Shown one piece after another: positions 1 through 64,000 of a DNA stretch of 64,000 bases. Each line of letters begins with the position of its first letter. Within the stretch, counting starts at the first letter, position 1. A program made the position numbers and the translations under genes. The stretch lies in sequence record OR493421.1; one strand, given 5' to 3'. The notes under the pieces were generated by a model. That model worked only from the letters and a program-made list of their open reading frames with translations. It was not told the origin of the DNA and did no database searches.

Positions 1-121
1 TTTTATACCGCCCTACGTTATCAGGAGTACCTTCAATGTAACGATCTAATTTATTTTTATCTCCCTCGTATTCTTCTGCGAGAGACATGGACATGCCTTT
101 TTGAGTGTAAGGGGTAGACAT
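1..121 (-). CDS. 5' part of a hypothetical protein, runs off the window edge (MSTPYTQKGMSMSLAEEYEGDKNKLDRYIEG...)
   Basis: ATG at 121 preceded by AGAGGA RBS; frame open to position 1; not in ORF track. Confidence 0.6.
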   Translation of the reverse strand, partial: MSTPYTQKGMSMSLAEEYEGDKNKLDRYIEGTPDNVGRYK

Positions 122-142
122 AAATCCTCTCAAATGCAAAAT

Positions 143-174
143 AGGGAGGGGAGCCCCTAAGGACTCCCCTCTCT
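143..174 (-). terminator. intrinsic terminator hairpin after the 421-aa head protein gene
   Basis: AGGGAGGGGAG/CTCCCCTCTCT arms, short U-run on minus strand. Confidence 0.65.
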
Positions 175-199
175 TGATTTAAACAACCATCCCGAGGGA

Positions 200-1465
200 T
201 TACAGGCAAGCACGTACGTAGTCGAGTTCGCCGTTGGCGATAGCCAGGCCCAGACGGGTCGCAGAGGTCGTTACAGAGGACAGAGCGGTCTGAGCAGCTT
301 TCACTGCGTTAACTGCTTTACCCACGTCTTCGCCGTCTTTGGTATCAGCTGCTTTCAGCAGGCCGATGATACGATCGCGTTTAGCCGCGCCATACTGCGC
401 TTCAACTTTAGAAGAAGCGATGGAGTCAACCAGAGCGTTGGCGTCGCTGATGTATTTTTTCAGGGCGTCTTTGCCATCGGTGACTTTGTGTTCGCCAGAG
501 GTTTTACCGCCGGAAACTTTCCAGGAGATGCGGATAGCTTTAGCAGCTTTCGCAACATCTTCGAAGGTTTCGACTTTACCAGCGTAATAACCGACCGCGA
601 TGGTCAGGCCACGCCACTGGTGAGCAGCAACGGCTTTGTCGCCGCCAGCTTTCTTAGCCGGCCCGAAAACAGAGTCCAGGCCAGCTGCTGCAGAGCTCAG
701 TTCTTTAACCGGACCTGCCAGCGCGGCGGCGTTACCCGGAGAAGACAGCAGAGCTTCAGAACCCGCTACCACTTTACCGGCAGCGCCGATCAGAGTGGAC
801 AGGCCGGTTGCAGATTTAGGCTGACCTTCGCCAACGCCGACAAACGCGTTCCATTTGCCCAGCTTGATGGTTTCTTTCAGTTTTTCGGTTTTTTCCAGGC
901 GTGCTGCAACAGCTTTCGCTTTGTTCTTAACCGCAGTGGCTTTGGAGAACAGGCCTTTGATGAAAGCGATCAGGCTATCCCAGATTTTCTTGATGAAAGC
1001 GATCGCCTGAGAGCCCCATTTTTTCACGGTGGCGCCCATGGCTTCCAGGCCTTCGCGAGCAGACAGTTCAGCGGTAGTCGCATCGAGAAGAGATTCCGCA
1101 CCCATAACCGGGACAGCGGTATCGCTCATTTTGGCGTTCAGTTTTTCACCGCGGGCGTACAGCAGGGCGAACGCAGCAGGGTTCCACTGGGTACCCGGTT
1201 GCAGGAGGGCTTCGGCGCCTTCAACGACTTCTTGCAGTTCTTCAACCTGCTCTTCCAGTTCTTCAACTTTGTCGCACAGGTCTTCAACGTCATCGGCGTG
1301 TTCTTCCAGTTCTCCGGAAGTTTCAGCGAGGACGTTTTCAGCAGCCATTTCAGCGATTTCTTCGGCCGACTCAGGAACGATTACAGCGGTATCGCCATTA
1401 CCCAGTTCGATTTCCAGGTTTTCGTTGCCCTGACGAGCCAGCAGATCCAGTAACAATTTACTCAT
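200..1465 (-). CDS. abundant internal head/ejection protein, phiKZ gp93 / SPN3US gp53-54 paralogue family
   Basis: Acidic N-terminal propeptide with many A/G-x-E sites (EGAEA, MGAES, REGLE), then amphipathic 'KKWGSQAIAFIKKIWDSLIAFIK' helix; strong codon bias; family by recall and synteny. Confidence 0.75.
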   Translation of the reverse strand: MSKLLLDLLARQGNENLEIELGNGDTAVIVPESAEEIAEMAAENVLAETSGELEEHADDVEDLCDKVEELEEQVEELQEVVEGAEALLQPGTQWNPAAFALLYARGEKLNAKMSDTAVPVMGAESLLDATTAELSAREGLEAMGATVKKWGSQAIAFIKKIWDSLIAFIKGLFSKATAVKNKAKAVAARLEKTEKLKETIKLGKWNAFVGVGEGQPKSATGLSTLIGAAGKVVAGSEALLSSPGNAAALAGPVKELSSAAAGLDSVFGPAKKAGGDKAVAAHQWRGLTIAVGYYAGKVETFEDVAKAAKAIRISWKVSGGKTSGEHKVTDGKDALKKYISDANALVDSIASSKVEAQYGAAKRDRIIGLLKAADTKDGEDVGKAVNAVKAAQTALSSVTTSATRLGLAIANGELDYVRACL

Positions 1466-1502
1466 TCTTTAAATCCTCTAGAGAGATTTGATGTAAAACT
1501 TA

Positions 1503-2477
1503 TTAATTAAGAAGTTTGTTGACGGACCCTAACACATCCTGGATATACTTATCCGTGTATCCAATAAGACGAGGGAGTAATCCGCTATACAATTGCATAA
1601 TGTTGACGTTACCATCAAGCATTCTTTCGAGCTGCTTAGAGACGGACTCACTCAGGTTATCTTCTCTTTCGAGATGAGGGTACGCTGATTTCACCGCACT
1701 AGCCCAGTTCTTAACAAAAGTATTGTACTCGTACATATACTTGATTAAGCGCTGTAAATGATCGTTGACACCATTAACCGCTCGTAACCATCCAACCGTA
1801 TCTAATTGAGCAGGATAAGGTTGGGCTTCGCCGTGGGGCTTTTTACCAGACATAGAATAAACATGACGTTTATCATCGTAGGTTAAAATCTTCCCTCCGG
1901 GCAAGGGGTGTGAAGAGGCTATAAAATTAGCATGAATAGGTAGCTGTAAGGGAGGATAAGATAACTTATCGTATTTCTGAATCAAAGCCACGCCCTGATC
2001 GTTAGTACGAACGTTCCCAATATCCTTTACGTAACCCAGTTGCTGTTTCAGGTATGCATCGACGTCATTGAGATGACGAACCAACAAATCCAGTGTTTGA
2101 CTGAGGGCCCGAGTATCCTCGATAACCGTACCCAGGTCACCCTCTGAGGTCACGTTGTTGACAAAGGACGCTGGAAGAACAACCTCTTCTTTGAGCTCTC
2201 GTTTAGGGACATCCCTGGATAAGACAGAGATAGCCTGACGATTAGTCCCAAACTTCACCATGGCCTTACGAGTACCAACAGTAAAGAGATTGTTCAACTC
2301 ACTTATGCCTTTTCCAGCCAACACAGCGGTCCGGGATAAAACGTTTGTACCGATAAGCTTAACGTCGTCAAATAAGGTTTCGTTTCCCGTAACGACGTTA
2401 AACTGATTCAACGCATCCATCAGATCCTGATGTTGGTCCTGCGCCTTTTTAGAAAGCATAATGCGCTCTAGCGACAT
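1503..2477 (-). CDS. virion head protein paralogue
   Basis: 324-aa ORF, VTGNETLF processing-type motif, in head-gene run. Confidence 0.6.
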   Translation of the reverse strand: MSLERIMLSKKAQDQHQDLMDALNQFNVVTGNETLFDDVKLIGTNVLSRTAVLAGKGISELNNLFTVGTRKAMVKFGTNRQAISVLSRDVPKRELKEEVVLPASFVNNVTSEGDLGTVIEDTRALSQTLDLLVRHLNDVDAYLKQQLGYVKDIGNVRTNDQGVALIQKYDKLSYPPLQLPIHANFIASSHPLPGGKILTYDDKRHVYSMSGKKPHGEAQPYPAQLDTVGWLRAVNGVNDHLQRLIKYMYEYNTFVKNWASAVKSAYPHLEREDNLSESVSKQLERMLDGNVNIMQLYSGLLPRLIGYTDKYIQDVLGSVNKLLN

Positions 2478-2485
2478 GATACCTC

Positions 2486-3796
2486 CTATTCGCCGTCTAT
2501 GCTACGTTCAGCAATGTTCAACAGTCCGTTGATAAGCAGGGTGAGATATTCCACCACAGCTACCCGGTTGTTCAGCATCTCTTTATTATATTTCAAAGCG
2601 AGCTGTTCGAAATACCTGACGACGGTAGACTTGAGTTTGTCATCCCAGTTGTTATCAGAAATGACATTAATCATTTCCAAATAATCCTTTCCTTCCACCG
2701 AATACTGATCGCCTTCGCTGAACAGGCTTTCTGTTTTATCAAGGATACCTGAACAGAGTTTAAGAATAACCTTGATTTCTAAAGTAGAGAGACTGGAGAT
2801 CTCAATATCTTTATTCAATTCAACTTTTTCGGTGGCGACGAACTTAACGTATTCGTTTTCAAGGATCTGGGTGAAGTACCGGGAGAGTTCTTCCAGAGAC
2901 TCAAGCTGCTTTGGTTTCTTCTCATACACCGCGTTAAGGAAACGACGGCCGCCCATAAGTTCCACCGACTGCATTACCTTCACACCGTCCTTAGAAAGCT
3001 CCCGGTTGGGATATAAACATTCCTTAAAGGTGTAATGGCTGATCATGCTCGGCATGGACAAAAGACGTTCGATAGCACGGTCTTCTTCGAGATGGGAGAA
3101 CCCGCCGAAATAAGAAAGAAGTTCGTTGATAGAACTGCGGTTATTTTTGTAGTAGTTCGACATAAGCGCGGAAATGGATTTATCTACTCGCTCAAGTTGT
3201 GCTCCCCACTGCTCTTTAACCACGCCATCAACCAGGAAAAGCCGAGGATTACGATCAAGTTTAATTTTAAACTGACCGTGAACTAAAGGACCTGGGGCTT
3301 TACTCAACTTCTCTTCTACTAAGAGAATTCTTCTCGCCAAAGAACGATTAGATTCCTTAATGAGGATATAGCGGTCCCTAATGCTCTCAGACGCCGCTAT
3401 CAGCATTTTCTTAGCCTTCGATAAGGCATCGCCAATAAAAGACTCACAGCCGGCTATACGGCTTTGGAGATAGACCGAAGGCATCAGGGTTCTTCCCAAT
3501 GCTTCCGCACCTAAAACGTCGGCTGACGTCTTATTAATGACGTCCATCACCCCAATACGGTTTAACTGTTTATCAATGGCTGAACCAAAAGAAACGGTTA
3601 CCGCGGTGGGGTTAACGTTCTGAAGCATTTCTTTTATAACCAAAGCCCTGTCAGCCGACTCAGAAAGTCGATCAGCAAATTCGGCCATCTGGTTGGATTC
3701 CTCGGCGGCTTCGATTAACTCGGAAGAGTGAGTAATGGAAATCTCCGAAAGTTCTTTTGAAATCTTATCGACATCAGACATCGCCGGTTTCCCCAC
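2486..3796 (-). CDS. virion head protein paralogue (likely start 3781)
   Basis: 436-aa ORF, acidic N-terminus, LGAEA and IAGCESF motifs followed by amphipathic helix. Confidence 0.6.
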   Translation of the reverse strand: MGKPAMSDVDKISKELSEISITHSSELIEAAEESNQMAEFADRLSESADRALVIKEMLQNVNPTAVTVSFGSAIDKQLNRIGVMDVINKTSADVLGAEALGRTLMPSVYLQSRIAGCESFIGDALSKAKKMLIAASESIRDRYILIKESNRSLARRILLVEEKLSKAPGPLVHGQFKIKLDRNPRLFLVDGVVKEQWGAQLERVDKSISALMSNYYKNNRSSINELLSYFGGFSHLEEDRAIERLLSMPSMISHYTFKECLYPNRELSKDGVKVMQSVELMGGRRFLNAVYEKKPKQLESLEELSRYFTQILENEYVKFVATEKVELNKDIEISSLSTLEIKVILKLCSGILDKTESLFSEGDQYSVEGKDYLEMINVISDNNWDDKLKSTVVRYFEQLALKYNKEMLNNRVAVVEYLTLLINGLLNIAERSIDGE

Positions 3797-4289
3797 TTAA
3801 CGTCAGCATTAAACAAACTAATGCCTGCAAGCCGATACCTTCTACCAAACTGTAGAAATCGTTAGGTAAGACATTGTTCAGGGCATCATGCCATTTTTCA
3901 TTTCTTTTGGCAGGGGCGGGGAGATAAGGTTTAGCCTCTCCACCGATGCGTTTCAGATGTCTGACCTTGATCTGGTCCATCCGGATGCCTTCTACGACCA
4001 ACTGACCAGTCAGCTCACCAGAAAGAAAACCCAGGATTCGACGAACCATATCTGATCGCAGCCCGACGCCATCGTTGTAGTTAGCCGCCAGCCAAGCACG
4101 GAAGTCATTAGCCATCAGCGTGTTGACATTCCGAAACACTTCCTGAATGTTCTTAGGCGCAATGCCGAATTCGAAATCTTGGCCCGCATTTCTGAGATAG
4201 AGTTTTAATAGATCGTTAACAGCGGTAAGGGAGGGATCTAAAAGATCAGCACTCACCATACCGTATTTGCTCGAACGGTAATTCGGCAT
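3774..4289 (-). CDS. hypothetical, probably virion protein
   Basis: 171-aa ORF with GGAG RBS, coupled to neighbours. Confidence 0.6.
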   Translation of the reverse strand: MPNYRSSKYGMVSADLLDPSLTAVNDLLKLYLRNAGQDFEFGIAPKNIQEVFRNVNTLMANDFRAWLAANYNDGVGLRSDMVRRILGFLSGELTGQLVVEGIRMDQIKVRHLKRIGGEAKPYLPAPAKRNEKWHDALNNVLPNDFYSLVEGIGLQALVCLMLTLSGETGDV

Positions 4290-4300
4290 AATGAACTCCC

Positions 4301-5176
4301 TTACACCTGATAACTTTCAACGATATCTTCGATTTTAGCCTTAGCCTTGATGATGTCGTTTTGGTAGATTTCAATCTGACGATCCAAGTGAGGATCGTTG
4401 CTACCATTACGTTTGTTCATCAGCTGCTCAAGTTTCATCGAGTGAATTTCGATGCGCTTCTGATTAGCTTTGATACGACCGAGATCGATATTTTTCTTAA
4501 TATCGAGAATCCAGTAGGCCGGCAGAACGGTATGAATTCCGAACCCTCTCATCGCGTTAACAGCATCACGACCTTTGGCGTTCTGAACAATATCCACGCT
4601 ATCCTGATCCGCCGGTACGTCAGAGAGTTTCTCTAAACGACGAACGATCTGGTCGGGCTCAGCCATGAACTGAACCGAGAGATCGGAATAATAAGACCAA
4701 GTCTTATTAAGGAAAGTCAGGTCGGCTTTATTAATTCCGCGCTCATCTTCTTTGCCTTCCAGCGCAAAAGAAGAAAGGACTTCTACCAGGTCCAGAGTGT
4801 AACCTGTCCAAAAACCAATGTTATCCAGGATGATCAGGATATTGGTTTCTTTGATGGTCAGGGTTGTTCCGTCAATGGTATCGTCGATGCCTTTGGCCTG
4901 TTGTTCCAGACGAGACAGGATGAACTCGATCCCTTTAATCGAATCGACAAAAATGTCGGTCATGGTAGGATTAGTTACCCGACGGCCAACGTCTTTGAGG
5001 ATCCCTTTGGTCAGTGCCCAGCGCTGAGCGTACTGGTCGTATCCGACGTCGTTACTGGCGTTGAGGGTGAGCATGTTTTTGATCGTGTTCACCATGCCTT
5101 TCTGTAACGCGATTGTATCGTAGACGTCTTTCTTTTTAAGCGACTTTACGCCTTTAGCGTATTTCACCAGATCCAT
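4301..5176 (-). CDS. virion structural protein (phiKZ gp90-like by position)
   Basis: 291-aa ORF, stop/start overlap with upstream gene, C-terminal coiled coil; synteny only. Confidence 0.55.
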   Translation of the reverse strand: MDLVKYAKGVKSLKKKDVYDTIALQKGMVNTIKNMLTLNASNDVGYDQYAQRWALTKGILKDVGRRVTNPTMTDIFVDSIKGIEFILSRLEQQAKGIDDTIDGTTLTIKETNILIILDNIGFWTGYTLDLVEVLSSFALEGKEDERGINKADLTFLNKTWSYYSDLSVQFMAEPDQIVRRLEKLSDVPADQDSVDIVQNAKGRDAVNAMRGFGIHTVLPAYWILDIKKNIDLGRIKANQKRIEIHSMKLEQLMNKRNGSNDPHLDRQIEIYQNDIIKAKAKIEDIVESYQV

Positions 5177-6291
5177 TATACACCACCGTTAAAGAGTTTA
5201 AGCAAATCTTGCAGACTGTTAGAAGAGGTATCTTTAGCAGCCTTCACTTTGATTTCTGAACGCGTGTACACTTCCGGCATATCCTGCCCATGAGTGTAGA
5301 ACGTAAATATGCCGCGGCCTTCGTTAACCACCACAATGGTGTTGGCAACAGTTTTGCTGAAAATACGGTCGCGGGAAGAGGCGTTGGAGAAACGTAAACC
5401 GATTTCGAGTTCGATCTGACGAGCGGTATCAGAAGACATAACGAAAACGTTGGCCATGGTGTTCATGGAAGCTTCGCCAGTGCGAATAGCTTCGGCACGG
5501 TTACGAGTGGCTCGTTTTTGGGCTTCTTCGTAGTACCCGGTCAAATCGTTCTTACGAACGGCGAATTCTTTCTTAACCAGATCGCTACCGGTAAGGAACT
5601 CGGCAGGTGTGATTTCGCCTGTTTTGAGCATCATGATACGCATGCGCAGGCCGTCTTCGGGCTTGGCTACCTGGAATACGTTCTCAAGCTGTTTGGTATC
5701 CGCAGGAACCGGGACCTGGCGGAATACCAGTGGGAACGTGTTGCGTTTACCATCGATGATAACTTCGGCGCCAACGACTTTACCCAGAGCGAGCGGGGAA
5801 TATTCGTTGAGGGTATTTTGAAGTTTAGTGTCGATCATCACACCGTCTTTATCTTTAACGGTAACCAGATCGGCTTCGGTCCCAGCCACCGGTGGAAGAA
5901 TGTTGGTTCCACCAAAAGACTCAGCGCCCATCAGCGAAAGGAAACCAGAACGGGATGGGTTAATGCCTTCGATCAGTTTAGCGATCTTAACTCCGCCAAC
6001 TTCACCCTGCAAACTCAGGTGGGTCAGGACGTTCATGATGTCGCGTAATTGTATGATCGTTAAAAGTTCATTCATATATTCTTGGTGGAGGAGCGGTCGC
6101 TCCACCACAACCATCGGGTTGATAATGGCGCGTTGCGCTGACTTAGCCGCGGAACTCGTGCTAACGATTCCGGCCACACTACCCAATTTATCAATGACCT
6201 TTTTGCTCTCATCGTAGTTTTTGTTGTCAGGATTAAGCATCTTAGCTAGGCTGATAATAGCGGATGCCCAGGACAGCACAGCGGTGATCAT
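5176..6291 (-). CDS. virion head/inner-body protein (phiKZ gp89-like by position)
   Basis: ORF track 5176-6384; AGAGGA RBS supports start at 6291 (MITAVLSW); MGAES and VAGTEA motifs. Confidence 0.55.
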   Translation of the reverse strand: MITAVLSWASAIISLAKMLNPDNKNYDESKKVIDKLGSVAGIVSTSSAAKSAQRAIINPMVVVERPLLHQEYMNELLTIIQLRDIMNVLTHLSLQGEVGGVKIAKLIEGINPSRSGFLSLMGAESFGGTNILPPVAGTEADLVTVKDKDGVMIDTKLQNTLNEYSPLALGKVVGAEVIIDGKRNTFPLVFRQVPVPADTKQLENVFQVAKPEDGLRMRIMMLKTGEITPAEFLTGSDLVKKEFAVRKNDLTGYYEEAQKRATRNRAEAIRTGEASMNTMANVFVMSSDTARQIELEIGLRFSNASSRDRIFSKTVANTIVVVNEGRGIFTFYTHGQDMPEVYTRSEIKVKAAKDTSSNSLQDLLKLFNGGV

Positions 6292-6319
6292 AGTCGTTCC
6301 TCTTTTTTGGAAATAAATA

Positions 6320-7354
6320 ATGGATATTAAATTCAATAGTTCCGAGAACTTCACTGGAGAAGCCCTAACGGACAGGTTGAGCATCTTTGATGATGTGTTT
6401 ACAGCAAATGGAGGTTCCTCCTATACATCACCCCTCGCAAATACTTTAAAGGGAATCCGTATTCTGGGACCAGGCGTACAGATGACGCCTATTGCAGACA
6501 ACGTCATAGGATTATTTTTCGTCACGCGGCCTGTTTTAAATCTCGAAGACGATAACGTTGTAAAATCTCCTCGATTCGCCCCTTTCTATAAAGCACAAAC
6601 TGATAGCCTTCCTGCTTATGTCAGGGGGTTATTGGATTATCGCTCAGCTAACCTTTATCCGCATCCGGATCTCGACAATAAATTGGCCTGGATAGCGCCG
6701 CTGACTAACTTGTGTAAAGCCAGTAACGGGTTCCCCGATTTAGATTTAGAAGTCAGGAAAAGCAATCCAGGAATTCGTAACGAGGTCCATCAGGCCCCCG
6801 TTGGTATTTTGGATGAGAACGGACCACTGACGATCAATACGACGTTCTATAATCCAAAACCAGGTATTATTCCCTATATCTTCCAAACTTGGGAAAGCTA
6901 TATTCCCGAAGTGAGATTAGGCGATAATGAGATGGAGCCTTCTCTTGAGGCGCTGGCTGGTAACTACTGGGATTTCGACTGTCGCATCTATCATTTCATT
7001 ATGAACAAAAACTTAAGAAATATAGAAAGCATGTACATGACAGTTCAATCCATCCCCGTAACCTACCCCATGGGTGCTATGTCGGCGATTGATAACGAGA
7101 GTACTGTCAGACGCGGTCAAGGGCAAGATGAACTGACAATTCAGTTCAGTAGTGTTGGGGCGAGGTTTGACACGTTTGAGGTAGTGGACGGATTTAATGG
7201 CGCTACCGTATTCTTTAATCCTAACATGGGTGATGATCAGCGTTCCTCTTACTATCGTCAAATACAACCCAGTGAATTCTTAGAAAAACAATACAACGTT
7301 TATCCTTGGATAAACCTAAGTACCATGGAATTAGAATGGTGGACTGCTAAATGA
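6320..7354 (+). CDS. virion protein, possibly baseplate/tube-initiator type
   Basis: 344-aa ORF overlapping start of the baseplate-like gene (ATGA); beta-rich; function is inference. Confidence 0.5.
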   Translation: MDIKFNSSENFTGEALTDRLSIFDDVFTANGGSSYTSPLANTLKGIRILGPGVQMTPIADNVIGLFFVTRPVLNLEDDNVVKSPRFAPFYKAQTDSLPAYVRGLLDYRSANLYPHPDLDNKLAWIAPLTNLCKASNGFPDLDLEVRKSNPGIRNEVHQAPVGILDENGPLTINTTFYNPKPGIIPYIFQTWESYIPEVRLGDNEMEPSLEALAGNYWDFDCRIYHFIMNKNLRNIESMYMTVQSIPVTYPMGAMSAIDNESTVRRGQGQDELTIQFSSVGARFDTFEVVDGFNGATVFFNPNMGDDQRSSYYRQIQPSEFLEKQYNVYPWINLSTMELEWWTAK

Positions 7355-10266
7355 GTTATTCCTACTCCGACTTAGAAAAAATATCGAATAACCCCACTCG
7401 AGTTATTCCTAACGTACTCTCCATGATCGAAGATGCATGGTCAGGTAAAAACATTGCCTTTAATAGCCCCACGCATCCATTTATCACGGCTATGGATATG
7501 ATCGTGGGTGAGGCGTATACACTGCTGAGTCGTCATAGTGACGCAGCTGCTCAGATGTATAAAAACCAGGCGAGGAACATGTCCGACCTCAGCCGTAATC
7601 TATCTGACGAAGAATGGTACGGTTTGCTCGGTGTTCCTAGCAGTACAACGATGGCTTATCTTATTCCAGTGAGTGAGATAAAACGTTTGGCCGTTGACTA
7701 CCAGGAAGAAGATGGCGCGGTAGTAAACAAATATCGCAAACTGTTAGTTCCTAAAGATACTCGAATCCTGGTTAACTCTACTTACTTCAGTATTGAAAAC
7801 GGTTTCGAAATTCGTTTAATGGAACACGGCGGTCATAGCGTTGTTTATGATTCAACTGTCAACAATCCGCTCAATCCAATTTCAGAGAACGTACTGGATA
7901 CCGACTACGTTGTTATCAGCAACGTTAAGTTCCTCCGTATCCTCGTTCCTGTTCGTCAATTGAACAACACGCCTAAGTTCAATATCGCGACAACGGCAGC
8001 CTCCGGCTTGGCTAAAGACACCTTTTATTTCAGTAACTATCTTTACGCCATCCGTGCCTTTATCACTTATTCAGACGGCAGTACTGCCGAGATGGCTATT
8101 AGCTACAACAAAGCCAACTTCGATACGACTGTACCGACTTTGGTTATCTCCCTGGATAATGATAACGGTTCGTTTACCTATGAAGTTCCGGTTGCGTATA
8201 TAACGAGCGGGTTGGGTGTAGGTAAGATCGCGTTGTACGTTTATACAACCGTCGGTTATTACGAGCAGGATCTCAAAACGATCAGTGTTGCAGATCACAC
8301 ACCGGAATATCTCGACTATAATTACGACAACAACCAATTGGGCGTGTACTCCTCGCCATTGTTGAGTGCGAATAACCAAGCCTGGATTACTGTCAACGCT
8401 GTAACCGGCGGAGCCAATCCTCGTAGTTTTGAAAGTGTTCGTCGAGCGAGCATCTACGGCAACCGCCGGGATAGTTTACCGATTACCCCTAATCAATATT
8501 CTTACAATATTGAAGACCGTGGTTACGACGAAGTACTTTCCATTGATTACATCACCAATCGCTTGTACAAGGCATCCAGAGATCTTCCCGCTCAGTCTAA
8601 TAAAGACGGGATGGTTTCTAGCATGAACACCTACATCGGATCGATTCTGCAAAGTGCCGAAGATCTGGTAGCGACAGGAATGGTGTTTGACAATGGCGAG
8701 CGGATCACTATACCGAGCAAGACGGTATTTGATATTTCGAAAACAACCACCAGGATAGTTCCATTAACAGAACTAACCGCCATCCAGAATTCTGGGTTTG
8801 AAGCTATTTCCAACTATGTCAATGGGAATGCGTTGGTTTACACTCCGTTCCATTACGTCATGGATCTTACCGACAATCAAGCGTCGTTAAGAATGTACCG
8901 GATGGATTCTCCTACCGGCAACTACCAGAGATTCTTATACGAGAACGCCAACCTGGGGATAGAGCTCGGTGTATCGAGCATCAACATCTCCGTAACGAAA
9001 ACAGGTTACGTGTTTACCCTTGTTTGTAAGTCGGGTAAAGAGTACAAGGCCCTTGAAGACAGTGAAGTCGGAGCGCAACTCTGTTTCACTCCCGCTAACG
9101 CGGCGGCGCTTGCATCTGTTAAAGGTGAGTTGGTAGGAACCAACAGTTCCGGTGAAAGGATTTGGCAGTTTGTATTATCGAGCAACTTTGATATCGATAA
9201 TAACGATTTGCTTTATCTCAACAACCTGACTCAGTACGACGCGGACGCAAATAATATCCCAAGTAGTCTGACTAACGCATTCAGTTTCCTTCTGTTAAAA
9301 ACTACTGATGATGCAACGAACAGATCAGATAGCGACAACAAAATCGCCTCTAGTCTTTTCTCTGCTGATATGCAAGCGATTATCGAAACGCAGTGGAACA
9401 TTACTCTGGGGCAGAGCCTCGATTACATGTACACTCGTATCCGACCGATCACTGGCGACGCACGTTATCAGAAGTACACTTATAACGTTCCGGATACTTA
9501 TGATAAAGATTATCCTCAGCGTGATGCCGAAGGGAAACTGGTTTTAGGTGATGATGGTCTTCCGATCTTCTTGCATAAGAAAGGCGACCCTATTCTGGAT
9601 GCTCAAGGTAATCCGACGTACAAATATCTCATCGGCGATTTTGTTAAAGACGCCGACGGTAACAACGTGGAAGTTGAACCTAGGAAGCTGCAGTATAACT
9701 TCGACTTCTTAGGGTTTGATGGTTCTTACTTCTTCACGACTGATACCTACGATAAGGATTTCGATGAGTCAACCAAAACCTATCTGACTGATAACATCAA
9801 GCAAGATATGACGGCGATTAACAATCGAAGCCTGGACGAAACCAAAGTTAAGTTTCTTCCCAAAGCTAAGATCGGCAATATCGACGTTATCATCAACGCT
9901 GATATTGAAACGACGATCAGAAGTGATCTCAGTTTCTCCATTACAGTTTACTTAACTAAAAATGGGTATGAGTCAGATGCGCTGCAAACCAGTCTCGCTA
10001 ATGCATATCCTGAGACCATCAACGATATGCTGGCTAACTCAACCATTTCTAACTCCAGCCTTATCTCCGCACTTAAAGATATTTCTGGCGACGACGTGGT
10101 TGATATAAAACTGGAGTCGTTTGCAGGTTCTACCAGCATTGACGTTATTAGTAACAAAGATGCAACGACCGGGTTCAGTATTCGTAAAGTGTTGAACAAC
10201 AACAATAACACGTTGTTGACAATTGCTGAAGATATTACTTTAAACTTTAAATTGCATAAATCCTAA
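7351..10266 (+). CDS. baseplate wedge protein, T4 gp6/Baseplate-J-like
   Basis: 971 aa; 'AVTGGANPRSFESVRRA' resembles the GGxDxES..R motif of Baseplate J/gp6 proteins. Confidence 0.6.
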   Translation: MSYSYSDLEKISNNPTRVIPNVLSMIEDAWSGKNIAFNSPTHPFITAMDMIVGEAYTLLSRHSDAAAQMYKNQARNMSDLSRNLSDEEWYGLLGVPSSTTMAYLIPVSEIKRLAVDYQEEDGAVVNKYRKLLVPKDTRILVNSTYFSIENGFEIRLMEHGGHSVVYDSTVNNPLNPISENVLDTDYVVISNVKFLRILVPVRQLNNTPKFNIATTAASGLAKDTFYFSNYLYAIRAFITYSDGSTAEMAISYNKANFDTTVPTLVISLDNDNGSFTYEVPVAYITSGLGVGKIALYVYTTVGYYEQDLKTISVADHTPEYLDYNYDNNQLGVYSSPLLSANNQAWITVNAVTGGANPRSFESVRRASIYGNRRDSLPITPNQYSYNIEDRGYDEVLSIDYITNRLYKASRDLPAQSNKDGMVSSMNTYIGSILQSAEDLVATGMVFDNGERITIPSKTVFDISKTTTRIVPLTELTAIQNSGFEAISNYVNGNALVYTPFHYVMDLTDNQASLRMYRMDSPTGNYQRFLYENANLGIELGVSSINISVTKTGYVFTLVCKSGKEYKALEDSEVGAQLCFTPANAAALASVKGELVGTNSSGERIWQFVLSSNFDIDNNDLLYLNNLTQYDADANNIPSSLTNAFSFLLLKTTDDATNRSDSDNKIASSLFSADMQAIIETQWNITLGQSLDYMYTRIRPITGDARYQKYTYNVPDTYDKDYPQRDAEGKLVLGDDGLPIFLHKKGDPILDAQGNPTYKYLIGDFVKDADGNNVEVEPRKLQYNFDFLGFDGSYFFTTDTYDKDFDESTKTYLTDNIKQDMTAINNRSLDETKVKFLPKAKIGNIDVIINADIETTIRSDLSFSITVYLTKNGYESDALQTSLANAYPETINDMLANSTISNSSLISALKDISGDDVVDIKLESFAGSTSIDVISNKDATTGFSIRKVLNNNNNTLLTIAEDITLNFKLHKS

Positions 10267-10268
10267 AC

Positions 10269-10302
10269 AATACTCCTCCTACCCTAGGGTAGGAGGAGTA
10301 TT
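10269..10302. terminator. bidirectional terminator, 34-bp perfect palindrome between convergent genes
   Basis: AATACTCCTCCTACCCTAGGGTAGGAGGAGTATT. Confidence 0.8.
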
Positions 10303-10307
10303 TAACA

Positions 10308-10988
10308 TTAATCTTTTTTGTAGTAAAGACCAAGACGTTCTAAGAACGAACGACGAATGTAGTTCTCCGACGTAATTTGACGGATACGATTTTCGATCGC
10401 CCAGAACTCGTAAGATGTTTCATTGACGGCAAGACGTTCTCTCGATTCTTTCAAGAAGTCAAGATCGGTCGAGTCTTCAATGTAATCTTCTTTTGGTTCA
10501 ATGACTGTCCAATCCACACCGAGATTAAACGTATACGGATCTTCCAGTGCAATCTTAAGTCGTTTCACATCACGACGAAGACAGATCGCTTTATGGAAAC
10601 GATCGTTATCAGTGGATTGATTAAGCGATTTAAACAAATCATCAACCATCGCACCAATAGCGGTATCGAAATCCTTAGCGACTAAAACGCCGTCCGCCAA
10701 TACTGAGATCCCCATAATTTTCTGCGTGTATTTAAATTTACAGAAATTATAGAAAAGATCGTTATTGACTTTAGAAGGACCTGTTACCATCCTGGCTCTT
10801 ACGTCGATAATCGTTTCTTCACACGCATCGAAGAAAGCGAGAGCTTCCATCAGAAGCTTGGCATCCAGTCGACGTTCCAGGAGCTGATGAATCTCCTTTA
10901 TACCTTCTTTAAATTGTTGAGCGTCAGCTTCCCAATCGCTGTCATGGGTCAGCGCGTTACTCAGCAATTTTTCTAGGGTTTCGTTCAT
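10308..10988 (-). CDS. hypothetical (probable virion) protein
   Basis: 226-aa ORF, overlaps upstream stop. Confidence 0.6.
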   Translation of the reverse strand: MNETLEKLLSNALTHDSDWEADAQQFKEGIKEIHQLLERRLDAKLLMEALAFFDACEETIIDVRARMVTGPSKVNNDLFYNFCKFKYTQKIMGISVLADGVLVAKDFDTAIGAMVDDLFKSLNQSTDNDRFHKAICLRRDVKRLKIALEDPYTFNLGVDWTVIEPKEDYIEDSTDLDFLKESRERLAVNETSYEFWAIENRIRQITSENYIRRSFLERLGLYYKKD

Positions 10989-12490
10989 CGTGGTTTAACC
11001 CTCACGTTGAGTCCCGCAGTTTTCGCAAAATTGTTAACAGCGGTAGTAACACCATGGAGATCGGCGTCGAGAATTTCCTGGGTGATCAAACCTGTCTTCT
11101 TGACCAGGCCAGGTTCAGGTAGAACAACAGGTTTGCTCTTACCTAACTTGTCGAGATCATATTCCCCGGCTCCCGCAGAAGCGATCAGTGTAGAGGCGAT
11201 CAGTTTAAGATCTTCTGTGACCGCTACCGCGAGGTACATATCCACGTTATTTTTCCACTTAGTGAAGTTGGCAATTTCACGGGAGATGTCAGCGCAAATA
11301 GCAGAAGACGATTCCAGAATCGCAGTAAAGTCCCTGACGGAAACAGCCATGGCCTGATAGTCTGCGATGAGTTGACGATTACCGACCACATCAGATAAAT
11401 TATTGATGAAATTGGCGTCATCCAAAGAGACCACTTCTTTTAGAACTTTAGTGTCGACGTGAGATAAATCGAACGTATTACCCGATTCAGAAATAATCCG
11501 GTTATTTAACGTTCCGATTTCCGCGTAAAGACCAGTCAGTTTTTCCGGATTGAGCTTACTGGTTGCAACCGCACGATTTCGGGCAATATTTTCTCGTAAA
11601 ACACCAAATCCCTCTTTAAGGATTTTAGAGTCATCGAGATTAACCCCATACAGTTTAGATACCACCGCAGACAAAGAAGCGACCACATCTCCATAGTCTT
11701 CGGAAATGACCATAACGTCTTTGATGGCTTTAGACAGCTCGTAAGCGTCAGCATCTCCAACTCTATTAGCGGCCAATTTCTTACGGGTGTCTTCCAGAAC
11801 AACTTTGAATCGCTTGTACCGTTTAGTCAAGCTATCGGAAGAATCTCTTAACTTACGGGTCAGTGTTGTCAGGTCAGGAATGACACCAGTGAGTGCTTTC
11901 ACCATCTCGGTTTCGTTTTTAGATTTGGCCGAAAGGTATTTAACCATTTCGACCCGATCGATACCACGAGGCGCGGATTCAACCAGCTGATCCAGGCTGT
12001 AGAAAGAAGGGTTGATTCCGAATCCAGACAGGGTGGATTTGACCTCTTTCTCCATATCGGATCTGGCGTCATCGCAAGCTTTAATCTCGGCCTTTGTCTT
12101 ACTAAAGCCCAGTAAGACTTTAATGCGTTCGATAACCCAGTTAACGGCGCCTTTGATAAACTTGATAATGAAATCAATGATCTTCAAAAAACCGTCTTTT
12201 ACAGCGGTGAGGAAAGATTCTCCCCCCAACACGGCATTACGTCTGGATGGGAGGGGATCAAAATTCTCCCCTCCTTTAACTCCAGCTAATTCCATTTCCC
12301 GTTTACCGAGAATTTTTTGGTTGATGTAACGTTCCAGGCCTTCTACAAGTTCATTGGTTTTCGTTTCACCTGTCTTCTTGTAGGCGGCGTCGAGATCGAT
12401 CAATTGTTCTTCTTGGTCTCCCGGGACCACTTTACCACCTTCACCAATTAAAGGATAGGTGGTAACAACAGGATCTTTTTTATCAGTCAT
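10985..12490 (-). CDS. internal head protein paralogue
   Basis: 501 aa; VKGGENF and LGGESFL motifs followed by 'DGFLKIIDFIIKFIKGAVNWVIERIK' amphipathic helix like the 421-aa protein. Confidence 0.65.
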   Translation of the reverse strand: MTDKKDPVVTTYPLIGEGGKVVPGDQEEQLIDLDAAYKKTGETKTNELVEGLERYINQKILGKREMELAGVKGGENFDPLPSRRNAVLGGESFLTAVKDGFLKIIDFIIKFIKGAVNWVIERIKVLLGFSKTKAEIKACDDARSDMEKEVKSTLSGFGINPSFYSLDQLVESAPRGIDRVEMVKYLSAKSKNETEMVKALTGVIPDLTTLTRKLRDSSDSLTKRYKRFKVVLEDTRKKLAANRVGDADAYELSKAIKDVMVISEDYGDVVASLSAVVSKLYGVNLDDSKILKEGFGVLRENIARNRAVATSKLNPEKLTGLYAEIGTLNNRIISESGNTFDLSHVDTKVLKEVVSLDDANFINNLSDVVGNRQLIADYQAMAVSVRDFTAILESSSAICADISREIANFTKWKNNVDMYLAVAVTEDLKLIASTLIASAGAGEYDLDKLGKSKPVVLPEPGLVKKTGLITQEILDADLHGVTTAVNNFAKTAGLNVRVKPR

Positions 12491-12881
12491 TACCGGTCAC
12501 CATCTCTCCGAACAACCAGTCCATCAATTTGATAAACTCTTCCGAACTCAGTTCATCGAAAGTTTCGTTCGCATTTTTAATTGGGGTGAACTGACCGCCA
12601 GCCAGCGCTTCGTTTTTCAGATTGCGAACGATCGCTTTGAGTTTCTCAACAATGAAAGGGCCGTTAATAGGCGAGATCTCATTCCACTTGGCCAGACGGC
12701 GGTAAATATTGGATTCGACTTCTTCGGTGTATCCGGAGAAAACATATTTGTAGGTAAACAGGTATTTTACCAGCGCACGAACATAAGCGTTCTCAACAAT
12801 ACGTTTTTGATCCGCAGGGTCAGTAACCCCCAACTCTAAGAGTTTGCTCTTCAGGGTGATGGTGTGGGCTAAATGTGACAT
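12483..12881 (-). CDS. hypothetical protein
   Basis: 132-aa ORF, GAGG RBS, coupled. Confidence 0.6.
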   Translation of the reverse strand: MSHLAHTITLKSKLLELGVTDPADQKRIVENAYVRALVKYLFTYKYVFSGYTEEVESNIYRRLAKWNEISPINGPFIVEKLKAIVRNLKNEALAGGQFTPIKNANETFDELSSEEFIKLMDWLFGEMVTGND

Positions 12882-12890
12882 GTCATACCT

Positions 12891-14216
12891 CTAGGAAAGG
12901 GAATTAAATTGTTCTGACAATACATTCGTTTTGCTGTTAGCAATAAGCGAAGTATAATGTTCGATATTGGTTAACTTAGCATCGGATCCGCTCTTTAACC
13001 ACATCCACATCGATTGGAAAACGGAACCCTCAATGAAGGGTTTGTTCTCATCAATGAGTTTCTGAGTTTCGATAATCTGACCCAAGTACTTTTGTTTATC
13101 TTGAGCTGAAATAAATTTATTATCTTTCAGCTTGCCGATCATCTGAGTAAGAATGTCGGTCATTCTACGGTGTTCTGAATTATAGACATCCGGCGTATTG
13201 TTACCCATGTAAAAAAGCAAGGAGAAGACTACTAGGGCGCCGACGCCCATGATACCGCCGACGGTAAGAGAAAGAGAAGCGCTGTAAAACGCAGTCATGA
13301 GGGACAACAGCAAAGTAAGTACAAGCTGACCTAAATGACTGTTCTTAGTTATTGACCCTATTGCCACGGCAAGAGATCGTCCGCACCCCATTCTGACCGA
13401 ATAAGCGTCCGCAACAACCTCAGAGTTCATCTTAGTGACGCCCAAGCTTAAACTGCGTTTGAGGTTACGTTGCGAGGCTATCTTGGACAGAAAAATAACG
13501 AATTCATTACCGTCTTCGGCGTTCGCGATTTCGCTTTCGATTTTCTGATCGGATTTAGCATCTGGGTCGAGTAACCGGTAACCATCCTTTATTACGGTAA
13601 CGCGATCTTTAGGCGTTTTAGCTCGAGTAAAGAAATCAACCGCTGTTCTTACGGTGATGGCATCGTAAACGGATTGATGGATCATCATGATCGCACCAAA
13701 TGCGTGACCCAACTCATGAATAAATGCAGCGGCTAACGCCTGACCGTGACTAGCCTTGTACTTGTCCAGGAACGATTTGGATAAAAACGTATTAAGGCGA
13801 GAATTAACAAATAGGCGGAAGGGTAGTTCGGCGTAAGCACCGCCGACAGATCCCGTTTGATAATCTATTGTACCTTTAAAGAACGTTTGTTTATTTCCGG
13901 TAAACCAACGGTACAAAGTAGACTCAGACCGAGGAAGATATTTTTCAATATCCTCAATATTGAACACATTATTGGGATTTAAATACCCGGCTTCAATAGC
14001 AAGATTGCCCACCTCTACCAAATTAATTTCGATATTGCTAAATCCGGTATACTTGCGCACAAGCCCAAGAACCTCATCAGGAATTTCCGTTAATACACCC
14101 TCGGTAATTACGTCATCAAAGGCCCCGCTGAGTTCGTCGAAGAAATTGGTGTATTGGAAATCCATAAACTCCATCCCACCCACCTTAGCGGGACGAAGAA
14201 AACTGATGTCAATCAT
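12891..14216 (-). CDS. zincin-like (HExxH) metallopeptidase-domain virion protein with hydrophobic hairpin
   Basis: FIHELGH, downstream 'SEVVADAYSVRMG', long hydrophobic segment LVLTLLLSL...VFSLLFY. Confidence 0.6.
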   Translation of the reverse strand: MIDISFLRPAKVGGMEFMDFQYTNFFDELSGAFDDVITEGVLTEIPDEVLGLVRKYTGFSNIEINLVEVGNLAIEAGYLNPNNVFNIEDIEKYLPRSESTLYRWFTGNKQTFFKGTIDYQTGSVGGAYAELPFRLFVNSRLNTFLSKSFLDKYKASHGQALAAAFIHELGHAFGAIMMIHQSVYDAITVRTAVDFFTRAKTPKDRVTVIKDGYRLLDPDAKSDQKIESEIANAEDGNEFVIFLSKIASQRNLKRSLSLGVTKMNSEVVADAYSVRMGCGRSLAVAIGSITKNSHLGQLVLTLLLSLMTAFYSASLSLTVGGIMGVGALVVFSLLFYMGNNTPDVYNSEHRRMTDILTQMIGKLKDNKFISAQDKQKYLGQIIETQKLIDENKPFIEGSVFQSMWMWLKSGSDAKLTNIEHYTSLIANSKTNVLSEQFNSLS

Positions 14217-14294
14217 TTAATAGAGCCTCTGTTAAAAATAACTATAAGCGTAATTGTTTAGAGAACTTCAACATTCATAAAATGTGGTGAGCCC

Positions 14295-16016
14295 ATGATT
14301 ACACTAGGATCGGGAGAAAAAAATGACTCTCCCATCATTGGAAAAGTTTGTAAAAAAGTTGCATACAGCACATCACGGTACGACAAATTAAAAGACTATA
14401 ACCTGGTTAAAATAACCAATGTCCATGAAGACGGGTCTCGATCTGATTCGCTGATAGGTATTCCTGATCTCGTTGTCGACTTTTATATCACGAAAGAAAA
14501 ATTCCGTAAGTTTAAAGATAAGAAAGACTACATCGACAAACGATTATGCGATAGTTTTAAAAGCACACGTGCTCGTATGGCGATGAATATCAGCCGAATC
14601 CTCTACGGTGTGCCTGATAAAAAAGCCGACCTGCTGACTATGAAGAACTCTCCATATGTCTACGGTTGTGAGCAAACCACTCCGGTACTCATAAAGAACT
14701 ACTATTTCAGGACACAGGCAAAATACCAAGAGACAGAGTCTTATACCACGGCAGCTTATGACGTAGAAACAAACATGATCAACAATAATGATGACTCTAT
14801 CATTATGGCGTCGACCACGTTTAAAGAGAAGATTTACTTCTCAGCAGTTCGTTGGATTTTTAATGGAATGTCAGATAAGAAGATTATCGAAACTTTGAAA
14901 TCTGAAGCTGAACGACTGTTAGGGGATGTTTTAAAACGACGTAACGCGACTGTGATTTGGGAGCTCTTTGACAACCAAGCTCAAGTAGTAGAAAGTAACG
15001 TCGCACGTTGGCATGACTGGCATCCAGATTGGATAGCGTCTTGGAACGCCAAGTTCGATATGGAGAAGAACGAGGAAGCGTTACTCGCTTACAACATTGA
15101 TCCGGCTGCGGTTTATAGCGACCCAAATGTCCCAGAAGAATTCCAAAATTATTGGTTCAATAAAGGAAGAACCCATAAGGTCAAGGAGAACGGTGATAAA
15201 CAACCTCTGGAGTGGCAAGAAAGTTTCCCTACCGTTCAAGCTATGTCGTCATGGCAATGGTTGGACGCCGCATCCTTCTATGCGATTAAACGCGCTCCTC
15301 AGGGTAAGAAGGATTCTTATGGATTGGAATTCACCGCTCAAGATAATGGGATAGAAGGTAAACTCTATACCGAATCGGGTAGTCACTTACCAGCAGGTTC
15401 TCCCGACTGGCACCGTTACATGCAAAAGAATCATATCTTTGAATATTGCATATACAACATCAAAGATAACATCACGATAGAAGAACTTAACGAAAAGACG
15501 GACGACTTAAGTCTCTCGTTACCTATGCTTTTGAAATCGTCTGAATTCTTTAACTATCCTAGTCAGCCGAAATGTATTTCCGACGAACTGTCTTTTGTTG
15601 CCAAAGACAATGGTTACGTTTGGGGTACTCGCGGAACGACAAGCAAAGATGAACTTGATGATCTTAAACCAGATCTTAAAGATTGGATTGCGTTGTTGGA
15701 GACTGAAAAGAATGAGGACATGGGTAAAGCGCTCTTTATCGGCATGCCGGGTATCAGAAGTCGTGGTCGTGGTTTGACTGATGATATCGACGTTACTGGT
15801 GCTTATCCAACCGCAACAGTGGCGCTGAACGTATCAAATAAAACAACACGTATGGAAGCGTGTAAAATTGAAGGGTTGAACCGATTCCAATTCAGGGAAG
15901 TCGGAGTCAACTACGCCAGCAGTCCTAAAGCAAATGCGTTGAGTCTCTGCACTACACTTCACAGATTCCCAACCATTACTGAGATCGAAAAAGTTTACAA
16001 TAAACTTGTAGCATAA
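14295..16016 (+). CDS. split family-B DNA polymerase, exonuclease + motif A subunit (phiKZ gp82-like)
   Basis: ExoI YDVET, ExoII WNAKFD, ExoIII YNIKD, motif A DVTGAYPT. Confidence 0.85.
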   Translation: MITLGSGEKNDSPIIGKVCKKVAYSTSRYDKLKDYNLVKITNVHEDGSRSDSLIGIPDLVVDFYITKEKFRKFKDKKDYIDKRLCDSFKSTRARMAMNISRILYGVPDKKADLLTMKNSPYVYGCEQTTPVLIKNYYFRTQAKYQETESYTTAAYDVETNMINNNDDSIIMASTTFKEKIYFSAVRWIFNGMSDKKIIETLKSEAERLLGDVLKRRNATVIWELFDNQAQVVESNVARWHDWHPDWIASWNAKFDMEKNEEALLAYNIDPAAVYSDPNVPEEFQNYWFNKGRTHKVKENGDKQPLEWQESFPTVQAMSSWQWLDAASFYAIKRAPQGKKDSYGLEFTAQDNGIEGKLYTESGSHLPAGSPDWHRYMQKNHIFEYCIYNIKDNITIEELNEKTDDLSLSLPMLLKSSEFFNYPSQPKCISDELSFVAKDNGYVWGTRGTTSKDELDDLKPDLKDWIALLETEKNEDMGKALFIGMPGIRSRGRGLTDDIDVTGAYPTATVALNVSNKTTRMEACKIEGLNRFQFREVGVNYASSPKANALSLCTTLHRFPTITEIEKVYNKLVA

Positions 16017-16017
16017 A

Positions 16018-16051
16018 TACTACTCCTACCGCCTTGGCGGTAGGAGTAGTA
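16018..16051. terminator. bidirectional terminator
   Basis: TACTACTCCTACCGCC-TT-GGCGGTAGGAGTAGTA between convergent genes. Confidence 0.8.
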
Positions 16052-16060
16052 GTAGTAGTA

Positions 16061-16642
16061 TTAACCGTAATTACGGTTGAAGTAATTCTGGATATTCGTA
16101 GCGGCTTTAGTTGTATAGCCAGAAGATAGACTAACAATATCCACCATCTTACCGATCCGAGAACGATTACGCAGGTTTTGAGACAGGGTGTACAGAGCCG
16201 ACATGTAACGCATGTAACGTTCAGCTGCCTTCTTAGAATAGTCGCCTTGAACATAATAAAACAGTTCGTACAGACGCTTTTCGTTGAAGGCTTCTTTGTT
16301 ATCACGCATTAAAAGAACCAACGCATCGGTGGTTAACACGTAATCTTTAAACTCAAGATTCATCGTGTTACTCACTGTGTTCATAAACGCAGCCTGCTCT
16401 TCTTTGAGCTGGGATTTGTTAAGAACAAGGTTACCGGCTAATACGTTTTTATAGCGCGTCAGGGCCTCTACGAAAACGTCAGTCACTGCGTTACTTTTAG
16501 AACCCACCATCTCACTGGCAAGGACGACGGTAGGAACATTTTCTTTTTCTAAGGTGATTTGTTGCTGAACTGCTTCTTCGGTTTCTTCGATCACCTTATT
16601 GGTTGGCGTGATAGAAGTACTTGAAGGTTTGGAATAAGACAT
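16061..16642 (-). CDS. hypothetical protein
   Basis: 193-aa ORF with AGGA RBS. Confidence 0.65.
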   Translation of the reverse strand: MSYSKPSSTSITPTNKVIEETEEAVQQQITLEKENVPTVVLASEMVGSKSNAVTDVFVEALTRYKNVLAGNLVLNKSQLKEEQAAFMNTVSNTMNLEFKDYVLTTDALVLLMRDNKEAFNEKRLYELFYYVQGDYSKKAAERYMRYMSALYTLSQNLRNRSRIGKMVDIVSLSSGYTTKAATNIQNYFNRNYG

Positions 16643-16647
16643 AATCG

Positions 16648-17037
16648 CTATCCTTTACCTAATAGGTTTTTCATGACTTTTTCGACCTCACTGGCTTCCG
16701 GCTCAGCTTTATCTTTATTGAGCCTGATTTCATCTTTTAATCTGGAATCGGCCCCTAAACGAATGTACTTCATCGCCTTATCCAAAAGGTAAGCTTCCAT
16801 GTTTAAGTATTCGTTTAACGTAAAGATTTCTTTTAGGCGGAAATAACCGTAGTCGTAAAAGCGACGTTGAAGACTGAACGGGTGAGTATACTCATGCTCT
16901 TCCTCTACCCAACTGATAGGATCGAAGGGAGTCATTTTACTCAGCCCCACATACCCCATGCCGATACGATTTAATTTGCTATCGATGACGTTGAGTTCTG
17001 TGCGGGTGATCGTTTTAATAGACTTCCCTAAGAACAT
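16648..17037 (-). CDS. hypothetical protein
   Basis: 129-aa ORF. Confidence 0.6.
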   Translation of the reverse strand: MFLGKSIKTITRTELNVIDSKLNRIGMGYVGLSKMTPFDPISWVEEEHEYTHPFSLQRRFYDYGYFRLKEIFTLNEYLNMEAYLLDKAMKYIRLGADSRLKDEIRLNKDKAEPEASEVEKVMKNLLGKG

Positions 17038-17084
17038 TTTACTCGCCTGCAGATAATCAGGCGAGTTAGTAAAGGTAGTTAGCT

Positions 17085-18701
17085 CTAAGGGGTTGCGTCG
17101 AGACCGCTTAGATTCACCACCCGATCCATAAACATCAACTGGGTTAGGGTAAAAAAAGCCATAAGCGGATCGATAGGGGTGATGCCTTTATAAGTGATAC
17201 CGCTTTCAGAACTTGATTTCGCGCAACGAGGGCAATGATAGTTCGGAACCCCGATGATGGTGAGTGTCATCGATGGACCGATACGGTTGATCTTTTTGAT
17301 GAGTTCTTGGGAAAGTTCAACATCGCTATCGAGGATATCAAAGAGACCTTCATTAAACTCACGAGACCCACCTTCACCTAAACGATCATACTTAGTAGGC
17401 GCGCCGTCTGTGCCGCTCTCCGGGTTAATCACGTAGGATTTAACCCAATGGGCGTATTCGCTACCGGCGATACTCTGGATGAGGTTAGCCAGAGCAACGG
17501 CATACTCCTGATCGTTGATGGTGTTAGCGCGCAATTGCTGAATCGAAGGGATGACTTTATCGACGAACATGTCGAAGGTTTCAAACGCAACAGACAGCGT
17601 TGGAGGAGCGATTTCGAAATACTGCCGGCCTTCGTCGAACATCAATTTGGTATCGAAATCGTACTTGGTCTTATTCTGAAGCTTAGTAATCTCTTCACGG
17701 GAATAACGCTGAACCCCGTTAACGATATTACCCAGAGCGATAGACTGCTCTTCTGAAAGATTCTCAGGAATAGGACGAAGCAAGAGAGAAGGATCTATAA
17801 CCTGATACTCTTCCCAGTCGCAGTTGTTCGCAAGACACTCGAGTTGGAAATTCACACCCTTAGACGACGATGCGGAAAGTAACGAGATGCAAAGCGCACC
17901 AAAGTCACTCCAAAGGATGTTGTTAGCGAGATCGTAATAATCGTCGGTATCTTTGACGGAGCAGGATACGATGCGATCAGAAACGAATTTCCAAATAACC
18001 CGAGCGATAGAAATACGAGCGAGAGTTAATGAGTTACCATTAACCTGACGAACGTAGTTTTTCACTTCGAGCTGAATGTCTTCCAGCAGACGCCCCAGTT
18101 CCAGAATGGTTGGGCGGGAAATACGTAACTGAATAAATGAGTTACGCAGGAGAACGTCGAAGTTTTCCGCTTCGTTAGTGGTGCGACGGAAATGGCGGCG
18201 CATCATATCGCGCATAGGGAGCTTTTTACCCAACCCTGGTGCGCGGCCAACGATGTCTCCCTCGACGATACCCTGGGCTTTTAAAGAGACGTTAGTCGTT
18301 TTCGCCCCATTAACGGTTTCGTTCCGGCGGTACAGATTTTCAGTGAAGTTGGTTGCGAAGCTGTAGTATGACTGAGCCAGCTCGTTAACCTCTTCTTCTG
18401 TTTTGTTCGGGTACTGTTCTTTGAGATACCCGAAGTATTTGTCTTTAACCGCGTTAATCTGGGCCGGTTTGGCGTTTGGCTCGTTAAGGGTAAAGTTGTA
18501 CTCCAACCACCTTGAGATAAGCCCAGAGAGTTTCTTGTACTCTTCTGAGTCAACGCCTAAGAAGACCTTAATGAAATTATTATCTTCTTTTGGATCGAAC
18601 ACCCCCAACTTGAGATCTTTGGGTTCCTGGAACTGACTCATCGTGTGGTTGTTCTTGTCGTGCGCCGTCCCTTGGGCCGGAATGTTGTTTTCTTCAGACA
18701 T
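17085..18701 (-). CDS. conserved jumbo-phage protein with two Cys pairs, possibly baseplate hub (T4 gp26-like)
   Basis: 538 aa; CLANNC and HCPRC potential zinc ligands; hub assignment is inference. Confidence 0.45.
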   Translation of the reverse strand: MSEENNIPAQGTAHDKNNHTMSQFQEPKDLKLGVFDPKEDNNFIKVFLGVDSEEYKKLSGLISRWLEYNFTLNEPNAKPAQINAVKDKYFGYLKEQYPNKTEEEVNELAQSYYSFATNFTENLYRRNETVNGAKTTNVSLKAQGIVEGDIVGRAPGLGKKLPMRDMMRRHFRRTTNEAENFDVLLRNSFIQLRISRPTILELGRLLEDIQLEVKNYVRQVNGNSLTLARISIARVIWKFVSDRIVSCSVKDTDDYYDLANNILWSDFGALCISLLSASSSKGVNFQLECLANNCDWEEYQVIDPSLLLRPIPENLSEEQSIALGNIVNGVQRYSREEITKLQNKTKYDFDTKLMFDEGRQYFEIAPPTLSVAFETFDMFVDKVIPSIQQLRANTINDQEYAVALANLIQSIAGSEYAHWVKSYVINPESGTDGAPTKYDRLGEGGSREFNEGLFDILDSDVELSQELIKKINRIGPSMTLTIIGVPNYHCPRCAKSSSESGITYKGITPIDPLMAFFTLTQLMFMDRVVNLSGLDATP

Positions 18702-18718
18702 AAATATCGGTCCTATGA

Positions 18719-19426
18719 TTAAACGGTTTCAGTTTCTTCTACAGGCGCTGGGGTCCCGTAAAGCGGCATGATTTTCATCATCCGTTTCTGGTGAATTTTG
18801 GAGACCTGTTCGAATTCGGTAGCGTCCGGATAGTCGGCTTTCACCGCATCGATGATCTCAGCCATTTTCTTATTAATGACTGATTTCATATCTTCGGTTA
18901 ATTCGATGAGTCGAGGGTAGCTATCGGACATGATACCGATAGTGCTGGCCATAAAGCTAATGGCCATATCGACGTAATCTTCCGGAATGAGTTCGGTGTG
19001 GCTGAGCGCAATAACAGCGTTAGCGTCTTCCATCCAACGCACAGTCAATTCGTCGCATTCCTTGACTTTATCAGAGATGGAATTATCAGGATCTTCGATA
19101 AGCCCTTCATCTAAACATTCGGCAATGCCTTCCACAAGAGCGTGAGAGATAATGAGCTGTTGAATATTTTCATCCACTAACTCGATAAGCTGCTTGGTCT
19201 TAAGCTCTCCCGATTTAACACCCTTAGCTTTGGCGCTGGCAGCAGCCAGTAATTGAACACTGGAGACATCCCCGGCTTTCGCCATAGCAGTGACCGTTTC
19301 AATCATTTTTCTTTCTTTCTGCTTCTTAGTTAAAACGATCTTCTTTCCGCTGCAGTTTTTCTTGCGCTGAGTATTTTTGATCGCTTTCTTTTGACTAGCC
19401 TTGGCTTTCTGCTGGCTACTACGCAT
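18719..19426 (-). CDS. hypothetical protein with Lys/Gln-rich basic N-terminus
   Basis: ORF track 18719-19447; AGGAG RBS favours start at 19426 (MRSSQQK). Confidence 0.6.
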   Translation of the reverse strand: MRSSQQKAKASQKKAIKNTQRKKNCSGKKIVLTKKQKERKMIETVTAMAKAGDVSSVQLLAAASAKAKGVKSGELKTKQLIELVDENIQQLIISHALVEGIAECLDEGLIEDPDNSISDKVKECDELTVRWMEDANAVIALSHTELIPEDYVDMAISFMASTIGIMSDSYPRLIELTEDMKSVINKKMAEIIDAVKADYPDATEFEQVSKIHQKRMMKIMPLYGTPAPVEETETV

Positions 19427-19469
19427 TTTATGTCTCCTATTACCCACGACCTTTAGCAGGGGTTAAACC

Positions 19470-20354
19470 ATGATTTTTGAAAAACGAGCAATAGACCTCA
19501 CTGAAGCCAGTATCCTGACATCTGAGTTAGGAGAAACCTGGTTGGCCTTTGCTAAATCTATTACCGAATTTAATTTCAATACATTCGATAAAGCGTATAA
19601 TTTAATTGCGATTAGTCAGGAAGAAACAACCGTACAAAACCAAATCCTGGAAATACTCATTGACGAAGGAATGACGGTTACAGAACAGACTAACGCAGTA
19701 AGGGATATCCTCATTGCTAATAGTATTCAAATCATTACAGAACTTGGCATTGAGATTGATAAAGATCAGATCACCATAGACCATCTTCCCCTACTCACTA
19801 ATATCATCGACGTCGCTTATATTTTGGATGGTTACGAGGATCTTCTGTCCTTGAGTGTTATTTTGGAAGCGGCTGACTTAGAAACAAAAGATCGTTTCAT
19901 AATGGTGATCGAAAAACTCCTTGATCTGGAAGACACCAGCCTGTACGAAATGATTATCTCTGACGTCTCTGAACATCTGTTAGAGGTTTTAAGAACGTCG
20001 TTGATTAATCCTGATGCCGACATTGAGGTTCCTCAATATGTCAGCGACAGAGTCAGGGGTAATAAAGAATTCTTACGCGGAACGTTGGCGTGGGAACACG
20101 TTGTTAGCGCGGGCAAATTAGGTATCGGGTGGTTGGTTATTTACAAGTACTACCTTGATCGACTCAACGAGATGAAAGAGACTGAACCTAAAAAATACAT
20201 TAAAGAAATCATTTGTTTGATGCTGTGCAGCGGGATTACCAATGAGAGTTTCCTCGATAAACTCTCTGCTCGCTTAGGAGAAGATTTCTCTGATGTGGAA
20301 AGTCTGTACTACGCTGACGGATTAGTGAAAAAGCTGGGGTTAACCAATGAATAA
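19470..20354 (+). CDS. hypothetical acidic helical protein, coupled to vRNAP gene
   Basis: 294-aa ORF overlapping the vRNAP start. Confidence 0.65.
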   Translation: MIFEKRAIDLTEASILTSELGETWLAFAKSITEFNFNTFDKAYNLIAISQEETTVQNQILEILIDEGMTVTEQTNAVRDILIANSIQIITELGIEIDKDQITIDHLPLLTNIIDVAYILDGYEDLLSLSVILEAADLETKDRFIMVIEKLLDLEDTSLYEMIISDVSEHLLEVLRTSLINPDADIEVPQYVSDRVRGNKEFLRGTLAWEHVVSAGKLGIGWLVIYKYYLDRLNEMKETEPKKYIKEIICLMLCSGITNESFLDKLSARLGEDFSDVESLYYADGLVKKLGLTNE

Positions 20355-21639
20355 GATCGATTACCTCTTCCAGTGTTTTGAGAGACGTATGTATCAAAAG
20401 AAACTCTGGATACTGAGTACCTTTTCTGTTCTTACTGATAATGCAAAGAACGAGACTCTGTTAGGTAAAACTCCCTGGTTCCTTCATCGCAGCCCTAACG
20501 GATTTTGGTGTTATAACGATGACGGGGACACGATAGAAATAGAAGGGGATCTCGCTTACCCGCTATTCTACAAACACGAGAAGTTGGTGATAGACAATAA
20601 ATGGCACCCGAGTATTGAGGGGAGCGTCACCACAACGATGGGGATCTTATTGCTTAACAGATGTCTTTTCTGGGAAGTATTCCAAAACCGGACTCCGTAT
20701 CACAATAAACTCATAACCGGTAGATTAGTGGAAGACGTCATCGCCGAATTAATGGTAGATGACCCTCAGCCGGGTGAAGAGATACCAGCCGGTAAAGCAA
20801 GCGTGACCGAATGTCTTAAGCTTACGAAACAAGCCAACTATCTGATGGGTTTAAATGACATCTTTACTAAAGCCGGGAGTATCCAAGCGGTTACCGTAAG
20901 TAAGGCGGTCATTGCACTAAGGGAGAGATTGTTTAAAGAGCACGCCCATGAGTTGAACGACCCCATTGTCGCAGCGAACATCATCAAACAGATCGTAGAC
21001 CTCGACATGGAAGAGCAATTGAACGGCGCTTCTTCTGATTTCTTCATTGATAAGAAATTTATCGATAACGCCCGTAAGAAAATGTTCCTGGTCTTTGGTC
21101 TGGAAAGGGACTTTAACACGGGTGAGTTTATTCTGATAAAACAACCCCTTAATGAGATTTGGAATTACGACCAAATTACCCACTACATCAATACCGCAGT
21201 TTCCGCGTCCTATGACCGTGGTAAGGCAACGGGTGAAGGTGGTGCAGGGGTTAAAGAACTGATGCGTTTAACCTCACGAATTATCGTGGCTGAAGATGAT
21301 TGTGGGACGACCTATACGGAAGACGTCTATATCGACCCTTACAGTCTCAAGAACTGGAAGGGTGGTTATTACCTTAAGAATGGGAAACCGACCGTTCTGG
21401 AGGGCACTGAGACCGAAATGATAGGTAGTACGGTTAAGATGCGTGTTCCTTATCTGTGTCAGACAAAAGAAGATAACCATTGCAAGGTTTGTTGTGGGGT
21501 TTCTTTGGGTAAATCGGCCAACCGTTTAAGTAGTGAGGTCGTTAACATACCAACTCGGTTTATGTTAACTAAGATGAAAAACGCCCACGTTTCTAAAGTA
21601 GAAACAACCGTACTTAATCTTTACGATTCACTTTTCTAG
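20347..21639 (+). CDS. virion RNA polymerase beta' middle subunit (phiKZ gp80-like)
   Basis: EDDCGT, VPYLC...HCKVCCG zinc site, TKMKNAH trigger-loop-like segment. Confidence 0.85.
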   Translation: MNKIDYLFQCFERRMYQKKLWILSTFSVLTDNAKNETLLGKTPWFLHRSPNGFWCYNDDGDTIEIEGDLAYPLFYKHEKLVIDNKWHPSIEGSVTTTMGILLLNRCLFWEVFQNRTPYHNKLITGRLVEDVIAELMVDDPQPGEEIPAGKASVTECLKLTKQANYLMGLNDIFTKAGSIQAVTVSKAVIALRERLFKEHAHELNDPIVAANIIKQIVDLDMEEQLNGASSDFFIDKKFIDNARKKMFLVFGLERDFNTGEFILIKQPLNEIWNYDQITHYINTAVSASYDRGKATGEGGAGVKELMRLTSRIIVAEDDCGTTYTEDVYIDPYSLKNWKGGYYLKNGKPTVLEGTETEMIGSTVKMRVPYLCQTKEDNHCKVCCGVSLGKSANRLSSEVVNIPTRFMLTKMKNAHVSKVETTVLNLYDSLF

Positions 21640-21657
21640 AAAAAAAAATAAATAAGC

Positions 21658-21690
21658 TAATCCTCCTACCCCAATGGGGTAGGAGGATTA
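21658..21690. terminator. bidirectional terminator
   Basis: TAATCCTCCTACCCC-AAT-GGGGTAGGAGGATTA with A-tract on the left. Confidence 0.8.
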
Positions 21691-21693
21691 CTG

Positions 21694-22188
21694 TCAGCCG
21701 TATACAATCGTGGTCAGGCCAGTTTTGTCATCAGCAGCCCAGCTGATAGGGGTGTCGAGTTCTTCCAGCGCGATGGCCGCCAATACGCCGCAGTTTTCAC
21801 TTTGAGGGTCGGTCAGCAACCCAACAAACTCTTCGATGAAGTCAGCCATTTGCTGATGAATCACCGTACGTTGTTCATCCTTACGGGCTTCTGCCGATTC
21901 ATCATCATCACCGTCAGAATCGTCATCGTCGTAATTGTCGTCGATGGTTTCGAGGATATCGTCGACCTCTTTGGAAATGATGGAGCGAGGGTCGGTATCC
22001 TCGTCTTCTTTAACGAGCTCCTGAGCAGGTCGTTTGGCCAGAGTCAGGCCGGTAGTAAGGAGAAGCAGTTGCGCTTCTTCGTCGAATTCCTTGAGGTCGG
22101 CAACAGTTGAAGCCGGAAGACGCAGTACAATAGATTTTCTACTCATGTTAAAGTTTCCACTAAGATTAAAAAGCGTTGATGATCCCAA
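21694..22188 (-). CDS. hypothetical acidic protein (likely start 22147)
   Basis: Asp/Glu-rich ORF, DDNYDDDDSDGDDDES. Confidence 0.6.
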   Translation of the reverse strand: MGSSTLFNLSGNFNMSRKSIVLRLPASTVADLKEFDEEAQLLLLTTGLTLAKRPAQELVKEDEDTDPRSIISKEVDDILETIDDNYDDDDSDGDDDESAEARKDEQRTVIHQQMADFIEEFVGLLTDPQSENCGVLAAIALEELDTPISWAADDKTGLTTIVYG

Positions 22189-22514
22189 TTGATGAGCTTC
22201 GTGCCCTCAACCGATACCTTAAAACGACTGCTCTCAATAAGATGTTTCACTTCACTGTTAAGTTCGTCATTACGAATGTTTTCCACTAAGAGTAAACATT
22301 CATCAAACATCTCATTAACATCCGATTTCGGCGATTTCTCAAATAAAGATTCGACGTCGATGAAGAGTTCGTCGTAAGCTTCAGGAGAGAAATCACCATA
22401 GTAAATCCAGCGTTCAAAGAAAAGTGCGCTGGCGTGGTACAACCTCGAATCAGAAGCCCAGGGGATGTCTGCTGGGACACTGACCCTAACCAAACTTCTT
22501 ATTCTGTTTACCAT
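22143..22514 (-). CDS. hypothetical protein
   Basis: 123-aa ORF in tightly packed run. Confidence 0.55.
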   Translation of the reverse strand: MVNRIRSLVRVSVPADIPWASDSRLYHASALFFERWIYYGDFSPEAYDELFIDVESLFEKSPKSDVNEMFDECLLLVENIRNDELNSEVKHLIESSRFKVSVEGTKLINWDHQRFLILVETLT

Positions 22515-22906
22515 TGGGTTTTTATCATAATTACACTTCCGGTACTAAAGAGGAGCCGGGAAGTACGTTTAAAGGAAATGGAATTAATACAATTCAGAGC
22601 CTCTGTGACGTCATTATTAACTTCAGCGAGTATTTCCATCGCTTCTGTAAATAAATCGTCGCAGACGTCACTTGCGTCGTAAGAGAGAGCTGGATGCATC
22701 CAGCCCGGTTTTGTTAATGACCTGTTGCCCATTAACGCCTGTTCATAACACATGTTTCTTAAATAACCCAAATCCATATGCTCTTGAATAATGGCGTTTT
22801 CAAAATAATCCGCCAGATATTCTCCAGCTACCAAGCCTCCTTCCTCAGAATAATTGGAGCGAGATCGCAATACCGAAATCAGGCTATTGTTTTGTTTTGG
22901 TTCCAT
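22508..22906 (-). CDS. hypothetical protein
   Basis: 132-aa ORF in tightly packed run. Confidence 0.55.
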   Translation of the reverse strand: MEPKQNNSLISVLRSRSNYSEEGGLVAGEYLADYFENAIIQEHMDLGYLRNMCYEQALMGNRSLTKPGWMHPALSYDASDVCDDLFTEAMEILAEVNNDVTEALNCINSISFKRTSRLLFSTGSVIMIKTQW

Positions 22907-23333
22907 TCTTCTTCTGCTCTAATGAGACGAACAAAATATTATTTCGTTCGGCTTCCAACTTGGGTAAAAGATTATTACCTTTAGACATAGATAGGATGGG
23001 GTCGTTAAAGTTTTCAAGAAACGTCGAGAAAGCACTCAGAGTACGCTGACGTAATTGGAAGAAACGAATATAACGTTCGTTCTTCTTTTCGTTCAAATAA
23101 TGCTGATATTTTTCCTTCTCGTATATGGAAAGAGGTCGAGTGGTGGGTTCGAGCATTTTGTCATTAAGTTCGTCCAAACTATCCGTGACAATGTTCGACA
23201 GTAAAGAGTCCATGATCTCATACGCATCTTCAAGTTTCTGATGCGCAGTGTAGTCCAAAATGCCCGCGATCAAGGCTTCCAATGCAAAGGGTTCGATCTC
23301 CTTTCCGGCTCTTATGATCATGACGGAACGCAT
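22884..23333 (-). CDS. hypothetical protein
   Basis: 149-aa ORF with AGGAGG RBS. Confidence 0.7.
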   Translation of the reverse strand: MRSVMIIRAGKEIEPFALEALIAGILDYTAHQKLEDAYEIMDSLLSNIVTDSLDELNDKMLEPTTRPLSIYEKEKYQHYLNEKKNERYIRFFQLRQRTLSAFSTFLENFNDPILSMSKGNNLLPKLEAERNNILFVSLEQKKNGTKTKQ

Positions 23334-23403
23334 AGTCGTTCCTCCTAAATTTGTAAACGCATAATAGGTGGGAGCTGAGGAAACCCCCAGCTCTTGACCT
23401 AGT

Positions 23404-23423
23404 CATAATTTAGTACTGAAAAA
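23404..23423 (-). promoter_or_regulatory. phage promoter motif TTTTTCAGTACTAAATTATG
   Basis: 19/20 identical to 52119-52138; lies upstream of the 21.7-23.3 kb small-gene run. Confidence 0.65.
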
Positions 23424-23425
23424 TT

Positions 23426-24976
23426 CTAAGGAATGGAATGCCCGCTATTGATATTGGTAATACTCTTCGCTTTGTTGGCGAACTCCTCCATTCGCTTGCG
23501 ATGGTAGTCAACTTGCTTGTCTACGTTCTGACAAACGAAGTAAACGTACTTAGGAGAAAGATCGGGCCACCATTTCGTTATTTCCCTTAAACGCCCTAAT
23601 GACTGAGCGTTACGCTGTTTAGAAGAAACCGCATAGGGACTAAACGCAACGTAGAGTTTCTCAATATCTTTACCGGTGCTGCAACTCTGAGGAGTGGTAA
23701 TCAAGACTTGGTGCTTGAGGTAATTATCCTTGGTATCTGCCTTAGACGATTCCTCGTTGGTGTATTTCCCGAAATCCATTTCCGGGTAGTCCCTTTTAAA
23801 GAACTCCAACATGTTGACGCACATTTCAACTGTCGCAAAGAACCAGAGGGCTTTTTGCTCGGGTAACAAGTCTTTGACATAAAACTCTTCAAACGCCTGT
23901 TTACAGAGTTCGTAATACCTACCGAGCAGGTAAGGGGACTTCATAATCCCTTGTTCGAACTTCACGTGGTTATACCCCCCAAATCCTCTGGGGTTAATCC
24001 TGAACTTCCTAATGTCAATCCAGTGATGGTAAGCATAAACATCGATGTATTTCTTCGATTCCCCGTCCTTCAAGCGGATGCTTTGAGGATAGATGTACGA
24101 ATAGATACGGTTCTGTAAAGCATCGTCGGCTTTCAGAGTTGCTGACAACGCCAGGGTCTTCGAGAAATTACCGTAAAGCATGGACATATAAACCTGATAA
24201 ACAGATTCGTGTCCTTCATCCATGATCCTCAACCCAATCCCCATCTTAGCATAGAGCTCATCTAAGTCAGGAACGGTATCATCTTCCCTCATCCGTTTAT
24301 AGTGCGAGTCAATCCTGGTTAACGGGAGAATGATAATTTTGGGATTAATGATTCCCTTCTGAATGTTTTCGGCTAACTCCTCAAGTCCGCCAGATTCAAC
24401 ATAGACTACGTCTTCAACCGAGAGTTTCAAATATTGAAACAGGCATTTGGACCATATCGGTATATAACGAGGTAATGCTGTTATCAGCCCACGAACCCCC
24501 ATGTCGACCATGAGCTTGGTCGCGCAAAAGCTCTTACCCACACCTGTTCCGGCGTTGTTGACTTTTATGGGTCCGTCAGCAATCTGGTAATCACACCATT
24601 CCTTCTGTTCTTGCTCACTCCCTGGTTTATACCCACCCCATCCTTTATTCCATTCGAACTGTACTCTCGTCGGAACGATTTCTGGTTCATCGAGCACAAG
24701 CGCCCTGTTGGGAGCGTACCCGCAATATTCCATAAAACTCAGGAATTCTTTTAGAAGACCCGCGGATATACGGAATTCCGTTTTGTCATTATTCATACGA
24801 GCGAACACATGACTCACGTAACTCTGAGTTTTTCTTGTTCCGGGGATAGGTTTTTTGGCGTACTTATAAAGATACCGTCGACAGAACGGCATTATCACTC
24901 TGTTCACAAACTCCTCAGAATAATCCGTTATTCTGAGGTAATTGTGCGCTTTGTTAATGACCACCGTCTTACGCAC
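23426..24976 (-). CDS. superfamily 2 DExH helicase (phiKZ gp75-like)
   Basis: AGTGVGKS (I), DEGH (II), SAT (III), QSLGRLR (VI). Confidence 0.9.
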   Translation of the reverse strand: MRKTVVINKAHNYLRITDYSEEFVNRVIMPFCRRYLYKYAKKPIPGTRKTQSYVSHVFARMNNDKTEFRISAGLLKEFLSFMEYCGYAPNRALVLDEPEIVPTRVQFEWNKGWGGYKPGSEQEQKEWCDYQIADGPIKVNNAGTGVGKSFCATKLMVDMGVRGLITALPRYIPIWSKCLFQYLKLSVEDVVYVESGGLEELAENIQKGIINPKIIILPLTRIDSHYKRMREDDTVPDLDELYAKMGIGLRIMDEGHESVYQVYMSMLYGNFSKTLALSATLKADDALQNRIYSYIYPQSIRLKDGESKKYIDVYAYHHWIDIRKFRINPRGFGGYNHVKFEQGIMKSPYLLGRYYELCKQAFEEFYVKDLLPEQKALWFFATVEMCVNMLEFFKRDYPEMDFGKYTNEESSKADTKDNYLKHQVLITTPQSCSTGKDIEKLYVAFSPYAVSSKQRNAQSLGRLREITKWWPDLSPKYVYFVCQNVDKQVDYHRKRMEEFANKAKSITNINSGHSIP

Positions 24977-24992
24977 GGTTAACTCCTATTGT

Positions 24993-26972
24993 CTATAGGA
25001 CGGCTGGAGCCAGATAACACTCAAAGGCGCCTCCTTGACGTTCTTTAATATCATACGTCTCAGGGGATTCGAGTATCTGATTTTGCTTCTGGTAAATCGC
25101 CAGGGTCCCTATTCCTCGATTGTTAATGCAATGCGTGAAAGCGGAGAAATACTGGGGCTCGTCACCTCTAGGTATCCTATACAATCCGTTAAACGGATCC
25201 CTCGTTAACAGGGAGTAGAGGATAATCTCGGAGTGAATAATGTTGATCCCGGCAAACTTACGGTTTACTAAGCTCCACATTTCCCCTAATACTTCCCCGA
25301 AGATCTCGGGAGTTATCTCCCTTTGCTTCCAAGCGTTGTTACGATTGGAGAAAGAGACAAATCCTTCGATTTGACGACGATACTGATCCAGGTCCTCATG
25401 TACATAAGGGAGGAAGAACAACGGATCCTCACTACGATAATCGGATAGATCGACCGTAATCAACTTTTTATCTTTCTCCCACCCTTTAGAGATGGCGTAC
25501 TCGATAAACTCTCTTGACATCCTTGCACTACGAGAGGATACAGACGTGGTGATATTACGTTGTGTGATCGCAATACCTTCGGTCATCGGGTCTTCCGTTT
25601 CATATTCAAACGCAACAGAAGGGAATGTCCGCAATTGATCGAAATTGATCTCATCCAGAGATTCCAGATTTCGGAAGTCAGAAAGCTCGCTTCCTATCAA
25701 CCCATCCAATATGACCTTAGTTCCTTTACGACACATTTCTTTATTCAAGAAAATGTAATTCGTATCAGAGGAGATCACATCCGCATCTGTTGGCTTAACA
25801 AAGAACGGAATAGTTTGAGTGTGTCTCATGAAGTGTTTGGTCGAAAGAAGAGCCTGACCAATACGTTCTGCAATTGCCGTGGCGGAATACATTCCGGGAT
25901 TCGCAGATTTCATCATGATGACGTTATACGGTATCGACGCCTTCATCTTACCGTAACACACCCCACAAGGCTCACCAGGCTTATGAGTAAGACAGCCTTT
26001 AACCGACCTCATATTAAGAACGTCGCCCTTATGGTAACGTTTAATGGTTTGATCGGTTAATAGCACCAACTTACCTTCTTCCACGATATACTTGCCCTTC
26101 ATAGCAGAAAGCATATCCCTGGAAAGAACTTTAATCGGTACTGTGAAGGTTGTTCCGCAATCAGTCTGATGATGCAGATCGGTCACCACGGAAGTCACAA
26201 TATGCAATTTCCTATGGAACCACTCTGAATCTTCCAATGCGCGGCCGTTACTGATGAGACTCTTGCCCGCCGCTTTACTCTCACCCAAAGCATCTGCCAA
26301 ATTAACCAAACCATCTGCAAATGATGCTTCTACAGGATTGGGGAGTATCTGGTTGTTTAGGTCAAATACCGATCCCCTGATGATAACGGTTTGGAAACCC
26401 TGATTGACCGAAACCGATCCGGTCCTAGCGAGTAAAGCAAAGGTGTTGCTATCGAAATCTTCATGCTCAAGGATAAGCGATTTAAATTCCGCCTCCCCTT
26501 CATCGATGGTTATTTCGAGAGAATGGATCCGTTCCTTGATACTCTTCATCGAAGGATGGTCCATAACGTCGAGTATATCGTACCCCAATGCCGATATCTC
26601 AGCACCCTGTCCAAAGAAATGCAGGAAGTTATTAAGTTTGATCTGCCACTCGTAGATCATTTGCTTAATCCGATCAGTTTCAACCGGATCGTCAATTAAC
26701 GGCATCAACTGATTTTGGAGGAACCAGTTAATAGGTCGCTGTATTGTTTTATCATTCCAAACTTTTGCTTGGAATACCTCTTGTATGGAATAAGGGATGT
26801 TGTTATAGGCTCGGTGAATTGATAATCCATACCAGTTCACCATCAGCACGTAAGAATCAGTTTCTAGTGTTTCACCGTGGTCATCCTTAACCACAACTTT
26901 AACACGATTCTTCCACCATTTGGTCAGGAGCTCTCGTTCGGTCAGATTCGCATAATCACGAAGTAAGATCAC
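24993..26972 (-). CDS. non-virion RNAP beta' C-terminal subunit (phiKZ gp74-like)
   Basis: SEWFHRKL bridge-helix-like, TDCGT, CLTHKPGEPCGVCYG, AERIGQALLSTKH trigger-loop-like. Confidence 0.88.
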   Translation of the reverse strand: MILLRDYANLTERELLTKWWKNRVKVVVKDDHGETLETDSYVLMVNWYGLSIHRAYNNIPYSIQEVFQAKVWNDKTIQRPINWFLQNQLMPLIDDPVETDRIKQMIYEWQIKLNNFLHFFGQGAEISALGYDILDVMDHPSMKSIKERIHSLEITIDEGEAEFKSLILEHEDFDSNTFALLARTGSVSVNQGFQTVIIRGSVFDLNNQILPNPVEASFADGLVNLADALGESKAAGKSLISNGRALEDSEWFHRKLHIVTSVVTDLHHQTDCGTTFTVPIKVLSRDMLSAMKGKYIVEEGKLVLLTDQTIKRYHKGDVLNMRSVKGCLTHKPGEPCGVCYGKMKASIPYNVIMMKSANPGMYSATAIAERIGQALLSTKHFMRHTQTIPFFVKPTDADVISSDTNYIFLNKEMCRKGTKVILDGLIGSELSDFRNLESLDEINFDQLRTFPSVAFEYETEDPMTEGIAITQRNITTSVSSRSARMSREFIEYAISKGWEKDKKLITVDLSDYRSEDPLFFLPYVHEDLDQYRRQIEGFVSFSNRNNAWKQREITPEIFGEVLGEMWSLVNRKFAGINIIHSEIILYSLLTRDPFNGLYRIPRGDEPQYFSAFTHCINNRGIGTLAIYQKQNQILESPETYDIKERQGGAFECYLAPAVL

Positions 26973-29067
26973 TGTCTTTTTCCTTACGTAAAGTATAACC
27001 CGCGTCGTTGAGTAAATTCATTGTCATTCCCAAAGATCGGCTCATCGCATACTCTTCAGGTTTAATAATGGTTTTAATTCGGAACGGATTATCAGCCCGA
27101 ATAATACGTTTCGTCATCATGATACAAACGTAAGGGGAGTTAGCTGCAGCTAACTGCCTTACAACTTCCTCTCCCCCCATTTGAGTATTTTTCTGACGTG
27201 ATTCTGCCTCGCCCATATTACGACCTGGCTGAGCGCGGTGCCAATCTCTATAACGATCGCCATGATTCAACTTAGACGGCAGACCGTACACGTTACGCTT
27301 AGGGAATGACTGGCAACTCATATCGTTACCGAACTTATCAAGCAGGATGTAATACATGCTGCTGATACTGACAGGGAACATGGTGGTGATTTCCTGACCG
27401 AGCTCGTTAACGTAAATTGCCTTCTGAGGTTTGATATCCGGATAGGTCTCACGCATCAATCTCAGAATGTCGGCACCATACAGCTGGGTATCGCTTCGAC
27501 GTTGAACGCAGATCTTATCACTCAACACAAAGTCAACGTGATCGAATTGTTCTTCTTCCGTGGGGAGAGCGGCATCAACGATATCAGCGAACTCAGGAGC
27601 GGTAGAACGATAAAACTTAATGAGCTCCTGATAAGCTTTCTTATACCCTCCATTTTGAGCGACTAGAACTCTGATCCTGTTTTCGATCTCCAAGCCTATT
27701 AAGTTAACCCCAGCTTCTATTAACGCCGAAAAGATCTGGCGTCTAAAAGCAGGGGTATTGTTAATAATGACTTCTGATCGACGTCCATCGGCATATCGAG
27801 GTGCGTTAGCATCGGGTATAATGTGAACGATTACGCCTTTTGCACCTTGAGTGTCGGTAATTTTAAAACGTTTACGCGCAGTGACTCTTTCCTTTAAAGT
27901 AATCTCGACGTTCCAATCCAAAAGCGCCTTATTGCGGTGGGTTCGCTTGACCTGGTTATACTTGCCGGTAGCGAAGTTTTTAGTGACGTCGCCCAACTGT
28001 TTAGAGATGAACTCTTGGAGTGCATGGGTAAATGGAAGATCGGAATCTTTAAACTTCGCATCCATCCGGTAATACCACTCCTGGACCTCAAACGCCATTT
28101 GGTTAGAACGCTGTTCATAACGTTCCAGCAACTGAGTGTGAGGCTGAGTAATCTTCTCCTGACGTTTGTTATTGGAAACGTTCTTATAACGATCTGACTT
28201 GACCGAGATATTTTTAACAACGCAATCTTTAGGTGCGTAGAAAAGAATATCATAAGTTTGATCAGGGCGCATGAGTGCTTTTTTGGTTAAGCCCACCAGA
28301 GCGCTCGAAGTGTCACGTCTACGGAACCCCATGACAATACCGTCACTACGAATACTTTCTCCGTTCTCAGGGAACGGTCGTGGGGAATCTAATGTTCCAT
28401 AAAGATTCAGGGGGACGTACTCTGCTTCGTTCCAGGAGAACTTACGAGAATGCTGGAAGATGCTGGTCAGCTTACGAGCAAAGCTCTCAGTAATAGCAAT
28501 GCCGTCTTCTTCGGTATAAGGTGCGGTCATCCCACAAACCATCGCCTCAGTACCAAACATCCACTCTCCAGTATCACTGATATTTGGAGAATACGCAAAC
28601 ACATCACCTTTCTTAAAGGTAGGTGATTCTGTACTGAGTTTACGAAGGTTATCCTTGTTAAGTTTGTACTCAAACCCAACGTAAGTATTCTGCGTATTAA
28701 ATCGTGGAATAGTCAAGAGATCATAAAGCTGGTGTTCTTCGTTAAAGAAGATAACGTGGATCTCCGCCCAATCATCTGCAAGATTGCTACCGGGTTGTAG
28801 AGATCGCTGATAAAATGTTCTCTCTACAGTCATGTTTGACGGTGCTACTACTTTACGAGCGTACTTAGCATATTCTGGTTCGAAGCCGGTAGGGTTGCGT
28901 CTTGTCGACGCACCTTGTACGGAAACGGCTTTAGCTACGTTACCACCCAACATATATTGACGTGACGATGAAACCGACCAGGGAAATGAGTTCAAGTTAA
29001 TGTTGATGGACATCAACTCTGGTTTAAGCTGGTTTGTGGGTTTCTTATAGACAAATTTTTCTACCAT
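26956..29067 (-). CDS. non-virion RNAP beta C-terminal subunit (phiKZ gp71-73-like)
   Basis: GMTAPYTEEDGIAITES, KITDTQGAKGV, QPGRNMGEAE match beta conserved regions. Confidence 0.88.
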   Translation of the reverse strand: MVEKFVYKKPTNQLKPELMSININLNSFPWSVSSSRQYMLGGNVAKAVSVQGASTRRNPTGFEPEYAKYARKVVAPSNMTVERTFYQRSLQPGSNLADDWAEIHVIFFNEEHQLYDLLTIPRFNTQNTYVGFEYKLNKDNLRKLSTESPTFKKGDVFAYSPNISDTGEWMFGTEAMVCGMTAPYTEEDGIAITESFARKLTSIFQHSRKFSWNEAEYVPLNLYGTLDSPRPFPENGESIRSDGIVMGFRRRDTSSALVGLTKKALMRPDQTYDILFYAPKDCVVKNISVKSDRYKNVSNNKRQEKITQPHTQLLERYEQRSNQMAFEVQEWYYRMDAKFKDSDLPFTHALQEFISKQLGDVTKNFATGKYNQVKRTHRNKALLDWNVEITLKERVTARKRFKITDTQGAKGVIVHIIPDANAPRYADGRRSEVIINNTPAFRRQIFSALIEAGVNLIGLEIENRIRVLVAQNGGYKKAYQELIKFYRSTAPEFADIVDAALPTEEEQFDHVDFVLSDKICVQRRSDTQLYGADILRLMRETYPDIKPQKAIYVNELGQEITTMFPVSISSMYYILLDKFGNDMSCQSFPKRNVYGLPSKLNHGDRYRDWHRAQPGRNMGEAESRQKNTQMGGEEVVRQLAAANSPYVCIMMTKRIIRADNPFRIKTIIKPEEYAMSRSLGMTMNLLNDAGYTLRKEKDSDLTS

Positions 29068-29114
29068 GAAACGTGCCTCTATCGTTGTTATTCCTAAAGT
29101 TGTGGTACATCGCG

Positions 29115-29131
29115 ATGATATAGGTCTTAAA
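29115..29131 (-). promoter_or_regulatory. phage promoter motif upstream of nvRNAP beta gene
   Basis: minus strand TTTAAG-ACCTAT-ATCAT, same spacing as the 23404/34451/43867/52119 sites. Confidence 0.5.
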
Positions 29132-29142
29132 GGAGTTAGCTT

Positions 29143-29466
29143 ATGTTCAGTAATTTTGTCACCGTTGATGACGTTTACTTCTCCGAGGATACCAAGGTCT
29201 TATTACGCAGCAACATTGATTATTTAACTTCCATGGCTAAGACCCAGGTTATCTCCGATAGAAGTTTTCTTAATGCACACAAGTACGATTTTAGTCGTGT
29301 TTTGAGAGCGCACAACATACCCATTGAAATGAGATGGATAACTTGTTTTTTAAATAAAATCACAGATCCAAGTCAAGATGTTAGTGGAATGACCACGTTT
29401 CTTTATGTCGACCAGCAAATCGTCGATAACTTAATTTCCAAAGCCAACACTCAGAGGTTAAGTTAG
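29143..29466 (+). CDS. hypothetical protein
   Basis: 107-aa ORF with AGGAG RBS. Confidence 0.65.
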   Translation: MFSNFVTVDDVYFSEDTKVLLRSNIDYLTSMAKTQVISDRSFLNAHKYDFSRVLRAHNIPIEMRWITCFLNKITDPSQDVSGMTTFLYVDQQIVDNLISKANTQRLS

Positions 29467-29500
29467 CATAGTCGCTTAAGATACAATGTGTAGTTTTAAT

Positions 29501-29851
29501 TTATTTCAACGAAACGTCAATAGCAACAACATTTAAACGGCCTCCCATTAAAAATCCTCTGGCGTGGTAAACCACGTCGGAGGAGGGAGGCGTGTTTTCT
29601 TTTAGGCTTCCCATGAAAGAAACGTCCGCTTCAATATTCAATTGGGGGGTTAGTTTAAATCTTTCAAACTTCGCCACGACGTTACGAAATTCAACGGCGA
29701 GTCTTTCTGAATCCACTCTGGCATGAAGATCCGATAAAAGCTCTCCGTAAATCGGTTTAACGTTGAGGAGATTTACAATATTTCTGACCGTAATGCGGTT
29801 TTGTTTTTCCCAGTAAAGCAAATAATCTTTAGTTAAAACGACGGCTCGCAT
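29501..29851 (-). CDS. hypothetical protein
   Basis: 116-aa ORF. Confidence 0.55.
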   Translation of the reverse strand: MRAVVLTKDYLLYWEKQNRITVRNIVNLLNVKPIYGELLSDLHARVDSERLAVEFRNVVAKFERFKLTPQLNIEADVSFMGSLKENTPPSSDVVYHARGFLMGGRLNVVAIDVSLK

Positions 29852-29868
29852 ATTTTATCCCAAAAAAA

Positions 29869-29896
29869 TAGTGAATGGGGAAATCCCCATTCACTA
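29869..29896 (-). terminator. intrinsic terminator
   Basis: TAGTGAATGGGGA-AA-TCCCCATTCACTA followed by U-tract on minus strand. Confidence 0.75.
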
Positions 29897-29907
29897 CACA
29901 GGTTAAG

Positions 29908-31299
29908 TTAGAAAGTCAGAATGGACGGCTGCTGATAACCAGTGTTCACAACCGACTGCTGCATCTGAGGTGTCGCCATCACATACTGCTGCTGCTGAGG
30001 CGCACCCACGTTAGCGTAAGCAATAGGTTGCATATACTGCTGCTGATAATACGGACCGTAACCCTGATACATCCCTTGCTGCTGAGGGACCCCGTTATAT
30101 TCTCGGCTGAGTAAGTTACCGGCACGAGTTATCCGATAGCTTACCTGACCGGCAGTAGACATCGTTGTGTGAATATAGAACGACGTGTTCTGGTCGTAAT
30201 ACCAACCCTGATAAACTTCACCAGGCTGCATGCTGGCTTCTACAACGGAACGGAAACCGTTGTTGCTGTCACCACCGATGTGTTGTTGGGGGTTCTGCTG
30301 CGGCTGATTCTGGTTAATCACCGACTGAGTGTTGATCACCTGGTCGATCAAATGCGATTTACCTGATGAACTATCCGGCACTGTATTCTGGGAGTTATAG
30401 TTCATGGCAGGAACTTGTTTGTAGAATTCGGAGATATTATCCATCTTCTCAAAGAAGCCCACTTCCAACCCATACACTCCAACCTTATCGAACTCAGTAC
30501 GGAACGAGTTCTGCAGAGAGTTGATGGATTCAGCCACGTTGACATACGCCCCAGAGAACGCGCAGAGACGAGCGGCATCCGGATGATGATATTCGAACTC
30601 GTAGAAGTCCGGTGTATCGATTTCCGGGAACACCGCTTTAAAGATACCCACGGCGATCCGGAGCCCGCCCACACTAATCTGACATCCGTTAACATCAACA
30701 GATTGGTTGTCCGGAAGACCTTCACTGCGATTCAGCTTTTTCGCCATTTCCGAATAGAACGGGAAAATAGGTTTAGCTTTATAACAGATCTTTTCCCCGC
30801 CTACTTTGCTACGGCCGCCGCGTGTTGTTTGGAAGTGAATGAAACGATTGTCGACAGTTGCGTTCTCTTCGAGATCGACACGCATTTGTTCAAACAGATT
30901 CATTACTTCTTTACGCGTTGCTTCTTTGACGTCGCGTAACGGATCGATGATATCAACCAGATCACTGCGCAGATTTTTGTTGGAACGTTTTGACGCGATA
31001 TTGAACAGAACCAGGGGGAGCTTTTTAAAGGTATCCAGAAGCTTCATGCCGGTCAGTTTACGAATGACTTTAAAGATCTCTGTTTCGCGGCTGATAATGC
31101 TTTCGCAGGCCGGATGGAAGAAAACTTTATCCATGGTGTTACCATCCAGAACAGTGTCTACCGGGAGATAGACATTCATTCCATCAACCTTAATAGGGTA
31201 CTTCTCTCCATCCAGAACCATAACCAGACTATGATCGGGTTCCATTTTAGCACCCCAAGCTTCCAGCATGGACAGATAAAGTTTGTTCAAGTTATTCAT
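29908..31299 (-). CDS. conserved nucleus-cluster protein (phiKZ gp70-like) with Q/Y-rich tail
   Basis: 463 aa; position between PicA-like and nvRNAP beta genes; low-complexity C-terminus. Confidence 0.6.
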   Translation of the reverse strand: MNNLNKLYLSMLEAWGAKMEPDHSLVMVLDGEKYPIKVDGMNVYLPVDTVLDGNTMDKVFFHPACESIISRETEIFKVIRKLTGMKLLDTFKKLPLVLFNIASKRSNKNLRSDLVDIIDPLRDVKEATRKEVMNLFEQMRVDLEENATVDNRFIHFQTTRGGRSKVGGEKICYKAKPIFPFYSEMAKKLNRSEGLPDNQSVDVNGCQISVGGLRIAVGIFKAVFPEIDTPDFYEFEYHHPDAARLCAFSGAYVNVAESINSLQNSFRTEFDKVGVYGLEVGFFEKMDNISEFYKQVPAMNYNSQNTVPDSSSGKSHLIDQVINTQSVINQNQPQQNPQQHIGGDSNNGFRSVVEASMQPGEVYQGWYYDQNTSFYIHTTMSTAGQVSYRITRAGNLLSREYNGVPQQQGMYQGYGPYYQQQYMQPIAYANVGAPQQQQYVMATPQMQQSVVNTGYQQPSILTF

Positions 31300-31314
31300 T
31301 ATTAAACGTTCCTA

Positions 31315-32787
31315 TTAAAAGTTAAAATAGTCTTTCAGGTTACGGAAGAAAGTTGTGCCGGTATTAACCGCGGATTCCATAGACGCCAGAGTCAGGTCAG
31401 TACGGTTAGTCGAGAAGGTCGGGAAAGCGATACGGCGTTTGTTACTTTCATCACCATTAGTGAAGATCTCGATAACGGTTTCGCCGAAGAGACGCATCGT
31501 CATACGGAAGCTGATCAAAGTACGGTCGTGCAGATACGGAGTAGCGTACTTCAAGAAGAAATGGCTCAAGAAGAGCTCTTTTGCTTTCTCGACACGTTCC
31601 TCCAAAGAACCTTCCAGTCCGTCAACCAGCAGACCACATTCGCCTACAACGAAACCTACCGGCATTCCATTGACGTTATCGACGGAATTCTGGACATTGT
31701 TAGTTGCCGCGATGTCCAGGTAACCCAACTCTGATTCAACGAGAATGTACTGCGCCAGGCTACTCAACTCATTACCGATGATTTCGTTATAGTTAGACGA
31801 ACCCAACTCATTCGTCGTCAAGCGATGATCTTCTATCTGGAAACGATCTCCGTCACACGCATTGATATCCATAACGTCAGGAAGATTCTCAAAGACGTAT
31901 GCAATCTGACCCACGGAGAAACCTTGGAATCCTTGCATCTGACCCATACCTAACGCATGACGCATGGTTTTAAAGAACGGGTCTCGATGCAGGGCCGTCT
32001 CGCTCAGACCAGGGTCCATGCACGCATCACCCATGGATCCATACGGATCACGAGAAGTCTCCATAGAGGACCCGGCTCGTAAACTCGACTTGAGCAATTG
32101 TTTCGCATATTCCCCCGGAGATTGGTTTTTGGCTTTAGAGTAAGCAGCGCCAGTATGCTGAAGGATGGAGTTACTGGTTCCGACATACTGGGATTCCATC
32201 CCGCCATTCATCGATTGGTCCTGGACGTCATCAGCAACCATACCTGAGGCACCGTCAACAATATCCAGAGGACGAATAGCGAACGAGCCACCTGAAGCCA
32301 TCGGGTTGTTTAAAAGGACCTGAGACGCACTTGTCAAATTACTTGTGGACTTCATCAGACCGGTATGCATCATTTGCATGGTTTTGTTAACCACCCAATT
32401 ACGCACCGGCACAAACATAACGTCTTCTGGAATGCCTTCATCAATAGACGGACTGCCGCCGGCCAGATAACCGAGGATATGAAGTTTTTCTTCGACGTTC
32501 ATTGCTGATTCAATTTCGAATTCAAGCATCGCCAGACCACGACGGGGTGCATCCCAGCCATCTTCGATAAACGCGTAACCGTCGGCTTGAGTGGACACTC
32601 CACCTGTCCGCACGCCGATTTCGTGCAATGTGTTCTGACTGACCCGACCATTAATTTTTGAAACGTTGAGCAGATCGACATCTTGGGAGTTGATGCTCAT
32701 GCTCTGTGTTCTGTTTACCTGATTTTGATAGATGTTTGCCAAACCAAAACGCGCACGGACCAGATAGATTTTGCCTTCAGTAGACAT
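31315..32787 (-). CDS. picA: probable nuclear import factor PicA/Imp1 (phiKZ gp69-like)
   Basis: 490 aa directly downstream of the gp68-like gene, matching the recalled ChmC-gp68-PicA-gp70-beta order; synteny only. Confidence 0.55.
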   Translation of the reverse strand: MSTEGKIYLVRARFGLANIYQNQVNRTQSMSINSQDVDLLNVSKINGRVSQNTLHEIGVRTGGVSTQADGYAFIEDGWDAPRRGLAMLEFEIESAMNVEEKLHILGYLAGGSPSIDEGIPEDVMFVPVRNWVVNKTMQMMHTGLMKSTSNLTSASQVLLNNPMASGGSFAIRPLDIVDGASGMVADDVQDQSMNGGMESQYVGTSNSILQHTGAAYSKAKNQSPGEYAKQLLKSSLRAGSSMETSRDPYGSMGDACMDPGLSETALHRDPFFKTMRHALGMGQMQGFQGFSVGQIAYVFENLPDVMDINACDGDRFQIEDHRLTTNELGSSNYNEIIGNELSSLAQYILVESELGYLDIAATNNVQNSVDNVNGMPVGFVVGECGLLVDGLEGSLEERVEKAKELFLSHFFLKYATPYLHDRTLISFRMTMRLFGETVIEIFTNGDESNKRRIAFPTFSTNRTDLTLASMESAVNTGTTFFRNLKDYFNF

Positions 32788-32820
32788 GATGATTATTCCT
32801 AAAAAGATTAATGGGGGATG

Positions 32821-34407
32821 TTAACTGTTGATTTCTTCATAAAGACGAATGAACTCTTCTTTAATCTGAATATCCAAATTGACTTCGTATAAAAAACCAC
32901 GTGGTGCACTTTCTAAAGCTTTATCGTCATCGATAAGACCAAGCTCTATGGTTGACTGCCATGCACTGTTACCGAGTTCCTTAAAGAACTCTAGTGCCGC
33001 TGATACTGCTTCGTTATTAGTTGATGTGGCCCCGTCTCCTTTAACTACATCACATAACGATTCGATACGTTGACGTTCTGTTTGGTTTAAAGAGAAGATT
33101 ACGTCTGCGTTGATTCGCTCACCTTCAGGATCCTCAACTGACGTTAACAATACCGCGAGGTGAGGATATCCCATTTGATGCAACTTTAACTGAGCCAAAA
33201 CAATGGCCGACATCAATTGATGATAATCCAACGCATAATAAATGTTAAAGGGAATGTCGTCAGAGAAAGCCATCTGACACAATTTAACGATATGCTGTCT
33301 CGGTTCATAATCCCAGTTATCCGGCAGAAGATCATGTAGAATTTCTGCTTTGTTAGGATCAGCTATGTTCAAACCGTTACACTGATGTACGAATCGATCT
33401 TTATAAATCGGATTGTCATCTTCATCAAACATACCGAAAGTAAAGAACTCGGCCACAGCCGCTTCATCGGTTGCGTTCACTTCTTCTCGTAACTGATAGA
33501 TCTCGTAAGAACTCCTTCTATCGTTACTCTCGTCTTTACCCCCTCCTTTCTTTTCCCTTACACTACTAGGAACTTTGTCGGATTGGTTGACGATGGAATA
33601 AAGCGATTTAACCAAATTCTTTCGTGGATCTTTGCTGGGCACGTGACTTAAACATAAACGCCCGAACAACGCCTTATAGACGACATGAGTAGTGAACCGA
33701 TCGTCACTGACGATATCTATTCTCAGCCCATTAGGTCCCCTTCCCTTCGCACTATAAGTAAAAGAGATATACTCGTTTAAACGATTCCAGCCGACGTGTT
33801 GCTTGACCCACTCAATATCGTTTATCAGATCCCCAGCTACGACTTCCTTATATGCTTTACCAGCGATGCTCTCGACTTTATAAATCATCTCGGTGATGAT
33901 GGGGAGTGGGCCGCGTAAACCTAAAACCAACGCCGCCAGATTACGATAATCTTCGGCGGTGATAGTTGTCTCGGCCGGATACTCTCCAAGACCAGACATC
34001 GAGGTAAGATCTTTAGGTGGATCAATATACCCGGACTGTTCCATGAAGTACTCGTAGTTCTTCATTTTCAACACATCGAAGATTTCAGCGACGATGGGCT
34101 TGAGTTTCTTAACGAGGAAATTATAATCCCGGTTGTTCAACATCAGTTCTTCGTCGACGTTATCAATGTCGAAATAAGAAGGATCCAAAATGGTCTTACC
34201 CGCAACCATCAGTTCCCATAAACGGGCCTTATTCTTTTCTTCTAAATGCCCGACGTATTCGTTAAAAGAAAAGAAAAGATCATCGTAAATCGTACCACAA
34301 TTTAATCTGCCACTGCCTTTGAACTCGATAATGCTTTCGCCATATTGCGCAATAACTCCAGCAAATGGACTTTTCCCACTCTGTTTTAAACTGAGTTTAA
34401 ATTCCAC
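32821..34407 (-). CDS. probable nvRNAP promoter-specificity subunit (phiKZ gp68-like)
   Basis: 528 aa, helical, position in conserved nvRNAP block; synteny-based. Confidence 0.6.
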   Translation of the reverse strand: MEFKLSLKQSGKSPFAGVIAQYGESIIEFKGSGRLNCGTIYDDLFFSFNEYVGHLEEKNKARLWELMVAGKTILDPSYFDIDNVDEELMLNNRDYNFLVKKLKPIVAEIFDVLKMKNYEYFMEQSGYIDPPKDLTSMSGLGEYPAETTITAEDYRNLAALVLGLRGPLPIITEMIYKVESIAGKAYKEVVAGDLINDIEWVKQHVGWNRLNEYISFTYSAKGRGPNGLRIDIVSDDRFTTHVVYKALFGRLCLSHVPSKDPRKNLVKSLYSIVNQSDKVPSSVREKKGGGKDESNDRRSSYEIYQLREEVNATDEAAVAEFFTFGMFDEDDNPIYKDRFVHQCNGLNIADPNKAEILHDLLPDNWDYEPRQHIVKLCQMAFSDDIPFNIYYALDYHQLMSAIVLAQLKLHQMGYPHLAVLLTSVEDPEGERINADVIFSLNQTERQRIESLCDVVKGDGATSTNNEAVSAALEFFKELGNSAWQSTIELGLIDDDKALESAPRGFLYEVNLDIQIKEEFIRLYEEINS

Positions 34408-34450
34408 GTTATTACTCCCAATAATTTTTATAGCCGGGGTTTACCAGTAA

Positions 34451-34467
34451 ATAATATAGTGCTAAAA
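34451..34467 (-). promoter_or_regulatory. phage promoter motif upstream of gp68-like gene
   Basis: minus strand TTTTAG-CACTAT-ATTAT; contains TATATTA resembling phiKZ early promoter TATATTAC. Confidence 0.6.
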
Positions 34468-34486
34468 AATTATAACGAAAAGTAAT

Positions 34487-34510
34487 CTCCTACTCCCTAG
34501 GGAGTAGGAG
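34487..34510 (-). terminator. terminator hairpin after chmC-like gene
   Basis: CTCCTACTCCC-TA-GGGAGTAGGAG. Confidence 0.7.
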
Positions 34511-34525
34511 AGAATATCTTTGTTT

Positions 34526-35269
34526 TTAGAACGGAATGTCTTCCGCGAAGTCATCGGCCGGTGCGTTGCCACCACCGCCCCAGCTGTTACCGCCGCCATT
34601 ACCGCGGTTGCCACCGTTATTGTTGTTCCAGCCACCGCCGCCGCCGTTACCACCATTTTTCGGTTTAGGCGGTTGGTAGCGAGAGAACTCAGCAGCGTTC
34701 AGCCAGCCTTCCACGGCCGAAAGATAACCGAGGACATACAGACGACTCATGCGAGCGTGAGCCGGTTTGAATTCGCCGTCGACAAAATCGACCAGAGTGG
34801 ATTCGCGGGCATTGTCGAAAACGAACAGAGCTTTGAAATCAGACTTGCTGAATCCGAGCTGAACAACACCGTTCGAATCGCGGATGACGGTAAACACACC
34901 GATGGTCATCGGGTTGTCGGACATCTTAGCCTGACCACCTTCACGAATGAATTGGCGATCACGAACAGTGTATTGGGATTTGGTGAAATTGGGATCGGTC
35001 GCTGCTTCTCTCAGAAGCTGGAAGATGGCATTGCGCTCGAACGCGATCATTTCAATTTCTTTTTTCTTGTACGCGTTATCGCCGCCGCCGAACACACCGT
35101 CTTGTACTTTGAAAACGACCTTACCAGCGGCGGTCAGTTCCCAGTACGCTTGCGCAGGGTATTTGCCGCCCGGAAGAGGTTCTTTGGTTTTAGGGTGCGG
35201 GTAACGATAATCGTTCAGTGGAGTTTTGGGACGGGAGTTACCATTGTTACCGTTGTTGAAATCACTCAT
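34526..35269 (-). CDS. chmC: probable nucleic-acid-binding protein ChmC (Whirly-like) with G/N-rich tail
   Basis: 247 aa, beta-rich core, GGNGGGGGWNNNNGG tail ending DDFAEDIPF, directly upstream of gp68-like gene; highly biased codons. Confidence 0.6.
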   Translation of the reverse strand: MSDFNNGNNGNSRPKTPLNDYRYPHPKTKEPLPGGKYPAQAYWELTAAGKVVFKVQDGVFGGGDNAYKKKEIEMIAFERNAIFQLLREAATDPNFTKSQYTVRDRQFIREGGQAKMSDNPMTIGVFTVIRDSNGVVQLGFSKSDFKALFVFDNARESTLVDFVDGEFKPAHARMSRLYVLGYLSAVEGWLNAAEFSRYQPPKPKNGGNGGGGGWNNNNGGNRGNGGGNSWGGGGNAPADDFAEDIPF

Positions 35270-35309
35270 GACGTAAATCCTTTGAAATTGGGTTTGTGCT
35301 AATATAAAG

Positions 35310-36110
35310 CTACCCGCCGTTTAAAAGTATTAATAACCCATCTCGGTCAAATCCTTTAGCGTGAACATTGATACTAGATCTCACTGCGTCCAGAGTCGTT
35401 ACCGAGGTCCATTTACCTTTAATAGCGATATCTTTTATTAGGTCTTTAAGTTTATGACTTTTTTCCGATTTAAAGTTAACCGGTCCATCCCCGAATATCT
35501 GAATGGTTAATTTGTTTAGGGGAATGTTAAACAGTTTTTCCCCACCGGAAAATTTTGTGTACCACTGAGAATGTCCTTTCAAAGTCCCAGTATAGGATTC
35601 GATTAAACGCAACCTTGTTCCACTTCCTGTCATTACAAGATCAATGGGGTGATGCGTTAAAATCAAACCATTCCCTATAAATTCAGGAAGGTTGACGTCC
35701 GTTTCCTTAATATTAGCCCCGAACCGTTTTTTTAAATTATTCAGTACGGCGGTATCAAGTCTATCTTTTTCTTTCTGGATATCCGTTGTCGGTTCCCAGA
35801 GATTCGCCCTTTTAAAAATCTTAGGGAGCGATCTGTAAGAAGGAAGATAAACGATAAGATTGATCGTTTTTTGTCCCATCCATCCCTGAACGGTTTTAAT
35901 AAGACCTATCAAATCATCGCTTGCCGCTGCTGTAAGAAGATCGACATCCTTTCCGTCGGTATCATCTTTATCGTAAGCCTCCCTGGCATTACGTGCTATC
36001 GTCCGTAGATTGATAAGTAAGGAGTCCGATTGGAGCAACTGTATTTTAGCCGCCCCTTCGAATGCTAAAGACGTCCCTACCGAGATATTTAACGCCCCTA
36101 ACGCCCTCAT
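35310..36110 (-). CDS. hypothetical protein, possibly PIN/FEN-like nuclease fold
   Basis: 266 aa; LLINLRTIARN strand-helix start, IVYLP, LILTHHPIDL; coupled to sbcD; fold is inference. Confidence 0.45.
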   Translation of the reverse strand: MRALGALNISVGTSLAFEGAAKIQLLQSDSLLINLRTIARNAREAYDKDDTDGKDVDLLTAAASDDLIGLIKTVQGWMGQKTINLIVYLPSYRSLPKIFKRANLWEPTTDIQKEKDRLDTAVLNNLKKRFGANIKETDVNLPEFIGNGLILTHHPIDLVMTGSGTRLRLIESYTGTLKGHSQWYTKFSGGEKLFNIPLNKLTIQIFGDGPVNFKSEKSHKLKDLIKDIAIKGKWTSVTTLDAVRSSINVHAKGFDRDGLLILLNGG

Positions 36111-37249
36111 TAGATAAACTCCTCCATTGTTTTTGTTAGGGAATCTAACTCTTCATCCACTAACAAAATCTTCTTATTCAAATAGCCCATTAGAGAAGGG
36201 ATGATGTTATCTTTCGTTAACGTTATGCCGGAATAAAGATCTTCAGTATAAAGCTCATCGTCAATTACTGCTTCATGAGTAACGACGTTTTCTTTCTTAA
36301 AGTCATACTGAGGATACTGTTGTTTGAAGAACTGAATGATCGGATTAACGACGAGAGGATTCCCTCCTCTAATCCAAAAATGACTGGCTTTGGGATATCG
36401 CTTATCCATTAGGAACCCAAGCTTATCATTTAGTTCTTCTGTTGTTGTTTCAGGCGTAATTCTCAGGGTGATATAAGGCAGCGCCTTTTTATTCTCATAA
36501 AAGGTGGCGGTGCACTTCTTATCTTCTGGGAAGTAATCAACGATATATCCGCCCTTAGGATGCTCCTCCGAATGACCTGTTCTATCGAAGGATCCTGAAC
36601 ATCTGATCGGCCCACATTCTGAAGGTTTGTGGATGTGCCCGGCAAAGATATAATAGTTAACAATGGTTGACCACAATTTTTCATCGTGACTGTGTTTACT
36701 GAAACGTTCGTCTAACTGGTATTTAAACGATCCGTGGAAAAAGATAAAATCTACTTTCTCCAGGTTATGTTTAGTTAGAAGATCGATGACCTCATCCCAA
36801 ATAACCTCGGGCTTCTTACCCCCCATGTTATCCGGAACGTAAAGCACGGTCATATCCAGTTTTTCAATGCGTTCAATACTCAGCTCTTTAACCCATTTTA
36901 AATCAAGGTTATCCGGGCTCAATATTTGGAATATTTCCGGTTGTTCCCAGTCGTGAGAACTCGTCCCTTCCAGCACTCTCACCACAACGTTATTTTCAGC
37001 ACACCGGATTAAAAATTTATTAATCCAATATTCACATAAACGCATCGAGCTGTTAGAAGCATCGACTAGCTTATGAAAAAAATCACCGCCAAAAACAACG
37101 ATGTCTGTTTCTGCCAGGGAGTTGTACTTATAAAAGAATTCCCCCAGGTTACTTAAGATGTGAACTGTGGGGGTGCCTTCATGAAGTGTGTGATGATCAC
37201 TTGACCACAACATCCTAATTTTCTTGGGGGAATTAATCATGCTTAACAC
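36110..37249 (-). CDS. sbcD: SbcD/Mre11-family metallophosphoesterase nuclease
   Basis: SDHH, GGDFF, GTSSHD, FFHG, AGHIH motifs. Confidence 0.88.
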   Translation of the reverse strand: MLSMINSPKKIRMLWSSDHHTLHEGTPTVHILSNLGEFFYKYNSLAETDIVVFGGDFFHKLVDASNSSMRLCEYWINKFLIRCAENNVVVRVLEGTSSHDWEQPEIFQILSPDNLDLKWVKELSIERIEKLDMTVLYVPDNMGGKKPEVIWDEVIDLLTKHNLEKVDFIFFHGSFKYQLDERFSKHSHDEKLWSTIVNYYIFAGHIHKPSECGPIRCSGSFDRTGHSEEHPKGGYIVDYFPEDKKCTATFYENKKALPYITLRITPETTTEELNDKLGFLMDKRYPKASHFWIRGGNPLVVNPIIQFFKQQYPQYDFKKENVVTHEAVIDDELYTEDLYSGITLTKDNIIPSLMGYLNKKILLVDEELDSLTKTMEEFI

Positions 37250-38004
37250 TCAAATGGGTTGATCTCTGTAAATTGATCTTCCTGTTTATTTTTACTGTCA
37301 GGTTTACATTGATCAGGGACGATTGCTGTATTTTGCGTGATCGCCATTAAGAAGTCGTACTGCTGTTGTTTTAACACTTTGCCTTCGTCAATGACTCTGA
37401 AACAAGCTTCTAGAACTTTCCAGCTCTCATCATTGGTATCCAACCCAAAGGTATTTTTACAATGCATCATCTTTTTAAATACTCGAGGATTGATCGAGTA
37501 TTTTTCATAGATGAAGGGTGGGACGAGATCGGTTATGGTGTATTCGCCAGACTGCAGACCTTTTTGGATAATGGACAGACCCTGTAAAAGTATTTCGGTA
37601 CTTCTGCTGGTCGATCCGCCGAATTGCGCGCCATAAGCATTGCTCATCACGCCAGCAGCTACCTGAAGAACTTCCATTTCCTGAGCTGTCATTTTCGTAT
37701 CGGTCAGAGGAGGAACAACAAAGATAGGTTTATTTTCGTCTTCGTTATCATGGACGATAACAGCCGAGCGTCCTTCGTTACTAATTTCCATCCACCGTGC
37801 AAAATCAAAATAAGACTTCTCACCGACATAACCTAACGAGAATCCGAGAAGCCAATCTCTGACGAAGGTCGCCTCTGAAATAGAAGTGGCGACGTTCACC
37901 AGTTCGCCGTTCATTTCCAGGTAGCGTTTACCATTGATAACTTTAGGGACACCGCCCTCTAAGAATTTAAGCGCGTAGTGTTCGGATGGCATTTTGTCGG
38001 ACAT
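37243..38004 (-). CDS. hypothetical protein
   Basis: 253-aa ORF, coupled. Confidence 0.65.
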   Translation of the reverse strand: MSDKMPSEHYALKFLEGGVPKVINGKRYLEMNGELVNVATSISEATFVRDWLLGFSLGYVGEKSYFDFARWMEISNEGRSAVIVHDNEDENKPIFVVPPLTDTKMTAQEMEVLQVAAGVMSNAYGAQFGGSTSRSTEILLQGLSIIQKGLQSGEYTITDLVPPFIYEKYSINPRVFKKMMHCKNTFGLDTNDESWKVLEACFRVIDEGKVLKQQQYDFLMAITQNTAIVPDQCKPDSKNKQEDQFTEINPFEC

Positions 38005-38006
38005 TG

Positions 38007-38414
38007 TTAGTTACCTCTCGGAAGAAGAGTATAAGAAGCGCCGGATACGATAACGGCATTTTGAAGGTCATAAGGGACGCCTTCGTGTGTCACCCTAAGC
38101 GCCATGACCAGTGTAAAGTTTTCTGTTTCACCCGGCATATCGGAATCGGACACTTGAACTTCTACAGTACTGAAAATCTGCTGGAAGTAAGTCCTGAGTG
38201 AGCTTTCGACATTACTGACCAAAGCGCTCCGATTACCTTGGTAGGTCATCAGAAGATATTCAAAGGAATCGACCTCGCCTATTAACTTATTTTGATCGCG
38301 TCTGGATGCAAACCAATAAGTGAGATGTCTGTCCATAGCGAGTTTAACGTCATCAGCTATAAAGCCCAACGTCGACATTGTTGCAACGCAAAATCCGGTC
38401 ATCATGAACCTCAT
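38007..38414 (-). CDS. possible T4 gp25-like baseplate wedge/sheath initiator
   Basis: Size (about 126-135 aa), two helices then beta strands; inference. Confidence 0.45.
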   Translation of the reverse strand: MRFMMTGFCVATMSTLGFIADDVKLAMDRHLTYWFASRRDQNKLIGEVDSFEYLLMTYQGNRSALVSNVESSLRTYFQQIFSTVEVQVSDSDMPGETENFTLVMALRVTHEGVPYDLQNAVIVSGASYTLLPRGN

Positions 38415-38438
38415 GAAAAAAAAATAATCGCGGTTAGG

Positions 38439-38460
38439 CTCCCCTCCTTTCGGAGGGGAG
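38439..38460 (-). terminator. terminator with GAAA tetraloop
   Basis: minus CTCCCCTCC-GAAA-GGAGGGGAG then TTATTTTTTT. Confidence 0.75.
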
Positions 38461-38470
38461 TAACAATAAA

Positions 38471-38596
38471 TTAACGTTTGTTACGGACAGCCATTTCTTT
38501 ACGCACCGGGAAGATTTCTTCCACGGCATCTTTGGTGAGCACGTAAACTACTGCGGTGATAATAACAACGATGGCGATAGAGGCGATGATTGACAT
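38471..38596 (-). CDS. 41-aa single-pass membrane protein (MSIIASIAIVVIITAVVYVLTKDAVEEIFPVRKEMAVRNKR)
   Basis: Read by hand: AAGGA RBS, ATG 38596, TAA 38471, followed by terminator; below ORF-track cutoff. Confidence 0.7.
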   Translation of the reverse strand: MSIIASIAIVVIITAVVYVLTKDAVEEIFPVRKEMAVRNKR

Positions 38597-38673
38597 AATA
38601 GATTCCTTATAAATAAAATATTCATTTGTTTATACACCATGATGATATCGATGTATAATTATCTGCATGTCAA

Positions 38674-39036
38674 TTATTCTTCCCTAGGCCTGAGCCCATA
38701 AAAGGGAACGAATATCTTACGATTAAACACACTACCTTCTAAAACCGACCGACAAGCTTCAGCCAAGGTTTTCTTATCCGCTGATTTAGAAGCGACAGAC
38801 GAAATAAAATACTCGCTGATATCGGTTAGGAAATCTTTATCCGAGATTGACCCTCGAACGTTTAAACGAGCACGGTCGACTAAATCTTTTAAGTAGATGT
38901 GGAATTCCTTATATCCACCAGAAGGGATCCTGGTTTTAATGATCACGGAGGAAGTTTCCTCCGGACCATCATTGAGATTAAACACAACAACAAAAGGCCA
39001 TTTGATCTTCGCTGTATAATCCCGTGCGCTTTCCAT
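38674..39036 (-). CDS. hypothetical protein
   Basis: 120-aa ORF, TAATG coupling. Confidence 0.6.
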   Translation of the reverse strand: MESARDYTAKIKWPFVVVFNLNDGPEETSSVIIKTRIPSGGYKEFHIYLKDLVDRARLNVRGSISDKDFLTDISEYFISSVASKSADKKTLAEACRSVLEGSVFNRKIFVPFYGLRPREE

Positions 39037-39473
39037 TATTTGACCACCACGTCAAGTTTATTGATGAAGGTCCAGTTGCGGTTATTCGTGGCCACTCTCG
39101 GAATAAACTTAAAAATAGGTGTTTTATATTTTTTAGTGGAGATCCATTCCCGGCCCTTATCCTTATGCGGACCGGTGGGGGTTACTCGTCCCATCAGGTT
39201 TCCGTGTTCGTCAAAAGACATATCAGTTACGATAAAGATCAGATTGGATGGATCCAGTGGTTTGCCGTCTTCCGATTCGCCTAACTCGGCTAAAAGGAAT
39301 TCGGTATTCCGAACAGCATTCTTCAAATTACCGATTTCTTCGGAACTGATGATTTGCATAAAAACACTATGCATGGGTTTGGTTTGTTCGCTATTCATAA
39401 GTTTACTCTCGATGTTAAATGGGGGAGTTTCCTCCCCCAAAAAATGTTTATGTTTCCTCTTCGTTATCCTCAT
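39036..39473 (-). CDS. hypothetical protein
   Basis: 145-aa ORF. Confidence 0.55.
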   Translation of the reverse strand: MRITKRKHKHFLGEETPPFNIESKLMNSEQTKPMHSVFMQIISSEEIGNLKNAVRNTEFLLAELGESEDGKPLDPSNLIFIVTDMSFDEHGNLMGRVTPTGPHKDKGREWISTKKYKTPIFKFIPRVATNNRNWTFINKLDVVVK

Positions 39474-40083
39474 TCATCTTTTTATTCGATGGTGAGGTCA
39501 TATCAAAGAGCTGAGAACCTATCAGGTGATTGGTCGCTTTCCAAGTTCTCATGATGTCTGCTTGTTCCCTAAAGGACATTCCTGTACCCGGCACATCACC
39601 AAAGTGACTGAACCAGGTTTTCTGAACGTCGTCTTTAGTTTCAGTTTGTACTATACCATGGGTGGCGTTACGATAGAAAACGTTGTTCTTACCAACGGCA
39701 TTACAGAACGGGGAGAACTCACCACCGTAGCCTTCCAATCCTCCATCCAGATACATCTGCATAACCAATGGGTTAGCCATGATGTAATCCCGCATGAACC
39801 CCTGGGCTTGCTGTTGAGCGTTGAGGGAACCTAAATAACCGATGTCGAATCGACCTACGTATTCACCATCGCCATTCCCCGTTAGGATTTTGGATAACTC
39901 CCACGCCCTGGAATTCATGAAGTTAGAAAATCGGTCTAACGTTTTTTCTGCTTCTTTCGCCAGCCAACCTCCCATGCCTTTCACGTTATCAAAATTCATT
40001 TGGACATAGCCGGCATACTGACGCATTCGACCTTCGTCAATAGCGCCGGCACAACTAAAGCTAAACGCGTCAGCCGCATTCAT
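39448..40083 (-). CDS. conserved hypothetical protein downstream of nvRNAP beta'
   Basis: 211-aa ORF overlapping the nvRNAP stop. Confidence 0.65.
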   Translation of the reverse strand: MNAADAFSFSCAGAIDEGRMRQYAGYVQMNFDNVKGMGGWLAKEAEKTLDRFSNFMNSRAWELSKILTGNGDGEYVGRFDIGYLGSLNAQQQAQGFMRDYIMANPLVMQMYLDGGLEGYGGEFSPFCNAVGKNNVFYRNATHGIVQTETKDDVQKTWFSHFGDVPGTGMSFREQADIMRTWKATNHLIGSQLFDMTSPSNKKMNEDNEEET

Positions 40084-41689
40084 TGATTGGTGTTCCTCTC
40101 ATCATGTTGTTGAGGTTCATCAAATTCGTTGAAGTTTGATCAGCAAATCGACTTATTGTAAATGGTTCGTTTTCATCAAGCATGGACTGATGACCGAACG
40201 ACCCATACGCTTTGGCTTTGCCTTTCAAATCGCTGAGGACGTAGCAATACATCGTATCGCCGTCGAAGTCAGCATTAAAGGTTTTAACTGAGAGTATTGG
40301 TAAGTTTATCGACTCGTCTTCTAAATCTCGGTTGATCGACATAAAGAAGGCTTTTGCTGACAGGTACTGAATTGATGGGTTTCTTCCTAAAATGCAGACA
40401 ATGTCTTTTTGCTTTTCGTGCTTGGTAAAGAATTGATCGATTACCGGGACGACTTGGTGTGCTGCTGTGCTGATTACACTTTCAGCTTTCAGTGGACTGT
40501 ACCCTAAACGGTAAAGATAGCCCAAGATGTGTTTCTTCAGCATAGCTACTGCCATGATCCAAGGTATCTTAGCAACACCGGCATCATGCAACCCAGTCGT
40601 TGATGTGATAACACCACGACCTGATAAAGATAATGATCCCGCGATTACGTGTTTACGTATCAGGCTCGATTTAGCAAACAGCTGACTCTTATAGTTATCA
40701 GAGTTCTGCTTACCTAATCGAACTATCGCCTTCCCGACGATATCAGCGTTCTCCTTAAGATCCTTAATCGTACATTTATAAAACTCAGTAGAATCTCTCG
40801 TATCCGCAATAGATTGGTAGATTGCCGAGGTTTTCAATTGGGTTGAAGAAACGTACTTATCTTTACCATCTTGCTCGATGATGGTGGCGAGTTTATTGGG
40901 TACGGACAAATAGCGCGGGAAGATAAGATGACGATATTCGTAATACTTATCCAAATGCTTTTTACCATCAGCCGGCTTCATGCTCACAGCACCTCTTCCT
41001 TCACCAACAAGGAAGTGTTCCATGAATCTGTCCGCGTTCAATATAAAGCTGTTAAGCCCGGGGACTATTCCGAGTTTATCGAGTTCAGCCAACATCCGAC
41101 GACCGGACTCAGTATGCTGAGCTCGGCTTCCCCGGCGATAAGACGGATCGATGAGCCAAGTCACGATCTCAATCTTTGGAGAATTGGTTGCGATCTTCGA
41201 TAAGAAGGTTTTGTAATAAGCCGGACTGATAAATCCAACTACGCCTTCTGGAACCCTGACCCATACCTTAGTATCTAAGGAAGTCTCTACGACTTTCTCT
41301 ACAAGGGATTGACAGATAGGGCATGATCTTTTCTGACCCAACAAATAGTTGCCCTTCAGATGCCCACAGCTACACCTCGCGACGGTTTCGAATGTGTCGG
41401 TGTTGAAGTCCATACGAATCAAAGATGCGATTCGTTCTCGGTCTTCTTCCAAACAAAAATCGAAATCGTTCAGGTAAACCGGATCGACCTTAGCAGTATC
41501 ATGCAAACGGTTATAGTCAGTGAAGTCGGGATAAAGGGGTTCATAAAAACGTTTGTCGTCAGAAAGGTCACCTCCGTATTGTTCGGCATAAGTTTTAAAC
41601 TGGGCCTCTGGTTGCAATGATGAAAATTCAGGCGCTGTTAATGCATCAATAATACGATCACCGTACTGATCCATAACGTCTCCGTTCAC
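40070..41689 (-). CDS. non-virion RNAP beta' N-terminal catalytic subunit (phiKZ gp55-56.1-like)
   Basis: CSCG...CPIC zinc finger, SLSGRGVI, GRNPSI, catalytic NADFDGD. Confidence 0.92.
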   Translation of the reverse strand: MNGDVMDQYGDRIIDALTAPEFSSLQPEAQFKTYAEQYGGDLSDDKRFYEPLYPDFTDYNRLHDTAKVDPVYLNDFDFCLEEDRERIASLIRMDFNTDTFETVARCSCGHLKGNYLLGQKRSCPICQSLVEKVVETSLDTKVWVRVPEGVVGFISPAYYKTFLSKIATNSPKIEIVTWLIDPSYRRGSRAQHTESGRRMLAELDKLGIVPGLNSFILNADRFMEHFLVGEGRGAVSMKPADGKKHLDKYYEYRHLIFPRYLSVPNKLATIIEQDGKDKYVSSTQLKTSAIYQSIADTRDSTEFYKCTIKDLKENADIVGKAIVRLGKQNSDNYKSQLFAKSSLIRKHVIAGSLSLSGRGVITSTTGLHDAGVAKIPWIMAVAMLKKHILGYLYRLGYSPLKAESVISTAAHQVVPVIDQFFTKHEKQKDIVCILGRNPSIQYLSAKAFFMSINRDLEDESINLPILSVKTFNADFDGDTMYCYVLSDLKGKAKAYGSFGHQSMLDENEPFTISRFADQTSTNLMNLNNMMRGTPINECG

Positions 41690-41712
41690 TCAAAAAATGA
41701 AATGCATAAAAA

Positions 41713-41738
41713 AGGGAGGAGGCTTCCGCCTCCTCCTT
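41713..41738 (-). terminator. terminator after chmA
   Basis: AGGGAGGAGGC/GCCTCCTCCTT arms, U-tract on minus strand. Confidence 0.8.
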
Positions 41739-41760
41739 TAGTGAGCTTACAGCCGAACTC

Positions 41761-43773
41761 TTAGTAGGACGGACCAAACACCAGACCGCCACCTGCACCC
41801 AGCATCATACCGTTACCCAGAACGACGCCACCGGAGTTACCAGCAGTTGCCTGAGAGATATACTGCTGGCCAGGAGCGAAGACCTGAACGTTAGCGGCGA
41901 ACTGACCCATAGAGCCAGTAACCTGCAGAGAACCGATGGTGTTCATCGCTTTAGTGAACGCATCCATGAACAGCGGATCCCAGTAGCAACGACGAGCGAA
42001 GCCGAACAGGTTTACACCTTCAGAGAAGATGGTGGACAGCTGGATCAACAGATTGTAGCGACGCAGTTTTTCCGGAACGTTCGGGTTAGACCCGTACATG
42101 TTTTCCAGGTACTGGTTCATCGGGGTGATCTGATCTTTGTAGTGCTTGGACAGGAACATCTCGTCCACTTCGCCGAGCGCAATGCGTTTGTTATCCAGTA
42201 CAGCAGTACCGACAGGGATCAGCGCGTTAGAAACGTGCAGCACCGGTTTGCCCGGAACCCATCCGCCGTTGGCATTGTTGTTGGCCTGGTTTTCCGCGAT
42301 AACCGCAGACATGGCTTTCGCATCACCGGAGATGGAGTCGACGATAGCAATAACGGTTTTCACGCATTTGCTATAGTCTTTCGCACCGGAGGTGAGGTTG
42401 AACAGGAAGTTGGAGATTGCCGCATCCGGGCCGAACTGGATCAGGTCAGCAGCAAAGACTGCTTTAGGTCCAATATTGGCGCGAATCCAGTTAGTGGTGA
42501 AATCGATATCCGACAGTTTAGCGTCGGTCATCTCAGTACCCTTAGTGCGCGGAGGTAATCCATTTTCCATCTGACGGATGCGGTGTTCCATATCAGTCAG
42601 GGAGCCACGAGAACCTACGTTCTTAGAACGCAGAGCTTCAGCAAACAGGTAGTTGCTGTTGGTCGCCATCAGAGAGAACAGACCCATGAAGTAGGTCGAC
42701 AGGCCAGTCGCATCGCCCAGCACTTCGCCAGCTTTAGCGTGGTTCATAATAACCACCGGCTGCAGCGGGGTGTAGCCCTGAGGACGACCGTTAGGGGTCT
42801 GCAGGTACGGCTGCGGAATGTTACCGGTCAGCTGCGGGTTGAACTGCTGGATCGGAGAACCCATCAGGCTAACGGTCGCGTAGGTGTTGACGATTTCACG
42901 GGACTGCTCAGCATTACCCTGATAACCGTTGTGGTTAGCAGTTTGCATGCGGATGGTCAGGTTCGCCGGAGACAGCAGGCCTTCGTTAACATACTGACCG
43001 CGGATCGGTTCAACGCGAGCAATCGCATTACCGTGCTGACCATAGGCTTTGCCACCGGTCGCAGAGAACGGAGAAGGCAGAGAAGCTTTCGGCTGGTTGG
43101 CTGCGATTTTCGCGATCTGTACCATCAGACCCTGTTCCCAGCTACGCATGATTTCATCACGCAGCAGCGGCGATTTGCCCTGATTCAGGACATCGTCACC
43201 AACGATCTGTTCCAGGTCGATAACCATCACGTTGATGATCACGCATTCGCTCACACCTTTATCCTGGAGCATCGCTTTGTAGTGCATTTTGATCTGTTCG
43301 AACAGATCAGCACGAGCGTAGGAATCCGGGGTAAACGGCATGGACATTTTGCGCTGTTGGTTAACGCCGTTGTCGATCTGGATCTCTTCCAGGGTATTGG
43401 TCAGATGACGGTTAGAGAACAGCACCGGCATGACGTATACCGCAGGGTTGTTGTTCATGTGCAGGGAGAGCACGATGCCCGGCAGTGCAGAGATGATCGG
43501 TTTGGTGATGATGTTCACTTCCGGCAGGATCTTCTTCTGGGTTTCGCCCGGCGTACCGTTTTTCAGATCGGTTACGCGTTTCTTGATCAGAGCCGCGGTT
43601 TCTTCTACTTCCGGCACGTTCTTGGAAGAACCCAGAAGAGAAGCCTGGCCGAGCAGACCGAGCAGCTGAGAACCGAAATTCTCGGCAGAAGCAGAGACGA
43701 TCGGCTCTCCTTTACCAGCAGCAGTGTTCAGGACGGTTTGTTCCCAGTTGTTGCCATTTTGATTGTCGGACAT
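41761..43773 (-). CDS. chmA: chimallin, phage nuclear shell protein (phiKZ gp54-like)
   Basis: 670 aa, most biased codon usage in the window, own promoter and terminator, directly upstream of the nvRNAP catalytic beta' gene; extended N- and C-terminal tails. Confidence 0.8.
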   Translation of the reverse strand: MSDNQNGNNWEQTVLNTAAGKGEPIVSASAENFGSQLLGLLGQASLLGSSKNVPEVEETAALIKKRVTDLKNGTPGETQKKILPEVNIITKPIISALPGIVLSLHMNNNPAVYVMPVLFSNRHLTNTLEEIQIDNGVNQQRKMSMPFTPDSYARADLFEQIKMHYKAMLQDKGVSECVIINVMVIDLEQIVGDDVLNQGKSPLLRDEIMRSWEQGLMVQIAKIAANQPKASLPSPFSATGGKAYGQHGNAIARVEPIRGQYVNEGLLSPANLTIRMQTANHNGYQGNAEQSREIVNTYATVSLMGSPIQQFNPQLTGNIPQPYLQTPNGRPQGYTPLQPVVIMNHAKAGEVLGDATGLSTYFMGLFSLMATNSNYLFAEALRSKNVGSRGSLTDMEHRIRQMENGLPPRTKGTEMTDAKLSDIDFTTNWIRANIGPKAVFAADLIQFGPDAAISNFLFNLTSGAKDYSKCVKTVIAIVDSISGDAKAMSAVIAENQANNNANGGWVPGKPVLHVSNALIPVGTAVLDNKRIALGEVDEMFLSKHYKDQITPMNQYLENMYGSNPNVPEKLRRYNLLIQLSTIFSEGVNLFGFARRCYWDPLFMDAFTKAMNTIGSLQVTGSMGQFAANVQVFAPGQQYISQATAGNSGGVVLGNGMMLGAGGGLVFGPSY

Positions 43774-43866
43774 TCTTAACTCCTAATAGCTATTAGCTTT
43801 TTATAAAGGGGGATGTTATTAAGTTTGATCAAAACAGATAAACATTTGTGTTGTTTATCTACCTAA

Positions 43867-43883
43867 ATAATATCGGTCTGAAA
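43867..43883 (-). promoter_or_regulatory. phage promoter motif upstream of chmA
   Basis: minus TTTCAG-ACCGAT-ATTAT, same spacing as other sites. Confidence 0.6.
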
Positions 43884-44032
43884 TTATTTAGGGGTGGTAA
43901 AAACTGATCGATTTTATGCTTAACGGATTTTTACTCCGCGGCATTGGTCTCCCCTCCTTTCGGAGAGGTGTGTTTGTTTACATATAATAGATATATGTAA
44001 TAACATAATACTGAGTTACTAACAGGACTACA

Positions 44033-45145
44033 ATGAAACCTTTAAAATTAATAACAACCGATCATCGTCCTGCCGTCTATAAATATGGTAGGCTCAGTAA
44101 TGTAATACGTATCTTGGATTTTAATCGCGCTCAGTGGATCGCACGGAACGACAATACCACCTACGTTTTACAGAACCAACATCCTTTGGTTCAGCTACTT
44201 TCATTAATGAACATTCAACCTGAATGGGATCCCACCTACCTTAAAGCAATGATCGAGATGCAGGTAGATAGTTGGGCGTCGACTATCGGAATCACGTCTA
44301 TATACAATAAAGGTGTCGTAAAACAAAACGTGATGTACGCGAATGGGTTGACCGAAATGTTGGTCTCTTATCCGGCTAAAGATAATCTCGATGATTATTT
44401 CGATTTAGACGAAAGAGACATTTGCAGCATCATCCCACTGATTAGCACCGAGACGGACATCCGTTACACTAATACCACTTCGCTCAAAAACGATCCGATG
44501 AATTATGGCGGGTTTGCAGTAATAGGGGTGGATATCACGGCTTTGGGTATAGGGTATTGGCGTTACCTTAACGAACGGTTAGCTGAAGGATCAGAAACTG
44601 GATTAGGTCCTCATCGTTATTTAGCCGGCACTCCTCTAATCAACGCAAGGTGTTTGCAGCATCAATTGAGCGTATTCAATTCGCTCTATAACGTCGTGGT
44701 TAACGGTGAGAACATCGACGACCAATTAACGGTAGTCAAGGGGGAGTTCAATATCAATCCAGTGGGTGAATTACTCAAAGGATTCCTGACCTTCTTGGTC
44801 GAGACTTTAACGCTAACACCGAGCTATTCTCCTGAACACGTCATACAGAGAATAGGCGACTTTATGACGATGGATGTCAACCCTCTCATTGTAGATGCGA
44901 AGAGATACAATCGATACAGTCAAACAAACGCTATTTGGCAATTCCCAATAATGAAGTTATTGACGCTTAGTTTGGCACTCAATAATAAAAGCTTCAACGC
45001 AATGGGGACGGTCAATGGTCATATCGATGTTTGGGCTAGACAGGATATCAAAGGAATGATTAAGCATTTCGTTCCAGGCCCGTTGCAAGTGCAATATCTA
45101 GAACAAGTCACCGCTATGTTAAAACAAAATAAACTTTCTAAATAG
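44033..45145 (+). CDS. conserved hypothetical protein between chmA and DNA polymerase
   Basis: 370-aa ORF with AGGA RBS. Confidence 0.7.
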   Translation: MKPLKLITTDHRPAVYKYGRLSNVIRILDFNRAQWIARNDNTTYVLQNQHPLVQLLSLMNIQPEWDPTYLKAMIEMQVDSWASTIGITSIYNKGVVKQNVMYANGLTEMLVSYPAKDNLDDYFDLDERDICSIIPLISTETDIRYTNTTSLKNDPMNYGGFAVIGVDITALGIGYWRYLNERLAEGSETGLGPHRYLAGTPLINARCLQHQLSVFNSLYNVVVNGENIDDQLTVVKGEFNINPVGELLKGFLTFLVETLTLTPSYSPEHVIQRIGDFMTMDVNPLIVDAKRYNRYSQTNAIWQFPIMKLLTLSLALNNKSFNAMGTVNGHIDVWARQDIKGMIKHFVPGPLQVQYLEQVTAMLKQNKLSK

Positions 45146-45154
45146 GAAAATTAA

Positions 45155-46150
45155 ATGAACAACGATCACATTGAACTCGTTTTCAACGGGTTGTATGACC
45201 GCATTAGCGGGAATGAAACGTACGCTTCACGTTACTTAGGCGGTGTACTTTGGGCTAACGAACCCAGCAATACGTTTGTTTCTGGTAACGAAGGGTTTGC
45301 AGATACCGTCTCAGACGGAATAAAGAAAGCGTGGGAGTACATTAAAGGGATGTTTAAAAAGATCTTCGATTGGGTATTCGGGGGATCTTCTAAGAAGAAA
45401 GTTGAAGCGGTCAAAACAGAGGTTAAAGAAGCCCAAGAGACCATTAAAGAAGTCCAGTCTCCTCCGGAGATGACTCTGGCTCAAGCCAACGCAATGGTCG
45501 AAAAGATCTCATCTAAAACAGGTCAACAGGCGGCCCAGCGAAAGGAAGAATTAAGGAACATCCTTAAACGTAATGGCATTAACGTCGTCCCGGCCGCCAG
45601 CGTAAAAGAAGTCGCTAAGAAAGTTTTTGAATTTAATGCGGAACAGTCAAGCTCTTTTGACAAGCAAAGCAAAAAACTTGAATCTCTTCATGCCGGCTTT
45701 TTAGATCAGCTTGAAAAAATTAAGAAAGTGGAATCTCCAGCCGTTACTCCCGAAGGATACGGGGAGACCATCAGTAGAAAAATATCTGCGTTGGTTCAGG
45801 GCTCCCAACCTGTTTTAAACGGAATGGTTCAGGCTAAAAAGGAAGTGGCTGGGATTAAAGACCTCAACTCGGCTTCCACATTCTTGTCACATTCCTCATC
45901 GTTCATTAACGCAATTTCCAATAACTTAGAAAATATCAAATCGTCTAAATCTGATCTTGAAAAGAAAATTCATAAATTAGAAGAAGAAATGAACAAAGGG
46001 AATGATCTGGATAAACAATTGGACAAACCCTTTATCGATGGACTTAAGAATATTCTTAAGCTTTGTTCAAGCATTATAAGTAACACGAACGAGTTTATGG
46101 ATACGATTTCTTCTATTGCCAAAACTATCAAGGGTTGTTCTCCCCTTTAA
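45155..46150 (+). CDS. displaced head-protein paralogue
   Basis: ISGNETY and VSGNEGF motifs then 'DGIKKAWEYIKGMFKKIFDW' helix as in the 0.2-12 kb paralogues. Confidence 0.65.
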   Translation: MNNDHIELVFNGLYDRISGNETYASRYLGGVLWANEPSNTFVSGNEGFADTVSDGIKKAWEYIKGMFKKIFDWVFGGSSKKKVEAVKTEVKEAQETIKEVQSPPEMTLAQANAMVEKISSKTGQQAAQRKEELRNILKRNGINVVPAASVKEVAKKVFEFNAEQSSSFDKQSKKLESLHAGFLDQLEKIKKVESPAVTPEGYGETISRKISALVQGSQPVLNGMVQAKKEVAGIKDLNSASTFLSHSSSFINAISNNLENIKSSKSDLEKKIHKLEEEMNKGNDLDKQLDKPFIDGLKNILKLCSSIISNTNEFMDTISSIAKTIKGCSPL

Positions 46151-46160
46151 ATCATAATAA

Positions 46161-46193
46161 CTACTCCTACTCCCGATAAGGGAGTAGGAGTAG
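46161..46193. terminator. bidirectional terminator
   Basis: CTACTCCTACTCCC-GATAA-GGGAGTAGGAGTAG between convergent genes. Confidence 0.8.
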
Positions 46194-46196
46194 GGT

Positions 46197-48299
46197 TTAA
46201 TGCTCGTCACTAATTAAACGCGTTATTTTATCGTTTACGATATACAACCCACAAGCTTCCAACACAGCATAAACGGATTTTAAGTTCTGTTTAATGATCT
46301 GTCGGATATCCGCGGCTTTAATAACTTCATCGGGTAATTTACCTAATCTTGGTAATACGTCAGCAGGAACAAAGAACGTACTGATTTCTTTTTTCTCTTT
46401 CTTAACGAAGAAATCTAATAAACGATTTGCAAGTTCTCTGTCTTCCAGATCCTTACAAAACTCTTCGACCTTACCTTTATTACCTAAATAAAGGTTAACT
46501 TTCATAGCAGAATAGGGTGGTGGTGGAGCGTGTCCGTATTTAGGGGAGAACACTTCCTCCCAGAGTAAGTGGTATTGATACACAGATTGATCCGGCAATG
46601 TGTACACGTCGTCACTCTTTATCGTGTTGCGTGTTAACCAACCCCATTGGCCTTCGTTGATATCCTTAATGATGGCCCTTTCTAACTCTGCTGCTCTAAA
46701 GAGAATATCGGCCGCATCCATTTGACGTTTGTCATAAATACAATCCAATATCTCCCTCATGAGTTTGTGTGCAAAATCCTTTATCTCATGAGCTACTTTA
46801 GAACTCCTTAAGTGAACACCCTTAATTTCCATTTCAACATTTTTATTCAATACCCCTTCTACCATCAGCTGTGTGGCAAAATAGTGTTTTGACATTAATG
46901 TTGTAACGTATCCTCCAAACAGGTACTCGTTCTTCATCGTCAGACGATTACGGTAGCGTTTAGCAACGTTCATGTTTTCACTTAACTGAGCGTGCTGATG
47001 AACCGCTATCATTCGAATGAAGTAAGTAAGAACCCCATTCAATCTCAACGATTGTCCTTTTTCGTCGGTGTAATCCTCTACGACTTTATCTACGGTGTAA
47101 ATCGAGGAATCGGTATCTGAGGTTTGAACTACTTCTCGGATCATGTCCCTGATCTCATAAATGCCCGATGGAGGAATGGAGCATTTAAAGAAGACTTCAA
47201 TAAAGTCTTTCCACTTATGTTCCATTTCCAGATGATACTGGTTTAAAAAGTTTAACTGAACTTTGCTTGGTTTCGCTAAGAGTTTAGAAACACAAAGTGT
47301 GTATCTGTCCCCGTTATCAGGTGGAGTATAATCTTCAGCTTTAGCGCCTTCTGGAACTTCCGGTATATGAGAGAAGTCATCAAAGAATTTATAAAGGATT
47401 TCTTTATTCGTAACCCTCAATCCCTCGATATCCATATTGCAAAGCAAAGCCGTTAATTCAACCGGACGAAGTTGTTCCAAAAACTCTTTAATGTAGCCGA
47501 GTTGTTTAACGTCTCTCCAATACCGACGAGAACAACGTTTGACCATTTCCATAACCTGGTCTATGGTCGCGTAGTTCATCTTCAGTTTCTTGATGACTTC
47601 GTCCATTCGCTTAATGTCAGTAACTGAGAGCAACGACAGTAAGTTCTCCATCGTTCGCTCGTACGAGTTAAAGAATCGGTTACCGACCAATAACTTTTCA
47701 TTACACATGTTAGCGGTACTGGTCAAAGCACGGCAAGCACTAGTCAGAGCAGTATGACCTGACTTATTAACAAGAGGAGTCCCGCGGGATGACATTGCGC
47801 CTGATTGGGCGTTGTTGAATATTTTCAAGGCGTTTTGAATTTCGTGGAAAGCCTTCTTACCCCATTCATCACCTTCGTCACTGGCCTTTTGTTTTAACCC
47901 TTTATAGTGGGACCGAAGGCTAAGAAATTTTTCTGTTCCTATCGCGTTAACGGATTGCTCTTCTTCAGTGTTCTTGTAAGCAACCATACTAGGACTAAGA
48001 TGGCAGTTCTGACGTCTAACTTCATTAAAGAAATTAGACGCCGTCATGACTTTAACTTCTCTATCGCCGTACTTGTTTTTTACTAAAACCTGCATACGAC
48101 GATCTTTATAACCGTTTTGATTGGGTTGGATGTGTTTGGAAAGTACTTCGTAAATAGCTTTAGGATCTTCATTGCGCTTTTTACCAAGATACAAAGCCAT
48201 TTGTTCATGATAGTGTTTAACGATATTCCTATCGGCACTGTAATCGTCATCAACAAACGGACTTAAAAAAGTCTCAGTCATCTTTAAGCTCCGTTTCAC
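46197..48299 (-). CDS. split family-B DNA polymerase, motif B/C subunit (phiKZ gp50-like; likely start 48281)
   Basis: KIFNNAQSG (motif B), SDTDSS (motif C), YLFG, KGV. Confidence 0.88.
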   Translation of the reverse strand: MKRSLKMTETFLSPFVDDDYSADRNIVKHYHEQMALYLGKKRNEDPKAIYEVLSKHIQPNQNGYKDRRMQVLVKNKYGDREVKVMTASNFFNEVRRQNCHLSPSMVAYKNTEEEQSVNAIGTEKFLSLRSHYKGLKQKASDEGDEWGKKAFHEIQNALKIFNNAQSGAMSSRGTPLVNKSGHTALTSACRALTSTANMCNEKLLVGNRFFNSYERTMENLLSLLSVTDIKRMDEVIKKLKMNYATIDQVMEMVKRCSRRYWRDVKQLGYIKEFLEQLRPVELTALLCNMDIEGLRVTNKEILYKFFDDFSHIPEVPEGAKAEDYTPPDNGDRYTLCVSKLLAKPSKVQLNFLNQYHLEMEHKWKDFIEVFFKCSIPPSGIYEIRDMIREVVQTSDTDSSIYTVDKVVEDYTDEKGQSLRLNGVLTYFIRMIAVHQHAQLSENMNVAKRYRNRLTMKNEYLFGGYVTTLMSKHYFATQLMVEGVLNKNVEMEIKGVHLRSSKVAHEIKDFAHKLMREILDCIYDKRQMDAADILFRAAELERAIIKDINEGQWGWLTRNTIKSDDVYTLPDQSVYQYHLLWEEVFSPKYGHAPPPPYSAMKVNLYLGNKGKVEEFCKDLEDRELANRLLDFFVKKEKKEISTFFVPADVLPRLGKLPDEVIKAADIRQIIKQNLKSVYAVLEACGLYIVNDKITRLISDEH

Positions 48300-48365
48300 T
48301 TTAAAATTTAAAATTGTTTTCGTCTAATAAAAAGGAATGACAATAAAAAAATAATAATAAAAGAG

Positions 48366-48397
48366 GTTACTCTCATCCCATTAGGGATGAGAGTAAC
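48366..48397 (-). terminator. terminator
   Basis: GTTACTCTCATCCC-ATTA-GGGATGAGAGTAAC, U-rich run on minus strand. Confidence 0.75.
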
Positions 48398-48400
48398 GGT

Positions 48401-48814
48401 TTATTTTTTGGTACTGGTATAGGAATATTCGGCGCCGAGGTTAGCCAAGAGCTCATGCAGACTTGACTCATATTTACTTTTCCAGGTAGGGAATGTGTAA
48501 ACACGGGTTTCTCCGCTGATGACCTCAAAGGTATCTTCGTTGATCCAAGGCACCCCAATTGCGCTGAGCTCACCGTTGGATAGCTTTAAGATCAGATAAC
48601 CATCCGCGTAGTTAGGATCGTCCACATTGTTAACTTTATCCTTGAAATACGGATAAAGGTTGTAATGTTTATTGCGAAGCTCCGGATCAATTCCCCGAGC
48701 AACGTCGAACATTCCTTGGCCTAATACGGTTACGTTGGTGTAATCGTTGTTGATGATGTTTGCTTGTACCAGGGAAAAACAAACGATATCCCCGTTCTTC
48801 ACACTAATGGTCAT
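48401..48814 (-). CDS. conserved small beta-barrel (possibly SH3-like) protein
   Basis: 137 aa, KNGDIVCFSL start, beta-strand pattern; fold is inference. Confidence 0.5.
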   Translation of the reverse strand: MTISVKNGDIVCFSLVQANIINNDYTNVTVLGQGMFDVARGIDPELRNKHYNLYPYFKDKVNNVDDPNYADGYLILKLSNGELSAIGVPWINEDTFEVISGETRVYTFPTWKSKYESSLHELLANLGAEYSYTSTKK

Positions 48815-49140
48815 ACGTACTCCAGAATGATTAAGGGGAACCCCACAGTTTCAGTCATACCATTTAAAGGATTAACGGAATAAACTACCCGCTTCCTAAA
48901 AAGGGGATGTACTGTTACGGATTTCAAAAGCTCTGTGGGTGGGAGCCCATCTAGAAAAAGGTCAATGACATCTTCTTCCACATGACCATTTTGAAAGAGA
49001 TCATCAACCCATTCGGAAACGACTTCGTAAATTGTCTGATCAGAAGGAAGGGGGTCATCTCTCAAATAAATTTGTTTGATGGCCTCCAGGAAAGCTTCTT
49101 CATTGAGACTGGTGTGAGAAATCCGCATTGATGAACTCAC
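48811..49140 (-). CDS. hypothetical protein
   Basis: 109-aa ORF, coupled. Confidence 0.55.
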   Translation of the reverse strand: MSSSMRISHTSLNEEAFLEAIKQIYLRDDPLPSDQTIYEVVSEWVDDLFQNGHVEEDVIDLFLDGLPPTELLKSVTVHPLFRKRVVYSVNPLNGMTETVGFPLIILEYV

Positions 49141-49456
49141 TATTGGGTTTGTCGCACGCTAAAATGATAGTCATCTTGCGCCCGTCTGAAAGAACATTGG
49201 ACACCGAGACGTCTGCGTATTTAGCACTGATCGACTGAAGCTGGGAGTTGGTACGTTGGAAGTCTCCCAGAATTTGTTCCCGGGCTTCTTCCAACGGATG
49301 GTTAAGCTGAACATCCTGACTAGGGATATTACATTTAACCCGATGTGCTCTTAAGAGACTGCCATATGCAGAAACAAATCCTTCCACATCGGTTCCCGGC
49401 GGTATTGAAAGTTGAATAGTTATCTTAGGCACGTGGTTCTCCCGCATAGACGACAA
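49100..49456 (-). CDS. hypothetical protein
   Basis: 118-aa ORF. Confidence 0.5.
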   Translation of the reverse strand: MSSMRENHVPKITIQLSIPPGTDVEGFVSAYGSLLRAHRVKCNIPSQDVQLNHPLEEAREQILGDFQRTNSQLQSISAKYADVSVSNVLSDGRKMTIILACDKPNSEFINADFSHQSQ

Positions 49457-49793
49457 TATGTTGTGACTTCATGTTAGGACAATAAAGGTCCCATCCGAAA
49501 ACATCCCTGGCTTTCTCAATCGCAGTCATTTCTTCCGTTAATGCGACCATTCCCGGGAGAAGGTAAAAACCCAATAGGATGTCCGGGACTGAATCCTTTG
49601 GTTTAAACGCGTAGATTAAATCCTTGATGATATCAATCGCACCAGAAAGTCCGTAAGATTTAAAACGAGCTTCTAAGCTCAATTTCACAATCATTTCTAA
49701 TAACTGGTTATGTGACATCGCACCAATCTCAGGGAGTTGGAAAGTCGTCATTGCGTCTGCGATGGGTTTTACTGGAACGAGGATACGATGCAT
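49425..49793 (-). CDS. hypothetical protein
   Basis: 122-aa ORF; start uncertain. Confidence 0.5.
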   Translation of the reverse strand: MHRILVPVKPIADAMTTFQLPEIGAMSHNQLLEMIVKLSLEARFKSYGLSGAIDIIKDLIYAFKPKDSVPDILLGFYLLPGMVALTEEMTAIEKARDVFGWDLYCPNMKSQHIVVYAGEPRA

Positions 49794-50244
49794 GGTCGGG
49801 CTCTCTTAGATCGTAATCACTTATAAGGATTGCCAATACGCGAGTATTAATCAGATGATAGAACACTGGCTTTCTAATTAAAGTGTTAGGAGTGAGCGCA
49901 TAAATATGTTTAGCTATTACACATTTCATTGCGTCCAATATTTCCTCAAGTACTTCCGAGGAATAATGTTTTCTCGCTATCCTTTTATCGAAAGAGGTTT
50001 GATCAAAAGTTATACACTGAGTAGACAAGGGGAACTCATCCATAACGTACTGTATCAATCCACCAAAAACGATTTCTAGGTCAGACTCCTTTATTAAGGT
50101 AACGTCGGCTAGCTCCCGCTGGGACGACACGAACTCCGAGTACATTTCGTGTAAAGGAATTAAGTTTTTCTTGTAGTTCCCTTTTCCTAACGTTTTCAAG
50201 TTTTTGAAGTACGTCAACTCCTGGGTGATCGGAAACAATTTCAT
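49729..50244 (-). CDS. hypothetical protein (start uncertain, possibly 50145)
   Basis: ORF overlaps both neighbours. Confidence 0.5.
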   Translation of the reverse strand: MKLFPITQELTYFKNLKTLGKGNYKKNLIPLHEMYSEFVSSQRELADVTLIKESDLEIVFGGLIQYVMDEFPLSTQCITFDQTSFDKRIARKHYSSEVLEEILDAMKCVIAKHIYALTPNTLIRKPVFYHLINTRVLAILISDYDLREPDHASYPRSSKTHRRRNDDFPTP

Positions 50245-50653
50245 CGAGATCTTCTTCTTCGAGTATTTCTTGATTAAGAGAATTAACCGCTGCTATTGTT
50301 GCGTCGAGATCCATTTCAAAAATGAAATTTATCCGGCGTCCCGCTTTGACTTCTCTGACTCTAAACTTAACCCTAGGGTCGTAACCAGATTGTTTAGCCA
50401 TCTTTCTTACGTTAGTAGTAAGGTAACTGAAGATATGCTCGATGGCGTGATTACCGGCCATTGCTTGTTCAAAACGTCTGATAATATCCCAGATGTCATC
50501 GGGGCTATCCGCATTCAACGCTTCGACCACACCATCTATGATGGGTCTAATAAAACTCGTTAATTGCTTAGGATCCCCATCAGAAGTTTCTCCTACCGAA
50601 TAACCAAATGTTAAAATTTGGTCCTTAAGCCATTCCGATCCCACTGAGTACAT
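50081..50653 (-). CDS. hypothetical protein
   Basis: 190-aa ORF. Confidence 0.55.
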   Translation of the reverse strand: MYSVGSEWLKDQILTFGYSVGETSDGDPKQLTSFIRPIIDGVVEALNADSPDDIWDIIRRFEQAMAGNHAIEHIFSYLTTNVRKMAKQSGYDPRVKFRVREVKAGRRINFIFEMDLDATIAAVNSLNQEILEEEDLDEIVSDHPGVDVLQKLENVRKRELQEKLNSFTRNVLGVRVVPAGASRRYLNKGV

Positions 50654-50669
50654 ATTAGCTCACCTGCTG

Positions 50670-50975
50670 TTAGTAAGTAAAAATGATATTGAAGAGTCCA
50701 AGAGTAGGACTGATATATTCGACCTTGGCGTTTGTGGGAATTCCCAAAGTCATGTGTTCGATACTGGTCTTCAACATATCTCTGAATTCCCTTAGTGATT
50801 CTGGATAAAGAGGATAGCTCTCAGGTAACCCGTCGTCGATCTGATAACCGTGTTCGATTAAAGCCTCCTTGAGGAGCAACCTTTCTGCTGTAGCAACGTT
50901 ACTATCGACATTAAGTATCACAGAATGATATTCGCGAAAACTCAACGTTTTAACCACTCTGGTTGTTTTTATCAT
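50670..50975 (-). CDS. hypothetical protein
   Basis: 101-aa ORF with AGGA RBS. Confidence 0.6.
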   Translation of the reverse strand: MIKTTRVVKTLSFREYHSVILNVDSNVATAERLLLKEALIEHGYQIDDGLPESYPLYPESLREFRDMLKTSIEHMTLGIPTNAKVEYISPTLGLFNIIFTY

Positions 50976-51045
50976 AAAGCTTCCTGTAAAGGTTTATAAG
51001 CGACTTTTTAATTAGACCTATAGATAGATGCAAAAAATAAAGAAC

Positions 51046-51080
51046 TACTGCTACAGCCCCATAGAAGGGCTGTAGCAGTA
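51046..51080 (-). terminator. terminator after phuZ
   Basis: TACTGCTACAGCCC/GGGCTGTAGCAGTA 14-bp stem then U-rich run. Confidence 0.8.
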
Positions 51081-51089
51081 TTGTTTTAC

Positions 51090-52052
51090 TTAGTAGGACA
51101 TTCCGGAATCATCACCGCCGTTTCCAACCTGCTGGGCAGATTTAAAACGTTCGTTATTTTGGATCTCGATATCTTTAAGATCCTGAACCAGAACCAGGAT
51201 ATCTTTGATCGTCGCATCATGATCAAAGACCATGTGGAGATGTTCTATTCCAGCCGGGAAGTTAGTGCTGCCTTCCTGAATAACGCCGGTCGAACGGTAT
51301 GCCAGATTTTTAATATGGCTGCCGATGTCGTCCGCTTTACGATACAAACCAAATTCAGCAACCAGCCCTGGAGTAACGTTGTCCAGCTGAGTATCGGTCA
51401 AGAAGTCGATACGAGCAAGAGTAGGCGCCGCCTTGGTAACCTGGTTGTAATAGAACAGGTTCCGGATGTCTTGGAAATCGCTTTCTTCATGTTCGTCAGT
51501 TAAGAACAGGCTCAGGATATCAAGACGGCCGATGGCATATTTGTCGGCCAATCCGCGGCTGGGATATTTGGCGTTGTCCACGTAGTCGATGATAACCGGC
51601 ACGTTCAGATTGATGCGCTGGTTGTCCAGGCTTTCAAACGTTTTAACCGTGTTGTAGTTTTCCAGTTCAGAAGTCAGGTCACCTACGACCAACGCAATGA
51701 CCGGAACACCTTGAGAGAGGAGACGGTTGATCAGAGTCGGGCCGAATGTACTCCCGGTAGCGCCTGCCGCGTTCATGATGATCAGGTTGAAATCGCCCGG
51801 TTTATGTTTGGTCAAAATACTGTCAATAAACCCAGCGGCGATTTTACCGATCAGCTTACGTTCTTTACCACCGCCACGAGTTCCTTCAGGACGTTCGACC
51901 TTAAAGGCGTCGTTATGCGGTTTGTTGTTTTCACTGCTGTCCAGTCCAATGAACTGGGCTTTACGAATAAGCGTATTCGCACCGGTGGCAATCCATTTAG
52001 ACGCAATATTAATACCAGTACCGCCGCACGCGTAAACACGTAATGTACTCAT
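51090..52052 (-). CDS. phuZ: PhuZ phage tubulin
   Basis: YACGGTGINI T1 loop, RGGGKER, AAGATGS (tubulin signature variant), SDFQD T7 loop, short acidic tail; 320 aa. Confidence 0.9.
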   Translation of the reverse strand: MSTLRVYACGGTGINIASKWIATGANTLIRKAQFIGLDSSENNKPHNDAFKVERPEGTRGGGKERKLIGKIAAGFIDSILTKHKPGDFNLIIMNAAGATGSTFGPTLINRLLSQGVPVIALVVGDLTSELENYNTVKTFESLDNQRINLNVPVIIDYVDNAKYPSRGLADKYAIGRLDILSLFLTDEHEESDFQDIRNLFYYNQVTKAAPTLARIDFLTDTQLDNVTPGLVAEFGLYRKADDIGSHIKNLAYRSTGVIQEGSTNFPAGIEHLHMVFDHDATIKDILVLVQDLKDIEIQNNERFKSAQQVGNGGDDSGMSY

Positions 52053-52118
52053 TGATCTAGCTCCTAAAAGAAATTATGATAGTTGGAATGGAAAGCATTA
52101 TCTTTTGCTTTACATTAC

Positions 52119-52138
52119 CATAATTTAGAACTGAAAAA
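52119..52138 (-). promoter_or_regulatory. phage promoter motif upstream of phuZ
   Basis: TTTTTCAGTTCTAAATTATG, 19/20 identical to 23404-23423. Confidence 0.65.
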
Positions 52139-52184
52139 ATCTAGTTCTGACATAATTAAACAACTGCCGATTTAAAAAACGCGA

Positions 52185-52215
52185 AAAAAGTCCAGTAGGG
52201 CCGAACCCTACTGGA
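52185..52215 (-). terminator. intrinsic terminator ending the ribozyme/ncRNA transcript
   Basis: minus TCCAGTAGGG-TTCGG-CCCTACTGGA then CTTTTTT. Confidence 0.85.
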
Positions 52216-52383
52216 AGGAATAAAAATTCATGGTAGAACTTTAATGATGATGTGGCGATATTCATGAGATGATGTGATGGATCACCACACGAATTGGGTT
52301 GGGGTACTTAAAGGCACGACTCTTCTTTCCCCCTAAGTCGTAACTACTTCCGGCCCTAAGGTAGGTTGAGCGCGTAGCTCGAC

Positions 52384-52572
52384 TTATTCTTTCAGCTTAA
52401 AGTTCGTAATGCTAAACGAGTTAACGTTAGTAGCTTTATGAACCTCAGTGCGCAAAACGTCAAAGATGCGATTAGCGTTAGTGAGCAAACAGTCGGAAGT
52501 AATTTCTCCGCTGTAAGTCGTAAACACAGAATTAGGTATTCGGTATCGCACGGTATACTGGTATGTGTACAT
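52384..52572 (-). CDS. 62-aa hypothetical protein embedded in structured RNA region
   Basis: AGGAGG RBS with normal spacing, clean ORF. Confidence 0.7.
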   Translation of the reverse strand: MYTYQYTVRYRIPNSVFTTYSGEITSDCLLTNANRIFDVLRTEVHKATNVNSFSITNFKLKE

Positions 52573-52589
52573 AACGAACCTCCTAAGAA

Positions 52590-53242
52590 TTTACCCCATT
52601 ATCTCCGACTCCTCACGAAGAGAGAGATAACAGGTTATACTCTTGGGGAAGTTAACACTCAACTCAAACAGAGAGGTTATAACAAAAGCAATGGTAAAAG
52701 GCAAACGAAACGCCGTGGCAGAGGTTTCCTACTCGCCCCTTGGTGAGCGACAAAGGACGAATAGGCAATCATACTGCCGTAAGATTGCGAGGTGTGACCG
52801 TCTGAGATTTTGGAGTTCCTACGAAGCTGAGCAAGCTTCCCTTCGGACTCGGAGAACGTCGGGGGTTGGCCTAACCCTCAGAGATATCTCTACAATAACT
52901 CACGTTACCCGAATACGAAAGGCTGATTACTCCGGCCGGTTTCTTACCCGTAGCTAACCCGGTTTATCGCGGAAACCCCGCATACCGGTATAATTCGCTA
53001 ATACGACTTGCAGCCCTATCTTGGGCAGCGTCGTTTGGGTTGGGAAGAAACCCGCCTGAACCAACTTTCCGGCAAGCGACCAGACACGCTTCTTTCTCTC
53101 CCACTTTCGGTTGCTTATTGTCCGCTCGTAGAGTGCGGCACTCCTAATCATGAAAGAACTTTTTAGTGCGGGCAGGCGAAGAAGCTGAAGACCTCGGGGA
53201 CCATTGCCCCTAACTGCCCGTTCAACGCTTAGGTTGAATTAT
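52590..53242 (-). ncRNA. candidate large structured ncRNA downstream of hammerhead cleavage site
   Basis: More than ten hairpins, several needing G-U pairs that work only on the minus strand, a GUGA GNRA loop and long-range helices; no credible ORF. Confidence 0.65.
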
Positions 53243-53310
53243 GACCTAATAAAATAGATTCATTAGGTTTCGTCTTGTTTAGCGTCGAAGACTCATCAGA
53301 TAACACGACG
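53238..53310 (-). ncRNA. type I hammerhead ribozyme
   Basis: minus: GUUAU-CUGAUGA-GUCUU(cgacgcuaaac)AAGAC-GAA-ACCUAAUGAA(ucuau)UUUAUUAGGU-C/AUAAU; all core nucleotides present, GUC cleavage triplet. Confidence 0.92.
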
Positions 53311-53561
53311 TGAAGAAAAACGTTAATCTATCCCATTGAACAAAAACTTGTCTGTCACAGGAGAATGGCCGTCGCTACATGGCTAAGGACAATGGGTCTA
53401 ATAAGATTAACGAATAATGGGGATTGAACCCCCTGAAAATCTCTAGCTACTTTGGCTATCTCGCTCGTGGTAAGGAGGTTCAAAGAGATGAGGTTGGGTC
53501 GCTAGTTAATCAACAGGGAGTCCAAAGATCTTTACTAATAACATCACTCTGTCGTTAGGAA

Positions 53562-54356
53562 TTACTCAGGGTCGATGAAATTCACCTCAAGGGTTTGATA
53601 ATCCCCAATGGGGTTACTCAATAAAATCTGTTCGCCAGTAAAATACATTTCTGGCCACCCGATGTAATCCAGCAGAGCGAAAACCAGTTTTAAATCAAGT
53701 GGGATATTCGTATTGTCTTCGCCGACAACCGTCATGTGTCCAATAAGATTACCCGTCACGCTTTTGTCGTAATCCCGTATGGCTTTACGCCAACCACTGA
53801 CGACGTTAGACGACAGCAGGCTAAAGGGGTTACTTGCGCTACGGTCTCCTGGGAGGATTCGAATATCGTTATTGTCTACCCGAGCACTGAACCGACGGTC
53901 TAATAAAATATTATTCAGCAGTTCGTTAGCGTAACCGATCCCATTAGCGTCGAGGTCGATTAAGCGGTAGATACTCGGTTTAATTAAATCCTGGTGAGTG
54001 ACGAAAACCTGAGTCCCTCGGCTAATCGCGTGCTTCCAGCCTAACTCCACCAACAACTCGTGGACCTTACGAATCATGTCTGGGTTTTCCATCACGTTGC
54101 GAACGGTCAGTCGGGTTCCTTCAGACATTTCCAGGACTAATAAAATCTTTTTAGTCGCTATAAGATATCCGGGATCTCGAGGGGTTGCATTCAACGCATC
54201 AGGTAATTCTTGTAACAGGGATTCGTAACGATCAACACTTGCTGAGTCTTGTGATTTAACGTGCTTGTTGTTTTTCCATGGGTTAGCTGGTTGCATAGGA
54301 TATCGCCTCTTAGGGATGTTTCGGGTTAACTTTCGAACGGATGGGGTATTTGCCAT
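53562..54356 (-). CDS. hypothetical protein upstream of ribozyme locus (start uncertain)
   Basis: 264-aa ORF. Confidence 0.65.
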   Translation of the reverse strand: MANTPSVRKLTRNIPKRRYPMQPANPWKNNKHVKSQDSASVDRYESLLQELPDALNATPRDPGYLIATKKILLVLEMSEGTRLTVRNVMENPDMIRKVHELLVELGWKHAISRGTQVFVTHQDLIKPSIYRLIDLDANGIGYANELLNNILLDRRFSARVDNNDIRILPGDRSASNPFSLLSSNVVSGWRKAIRDYDKSVTGNLIGHMTVVGEDNTNIPLDLKLVFALLDYIGWPEMYFTGEQILLSNPIGDYQTLEVNFIDPE

Positions 54357-54419
54357 CTGACAATTCGAGATCTCTGTCCTGCTCAGAAGATTATGCTCTC
54401 CGTAAGATATTACTTTGCG

Positions 54420-55120
54420 GTTAAATCTTCTTGTCTCGATAAATCTAACTTGCAGTAAAAATTAATTATCTTGATTAAAATATTTTTATTCAGTGAATAA
54501 TCCTTCCTGAGAACTCGATCAGAACACCCTCTAAAAATTCCTGTATCGATTTCTAAAACGTTTTTTCATCCGACTGATACGAATTCCTAGGTTGAGTATT
54601 AAATCTTCTCAAAATCATTCCGGTTAATATTTTTTACTCTGTGTGATTTTTTCTGGATAATCTCTCAGGTTAAATCTTGTATTTTTATAACCCCTTCTCT
54701 ATTACGCGTGCGCGTGCGCACACACGCGCTGGCGCGCGCCTAATGAATATAAATATATATAAATATATATTTATATATTTTTTATAAAAACAAACTAATA
54801 AAATATTTATAATAATTTATATTAATATATTTTTAATAAATTAAAAATATAAAACCAAATGAAAATATAATACTACGTATTATATTTGTTTTTTATATGC
54901 GTGCGGGCGTACGCACGCGTAATAAGGACCCCTAGGAAAAATTGGATTTTTTGAGTATTAAAATTTTAGATTTTTTTAGATTTAGATTTTTGAAAATTGG
55001 ATTTGGAAAATCAAAACACAGAAAAATAAAAAACCCAGAACCGGAATCGGTTTTAGATTATCTTTGAAAAATTAGAATATCCGCGCACGCGAAAAATATA
55101 AATATAAAATAGATTTGTAT
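54420..55120. other. putative replication origin or other cis-acting DNA element
   Basis: About 160-bp near-pure A/T core flanked by 13-bp inverted repeat TATTACGCGTGCG (54700-54712 / 54912-54924), mirrored AAATCT/AGATTT motifs; lies between divergent genes. Confidence 0.55.
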
Positions 55121-55442
55121 GTAAAAATTTACCAATGACCAAAATTCCGAAGAAAGAATTTTCGGAGCGCTTGGGATTGTATGTCGGATTGATTCTTGCT
55201 CGAGTGAGATCATGGCAACTCGCCTTCGAGGAATTTTTCCGGAGGCGAGGTTTTTTCTGTGGGGTGTTGTCTTACGGCACGGAGTATTTTATACGGGAAA
55301 TAAAACTCAAAAACGTACGGGATCGTAAACCCGTTGAGTTTTTAAATTCCCGCAGTGAAATATTATAACCGCCGAAACCCCAGAGTAAAAATTCTCAGTT
55401 GAATTTTTATCGAGACGGAAATTTCTCCAGTCCCGAAACTCA

Positions 55443-56303
55443 GTGTGGGAGTTGATTATGAACTGCGTGGACTACGCGATCAACAAAGTTCTCAACGGGA
55501 GTGATATCCCCGAGTACCTGTTGGAGCTTGCGTTCTCGAACCCTAACGGGAATCTGACCGGGAACTGGTATAACCAGTACGCGCAGACCACCGTTCAGCA
55601 AGGTATTCGAGAAAAAATTATACATGCGATCATCCTACCCCGGTGTAACGTCCAGGGTGGGGTGACGGAGCTGATTGATTTAACCGGATCTCGGATTGAA
55701 CATCTCGGCCAAGGGATGCAGCTGGTTAACGTCCCTGATTTCTTGACGGGCGGTCGGAAAATTATTTCGGTTGTGGAAGTTTACCAGGGGGCGATGAATT
55801 CCTCCAGTGGGATCATGAGCGTACTTGGCAATGCTGACTCATGCGGGGTAGGTACTGTCAACGACGCACTGAACTCCATGATCAACGGGATGTTACCCAA
55901 CCGAGAAATCCCCCAGACGTTCACGAATATAACTCTCGTCGGGAATAACTCGTTTGTGATTCATGGAGCGCCGAGTGGGGTGTTCTCCCTGACAGGTAAA
56001 CTTATCCTGAGTTACGACGATGGTTTATCCACGATTCATCGAAGAGCTTACGATGTGTTCGGCGACTTGGTTATCCTGATGACCAAGAACTACATTTGGA
56101 AAACCGTTCGGTACAAAGTCGACGAAGGTGTAGCTCGTTCTGGTGTTCAGGTTGATATTATCCGTGACGATATCGCCGAATACCGTGATAGTCTTAACCA
56201 GTACGAGGAGTTGTTTAAAACTCGCTGGATAAAACTCATGACGTATTCTGACCCGGATCGGAGATACAACGCCATCAGAAACGCTGTCCCAAGTCGGATC
56301 TAG
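55443..56303 (+). CDS. conserved jumbo-phage protein, probably virion/neck associated
   Basis: ORF track starts at GTG; ATG at 55458 with GGGAG RBS likely; function is inference. Confidence 0.6.
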   Translation: MWELIMNCVDYAINKVLNGSDIPEYLLELAFSNPNGNLTGNWYNQYAQTTVQQGIREKIIHAIILPRCNVQGGVTELIDLTGSRIEHLGQGMQLVNVPDFLTGGRKIISVVEVYQGAMNSSSGIMSVLGNADSCGVGTVNDALNSMINGMLPNREIPQTFTNITLVGNNSFVIHGAPSGVFSLTGKLILSYDDGLSTIHRRAYDVFGDLVILMTKNYIWKTVRYKVDEGVARSGVQVDIIRDDIAEYRDSLNQYEELFKTRWIKLMTYSDPDRRYNAIRNAVPSRI

Positions 56304-56311
56304 GAGACGAT

Positions 56312-57802
56312 ATGTTTAATCAATACGCAGATCGTCTCAATGGTTCTGAGAGCTATTTTCAGAATGACGACCGCCAATGGTTCGATAAGCTTTCTGGATT
56401 ACCGGTATTTGATCCCAGTGGGATTTTAAGCGGAGATCCGATGTTGGTCGAAGACGGGATGTACGACGCCGAACCCGAAGTCAAAATGTTCGAGGAGATT
56501 ACCCCCGACAAGGGAATCGAGAAACTCTTTCAAAAAACATTTGGGATATCTGGTTTTGAAGCTCTGCTACCCAATTACAATTTCAATACCGATCACGCGA
56601 TACTCGGTGTGTTTAACGCATTCGGACACGATTTAGAAATCGATAACCGTTGGGCCGATAGACTGACCCGGTACGTCATTGGGTTTACCACCAAGAACGA
56701 ACAGTACGTGGAATTCTTCGGAAATCCCTATTTAGGTATCCACCGAATCGTTTTCACATCAGAAGACAGAAACCGCTGGTTCGCTGAAATCTTCGATGTC
56801 GACGAAGAAGAGTTACGAGAAAACCTCCACGCCTGTAAACTGATCAATGCGACCTGGAAAGTTACCGGTGACGTGTTCAACCTGAGTATTGTTTATTTGT
56901 TATACCGGACGTTTCATAGCGATCTCCATGACCGCGTTAAACACAATGCGATGGTTAACATCTTAGCGATGTACCATTACAAATGTTTGACGAGTATTAT
57001 GGCGAACGATTATAAATACCTGGCGAAGAAAGAGATCGCTATGGAAACTTATAACCGTTTAAGCATGCGTTATGACATCAAACGTTACGGTAGTTGGATG
57101 GCGTTAATCCGAGCCAGGGCTGAGTTTATTTTAGATCCCAAAACGGGGATTCACTATAAAACGTTTACTACCATGGATGATGATAAGAAAATCATTTACA
57201 TGGTCGGTGATATCCAGGATCGACTCAGAGGCGTGATCAACGACATTAACAAAGTTTTCCATGAAGTGAAATCGAAAACCAATATCGTCAGATTGGACGG
57301 TGGGATGGTCACGCTGGAAGATGGAGTGAGTGTACGAGAGGTGACAAAGAACGTCACCCAGTATAAAAACTACATCCAAAACGTCCTCAGTTCTTCTGCA
57401 GGCTTTTACAAGGACGAGCTGGTAGGTTACGCTGCGGAAGCCATTGACAACTCTCCCAGAGATAAACTGGAGCGAATTATCCGGGTATTTCCCGATCAGT
57501 ATAACTCGCCCAAGGGAGCTAAGTACAGAGAGTTCGTCGACGAAGTTACCACCCACTTGTTCGAATACTTAACGGAAAACGGTATTCGGGCAAACGACCT
57601 GAGAGAAGTCTTACGTCGAATGCGGGGCGCGTACCTCAGTAGTCGTAGTCAAAACCAAAGTGTCTTTAAGATGCGAGATGAAGGCGATGACATTGTCAGA
57701 CAACTGACGGGGATAAAAACCCGAATTACAGTAAGTTCATTAAGAACGAGTCTGATGTTGTATATTGTTTTACGAACGCTGACTAAAGACGCCTACCGGT
57801 AA
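56312..57802 (+). CDS. conserved hypothetical helical protein
   Basis: 496-aa ORF with AGGAG RBS. Confidence 0.7.
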   Translation: MFNQYADRLNGSESYFQNDDRQWFDKLSGLPVFDPSGILSGDPMLVEDGMYDAEPEVKMFEEITPDKGIEKLFQKTFGISGFEALLPNYNFNTDHAILGVFNAFGHDLEIDNRWADRLTRYVIGFTTKNEQYVEFFGNPYLGIHRIVFTSEDRNRWFAEIFDVDEEELRENLHACKLINATWKVTGDVFNLSIVYLLYRTFHSDLHDRVKHNAMVNILAMYHYKCLTSIMANDYKYLAKKEIAMETYNRLSMRYDIKRYGSWMALIRARAEFILDPKTGIHYKTFTTMDDDKKIIYMVGDIQDRLRGVINDINKVFHEVKSKTNIVRLDGGMVTLEDGVSVREVTKNVTQYKNYIQNVLSSSAGFYKDELVGYAAEAIDNSPRDKLERIIRVFPDQYNSPKGAKYREFVDEVTTHLFEYLTENGIRANDLREVLRRMRGAYLSSRSQNQSVFKMRDEGDDIVRQLTGIKTRITVSSLRTSLMLYIVLRTLTKDAYR

Positions 57803-57818
57803 GAAAAAAAAAATAAGT

Positions 57819-57853
57819 TATACCCTCCTCCCCTTATCGGGGAGGAGGGTATA
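57819..57853. terminator. bidirectional terminator
   Basis: TATACCCTCCTCCCC-TTATC-GGGGAGGAGGGTATA. Confidence 0.8.
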
Positions 57854-57860
57854 GTTGGTT

Positions 57861-58352
57861 TTAACGGGTTTTCATAAATTCGATGTATTCTTGCGGACTA
57901 CCTTCGAATTTTACCACGTCGTAAGAAAGTATGAGTTTTTCAATAGTTGCGTGTTGAAGCCCCTCACTTTCTTTGACGTCGACATCACCGCGTTCGAGAA
58001 AATGGAGTTTCTCAGTTTCGTGATTATAAATTAATCCGAAGTGACAATGCCCCCTTCCATAGGCCTCCGCCCGGACATAATAAACGTGGCTTTTGTGATC
58101 TTCCGCTATACCCGAATAGTTTACCGTACATCCTGCGCTAATTATTTCTTCGGCCATCTTCACTTCCACTCTCTCTACTTTGAGCGAGAATGGTTCTAAA
58201 TATACTCCCGGTATTTCAGAGTTCGAAAGTTCACCGGGTGTTCTTCCCCATACGAGACTGAGGAGATCAAACCCTTCTTCTGTAGTTTTATCGGTATTGA
58301 AACCGGTACAAATAATTTTGCCGTAAAGAGAACCTTGACCTTTCTTATCCAT
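57861..58352 (-). CDS. hypothetical protein
   Basis: ORF track 57861-58457; GGAG RBS supports start 58352 (MDKKGQG). Confidence 0.6.
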   Translation of the reverse strand: MDKKGQGSLYGKIICTGFNTDKTTEEGFDLLSLVWGRTPGELSNSEIPGVYLEPFSLKVERVEVKMAEEIISAGCTVNYSGIAEDHKSHVYYVRAEAYGRGHCHFGLIYNHETEKLHFLERGDVDVKESEGLQHATIEKLILSYDVVKFEGSPQEYIEFMKTR

Positions 58353-58360
58353 GTTCACTC

Positions 58361-58867
58361 CTAACCCCGAAGGGTCTGCTCTAATTGTTGGAAATAACGA
58401 CGACGTTCTTCGGAGAAGAGATCTTTGAAATCTTGCAACGTCGGAGTACCGGTGCAATCACAAATACGTTGACCGTTAAGGTAGTAGGTACGAGTTCCTC
58501 GTTCCGAATCAACCTCGATCTGGTAGTCAAACCCGTTCAATGTCATCGCGACGATTTTAGCGTCACGTGCCTGAAGTTTGTCTTCCACTTGACAGATGTT
58601 GAAAACATGGTTATGCCATGGAATGAGATGAGCGTCTTCCGGGACGCGGTAGAATGTGAATTGGCGATTCCCCAGAGAAGCAAACGGTTCTTGATCGATA
58701 TCTAAACCGAGCTCCTCTGCTTCACAGAGCAGACGCTGCACGATAGCTTCGTTAACCGTTTTGATTTTACCGTCTCCGAAATCGGTTTCATTGACGAGGT
58801 TATTGTAGGCGCGTGCTTTGTCGATGACGCGTTGTTCTGTTTGACCGATAACTTTAATATTGTTCAT
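58361..58867 (-). CDS. hypothetical protein
   Basis: 168-aa ORF, AGGA RBS. Confidence 0.65.
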   Translation of the reverse strand: MNNIKVIGQTEQRVIDKARAYNNLVNETDFGDGKIKTVNEAIVQRLLCEAEELGLDIDQEPFASLGNRQFTFYRVPEDAHLIPWHNHVFNICQVEDKLQARDAKIVAMTLNGFDYQIEVDSERGTRTYYLNGQRICDCTGTPTLQDFKDLFSEERRRYFQQLEQTLRG

Positions 58868-59193
58868 AATGATTTTCCTAAAAGTAAAGTGAGTTCTCTC
58901 ATGGTGAGAGAGTTAGTGCAAACAACCCATTCCAGATTATTGAGTTGGTAGTAGCGTTCCCCGGTACCGAGGTTAACCCGGACAACTAAGAGAATTTTAT
59001 CGTTACCGACTTCCTCAGTAAAGAACACATCTCCTGGAAATGGATTGTTAACGGCCCTAAGCTCTGCGTTCTTGATTTTGATCTCTAAGTTGAAGAAACT
59101 CAATAACAGCAGAGATTTGTTTCCGGGTTCCCTTATGAACTTATCGACACTAGGGTATCGATGTATCGTAAAGGGTTGTGTAAAAGATCTCAT
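58864..59193 (-). CDS. hypothetical protein
   Basis: 109-aa ORF, ATGA coupling. Confidence 0.6.
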   Translation of the reverse strand: MRSFTQPFTIHRYPSVDKFIREPGNKSLLLLSFFNLEIKIKNAELRAVNNPFPGDVFFTEEVGNDKILLVVRVNLGTGERYYQLNNLEWVVCTNSLTMRELTLLLGKSL

Positions 59194-59627
59194 CGACCTT
59201 TCCTTAATTTATGGAATTTAGACCGCTTATGAAGATTGTGTTTATAAATCCGAAAGAGGAATTTCTTCAATCTTTTAATTTCGGGATCTTTATCGTTTCT
59301 TGCTTTATGACCCCTGATAACCCAAGAGTAAGGGAAAATCGCCACAGAATTTAATTTGATTTTAAGTTCTGAAACAGGGTTTTCCATTAAGCAGTTATTC
59401 CTGACACAGGTCAGACTGTAAAAGAAACTATTCTTTTCGGGCTCCTTGCCTTTCAGAATATCGGTGATGAGGGTGATTTCGTAATCTCCCGGAAGATAGG
59501 TTTTACGAAGTTCTTTAAGCCTGCTGAATAACTGGTCGTTGATGTCGATGAGTTGTTCTTTAGAACACCCTTCGAGTTGGATGGGGAGATAACCTGATTT
59601 ATAAGTGGTTTGTTCATTCATCGTCAA
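59190..59627 (-). CDS. hypothetical protein
   Basis: 145-aa ORF, coupled. Confidence 0.6.
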   Translation of the reverse strand: MTMNEQTTYKSGYLPIQLEGCSKEQLIDINDQLFSRLKELRKTYLPGDYEITLITDILKGKEPEKNSFFYSLTCVRNNCLMENPVSELKIKLNSVAIFPYSWVIRGHKARNDKDPEIKRLKKFLFRIYKHNLHKRSKFHKLRKGR

Positions 59628-59923
59628 TAACCTTTGATTTTAATAAACCTAAAAAGATTACGGTATTCCGTCAGGTCAACCGTACTCGGATCAGTTACCC
59701 CTGTTAACAGGGTCCGCTCCCCTACCCGGAAAGAATAAATAGGAATAGACCCATCATTAGGTTTTAGTCGACATACCGTAAAAATATTGCCGTGATAATC
59801 TTTGTAGCTAGCTTGGTTGTTTTCATCGTCCAAGCCGTTTAAGCACTCGTTAAAACCATATCTGATTATCTCGTAATACTTGTCGTGTATCCCGATTCCT
59901 GAACTTACTAATGGAATCTCCAT
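59624..59923 (-). CDS. hypothetical protein
   Basis: 99-aa ORF, GAGG RBS. Confidence 0.6.
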   Translation of the reverse strand: MEIPLVSSGIGIHDKYYEIIRYGFNECLNGLDDENNQASYKDYHGNIFTVCRLKPNDGSIPIYSFRVGERTLLTGVTDPSTVDLTEYRNLFRFIKIKGY

Positions 59924-59931
59924 GTCTAACC

Positions 59932-60858
59932 TCAGCTAATCATCAAAGTCGATTTAATCTTTTCTCTCGAACGTTTAAGTGCTAAACGTTCAGCCTTAGC
60001 CCGAGGGGTCTTATCGAAGATATGATATTTCTTCTTATGCAGCTCTTCTTTGTACCGAGCCCAGTTAAAACGCATCAGCATAAGACTGATTTCATCGAAG
60101 TGTGCTCTACGACGTTTGTGATGAATGCTGTGGAATTGGTGATGACGATAGAAGAACCATTTGTCGGTAACGTGTACCAACTTACCCATCCCGATGTTCT
60201 GAGAAGTAATCATCTCTTCGGGAGTCGGATAAGGTGAAGTCCGGTATAGCTCAGGGTTTGTTTTACGAGTACCCGGATATGCCTCTTCCAAATCAACATC
60301 AGGAATATATTTAAGCAAATCTTCTTTCTTAATGGGTTCTCCGGTTTCTGGATCTACTAAATTGATCCACGTGACACCAGAGGCGGGAGGGATGAGTTTT
60401 GGAGGCATTCCATTTACAACCCCAATTTCCTGAAATTCACTAATGTTATCAAACATACTGTCTAGCGTTTGGTCTATGTTCCTTTGGGCCAGGGCTTCCT
60501 TTACGATGCCCGCTGCCCGTTCTTCAGAACAATCAAACATCTCTGCTATCTTTTTGATCAGAAGTTCGATTCTTTGTTGTTGCGCATTACCGGGGTCCGA
60601 TGATTCTTCTGGCACAGGCGTGATTTCGACGGCCCGCAAGCCTTTAAAAAGATCTTCTCTTCTAAAAGCAGGAGAACTGTCCGACCGTAAGTCAGGGGTC
60701 CGACCCTGAGCATCTTTGGGGAGCTGATCGTTCGGTAAAGCGAGTTTAACCACACCCTTTTTATTTTCTTGATAATCGTCAACAAGATCAAACGGAGTTC
60801 TTAGCATATTTTCAGGCAAGCCTGATTTAGACAAAGATGGTTCTTTTTTCTTTTCCAT
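59932..60858 (-). CDS. hypothetical protein with basic His/Arg-rich C-terminus
   Basis: 308-aa ORF, GGAG RBS. Confidence 0.65.
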   Translation of the reverse strand: MEKKKEPSLSKSGLPENMLRTPFDLVDDYQENKKGVVKLALPNDQLPKDAQGRTPDLRSDSSPAFRREDLFKGLRAVEITPVPEESSDPGNAQQQRIELLIKKIAEMFDCSEERAAGIVKEALAQRNIDQTLDSMFDNISEFQEIGVVNGMPPKLIPPASGVTWINLVDPETGEPIKKEDLLKYIPDVDLEEAYPGTRKTNPELYRTSPYPTPEEMITSQNIGMGKLVHVTDKWFFYRHHQFHSIHHKRRRAHFDEISLMLMRFNWARYKEELHKKKYHIFDKTPRAKAERLALKRSREKIKSTLMIS

Positions 60859-60860
60859 TT

Positions 60861-61202
60861 TTATTCTCCGGAATTGTAACGAACGTAAGCTGGATCTGCG
60901 GGAATTTCAATCTCTTTAACCGAAGAATAAAATTTATCTGGTTGGCCCGTAATCCCCGCTTCTTTGATCATGGCGATTGCTTCTTCTTGATTATAAGCGA
61001 AAACCATACCCGGTTTAAGATTGTTGTAATAATCGAAGATAAAAAGTTTCATACTCGCCACTTTGTTTTCAGGTGTAGCGGAATTACTGTCGGTGTTATG
61101 AAATACCGATTTTTCAGGAGGGGTTGACGCCGATAAAGAATAAAACTCTCCTCGCTTCATTCCGCCTGTTATTTCGTTTAAAGTATTCTTGTGTTCAGCC
61201 AT
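60861..61202 (-). CDS. hypothetical protein with degenerate DnaB-like N-terminal segment
   Basis: 113 aa, AGGAG RBS; LNEITGGMKRGEFYSLSASTPPEKS. Confidence 0.6.
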   Translation of the reverse strand: MAEHKNTLNEITGGMKRGEFYSLSASTPPEKSVFHNTDSNSATPENKVASMKLFIFDYYNNLKPGMVFAYNQEEAIAMIKEAGITGQPDKFYSSVKEIEIPADPAYVRYNSGE

Positions 61203-61272
61203 GATACTAACTCCTAAATTAAAACGATTATAAATAAGTTATAGTGATAAAAATCTACAGGAGAAATTCACT

Positions 61273-61878
61273 ATGTACATTGTTCTCGAAGGCATGGACT
61301 TAGCGGGTAAGTCAACTTTAACCAAACAACTAACAGAGAGATTGAAGACCGATAATTACGACGTTCTTCAAGTGGAAGAACCGGCTAAGTCTCCGGACTC
61401 TTTGTTAACCATTCGTAATCTCATTATCGATAATGGGATTTGTGAAGAAGCAAAGCTTTATCTCGCTATTGCTCAGCGAATAGAGTTAGGGGATAAAGTT
61501 GTTGTTCCTGCTTTAAATCAAGGGAAGACGGTTATCTCCGATCGCTGTTTTATTTCTACTGCGGTTTATCAGGGTAATGGTCGAATAGGTCTTTACAGTG
61601 TTATAGAACGCAACGTAAAGGCTTTAAAAATATTCAACACCCAAATGTATCCTGATAAACTTATCTTTGTAAAAATCGATCACGATACGTTTTTACAAAG
61701 AGCGGGATCCAGATCAGTTTTAGATGATCAAGAAACCCGCCTTCTCAACCGAGAGTATTTTGAGCGATTCGTTCATCGTTACGAAAATGCTCTGTCTGCG
61801 GCTTGTTCTTTAATCAAAATTAAACCGTATTTTTACGACGGTGATTTTGAAGCGTTGGTGGATTACATTAAAAACTAA
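61273..61878 (+). CDS. tmk: thymidylate (dTMP) kinase
   Basis: EGMDLAGKST P-loop, EEP, ISDRC motifs. Confidence 0.93.
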   Translation: MYIVLEGMDLAGKSTLTKQLTERLKTDNYDVLQVEEPAKSPDSLLTIRNLIIDNGICEEAKLYLAIAQRIELGDKVVVPALNQGKTVISDRCFISTAVYQGNGRIGLYSVIERNVKALKIFNTQMYPDKLIFVKIDHDTFLQRAGSRSVLDDQETRLLNREYFERFVHRYENALSAACSLIKIKPYFYDGDFEALVDYIKN

Positions 61879-61886
61879 ATAAAAAC

Positions 61887-61920
61887 TATACCCCTACGGC
61901 GATTACGCCGTAGGGGTATA
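61887..61920. terminator. bidirectional terminator
   Basis: TATACCCCTACGGCG-ATTA-CGCCGTAGGGGTATA. Confidence 0.8.
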
Positions 61921-61923
61921 ATG

Positions 61924-62139
61924 TTAAATGTAATGCAGGCGACATTCCGTCGTGAGTGAATCGTTGGCGCAATTGGATCTGAGAACGAGAGTTCCCGTTT
62001 TGATATCGACTTCGAGATGACCTAAACGAGAATCGACCAACCCACCTCCGAGTAACACATCCTTTTCCTCGTTTACACAAGGAACGTTAGCGACCAGAGT
62101 ATCGTCGTGACGGATAAAGGTAACGTTGTATTTATTCAT
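61924..62139 (-). CDS. hypothetical protein
   Basis: 71-aa ORF, AGGAG RBS, TATATTAC upstream. Confidence 0.65.
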   Translation of the reverse strand: MNKYNVTFIRHDDTLVANVPCVNEEKDVLLGGGLVDSRLGHLEVDIKTGTLVLRSNCANDSLTTECRLHYI

Positions 62140-62180
62140 GATGTTAACTCCTAAAAAGTTTATACGAGGTTTACATCATG

Positions 62181-62197
62181 GTAATATAGACTTATAA
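62181..62197 (-). promoter_or_regulatory. early-type phage promoter (TATATTAC)
   Basis: minus TTATAAGTCTATATTAC matches the recalled phiKZ early promoter core. Confidence 0.6.
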
Positions 62198-62201
62198 AAA
62201 T

Positions 62202-64000
62202 TTACATATACGCGTAACGACTGCGTAACTTACGTGCTTCCAATACCCGACGACCTCTCTCTTCCTTGGCTTTCCTAACGATTTCATCGATGGTCAAACT
62301 CTTACGCTTATCCTGAGGGATCATGCTGCTGAGTTTGTCAATCATGTACTCTATCCTTTGAGCCACGGTATTGTCGGTGGTTTTAATGAGTCTGTCACTC
62401 AGTTCTTCAACTTTACGACGATAAAGTGCAACCATCGCTTCATTGTGCGCACTGTTGGTTTCCTCATTCTTATCGTCCCCAACACGCATTAAGCTGATTT
62501 TACTCAAACTAATGCCTGGAGGAATTCCGTATTCACTTTTATTGTTACCCAGTTTCAAGAACCAGAATCCTAACAACCAAGCGATAACTAGGTCATCGTG
62601 TTTATTAGCTTCGTGGTCTATTCTTCCCCCTTTCTCTTTGAGGTTAACCAGTTCGTCGATGAGTTTAGTATAGTAAATTTTATCTCCGGTAGTCCCTACC
62701 GCTTCTTGGATAAAACTATATACTTCGTCACGCGTTTTGGCGTTGGTAACGAACCCAAACAGATGTTTGAATCTCAGATAGAAGTGACTGTCTCTGTTAG
62801 CGAAATTACGTTGTTTGAACTCGATCATTTCTTTTTCGTACTTAACCGGATCTTGTATGATCTGATTAAAGATACGTTTAAAGGGATCGATCCCCAATGC
62901 AGGAAGACTAACGAGCAGTTGGTCGATCATGTGATGCGCGAAGTTACGCTCGATGATCAGTAAGCTGTTCTTAATCTCTAACAGGATCGTTTGTAGTACC
63001 TCACCAACGTCCATTAAGTAGGCTATCGGATAACGACCCACCCCAACGACTTTACCATCCATGACATCCCTTATCACTACTGTACAGGCATCTCGGTTTT
63101 GCGCAGCAGAGGTATCGCATCCAACGACGTAAAAGGTTTGACTATTCCCAGTAATGATTTGAGTATGTTCTTCCGGCGTAATAAACCAGTCGATAAACAA
63201 ACCCGTGCTCCCTACTTCCTGACTCCAGAGTATTCCTCGTTTACCCTCGTTTAACGCTTCTCGGGTTAAGTCGTCAAAAAGTTTACCTTTACTGGCGTCG
63301 TCCCACATTAACAGTAAGTCAATCTTCGCTTCGGCTAAACTTAACTTTAACTCGTCTATGGTTTTCTTAACCCAGTCTTTATTCCTACCCAACTGCAAGT
63401 AGTTGAAAACCATGCCTACGGTAGGACTGGTGATTCCCTCCACAGGACTCGCTTTAATCAAACGCTGGTAGAGATGACTCTCGTTAAAACTGTCGAAGAA
63501 CGTTTCTCGCCACTCGGTCGCATCCATCAACATGTTGTACATGTATTCGCCGCTTGCCGTCGTTTTACTCGCAGGTGTGGTAATGAATCCCGTCCCATAG
63601 GGTTCGCCTATTCTTCTGGCGTTAGCACGAGCCGTTAGCGTACTAGGGCCTGCACCGTTAAGTATCTCTTCCATGAAGTTGATATATGCCGGTTCGTCGA
63701 TCATACGCGTTTTGATAGTCAAACCACGACCAACGTTACGAGCGGCTTCTCTACCGATTTGCGGTACACTAATACGGAAGATGTTCTTCTTATCATCCCC
63801 AAACGCACTATAGGTTAACGAGTTACCGCTATCCTTATCTCGCCACCCCACGTTGGTTAAGTAACTCGGGATGTTGTTACGGATACCCTTTAACGCCTCT
63901 ACGAACTGACTACGGTTATCGTCTTTCAGGGTGATTAAGTGGGATTCGTAAGACTGCCCGGTTAAGTAAGTTAACCAGAACATAATGCTCTGGGCAGAAA
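62202..64000 (-). CDS. terL: terminase large subunit, 5'-truncated by window edge
   Basis: Walker B MIDEP, FITTPAS coupling motif, VGCDTS and HDDLVIAW nuclease motifs; frame open to the edge (SAQSI before MFW). Confidence 0.92.
   Translation of the reverse strand, partial: SAQSIMFWLTYLTGQSYESHLITLKDDNRSQFVEALKGIRNNIPSYLTNVGWRDKDSGNSLTYSAFGDDKKNIFRISVPQIGREAARNVGRGLTIKTRMIDEPAYINFMEEILNGAGPSTLTARANARRIGEPYGTGFITTPASKTTASGEYMYNMLMDATEWRETFFDSFNESHLYQRLIKASPVEGITSPTVGMVFNYLQLGRNKDWVKKTIDELKLSLAEAKIDLLLMWDDASKGKLFDDLTREALNEGKRGILWSQEVGSTGLFIDWFITPEEHTQIITGNSQTFYVVGCDTSAAQNRDACTVVIRDVMDGKVVGVGRYPIAYLMDVGEVLQTILLEIKNSLLIIERNFAHHMIDQLLVSLPALGIDPFKRIFNQIIQDPVKYEKEMIEFKQRNFANRDSHFYLRFKHLFGFVTNAKTRDEVYSFIQEAVGTTGDKIYYTKLIDELVNLKEKGGRIDHEANKHDDLVIAWLLGFWFLKLGNNKSEYGIPPGISLSKISLMRVGDDKNEETNSAHNEAMVALYRRKVEELSDRLIKTTDNTVAQRIEYMIDKLSSMIPQDKRKSLTIDEIVRKAKEERGRRVLEARKLRSRYAYM

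Follow-up and report, generated by a model that had tools for sequence, protein, structure and literature searches.

A conserved unit of hammerhead motif, large RNA and small protein gene beside phuZ in Miami-like jumbo phages

Results

A three-part unit upstream of phuZ

In the window (the whole 64 kb stretch of DNA analysed, from a Miami-like Klebsiella jumbo phage) a hammerhead ribozyme motif, a large conserved RNA and the gene of a 62-aa protein lie together on the minus strand just upstream of phuZ. This three-part unit is real, conserved and undescribed, and its parts probably constitute an undescribed RNA-protein device. The comparisons below demonstrate its anatomy, covariation in the ribozyme motif, purifying selection at the level of the RNA, a genuine small gene (ORF62) and co-inheritance of the parts.

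The unit extends over ~1.4 kb of the minus strand between a 264-aa gene and the terminator at 52215-52191, and is present in a single copy in the window. Its elements follow one another in the order leader, hammerhead, large RNA, spacer, pre-ORF hairpin, 62-aa ORF, trailer and terminator (Table 1). A preliminary description had assigned all of the parts to one strand, and each was found at the position given there, on the minus strand; the layout that it proposed, with a ribozyme in mid-unit and a terminator ahead of phuZ, which has a promoter of its own, also appears from the sequence to be right.

Table 1. Coordinates of the unit and of the neighbouring phuZ motif in the window.
Feature	Coordinates	Strand	Basis or remarks
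Leader RNA	53312..53561	-	domains L1, L2; block conservation
13-nt apical loop of the leader, AACCUCCUUACCA	53468..53480	-	invariant in 13/13 leader variants
Type I hammerhead (predicted)	53232..53311	-	112 bits with model R1; complete core
Large conserved RNA domain	52705..53242	-	1.9-3.8% divergent; MFE z = -4.45
Hypervariable spacer	52660..52704	-	19/45 columns vary among four genomes
Pre-ORF hairpin	52595..52634	-	base CCUGUUA...UAAUGGG kept across lineages
ORF62, 62-aa protein gene	52384..52572	-	AGGAGG at 52584-52579, 6 nt before ATG
Trailer	52216..52386	-	helix T1, hairpin T2, then variable stretch
Intrinsic terminator	52185..52215	-	11-bp stem 52215-52191, 6 G-C pairs, 3-nt loop, U-tract
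phuZ promoter-like motif TTTTTCAGTNCTAAATTATG (outside unit)	52119..52138	-	recurrence and group conservation

The non-coding blocks diverge by 2-4%, against 15-36% at third codon positions in the flanking genes, and evolve 6-15 times more slowly than the third codon positions nearby. In all, ~0.85 kb of non-coding RNA is constrained, to the same degree as codon positions 1 and 2 of PhuZ. Known RNA families do not account for it: none of the 4227 Rfam families reached its gathering score anywhere in the 64 kb, and at E <= 10 across 52050-53700 a sub-threshold hammerhead was accompanied by chance-level matches only. Covariance models of GOLLD, ROOL, OLE, raiA, group I and II introns, RNase P, tmRNA, 6S and the other self-cleaving ribozymes gave no match, and no tRNA or tmRNA was found. 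Iterated repeats were likewise absent from the 1.5-kb region, where the only repeats were two short two-copy direct ones.

Distribution across lineages

Joint occurrence of the hammerhead, the long RNA and the small ORF in related genomes, which the preliminary description had proposed as a check, was found in the Miami group and in the lineages L023 and L025; PhuZ identity among the three is 47-50%. They share one arrangement (leader, hammerhead, RNA, small ORF, terminator, phuZ), and the partial contigs L022 and L028 agree with the co-occurrence of the parts. Wherever the available sequence reaches far enough upstream, the hammerhead and long RNA are there, and in every lineage with recovered flanking DNA the small ORF directly adjoins phuZ on its upstream side; such homologues precede phuZ in L022, L023 and L025-27. 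L028 is a 606-bp contig that contains a homologue of the small ORF and ends before any phuZ would be reached.

The gene upstream of the unit differs between the Miami group, L023 and L025. In L023 it lies on the opposite strand, and the unit there has a phuZ-like promoter motif of its own. Uncoupling of the RNA from the upstream (264-aa) mRNA, suggested earlier as one possible role of the ribozyme, therefore cannot be its general role.

Aphrodite-like and RisingSun-like phages have a structured ORF-free gap upstream of phuZ, with neither a hammerhead nor a small ORF (MFE z -5.4 in Aphrodite1, -6.6 in PDCC-1 and -2.7 in RisingSun). Homology of the unit's RNA to these three gaps was sought with nhmmer and with models R1 and R2, and none was detected; if the RNAs of these gaps are nevertheless related, then the RNA can work without the protein. 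Protein patterns and two hammerhead DNA patterns found no relatives in the IMG/VR and GTDB genomes, and the JGI metagenomes yielded one further Miami-like genome only.

The hammerhead motif

Rfam model HH3 scored the window hammerhead at 23.7 bits (E 0.036), below the RF00008 gathering score of 48.5; RF03152 gave 19 bits against a gathering score of 56.3, and the relatives gave no match at E <= 0.1. In spite of this shortfall the hammerhead motif is, as far as sequence can establish one, established, because its catalytic core is intact and compensatory changes are found in all three stems across three lineages. From a 5' flank of ACGUC the motif proceeds through stem I, CUGAUGA (53299-53293), stem II (GUCUU/AAGAC, with an 11-nt loop), GAAA (53271-53268), a stem III of 10 bp and a GUC cleavage triplet; cleavage is predicted after C53243, between 53243 and 53242. 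There are three helices around the conserved core and stem I is open, as in type I hammerheads.

A covariance model (R1) derived from the window hammerhead finds homologous hammerheads in L023 and L025, at 58.9 and 58.5 bits respectively (E about 1e-12). In the alignment of the three lineages, 21 pairs in 3 helices are paired in 98.6% of cells, and 6 of the pairs are compensatory, with both sides changed, and are spread over stems I-III; none of 500 shuffles did as well, and slid controls gave 0-2. The core (C3 U4 G5 A6 N7 G8 A9 and G12 A13 A14) is complete in the window, L023 and L025, as are the pairs G10.1-C11.1 and A15.1-U16.1 and a cleavage site other than G, the triplets being GUC, GUC and GUA. 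The sole core variant seen, U7 to C in L008, falls at position 7, the one position of the hammerhead core that tolerates any base.

In all three lineages CGUC remains invariant 5' of stem I, as does GACG within loop II, without covariation, while the loops around them differ. The retention of both suggests a pseudoknot between stem I and loop II, an arrangement that has been described for about 40% of hammerheads (Perreault et al. 2011, PMC3088659). Processing of long transcripts by phage hammerheads is also documented (PMC3088659). A permissive Rfam scan of 52050-53700 found no second ribozyme able to support circularisation.

The large RNA domain and spacer

The domain, of ~0.58 kb, is placed at the start of the predicted 5'-OH product. 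By energy the RNA is structured, its MFE z being -4.45 in the window, -6.4 in L023 and -6.2 in L028. A core made up of a hairpin (53084-53068), AAAGUUGG at 53067-53060 and then a second hairpin is shared across lineages; model R2 finds it in L023 (19.8 bits, E about 9e-4), where the domain is half as long at about 350 nt, and it was recognised by eye in L025 and L028. Within the Miami group the predicted fold has 19 pair types kept and 20 broken, compared with 11-16 kept and 21-28 broken in controls. The substitutions thus barely favour the predicted fold, and its exact form should be taken as provisional.

GenBank records call ORFs inside this RNA (CPT_Miami_268/269 and KPN8_253/254). A coding role for them was rejected: relatives carry frameshifts or stops, and codon periodicity is absent. 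On these sequence grounds the internal ORFs are spurious, and the annotation is corrected accordingly.

The spacer that follows carries a 9-nt indel between subgroups. A sigma-70-like promoter within it (TTGCCT-17-TATAAC) was considered and set aside; it occurs in the window's subgroup only, is not conserved and is not listed by the promoter scan. In the window, neither a terminator nor a phuZ-type promoter motif was found between the RNA and the ORF.

The leader and its 16S-like loop

Variation is found in the ~15 nt at the start of the leader, just past the 264-aa gene's stop codon. Of its domains, L1 (53525-53424) forms a long irregular hairpin, and L2 (53412-53321) has a conserved base of 9 bp and a variable tip. 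The block 53544-53385 is 1.9-2.5% divergent, compared with 15-36% at adjacent third codon positions. The consensus fold contains one covarying pair, in L2 (UA/CG/UG), and the leader MFE z is -1.8 in the window and -4.5 in L023. The preliminary description had called both leader and trailer structured. Both are conserved, but their folding energies do not mark them as clearly structured in the window, where the trailer has a z of -1.3.

The apical loop of the leader recurs at 470-482 of L023, and in L028 it takes the form GAUCACCUCCUU. The predicted probability that it is unpaired is 0.88 in the window, 0.99 in L023 and 0.92 in L028. Nine of its bases are identical to what we take, from the E. 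coli sequence, to be the 3' tail of 16S rRNA (the anti-Shine-Dalgarno). Its complementarity to the region where the ORF starts amounts to 9 contiguous bp in the window and to 9 bp in L025, and the flanks of the two sites change together (GAAC/GUUC versus GGAC/GUCC); a local hairpin buries the box in L025. Pairing of this anti-Shine-Dalgarno loop with the start region is unsupported, because the duplex energies are no better than those of shuffled leaders (P = 0.2-0.3). A terminator-like hairpin also lies inside the leader (53433-53419), and its tail is richer in U in some variants.

The pre-ORF hairpin and ORF62

A hairpin with the same base and with unrelated, fully paired upper stems precedes the ORF in the window, L022, L023, L025 and L028, the base in L028 being the variant CCCGUUA...UAAUGUGGG. 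The UAAUG motif starts 28-49 nt before the ATG in these five lineages. In the MFE structures of the window, L023 and L025 the Shine-Dalgarno is paired, and basal extensions of the hairpin are predicted to be its partners; a conserved RNA element is thus found at the ribosome-binding site, as expected of an autogenous operator. A covariance model of the hairpin (R3) is not specific, since terminator hairpins score equally with it. TAATGG is not enriched before genes and is therefore not a general promoter motif.

ORF62 is intact in 16/16 genomes and 12 of its 20 variable sites are at third codon positions; judged by its sequence, it is a real gene. The protein is seen in 13 variants of at least 90% identity, with homologues of 63% and 34% identity and more distant ones at E 3.6e-10 and 2.3e-6. 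Neither it nor the 264-aa protein matches Pfam, PHROGs, NCBIfam or PDB sequences. The 62-aa protein has a net charge of about +2, and an AF2 model (pLDDT 93.7) predicts a beta-beta-alpha-beta fold. Among solved structures the best Foldseek matches to this model are those of ribosomal protein LX/eL20 (TM 0.6-0.72, E 0.03-0.7, identity 5-18%), a resemblance that may be convergent because the fold is simple. There are only hints that the protein may bind the unit's RNA, namely this weak resemblance and the hairpin with a conserved base before the start codon.

The trailer, terminator and phuZ promoter

The ORF's stop codon lies within helix T1 (52386-52334), which encloses CCUUAGGGCCGG; T1 is followed by T2, a G-run/C-run hairpin at 52333-52301. 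The block 52383-52295 is 1-6% divergent, and CCUUAGGRCCG is common to the trailers of the window, L022 and L023. By hand alignment, T1 is retained in L022 with a U-A to A-U swap (GCUAC/GUAGU versus GCAAC/GUUGU), a pair that the tool alignment scores as broken. The terminator stem is invariant within the group and its loop alone differs, in L014; terminators occupy the same position in L022, L023 and L025. The promoter that had earlier been ascribed to phuZ itself finds support in the recurrence of its motif, which is exact at 52138 and 23423 and has 4 mismatches at 34469; all three sites are on the minus strand and before genes.

Discussion

The reading that we prefer, at a probability of about 0.45, is that this terminator-bounded unit beside phuZ produces a ribozyme-trimmed dual-function RNA, which combines a structured domain with the message for the small protein that partners it. 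The primary transcript would fold the type I hammerhead and, presumably also in vivo, cut itself after C53243. The 5' piece would have the structured leader and the ribozyme at its end, with a 2',3'-cyclic phosphate. The 3' piece, with a 5'-OH, would be ~1.06 kb long and carry the ~0.58-kb structured domain, the spacer, the hairpin, the 62-aa ORF, a structured 3' region and the terminator; the preliminary description had proposed such a product, of ~1 kb, with both a structured domain and a well-initiated micro-ORF, and the predicted piece carries both. The job of the ribozyme may then be to give the RNA a defined 5' end independently of the promoter. The pre-ORF hairpin and its flanking bases would mask the ribosome-binding site, and the small protein, made from its RNA partner, may bind the conserved hairpin, the large domain or both. 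Such binding could lead to autoregulation and to the assembly of a small ribonucleoprotein. In favour of this reading are the covariation in the hammerhead, the slow divergence of the non-coding blocks, the intact small ORF beside broken internal ones, the constant order of the parts, the RNA core recovered in L023, the pre-ORF hairpin, the paired Shine-Dalgarno, the low folding energies, a confidently modelled protein whose nearest solved folds belong to an rRNA-binding protein, and the precedent of phage hammerheads. Against it count the low net charge of the protein and its weak matches to a very simple fold, the slight bias of substitutions towards the predicted fold of the large domain, the halved length of that domain in L023, the unspecific hairpin model and, should their RNAs be related, the gaps of Aphrodite-like and RisingSun-like phages. 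It is conceivable, if rather doubtful, that the unit represents a new class of phage ribonucleoprotein, in which a hammerhead-trimmed RNA (the leader and the ~0.58-kb domain, with ~0.85 kb under constraint) assembles with its own co-encoded 62-residue protein. Kept next to the tubulin gene of nucleus-forming jumbo phages, it would act on translation, through the 16S-like loop, or on the PhuZ/phage-nucleus system.

Alternatively, the whole non-coding part could be a cis-regulatory 5' UTR that times or doses the 62-aa protein and has no function in trans; regulation would proceed by masking of the ribosome-binding site, by cleavage that parts the anti-Shine-Dalgarno loop from the ORF, and possibly by an attenuator in the leader. 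The paired Shine-Dalgarno of three lineages would fit this, as would the terminator-like hairpin at 53433-53419, the shrinkage of the large domain to about 350 nt in L023 and the 9-bp complementarity, with co-changing flanks, between leader loop and ORF start in the window and L025. However, that complementarity yields duplex energies like those of shuffled leaders (P = 0.2-0.3), and in L025 the box is buried in its local hairpin. Moreover, 0.85 kb at 2-4% divergence far exceeds the needs of known translational operators, and the trailer beyond the ORF is conserved too. We consider this explanation unlikely.

The RNA and the ORF might instead be independent neighbours, the one a stand-alone trimmed ncRNA whose exposed 16S-like loop might, for instance, affect translation in host or phage, and the other a separate accessory protein of the phuZ region. 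The small ORF does stand beside phuZ in all lineages with recovered flanking DNA, the 16S-like loop is conserved and should be single-stranded, by prediction, in three lineages, and in Aphrodite1, PDCC-1 and RisingSun the corresponding position is taken by a strongly structured region that has no ORF. But those gaps show no similarity to the unit's RNA by sequence or model, no terminator or phuZ-type promoter motif separates RNA from ORF in the window, and the conserved pre-ORF hairpin connects RNA and ORF in every lineage. Independence of the two seems to us improbable.

PhuZ belongs to the TubZ/tubulin superfamily; in its relatives on plasmids and in phages, a centromere and the gene of a small adaptor lie upstream. 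Conservation could accordingly act on the DNA, as a centromere-like site, an origin or a packaging site, and the 62-aa protein would take the place of TubR in a partition system of the TubZRC type, whose adaptor is a winged-helix DNA-binding protein co-transcribed with the tubulin gene. Although the order of non-coding DNA, small gene and tubulin gene does resemble tubC-tubR-tubZ, the region has no iterated centromere repeats, only the two short two-copy matches; the protein model is beta-beta-alpha-beta and has no winged helix; and a terminator and promoter motif part the ORF from phuZ. The compensatory changes in the hammerhead stems, the pre-ORF hairpin and helix T1 imply, furthermore, selection on a single-stranded transcript. 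Selection on the DNA is very improbable. A decayed gene or mobile-element remnant (intron, retroelement or satellite) carrying a chance hammerhead deserves almost no credence: although hammerheads are common in mobile and prophage contexts (PMC3088659) and GenBank records annotate ORFs within the region, those ORFs are disrupted in relatives, and the region changes less rapidly than the surrounding coding sequence, the opposite of decay, keeps a fixed position beside phuZ across lineages, is single-copy in the window and matches no intron, retron or other ribozyme model.

Large structured ncRNAs of phages and prophages include the Rfam families GOLLD and ROOL. The unit's RNA is similar to these in being a highly conserved, ORF-free structured RNA of hundreds of nt in phage genomes; it differs in having no covariance-model match, in its occurrence in nucleus-forming jumbo phages of Gram-negative hosts, in its predicted processing by a hammerhead and in its physical linkage to the gene of a small protein. 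RNAs with a dual role as regulator and messenger, such as SgrS/SgrT and RNAIII/delta-haemolysin, likewise combine in one transcript, here a predicted one, a structured non-coding part and a tiny ORF with its own ribosome-binding site. The non-coding part of the unit is far larger, however, and is phage-encoded, apparently ribozyme-trimmed and without a known base-pairing target. Autogenous translational operators are known in phages from T4 gp32, gp43 and RegA and from the MS2 coat protein hairpin; here binding by the gene's own product is a guess, and the hairpin lies within a far larger conserved RNA. LX/eL20 proteins are small and bind structured RNA (rRNA), and they give the best solved-structure matches to the modelled beta-beta-alpha-beta fold of the 62-aa protein, at TM 0.6-0.72, but with 5-18% identity, E values of 0.03-0.7 and no sequence-profile match. 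Unlike type III toxin-antitoxin systems (ToxIN-like), in which tandem repeats of antitoxin RNA adjoin an endoribonuclease toxin, the unit has no tandem repeats, and its protein has no family match.

The hammerheads of phages and prophages (PMC3088659) share with that of the unit the catalytic core and the three-stem junction and perhaps also, if CGUC and GACG pair in the unit, a pseudoknot of stem I and loop II; they too lie inside a long phage transcript, with a new 5' end predicted before a gene, and HHphage of the haloviruses HF1/HF2 sits just before a helicase gene (PMC3088659). The hammerhead of the unit differs from them in its score (23.7 against 48.5 bits), in being a single ribozyme rather than a flanking pair, in lying within ~0.85 kb of conserved ncRNA rather than between two ordinary genes, and in that the gene it would serve starts 670 nt downstream of the cut.

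The motifs defined for the unit can be used to find further members. To our knowledge the nucleus-forming jumbo phages, although studied intensively, have been studied almost solely through their proteins; a 2026 review says of ncRNAs only that phiKZ expresses them (PMC13282480). If the unit does form a ribonucleoprotein, a large RNA machine would be added to the biology of the jumbo phages, and orphan phage hammerheads would gain a concrete job, that of setting the 5' end of a functional RNA.

Gene content and relatives of the RNA unit

All genes of the neighbourhood, and every element described here, lie on the minus strand. The 1.5-kb region is 100% identical in Klebsiella phage YC1 and 92.7-99.7% identical in six further GenBank records, Miami-like jumbo phages of ~252 kb. 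Over this stretch, GenBank OR529409.1 (Stenotrophomonas phage BUCTxx100 by its label) shares 99.6% identity with the Klebsiella phages, an odd host label for near-identical genomes. From the stop codon of the 264-aa gene to the start of phuZ, the sole gene-like ORF is the 62-aa ORF; it is intact in 16/16 aligned genomes and contigs, where third codon positions account for 12 of the 20 sites that vary in it. Other ORFs in the gap, including two annotated in GenBank for Miami and KPN8, were rejected as genes, having stops or frameshifts in relatives and no codon periodicity. Gene calls on the opposite strand within the RNA region are very likely spurious: those of Miami (L001:3408-3979, CPT_Miami_268/269) and KPN8 (L002:3475-3970, KPN8_253/254) because their window counterparts are interrupted in relatives, and that of the relative L025 (L025:740-1297) because it overlaps the hammerhead and GC-rich hairpins.

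Features of the RNA unit and its surroundings, with divergence of the non-coding blocks from six relatives
Feature	Coordinates	Strand	Divergence (%)	Remarks
264-aa gene, stop codon	53562	minus		
Leader		minus	1.9-2.5	
Hairpin in leader	53433-53419	minus		GGGGG-UUCAAU-CCCC
Hammerhead		minus	0-3.9	predicted cleavage between 53243 and 53242
Large domain		minus	1.9-3.8	
Pre-ORF hairpin		minus	2.3-3.4	28-49 nt ahead of start codon
62-aa ORF	52572-52384	minus		
Trailer		minus	1.1-5.7	
Direct repeat AAAGUUCUNNCAUGA, 15 nt	53162-53148; 52242-52228	minus		large domain; trailer
Terminator	52215-52191	minus		terminator scan; 11-bp stem, then U-tract
Promoter-like motif before phuZ	52138-52119	minus		exact at 23423-23404; four mismatches at 34469-34450
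phuZ (tubulin PhuZ)	51090-52052	minus		downstream of unit

Neither the 62-aa nor the 264-aa protein has a match in Pfam, PHROGs or NCBIfam, and no homologues of either were found in GenBank phages outside the Miami group. When PhuZ was searched against a large protein collection, intermediate relatives turned up on two contigs (74% and 49% identity), each of which has a 62/63-aa homologue immediately upstream of its phuZ. Two small proteins at a greater distance (E 3.6e-10 and 2.3e-6) came from an exhaustive profile search, and the first of them likewise lies immediately upstream of a tubulin gene. The full arrangement was checked in the relatives L023 and L025, both with enough upstream sequence, and in each the order is leader, hammerhead, structured RNA, hairpin, small ORF, trailer, terminator and phuZ promoter region. 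The preliminary description had joined hammerhead, structured RNA and small ORF in one module, and these do occur together in the Miami group, L023 and L025, three lineages about equally distant from each other (47-50% PhuZ identity). The gene ahead of the unit is different in each: in the window it is the 264-aa gene, in L023 a gene on the opposite strand, and in L025 an unrelated gene of 146 aa. The unit therefore belongs with phuZ rather than with the 264-aa gene.

The more distant PhuZ phages Aphrodite1 (L004:4503-4960), PDCC-1 (L005:4363-4960) and RisingSun (L006:4345-4870) have ORF-free, terminator-ended regions of 0.45-0.6 kb directly upstream of phuZ, whose folds are much more stable than those of shuffles (z = -5.4, -6.6 and -2.7). 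No hammerhead, small-ORF homologue or similarity to the window RNA was detected in them, and they may be another phuZ-associated RNA family. Elsewhere in the window, 54357-55442 is a 1.1-kb AT-rich stretch without an ORF of at least 100 aa, flanked by divergently oriented genes, with an alternating purine-pyrimidine G/C run (~54705-54741) and, after it, simple repeats rich in TA (~54745-54790); the stretch may serve as a control region or origin.

Transcription

The motif ahead of phuZ and two other minus-strand genes has a consensus of about ATTTTTYAGYWCTAWATTAT, ends in TAT(G) as do the late promoters reported for phiKZ, and probably represents one of this phage's promoter classes. Its recurrence supports the earlier proposal that phuZ is a separate unit, and the terminator proposed between the RNA unit and phuZ was recovered by the scan. 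A phuZ-type motif was looked for before the RNA unit in the window and none was found. In both L023 and L025, the leader follows a motif that resembles the phuZ promoter of the respective phage; the unit can thus have its own promoter. Since no phuZ-type motif precedes it in the window, the unit may be transcribed there by read-through from the 264-aa gene or from a different promoter class.

The hammerhead ribozyme

At the gathering score, Rfam gave no matches in the whole window; its best alignment to the ribozyme (23.7 bits, E 0.036) is one as a type III hammerhead, in which the stems are mismatched. Read as type I, the motif is complete: stem I, CUGAUGA, a stem II of 5 bp with a closing G-C pair, GAAA, a 10-bp stem III starting A-U, and the C after which cleavage is predicted. 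A covariance model built from Miami-group sequences with the type I structure hits the window once and also matches L023 (58.9 bits) and L025 (58.5 bits) at full length, with E about 1e-12. Paired cells make up 98.6% of the alignment and six pairs, across all three stems, are altered on both sides; these pairing values were reached by 0 of 500 shuffles, and slid partners gave 0-2. The single core change, U7 to C in one contig, falls at the one core position known to tolerate any base. Because the motif is complete, is matched across lineages, carries compensatory changes and has a near-invariant core, we take the ribozyme to be real in sequence and structure, with self-cleavage predicted; it is a new, atypical member of the known hammerhead class. 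Loop II varies except for its GACG, which is as invariant as the CGUC immediately upstream of stem I; this would fit the stem I/loop II pseudoknot reported for many hammerheads (PMC3088659). Circularisation of the RNA, suggested previously, is unsupported; a second ribozyme was not found.

Conservation and folding of the RNA

Divergence was measured between the window and six diverged relatives, one at a time. It amounts to 0-6% in the conserved non-coding blocks, and at third codon positions to 21-25% in phuZ (4/6 relatives) and 28-36% in the 264-aa gene (6/6). Three short hypervariable stretches interrupt the constrained blocks, the usual pattern for helices whose tips and linkers are free.

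Compared with shuffled sequence, the large domain folds more stably (z = -4.45 for the window, -6.4 for L023 and -6.2 for L028). Miami-group substitutions keep 19 pair types and break 20 in the window's predicted fold, only marginally more compatible than slid controls (11-16 kept, 21-28 broken); the consensus fold has many one-sided compatible changes and both-sided changes in three pairs only. Common to the lineages is a core of a hairpin, the motif RAAGUUG and a second hairpin whose sequence differs by lineage (GGUU/AACC, GUUGA/UCAAC, GUAGG/CCUAC, GUAAC/GUUAU). A structure model recovers this core in L023 (19.8 bits, E about 9e-4); in L025 and L028 it was recognised by eye only.

The base of the pre-ORF hairpin, CCUGUUA...UAAUGGG, is kept in five lineages, and its upper stem is swapped between lineages for unrelated, fully paired sequence. 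In the window MFE structure, a basal extension of this hairpin pairs AACUUCC with the Shine-Dalgarno sequence; the Shine-Dalgarno sequences of L023 and L025 are likewise masked in the MFE. Helix T1, after the 62-aa ORF, includes the stop codon and is followed by CCUUAGGRCCG. By hand alignment T1 of the relative L022 has a U-A to A-U swap; the tool's alignment scores the same pair as broken. In the leader, a 13-nt apical loop carries ACCUCCUUA, the 3' tail of 16S rRNA; the loop sequence recurs in L023 and, over 12 nt, in L028, and is predicted to be single-stranded in both as in the window.

Further elements were observed. The terminator-like leader hairpin competes with the closing helix of leader domain L1, has a longer U-run in its tail in five contigs, and may be an attenuator. 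Both copies of the direct repeat are kept in the Miami group. The G-rich motif UAGGGGGAAAG ... GUACCCCAAC is a trailer element in the window (52333-52301) and in L022, whereas L025 has it in its leader (~575-625). Leader CUCUUUGAACCUCCU is complementary to trailer AGGGGGAAAGAAGAG in the window (6 + 6 bp), a possible contact between both ends of the unit.

The 62-aa protein

AlphaFold models the protein confidently (pLDDT 93.7) as beta-beta-alpha-beta. Among solved folds it comes closest to ribosomal protein LX/eL20 from the ribosomes of archaea and eukaryotes (E 0.03-0.7, TM 0.6-0.72), and among predicted viral structures to small phage proteins that are uncharacterised. The LX/eL20 likeness of the model points towards RNA binding, as a lead rather than as evidence.

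Discussion

The reading we favour, with a probability of about 0.45, is a ribozyme-trimmed dual-function RNA with a functional large domain and a partner protein translated from it under hairpin control. The hammerhead would set the 5' end of the RNA regardless of promoter and leave on it a 5'-OH, a poor substrate for RNase E 5'-end-dependent decay. The large domain would act as a functional RNA, the conserved pre-ORF hairpin would control translation of the small protein from the same molecule, and that protein would be a partner of the RNA that encodes it.

It is unlikely that the RNA is a very long regulatory leader only, and we rate equally low the view that RNA and ORF are independent neighbours. 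That the region acts at the level of DNA, as a centromere-like site for the tubulin, is highly improbable, as iterated repeats are absent from it and the compensatory changes are on one strand; slow evolution and fixed position make a decayed or mobile remnant slightly more improbable still.

No paper was found in the literature on a hammerhead or conserved structured RNA adjoining phuZ in jumbo phages. The large RNA and the 62-aa protein match no described family; the unit may be likened to phage transcripts processed by ribozymes and to the large non-coding RNAs of phages, and it might, though this is less likely than not, be a new ribonucleoprotein.

Follow-up and report, generated by a model that had tools for sequence, protein, structure and literature searches.

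What is a hammerhead-like RNA doing in a gap between genes of a nucleus-forming jumbo phage, and would it cut? The window analysed here is a stretch of 64,000 nucleotides from Klebsiella phage YC1 (OR493421.1, positions 62001 to 126000), a Miami-like phage in which PhuZ and chimallin are present. A preliminary description of this DNA placed a complete type I hammerhead ribozyme with a loop II pseudoknot on its minus strand. It added that hammerheads are familiar from phages, which the literature bears out (examples with stem I/II pseudoknots, lying between phage genes, have been on record since 2011; PMC3088659), and that none is known to lie in the PhuZ/chimallin block of a nucleus-forming phage; the literature that we searched likewise holds no report of a hammerhead in chimallin/PhuZ nucleus-forming phages. 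We conclude that the RNA is very probably a genuine minus-strand type I hammerhead, embedded in some 990 nt of conserved and structured non-coding sequence, reaching from an orphan gene to the small gene gp270 upstream of PhuZ, and that its likeliest role is the removal of a 5' leader.

Genomic context

All features below lie on the minus strand, with positions counted in the window, unless stated otherwise. Read along that strand, the order is gp267, a spacer of about 250 nt, the ribozyme, about 670 nt without a convincing open reading frame (ORF), gp270, a terminator and PhuZ. The upstream orphan gene (Miami gp267; 53562 to 54356, 244 to 264 amino acids) gave no family or fold match. The 62-amino-acid gene (Miami gp270; 52384 to 52572) has a good Shine-Dalgarno site and would be the first ORF on the released RNA; its product has a confident predicted fold (pLDDT 92.5), with a lone, weak resemblance to ribosomal protein LX (E of at least 0.025). 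A strong intrinsic terminator (52191 to 52215) closes the unit before the phage tubulin gene PhuZ (51090 to 52052; phrog_4733). Chimallin lies at 41761 to 43773, on the same strand as PhuZ, so the PhuZ/chimallin setting of the preliminary description stands. Because all flanking genes point that way, transcription of the minus strand is expected.

The YC1 locus is 99.5 to 100% identical to those of phages Miami, phiKp_32 and BUCTxx100, and about 93% identical to those of KPN8 and Raoultella phage VB_ZK_P1. More distant relatives were collected through protein searches: contig L004, whose homologue of the upstream gene is just 39% identical; contig L007, which shares its sample with L004, with a PhuZ 74% identical; and contig L008, with a PhuZ 49% identical. 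The ribozyme follows the gp267 stop by 250 to 320 nt, on the same strand, in L004 as in the Miami-like genomes. The 62-amino-acid gene has homologues in L007 and L008, and terminators also follow the L008 homologue.

Architecture of the ribozyme

From 53310 to 53238, the minus strand reads CGUCG-U-GUUAU-CUGAUGA-GUCUU-CGACGCUAAAC-AAGAC-GAA-ACCUAAUGAA-UCUAU-UUUAUUAGGU-C and then, beyond the predicted scissile bond, AUAAU; this is the full hammerhead consensus in type I order, and the coordinates given for it in the preliminary description match the strand base for base. The strand runs through the 5' side of stem I, the core, the stem II hairpin, GAA, the stem III hairpin, C17 and the 3' side of stem I. 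Stem I opens with GUUAU (53300 to 53304; positions 2.5 to 2.1) and leads into the catalytic core CUGAUGA (C3 U4 G5 A6 U7 G8 A9; 53293 to 53299), both placed by sequence and by the descriptor given below. Stem II (53272 to 53292) pairs GUCUU (53292 to 53288) with AAGAC (53276 to 53272), starting at G10.1-C11.1 (G53292-C53272), a pair that is invariant among homologues, and is capped by an 11-nt loop (CGACGCUAAAC; 53287 to 53277). The core residues G12 A13 A14 (53269 to 53271), also invariant among homologues, precede a 10-bp stem III (53244 to 53268; 53268 to 53259 with 53253 to 53244) whose first pair is A15.1-U16.1 and whose loop is UCUAU. From the hammerhead consensus, the scissile bond is predicted between C17 (53243) and A1.1 (53242); the 3' strand of stem I, AUAAU (53238 to 53242), would be the sole part of the ribozyme on the downstream product.

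Three helices of 5, 5 and 10 bp (stems I, II and III) thus surround one junction, with C3 to A9, G12 A13 A14, A15.1-U16.1 and an H17 that is not G all present. Stem I is open and stems II and III are loop-capped, which is the type I topology; on this topology, the perfect core and the predicted cleavage position (53243/53242), sequence and descriptor agree with what had been proposed. Loop II starts with CGACG (53287 to 53283), the exact complement of CGUCG (53306 to 53310), which lies one nucleotide 5' of stem I, and a 5-bp pseudoknot between loop II and the 5' flank is predicted. Stem I is short and AU-rich, and nested minimum-free-energy (MFE) folding chooses the pseudoknot helix in place of stems I and II (-17.6 versus -10.5 kcal/mol). 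At the level of sequence, the RNA has every defining feature of the hammerhead class, and we therefore file it as a type I hammerhead with predicted activity.

Chance expectation and database searches

The type I descriptor (exact CUGAUGA; GAA followed by A15.1; U16.1; H17 not G; stems of at least 4/3/3 bp) gives one match only on both strands of the 64-kb window. Run on 40 Mb of random sequence (first-order Markov, dinucleotide make-up of the window), it gave 3 matches at these loose stem lengths, an expectation of about 0.01 chance matches per window, and zero matches with stems of at least 5/5/10 bp. The pseudoknot is less telling: a 5-bp Watson-Crick match arises with P of about 0.05 in random pairs of a 12-nt flank and an 11-nt loop, so that alone it would be weaker evidence, mildly unusual, and conservation with one compensatory change in a relative (below) adds to its weight. 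The whole YC1 genome (252,505 bp; the window plus L012 to L016) was scanned with looser type I, II and III descriptors and with R1, a covariance model made solely from homologues of the ribozyme, and held no other credible hammerhead. R1 matches one site in the 252-kb genome. Applied to an unrelated MAG, it picks up independent type I hammerheads there as well.

Rfam, which the preliminary description had named as a check, did not back it. The models considered for membership were RF00008, RF00163, RF02275-7 and RF03152, with the gathering score as an operational criterion that does not define the class. No match at gathering thresholds was found in the window; in E-value mode the best scores were 23.7 bits for Hammerhead_3 (RF00008; threshold 48.5, E = 0.017) and 19 bits for RAGATH-1-hammerhead (RF03152; threshold 56.3), no hammerhead model shown reaching its gathering score (overlapping clan matches are hidden, so that a score for RF00163 would not show). 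RF00008 describes the type III permutation and consequently cannot align the full type I topology. A locus in a Patescibacteria MAG (L025), which came from the pattern scan, served as a control. There, Rfam reports two type II hammerheads (41.2 bits, above gathering; 35.0 against 37, just below) and none of three perfect-core type I copies, all of which are found by R1 and the descriptor. Since Rfam misses three perfect type I copies at L025, the sub-threshold result at the YC1 site says little; the present Rfam models miss part of the type I hammerheads of bacteria and phages.

Conservation of the ribozyme

The ribozyme is present in all Miami-like genomes, including the further variants L005, L006, L023 and L026, and in two divergent metagenomic lineages, where L004 and L008 keep it; this makes three lineages. 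Pattern scans of viral, metagenome and genome collections added one further Miami-like contig (L023), the other matches being unrelated hammerhead-like sites, and a search of IMG/VR via PhuZ found no close relatives. The surroundings of PhuZ in other chimalliviruses gave no hammerhead: 6 kb to each side were covered in three GenBank relatives (Aphrodite1, PDCC-1 and RisingSun), and 10 kb to each side in 18 chimallivirus-like contigs of IMG/VR.

Compared with the 93% relatives, the 100-nt bin from 53185 to 53284, which holds most of the ribozyme, has zero differences and is the sole such bin in the 6.8-kb locus. The 500 nt downstream has 2 to 3 differences per 100, and the upstream gene has 13 to 24 per 100 (about 20), its protein being 82% identical.

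The changes seen among homologues spare the required core nucleotides. The sole core change is U7 to C in L005, at N7, the one core position that accepts any base. Stem II is invariant, and where loop II varies at positions 6 and 7 (CU, AA or UU), CGACG is unchanged. In stem I, a G-U pair becomes A-U in KPN8, and in L008 A-U becomes G-C and U-G becomes C-G, with the helix extended to 7 bp. In stem III, A-U becomes G-U in L004 and L008 and G-U becomes A-U in L004; L004 also has A-U to G-C by hand register, plus one A.A mismatch, and L026 has a 1-nt deletion with pairing retained. The pseudoknot that had been proposed from the exact match of CGUCG and CGACG is kept with a compensatory change in L008, where G53306-C53287 becomes U-A; in L004 it is 4 bp long, the outermost pair being lost, and sequence similarity between the window and L004 starts at the GUCG of the pseudoknot strand.

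Covariation was counted on true homologues only (5 distinct rows). Of the cells, 97.5% are paired, compared with 27 to 55% when partners are slid by 1 to 3 columns; double changes occur in three pairs (two in stem I, one in the pseudoknot), and 8 of 500 column shuffles reach the observed covariation score. With six distinct sequences in three lineages, the covariation appears supportive but thin, and the changes observed are those that a working hammerhead would be expected to tolerate. Mutated cores without covariation in relatives had been named in the preliminary description as grounds for doubt; all relatives keep the core, with a change at N7 alone, and compensatory changes are seen in stems and pseudoknot, an outcome that favours the ribozyme.

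These results bear on whether the site might be an inactive relic or a chance look-alike, its sequence conserved for some other reason and no cleavage taking place. The sub-threshold Rfam scores, the weak, AU-rich stem I and the absence of stems I and II from the MFE fold would fit such a relic, and inactive hammerhead-like RNAs are listed by Perreault et al. (PMC3088659). Against it stand the chance expectation of about 0.01, required core nucleotides intact in three lineages with change at N7 alone, compensatory changes in stems and pseudoknot, and the control at L025, where Rfam also misses three perfect type I hammerheads while calling type II; we regard an inactive site as quite improbable.

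G.U pairs are present in stems I and III and in the downstream hairpins (below). They would read as A.C on the plus strand, which argues that selection acts on the minus-strand RNA. This weighs against a feature of the plus strand or of the DNA itself, in which small plus-strand genes, or a DNA-binding or promoter site, would be conserved and the minus-strand fold would be incidental. Short plus-strand ORFs are indeed annotated in the gap in the Miami and KPN8 records, and the reverse complement of a conserved motif upstream of the ribozyme is a strong Shine-Dalgarno site (TAAGGAGGT). None of these ORFs covers the ribozyme, however, and they are missing from the YC1, phiKp_32, BUCTxx100 and VB_ZK_P1 records and from the gene calls of L005 and L006; the gap is without an annotated gene in four of the six distinct phage records (seven records with the Miami RefSeq copy). 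In L006, a 1-nt insertion breaks the frame of the longest plus-strand ORF, and substitutions in the gap show no clear third-position (codon) bias. The plus-strand reading of the upstream motif, TAAGGAGGT followed by a mini-ORF, was rejected, the mini-ORF being conserved in neither L004 nor L008. A plus-strand or DNA-level explanation is, to our minds, barely credible.

Conserved non-coding RNA around the ribozyme

The ribozyme lies inside an ORF-poor, GC-rich non-coding gap (GC content, 0.53, versus 0.44 for the window) of about 990 nt, or roughly 1 kb, which is better conserved than the flanking genes. On the 3' side of the cut, GC-rich, ORF-poor RNA (52573 to 53237), a candidate structured leader or non-coding RNA, has 0 to 3 differences per 100 nt. 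Sliding MFE z-scores are unremarkable: along the non-coding region they are mostly moderately negative (-1.4 to -3.4), with values of about 0 to -1 in two windows (53000 to 53299). Rfam searches of the flanking RNA (52100 to 53700, and 1 to 1000 of L008) gave nothing at gathering thresholds and only noise in E-value mode. The larger conserved RNA around the ribozyme does not figure in the preliminary description.

Upstream of the ribozyme, the anti-Shine-Dalgarno-like motif UCUUUGAACCUCCUUACCAC (53467 to 53486) is placed in a hairpin loop by RNAalifold prediction; the island common to divergent lineages reads UCUUUGRACCUCCUUACCAC (53486 to 53467), and the exact ACCTCCTTACCAC, which L004 and L008 retain, is present just once genome-wide in YC1. 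That the motif might be a recurrent signal for promoters or terminators was considered and discarded on its single occurrence in 252 kb. Also discarded was a tRNA upstream of the ribozyme, prompted by the T-arm-like GGGGGUUCAAUCCCC (53433 to 53419), since the window has neither a tRNA nor a tmRNA according to ARAGORN. Separately, the motif could pair with the gp270 Shine-Dalgarno site in YC1 (9 bp); the pairing is weaker in KPN8-type sequences and resembles generic Shine-Dalgarno complementarity.

A hairpin domain (53322 to 53411) is predicted directly 5' of the ribozyme, with 53411 to 53404 pairing with 53329 to 53322 and 53396 to 53390 with 53338 to 53332. The second of these helices covaries, pair 175-233 of the RNAalifold alignment changing from U-A to C-G in two sequences, and a variable patch falls in the apical part of the domain. 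Downstream, the hairpin island GYCUGGUCGCUYRCCGGRAAGUUG (53085 to 53062) shows a U-A versus C-G exchange between YC1 and L008, and in a third island 52858 to 52823 is near-identical to positions 1 to 36 of L007. The hairpin before the gp270 Shine-Dalgarno site covaries as well (UUAUCUC.../...GAGAUAA in YC1 versus UUAGCCC.../...GGGCUAA in L007). When the Miami-like sequences are compared, 13 substitutions fall in predicted local helices; 11 of them leave the pairing intact, and in one pair both sides are altered.

Proposed mechanism and role

During transcription of the minus strand, stems I to III would form round the conserved core, and CGACG of loop II would pair with CGUCG 5' of stem I, so that stems I and II are held next to each other, as they are in other fast natural hammerheads. 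The RNA would then cut itself after C53243, during or soon after transcription. Because stem I is an open helix, the upstream RNA and most of the ribozyme would stay on the 5' product: nearly the whole ribozyme, all upstream RNA, the primary 5' end and the ACCUCCUUACCAC hairpin element, ending in a 2',3'-cyclic phosphate. The 3' product would begin with 5'-OH-AUAAU and a hairpin, and would continue through about 670 nt of conserved leader, the 62-amino-acid ORF and the terminator. Such protein-independent leader removal would give the downstream RNA a defined 5'-OH end and make its stability, folding and translation independent of the upstream RNA. The hairpin UUCAAC...GUUGAA follows directly after the predicted new 5' end AUAAU in YC1; its L008 counterpart, ACGAC...GUCGU, overlaps the 3' strand of stem I and, for that reason, would favour release of the product. 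For the released 3' stretch, the lengths would be about 670 nt (YC1) and about 350 nt (L008).

The cut might alternatively serve the gene upstream, separating gp267 from the downstream genes so that the gp267 mRNA gains a structured 3' end with a cyclic phosphate and the two parts differ in stability. The position of the ribozyme, on the same strand and 250 to 320 nt past the gp267 stop in Miami-like genomes and L004, would suit this operon uncoupling, and hammerheads flanking genes in polycistronic prophage RNAs have been described (Perreault et al. 2011, PMC3088659). The evidence from relatives runs the other way. In the 525 nt that precede the ribozyme on the L008 contig there is no gp267-like ORF; a terminator-like hairpin at the contig start gives way to an AT-rich stretch and then to the conserved motif. 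Yet from this motif through the ribozyme and the downstream island to the small gene with its terminators, the unit is kept. In L004, a terminator-like hairpin stands between the gp267 homologue and the upstream motif. The downstream RNA is, moreover, far better conserved than gp267. Operon uncoupling is in our judgement unlikely; leader removal is favoured over separation of gp267 because L008 is without a gp267-like ORF and still keeps the small gene and its terminators.

The leader that would be released may itself be the functional product. If host RNases are kept out of the phage nucleus, transcripts made there may escape them, which would call for a protein-independent way to make a 5' end. 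On that assumption, the hammerhead would be where a large structured RNA, not described before, is matured in Miami-like nucleus-forming phages; this RNA, and not the 62-amino-acid ORF behind it, would then have its own function, for example in regulation of the PhuZ region, in export or in counter-defence. We offer this tentatively, as possible but doubtful. A protein-free cut inside the phage nucleus is an attractive idea, and a speculative one.

Comparison with known hammerheads

Thousands of hammerheads were described by Perreault et al. (2011), many in intergenic regions of phages and prophages, where their presumed role is the processing of long transcripts; stem I/II pseudoknots occur in about 40% of representatives and in all three types, and disrupting the pseudoknot abolishes fast cleavage at 0.5 mM Mg2+ (PMC3088659). 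The YC1 RNA shares the junction, core, G10.1-C11.1, A15.1-U16.1, GUC and open stem I of the pseudoknotted type I hammerheads (PMC3088659; Rfam clan CL00010), and its 5-bp pseudoknot falls within the 4 to 6 bp that join the stem II loop to the stem I flank in type I members (PMC3088659). It differs from that type I set in scoring below the Rfam thresholds, in its chimallin/PhuZ jumbo phage host and in being a single copy within a long conserved non-coding RNA. Like the hammerheads of PaP3, Bcep176 and the Agrobacterium triple around ardA, it is of a cis-cleaving type and lies between co-directional genes of a tailed phage; whereas several ribozymes flanking a gene or short block are highlighted there (PMC3088659), YC1 has one in 252 kb, and what comes directly after it is not a gene but about 670 nt of RNA that is conserved and poor in ORFs. 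RAGATH-1 (RF03152) gives the best full-topology alignment in Rfam (core, stem II, GAAA, stem III, GUC and stem I in type I order), but at 19 versus 56.3 bits and with model positions 1 to 24 unmatched, the YC1 RNA is not a member by that model.

What sets it apart from published cases is the host group, the lone copy in a 252-kb genome and the embedding in a long conserved non-coding RNA; the ribozyme class itself is well known. If active, this would be the first hammerhead that we found reported for chimallin/PhuZ jumbo phages, and it would define to the nucleotide where a long and strongly conserved RNA, unannotated so far, starts beside the phage tubulin gene. For ribozyme biology it adds an example, not a principle. 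A single point mutation (G5A or G12A) would offer a handle on RNA processing in a setting where transcription and translation are separated by compartment, and on the non-coding RNA. The ribozyme is ordinary for phages, and the part of the locus that most deserves experiment is the unannotated conserved RNA of about 1 kb by PhuZ.

A near parallel comes from synthetic biology. RiboJ is a synthetic 5'-UTR insulator derived from a satellite-RNA ribozyme, in which a hammerhead followed by a hairpin strips a variable 5' leader and leaves a 5'-OH. The predicted downstream RNA of YC1 is built alike: from its 5'-OH end it would run through a few nucleotides of the stem into a hairpin. Unlike RiboJ, the arrangement in YC1 is natural, and the leader that it would release, about 670 nt, is itself conserved.

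Over its whole length, the ~990-nt gap between the orphan gene (counterpart of Miami gp267; window 53562-54356, minus strand) and the 62-amino-acid gene (counterpart of Miami gp270; 52384-52572, minus strand) of Klebsiella phage YC1 behaves like a single structured noncoding RNA (52573-53561, minus strand). The gap, which contains the type I hammerhead ribozyme (53310-53238), is GC-rich with few open reading frames, is more conserved than the genes on either side, and holds minus-strand helices with covariation. Rfam returned no family match for 52573-53561. The plus-strand open reading frames annotated inside the gap in the related phages Miami and KPN8 look spurious.

Upstream of the ribozyme, the motif ACCUCCUUACCAC (53467-53486, minus strand) includes ACCUCCUUA, the anti-Shine-Dalgarno sequence of the 16S rRNA 3' end, and is predicted to lie in a 13-nt hairpin loop. 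It occurs once in the 252-kb YC1 genome and is kept in all three lineages (Miami-like, L004/L007, and the divergent metagenomic lineage L008). In YC1, the motif could form a 9-bp pairing with the Shine-Dalgarno region of the 62-amino-acid gene (52590-52580); this pairing is not conserved. The 62-amino-acid protein was confidently predicted (pLDDT, 92.5) to adopt a beta-beta-alpha-beta fold, with archaeal and eukaryotic ribosomal protein LX/eL20 as its closest structural neighbors (TM score, 0.6 to 0.7; E value, 0.025 to 0.5), a weak hint from the model of an RNA-binding fold.

In the L008 ribozyme, the pseudoknot strand CGUCUU has two complementary partners, loop II (GAGACG) and the segment AAGACG, which spans the 3' strand of stem II and the core nucleotide G12 (L008 positions 526-545 and 561-575), so an inactive alternative fold is possible there. 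For YC1, GUUUU (53321-53317) was similarly paired with AAGAC by RNAalifold. These alternative pairings could represent a folding switch or could be meaningless.

A Patescibacteria metagenome-assembled genome used as a control for Rfam detection (JAHCSE010000023.1) carries seven hammerheads within ~2.7 kb (locus L025, 4970-7700); the four type II and three type I copies are interleaved across the last 1.6 kb. Searched at 5900-7900 (E value, ≤1), Rfam reported only two type II copies and no type I copies.

Elsewhere in the window, the intergenic region between divergent genes at 54400-55400 is very AT-rich (GC content, 0.20 to 0.33); at 54600-54999, the fold z-scores of either strand are strongly negative (−4 to −5.7). 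Promoters and hairpins for the two divergent units presumably lie in this region. With a loosened descriptor, a weak type III hammerhead-like match was obtained at 58213-58310 (plus strand; core, CUGAGGA; stems, 4/3/5), most likely by chance. The terminase large subunit (window ~62200-64000; YC1 record 124202-127600) is annotated as intein containing; the corresponding product in the Miami-like metagenomic contigs L005 and L006 is 1,132 amino acids long, with weak LAGLIDADG_3 matches.

Follow-up and report, generated by a model that had tools for sequence, protein, structure and literature searches.

To our knowledge, few structured RNAs are both large and without an assigned function, and every new class described to date has brought unexpected biology to light. 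GOLLD and ROOL are phage-associated RNAs whose function is unknown (PMC12286853). In a recent jumbo-phage review (PMC13282480), phiKZ is the only phage for which non-coding RNAs are mentioned, and ribozymes do not appear. Structured RNAs were also the subject of a large screen of IMG/VR (PMC10690425), which could not have seen the RNA described here because IMG/VR holds no relative of it.

This RNA is encoded on the minus strand of a 64,000-nt stretch of sequence record OR493421.1 (hereafter the window), upstream of the tubulin gene phuZ. Like GOLLD, ROOL and OLE, it is several hundred nucleotides long, has many helices and contains no open reading frame (ORF). Unlike them, it occurs in one lineage of PhuZ-encoding jumbo phages, is poorly conserved in size and sequence between clades, and has a predicted ribozyme-made 5' end as well as a physical link to a small protein gene. 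The RAGATH motifs are similar in being structured RNA beside a self-cleaving ribozyme in phage DNA, but they have no counterpart to the large RNA of the window, the sole match being to the hammerhead part of RAGATH-1. With the intergenic type I hammerheads of phages (Rfam clan CL00010) the window ribozyme shares the full core, the three stems and the open stem I. It differs from them in scoring below the Rfam gathering threshold, in its 11-13-nt loop II, which forms a pseudoknot with the 5' flank, and in being followed by 350-650 nt of conserved non-coding RNA, whereas the common ones have a ribosome-binding site (RBS) within ~50 nt. On these comparisons we rate the window RNA as a putative new family of large structured phage RNA, characterised by a ribozyme-made 5' end and a linked small gene.

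Genomic context upstream of phuZ

The source stretch, OR493421.1, represents a Miamivirus-type Klebsiella jumbo phage (YC1/Miami). Over positions 52380-53570 the sequence agrees completely with that of Klebsiella phage YC1 (100% identity); identity is 99.7-99.8% with phages Miami, phiKp_32 and BUCTxx100, and 94% with KPN8 and Raoultella phage VB_ZK_P1, all of which are jumbo phages of ~252-257 kb in the genus Miamivirus. On the minus strand the gene order begins with a gene for a 264-aa protein (54356-53562). It is followed by 990 nt without a credible gene, by a 62-codon gene (52572-52384) and, after a terminator, by phuZ (52052-51090), which is last in order.

Two short elements of the minus strand lie upstream of the hammerhead described below. 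The first is a 13-mer, ACCUCCUUACCAC (53467-53479), which resembles the 3' end of 16S rRNA (anti-Shine-Dalgarno). It is present in a single copy in the 64-kb window and is identical throughout the window clade and in the relatives L130 and L008; its counterpart in L152 is a related sequence, GAUCACCUCCUU, and L149 has none. The pairing of the 13-mer is inconsistent between the folds of three clades. A role in sequestering the RBS of the 62-codon gene was considered and dropped, since this pairing is not conserved in L008; it is also undercut by a 1-nt deletion in the RBS of five relatives, which is uncompensated. The second element is a weak terminator-like hairpin, GGGGGUUCAAUCCCC (53419-53433), located 3' of the 264-aa gene and found both by the terminator scan and as inverted repeat I10. 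Its 5' half has an alternative pairing with 53483-53473, and its U tract is longer in L128 and L131. The idea that it might be a tRNA-like element was rejected because ARAGORN finds nothing there, nor did ARAGORN find any tRNA or tmRNA in the window.

A type I hammerhead ribozyme precedes the RNA

A type I hammerhead ribozyme is predicted at 53310-53238 on the minus strand. In the order of the transcript it comprises a pseudoknot strand CGUCG (53310-53306), stem I (53304-53300 with 53242-53238), the core CUGAUGA (53299-53293), stem II (53292-53288 with 53276-53272) enclosing loop II CGACGCUAAAC (53287-53277), the GAAA element (53271-53268) and stem III (53268-53260 with 53252-53244). The whole reads GUUAU-CUGAUGA-GUCUU(CGACGCUAAAC)AAGAC-GAAA-CCUAAUGA(loop)UUAUUAGG-UC/AUAAU, with the slash marking the cut. 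The cleavage site is GUC, cut 3' of C53243, and A53242 would be the new 5' end. Thus the core CUGANGA, the GAAA and the U-H site are present in the right order, stem I is open and the location is intergenic in a phage operon. A strict descriptor composed of the core plus three stems gave one match on both strands of the 64-kb window and none in 300 dinucleotide shuffles. The Rfam models fit poorly because loop II and stem III are long: Hammerhead_3 scored 23.7 bits (E 0.031) versus a gathering score of 48.5, with an alignment in permuted register, and the hammerhead part of RAGATH-1 scored 19 bits versus 56.3.

When ten close relatives were compared, the sole change in the hammerhead core was U to C at the free position N7 (CUGACGA in L131), and a G to A change in stem I turned a G-U into an A-U pair. 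Over larger distances, across four phage clades, the ribozyme retains covarying stems. Stem I covaries (GU/AU/GC and UA to CG), with AUAAU/GUUAU in the window and AUGAC/GUCAU in L008, and likewise stem II, with GUCUU/AAGAC in the window and GCCUU/AAGGC in L149. Stem III shows an AU to GU change, and its length differs among distant phages; in L149 the cleavage site is GUA. Loop II always holds (C/A)GACG, complementary to CGUC(G/U) directly 5' of stem I, and this pseudoknot covaries between the window and L008, a contig that nhmmer matches at E 9e-10. Judged by these comparisons, the hammerhead ribozyme is genuine and well supported. The preliminary description had placed a hammerhead here with its cleavage site directly before 53242, and the order of the core elements, the descriptor counts and the covarying stems bear this out. 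Hammerheads with an identical stem II were found in more than 119 IMG/VR stretches, those sampled lying 30-60 nt upstream of an RBS and start codon; since they are common in IMG/VR phage contigs, the ribozyme belongs to a known kind.

Hammerhead cleavage leaves a 2',3'-cyclic phosphate on the upstream and a 5'-OH on the downstream product. The minus-strand transcript would fold into the type I hammerhead, stabilised by the pseudoknot in which loop II (CGACG) pairs with CGUCG on the 5' side of stem I, and the predicted ribozyme would cut itself between C53243 and A53242, with the end chemistry expected from established hammerhead biochemistry.

The RNA downstream of the predicted cut contains a slowly evolving core

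About 520 nt of the putative released RNA (523 nt; 53242-52720, minus strand; GC 0.50 versus 0.44 for the window) form a constrained core. Divergence was compared for the same genome pairs, window/KPN8, window/VB_ZK_P1 and window/L132, in the core and in the flanking genes. The core showed 10-12 differences in 523 nt (1.9-2.3%) per genome pair. Third codon positions diverged by 8-22% in phuZ, 10-14% in the 62-codon gene and about 35% in the 264-aa gene (8-36% overall), and the core changes five to ten times slower than the silent sites of the neighbouring genes. Its conservation is very high in loops as well as in stems. The following segment, 52719-52590, diverged by 14-16% and carries a 9-nt indel, which is a near-neutral rate.

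Judged from this conservation, the ~520-nt stretch is very probably a new functional structured RNA. An RNA of ~650 nt had been proposed from the sequence of the window; its description as a non-coding, structured and conserved minus-strand RNA stands, while its size has to be corrected, as the constrained part extends only over the ~520 nt from 53242 to 52720.

The module recurs in other clades

A blastn search of 50,697 phage records returned only seven near-identical genomes. Motif scans of IMG/VR, JGI metagenomes and GTDB genomes yielded one further close relative, L129; their other matches were hammerheads unrelated to this one or fell by chance within a coding gene. Scanning IMG/VR for PhuZ returned nothing, and E. 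coli genomes gave no match. The distant relatives are Logan and NCBI metagenome contigs that were found via the flanking proteins. L130 and L007 come from one sample (SRR11192622) and have a PhuZ 74% identical to that of the window. Together they cover both ends of the RNA but not its middle: the 13-mer and the hammerhead are present, the first hairpin is identical, and the 3' part has diverged. In L008 (PhuZ 49% identical) the hammerhead is followed by 350 nt that are strongly structured (z -5.3). L149, L150 and L151 were reached via a distant homologue of the 62-aa protein (E 2.5e-10) and show the hammerhead, ~530 nt, the small gene and phuZ in that order, and L152 is a partial contig. Altogether, at least four clades carry the module of hammerhead, 350-650-nt RNA, small protein and phuZ. 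On L149 the ribozyme is overlapped along its length by a called minus-strand gene of 185 aa, which is suspected to be spurious.

Several motifs are shared across clades. One hairpin begins ~5 nt past the cut, a second has a UCGC-type loop and GRAAGUUG on its 3' side, and a third reads GGGAAGC-loop-GCUUC. A further hairpin, with covarying stems and flanked by CCUG-UUA and UAA-UGG, lies 25-35 nt ahead of the small gene's start. RNA length and most of the sequence differ between clades. A covariance model built on the 159-nt central domain of the window clade detected L008 only weakly, at the syntenic place (E 0.13), with a 107-nt interior replaced by 18 nt, and did not detect L149. When the differences between L149 and L151 were placed on the L149 fold, 9 were kept and 20 broken, in an alignment that includes an indel-rich block; they thus lend the fold predicted for that clade no support. 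The hairpins of distant clades fall out of register in a MAFFT alignment. Since lengths and sequence differ, few motifs are shared and the model matches are weak, the RNA is not a deeply conserved ornate fold, though it is real as a module. The initial proposal of an ornate RNA in the size class of ROOL, OLE and GOLLD was not upheld in the sense of a deeply conserved fold; the distant relatives are 350-530 nt long, share few motifs and lack deep conservation.

In the nearest genera by PhuZ similarity, Aphroditevirus and Risingsunvirus, this position is occupied by structured RNAs that lack ORFs and end at terminators of their own. The Aphroditevirus RNA lies directly upstream of phuZ on the same strand; it is ORF-free, 440-580 nt long and strongly structured, with 22 compensatory pairs among five phages. 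It resembles the window RNA in its position upstream of phuZ in the closest PhuZ relatives, and differs from it in having neither hammerhead nor small gene and in ending at a terminator of its own. Neither nhmmer profiles nor the central-domain covariance model gave a link of the window RNA to the Aphroditevirus or RisingSun RNAs, and neither picked up the homologue in L149. A 9-mer common to the window and Aphroditevirus, CGAGUCCGA, was set aside as a chance match, since it is not kept in phiKT1019.

Core and small gene as probable separable modules of one transcription unit

The core is followed on the minus strand by a fast-evolving linker with the 9-nt indel (52660-52719), in which a small hairpin (52675-52663) shows two compensatory pairs. 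A hairpin module, AACCUG-UUAUCUC...GAGAUAA-UGGGG (52582-52647, minus strand), then stands directly before the RBS. It has the same arrangement, with covarying stems, in L007, L149 and L152, and travels with the small gene.

The 62-codon gene, which has a strong RBS and lies just upstream of phuZ, is genuine: most of the substitutions in it affect third codon positions, and the homologues of its protein always adjoin phuZ. AlphaFold models the 62-aa protein with a pLDDT of 93 as beta-beta-alpha-beta. Foldseek returned archaeal/eukaryotic ribosomal protein LX/eL20 as the best PDB folds (TM 0.6-0.7, E 0.03-0.7), a weak resemblance of the model that gives only a lead towards RNA binding; in BFVD the matches were unannotated small phage proteins, and searches of the flanking proteins against Pfam and PHROGs assigned no function or family. 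The 3' UTR of the gene is 190 nt long. It contains a stem-loop presenting CCUUAGGGCCG (52290-52383, minus strand), which is common to L007 and L008, covaries (GCUAC/GUAGU versus GCAAC/GUUGU) and is absent in L149. The UTR ends at an intrinsic terminator with an 11-bp stem and a U tract (52191-52215, minus strand), located 140 nt before phuZ and conserved in L007.

The terminator scan detected none between the core RNA and the 62-codon gene, and because no terminator separates them, the RNA may be the 5' part of the 62-codon mRNA. As the hairpin with UAAUGG stays with the gene in all clades, the linker is near-neutral and no terminator lies between, core and small cistron appear to be separable modules within one transcription unit. 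A free ~650-nt species, as formerly envisaged, may not arise from this arrangement: its last ~130 nt are near-neutral except for the hairpin that belongs to the 62-codon gene, and no terminator precedes that gene.

The same arrangement bears on the strongest alternative, namely that all of the stretch merely serves the 62-codon gene as a long, structured 5' leader, in which the hammerhead detaches the mRNA and the folded part adjusts its stability or translation in cis. No clade was found with the RNA but not the gene or the reverse, and the missing terminator as well as the close spacing of the sampled common phage hammerheads to an RBS fit such a leader. Yet ~520 nt constrained nearly everywhere go far beyond the need of known leaders for a 62-aa protein, the segment beside the gene's own hairpin is the least constrained, and the neighbouring genera carry ORF-free, self-terminated RNAs at the same position. 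We consider a mere leader rather unlikely. Detachment of the mRNA from the cistron before it, the apparent task of many hammerheads between phage genes, is accordingly a doubtful account of the whole stretch, though one to be taken seriously.

Local helices are maintained on the minus strand

The minus strand of 53242-52590 folds with -232.8 kcal/mol (z = -4.9, none of 20 shuffles as good), and the plus strand of the same stretch with z = -2.4. In 300-nt tiles the folding z was only -2.2 to -2.4, with similar values elsewhere in the window. Because these tile scores are unremarkable, conservation and not energy is the strong evidence. The comparison of folding energy with dinucleotide shuffles, suggested at the outset, hence favours a structured RNA for the stretch as a whole but not for its tiles.

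A consensus fold from the ten-sequence alignment of the clade contains 230 pairs, with 3 compensatory changes, 16 one-sided changes and 1 broken pair; all 16 one-sided changes give G-U or restore Watson-Crick pairs. The three compensatory pairs, 52984/52963 (U-A to C-G), 52674/52664 and 52673/52665, are no excess over column shuffles (2.6 expected; 332/500), and with full-length relatives that are 94-100% identical there is little covariation to observe. Against the circularity of an alignment-derived consensus, a fold from the window sequence alone was used. On the minus strand, 12 of 12 substitutions in local helices keep pairing in this fold. Eight cases are broken. All of them fall in long-range helices, those by which the predicted global fold is closed; these helices are thereby contradicted, and the overall architecture is tentative. 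On the plus strand three substitutions were kept and five broken. This asymmetry indicates that the constraint acts on the minus-strand RNA and that local helices are maintained at the RNA level, in agreement with the original argument that G-U pairs fix the minus strand.

Along the putative released RNA, all on the minus strand, the first element is the hairpin UCAAC-CUAAGC-GUUGA (53222-53237), which starts 5 nt after the predicted 5' end and is identical in L130; at this site other clades have hairpins of different sequence, ACGAC-UAACUGAU-GUCGU in L008 and CCCGAU-UCG-AUCGGG in L149. The hairpin CUGG-UCGCUUG-CCGG followed by GAAAGUUG (53062-53084) contains the change U53082C, which turns U-G into C-G in five relatives. 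This hairpin plus the GRAAGUUG motif is common to the window, L008, L152, L149 and L151, with differing stem sequences. A domain closed by the long-range helix GGCGGGUUUCUUCCC / GGGUAAGAAACCGGCC (52934-53056; inverted repeat I2) encloses hairpins at 53034-53003 and at 52992-52955, the latter with the helices CCGGU/ACCGG-GCGG/CCGC. Here the compensatory change at 52984/52963 occurs in three relatives, 52971 changes from G-C to G-U, and U-G becomes C-G in L131. In L008 the base of the same helix closes only the 18-nt insert (covariance model, E 0.13).

The branched domain that follows (52823-52921) comprises a GUGA-loop region, a GGGUU/AACCC hairpin, CCGAGUCCGAAGG and the hairpin GAAGC-UUGCUCA-GCUUC. 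It shows one-sided, G-U-compatible changes at 52894 and 52852, and alternative pairings compete within it; GGGAAGC-loop-GCUUC is common to the window, L007 and L149. Two hairpins complete the core, one at 52788-52765, in which C52787U gives U-G, and one at 52764-52729, in which L128 and L131 carry two linked changes, C52756U and G52736A, that leave two neighbouring pairs intact.

Most helices listed in the preliminary description were present, and several are backed by substitutions. CCGGU/ACCGG gains support from the compensatory U-A to C-G change at 52984/52963 and GCGG/CCGC and CUGG/CCGG from G-U-compatible changes; the helices ACGAC.../GUCGU and the second GGGUU/AACCC (52870-52856) are supported as well, and the terminal UUAUCUC/GAGAUAA hairpin is backed by its covariation in other clades. 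Two helices of the list are contradicted. GUUAUA/UAUAAC is broken in 5-6 relatives, and in L128 and L131 the change G52736A disrupts UCGCUC/GGGCGA, while both linked changes are compatible with pairing in an alternative, the 14-bp hairpin 52764-52729. For the first GGGUU/AACCC hairpin there is a competitor, an 18-nt long-range helix (53056-53042 with 52949-52934), which one substitution in BUCTxx100 mildly favours. Refolding after cleavage by re-pairing of the 5' end AUAAUUC with GAAUUAU is contradicted as well, as the pairing suffers two independent one-sided breaks, A52995U (KPN8, L129) and G52996A (L131), without compensation at the 5' end.

The strand on which pairing is kept is also relevant for the view that conservation reflects an element at the DNA level, such as a replication origin, a packaging site or a cluster of protein-binding sites. 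The very high conservation of loops as well as stems would suit such an element, and so would the perfect palindromes present, AGAGAUAUCUCU at 52890-52879 and CCGGCCGG. However, the substitutions give G-U pairs on the minus strand that would be A-C mismatches on the plus strand, the predicted hammerhead lies directly upstream on the same strand, and the flanking genes and the terminator share that strand. We regard a DNA-level element as very improbable.

No known RNA family or protein accounts for the stretch

Rfam 15 gave no match at gathering score in the whole window. With E up to 10, the region 52300-53700 produced only the sub-threshold hammerhead and chance-level matches, and a raiA-hairpin fragment matched with 17 bits (E 3.9). 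Searches of L008, L130 and L007 with E up to 1 returned no large-RNA family and only chance-level matches. The large RNA fits none of the covariance models of GOLLD, ROOL, OLE, HEARO, raiA, RNase P, tmRNA, SRP and 6S RNA. Group I and group II introns gave no Rfam match, and each flanking ORF is an intact gene in its own right that has a stop codon and an RBS. The Rfam search thereby agrees with the earlier failure to recognise group I or II intron, RNase P, tmRNA or SRP cores by eye.

The models could conceivably have missed a known kind of large RNA (group I/II intron, RNase P-like, SRP-like, GOLLD/ROOL) that has diverged or survives only as a remnant. Short resemblances exist, the weak match to the raiA-hairpin fragment and GAGUCCGAAGGGAAGC, which resembles the SRP domain IV sequence. 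With no gathering-score match in the window, only chance-level matches in the region and the relatives, and no split host gene or homing endonuclease in the flanks, such a remnant is most unlikely. We infer that the core is a lineage-specific RNA family of PhuZ-encoding jumbo phages, outside the described families.

On the RNA strand, the 653 nt of 53242-52590 contain no ORF above 65 aa, and the 65-aa minus-strand ORF gains stop codons in four relatives. A 104-aa ORF on the plus strand, annotated in Miami and KPN8, shows 7-10 non-synonymous versus 1-5 synonymous codon changes. A decayed or unrecognised protein-coding region on either strand is scarcely credible, even though database records annotate 60-104-aa hypothetical proteins on the opposite strand (Miami, KPN8) and the 9-nt indel is in frame for the 104-aa ORF, given these changes, an overall divergence far below the synonymous rate and the loss of the ORFs in distant clades. 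The first impression that no credible gene lies 3' of the cut was correct in this respect, and by its substitution pattern the core is almost wholly under purifying selection and non-coding.

Discussion

The features described above can be combined into a model for the unit. Cleavage by the hammerhead would uncouple the core from the upstream mRNA. The downstream product would start 5 nt before a stable hairpin and carry the ~520-nt multi-domain RNA, which the ~60-nt unconstrained linker joins to the hairpin and RBS, the 62-codon gene, the 3'-UTR stem-loop and the terminator upstream of phuZ. A 5'-OH end beside a hairpin should protect the product against 5'-monophosphate-dependent decay. The core itself would most likely serve as a protein-binding scaffold or regulator, acting with or on the co-transcribed small protein.

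We lean, with somewhat better than even confidence, towards the core being an RNA domain of its own, a protein-binding scaffold or regulator that possibly works with the 62-aa protein, and not a simple leader. The self-terminated RNAs of Aphroditevirus and Risingsunvirus support this reading by analogy only. A more far-reaching proposal, which we put forward tentatively as a possibility below even confidence, is that jumbo phages encoding PhuZ have a new class of large functional RNA to themselves. It might form either a ribonucleoprotein with the 62-aa protein or an RNA-only assembly via its palindromic loops, and might descend from an old locus upstream of phuZ that is shared with the Aphroditevirus and Risingsunvirus RNAs.

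The system lends itself to study. The host phages are therapeutic-type Klebsiella jumbo phages, which can be grown and edited in laboratory strains, the core is only ~520 nt long, the predicted ribozyme-defined 5' end eases detection of the mature species, and the 62-aa protein is the obvious candidate partner of the core RNA. If the stretch is a leader after all, it would represent an unusually elaborate, ribozyme-coupled gene control in a phage. If the RNA domain favoured here is essential or acts on the host, phages that encode a tubulin and probably form a nucleus would gain an RNA component in their biology. As Vibrio phages have ORF-free RNAs with covarying pairs at this very position, the RNA locus, so far unannotated, may be more widespread.

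Sequence elements around the hammerhead and the downstream RNA

On the 5' side of the hammerhead a 13-mer, ACCUCCUUACCAC, which is similar to the anti-Shine-Dalgarno sequence at the 16S rRNA 3' end, is kept in three clades. It occurs once in the window (53467-53479, minus strand) and was found in the metagenome contigs L130 (about 1506-1518) and L008 (470-482); the counterpart in contig L152 (75-88) reads GAUCACCUCCUU. Base pairing of the 13-mer is inconsistent. Within the invariant core of the RNA, two perfect palindromes lie on the minus strand, the 12-nt AGAGAUAUCUCU (52879-52890) and CCGGCCGG (52930-52937). About 0.16 palindromes of 12 nt are expected by chance per 650 nt. Both could form hairpins or intermolecular duplexes.

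In metagenome contig L149, a gene of 185 aa (740-1297, minus strand) is called on the strand opposite to that of the hammerhead, overlapping the ribozyme and the greater part of the RNA that follows it. This call may be spurious, and the same applies to the small ORFs that are annotated on the plus strand across the window RNA in the near relatives Miami and KPN8. Elsewhere in the window, a 1.1-kb AT-rich gap (54357-55442, GC 0.33) with only tiny ORFs separates divergent genes. Portions of this gap outfold shuffled sequences by far (54500-54799, plus strand, z = -8.3).

The 62-codon gene and its 3' UTR

For the 62-aa protein encoded between the RNA and phuZ (52384-52572, minus strand), a beta-beta-alpha-beta fold was predicted with confidence (pLDDT 93). 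The top matches among solved structures were ribosomal protein LX/eL20, with weak E-values, and homologues were in every case located directly 5' of phuZ. The 3' UTR of the gene contains a conserved stem-loop (window 52290-52383, minus strand; metagenome contigs L007 431-480 and L008 1132-1175), which presents CCUUAGG(G/A)CCG and whose stem carries a compensatory U-A/A-U change. Since CUUAGG in this element and the loop sequence CCUAAG of the first post-cut hairpin (53232-53227) are complementary, a 5'-3' loop-loop contact is possible. The complementarity may also be due to chance, because it comprises only 4 bp in L008 and is absent in L149.

Hammerheads in other viral contigs

More than 119 viral contig stretches from IMG/VR contain type I hammerheads that share an almost unvarying stem-loop II sequence, UCUUUGAAAAUUAAGA. 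These ribozymes are usually located 30-60 nt 5' of a ribosome binding site and start codon, at times with two or three on one contig.

ORF-free regions upstream of phuZ in other phages

In the more distant PhuZ phages Kc263, OBP, pEt-SU and N1M2, only about 140 nt are present 5' of phuZ. Erwinia phage RisingSun has an ORF-free stretch with its own terminator upstream of phuZ (L006 5345-5875), resembling the Aphroditevirus region described below, with a folding z of only -2.4; a second gap in this phage (2210-2823) gave z = -8.6. In five Aphroditevirus phages (L004 5503-6000, L005 5363-6000, L138 863-1500, L139 861-1500, L140 1003-1500), an ORF-free region of 440-580 nt on the sense strand is situated immediately upstream of phuZ and is closed by an intrinsic terminator. 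Folding z ranged from -5.7 to -7.9, and compensatory changes were observed in 22 of 140 predicted pairs, with just five phages compared. Rfam gave no match for the region, and similarity to the window RNA could not be detected. The region appears to represent a large, so far undescribed non-coding RNA of Vibrio/Photobacterium jumbo phages.
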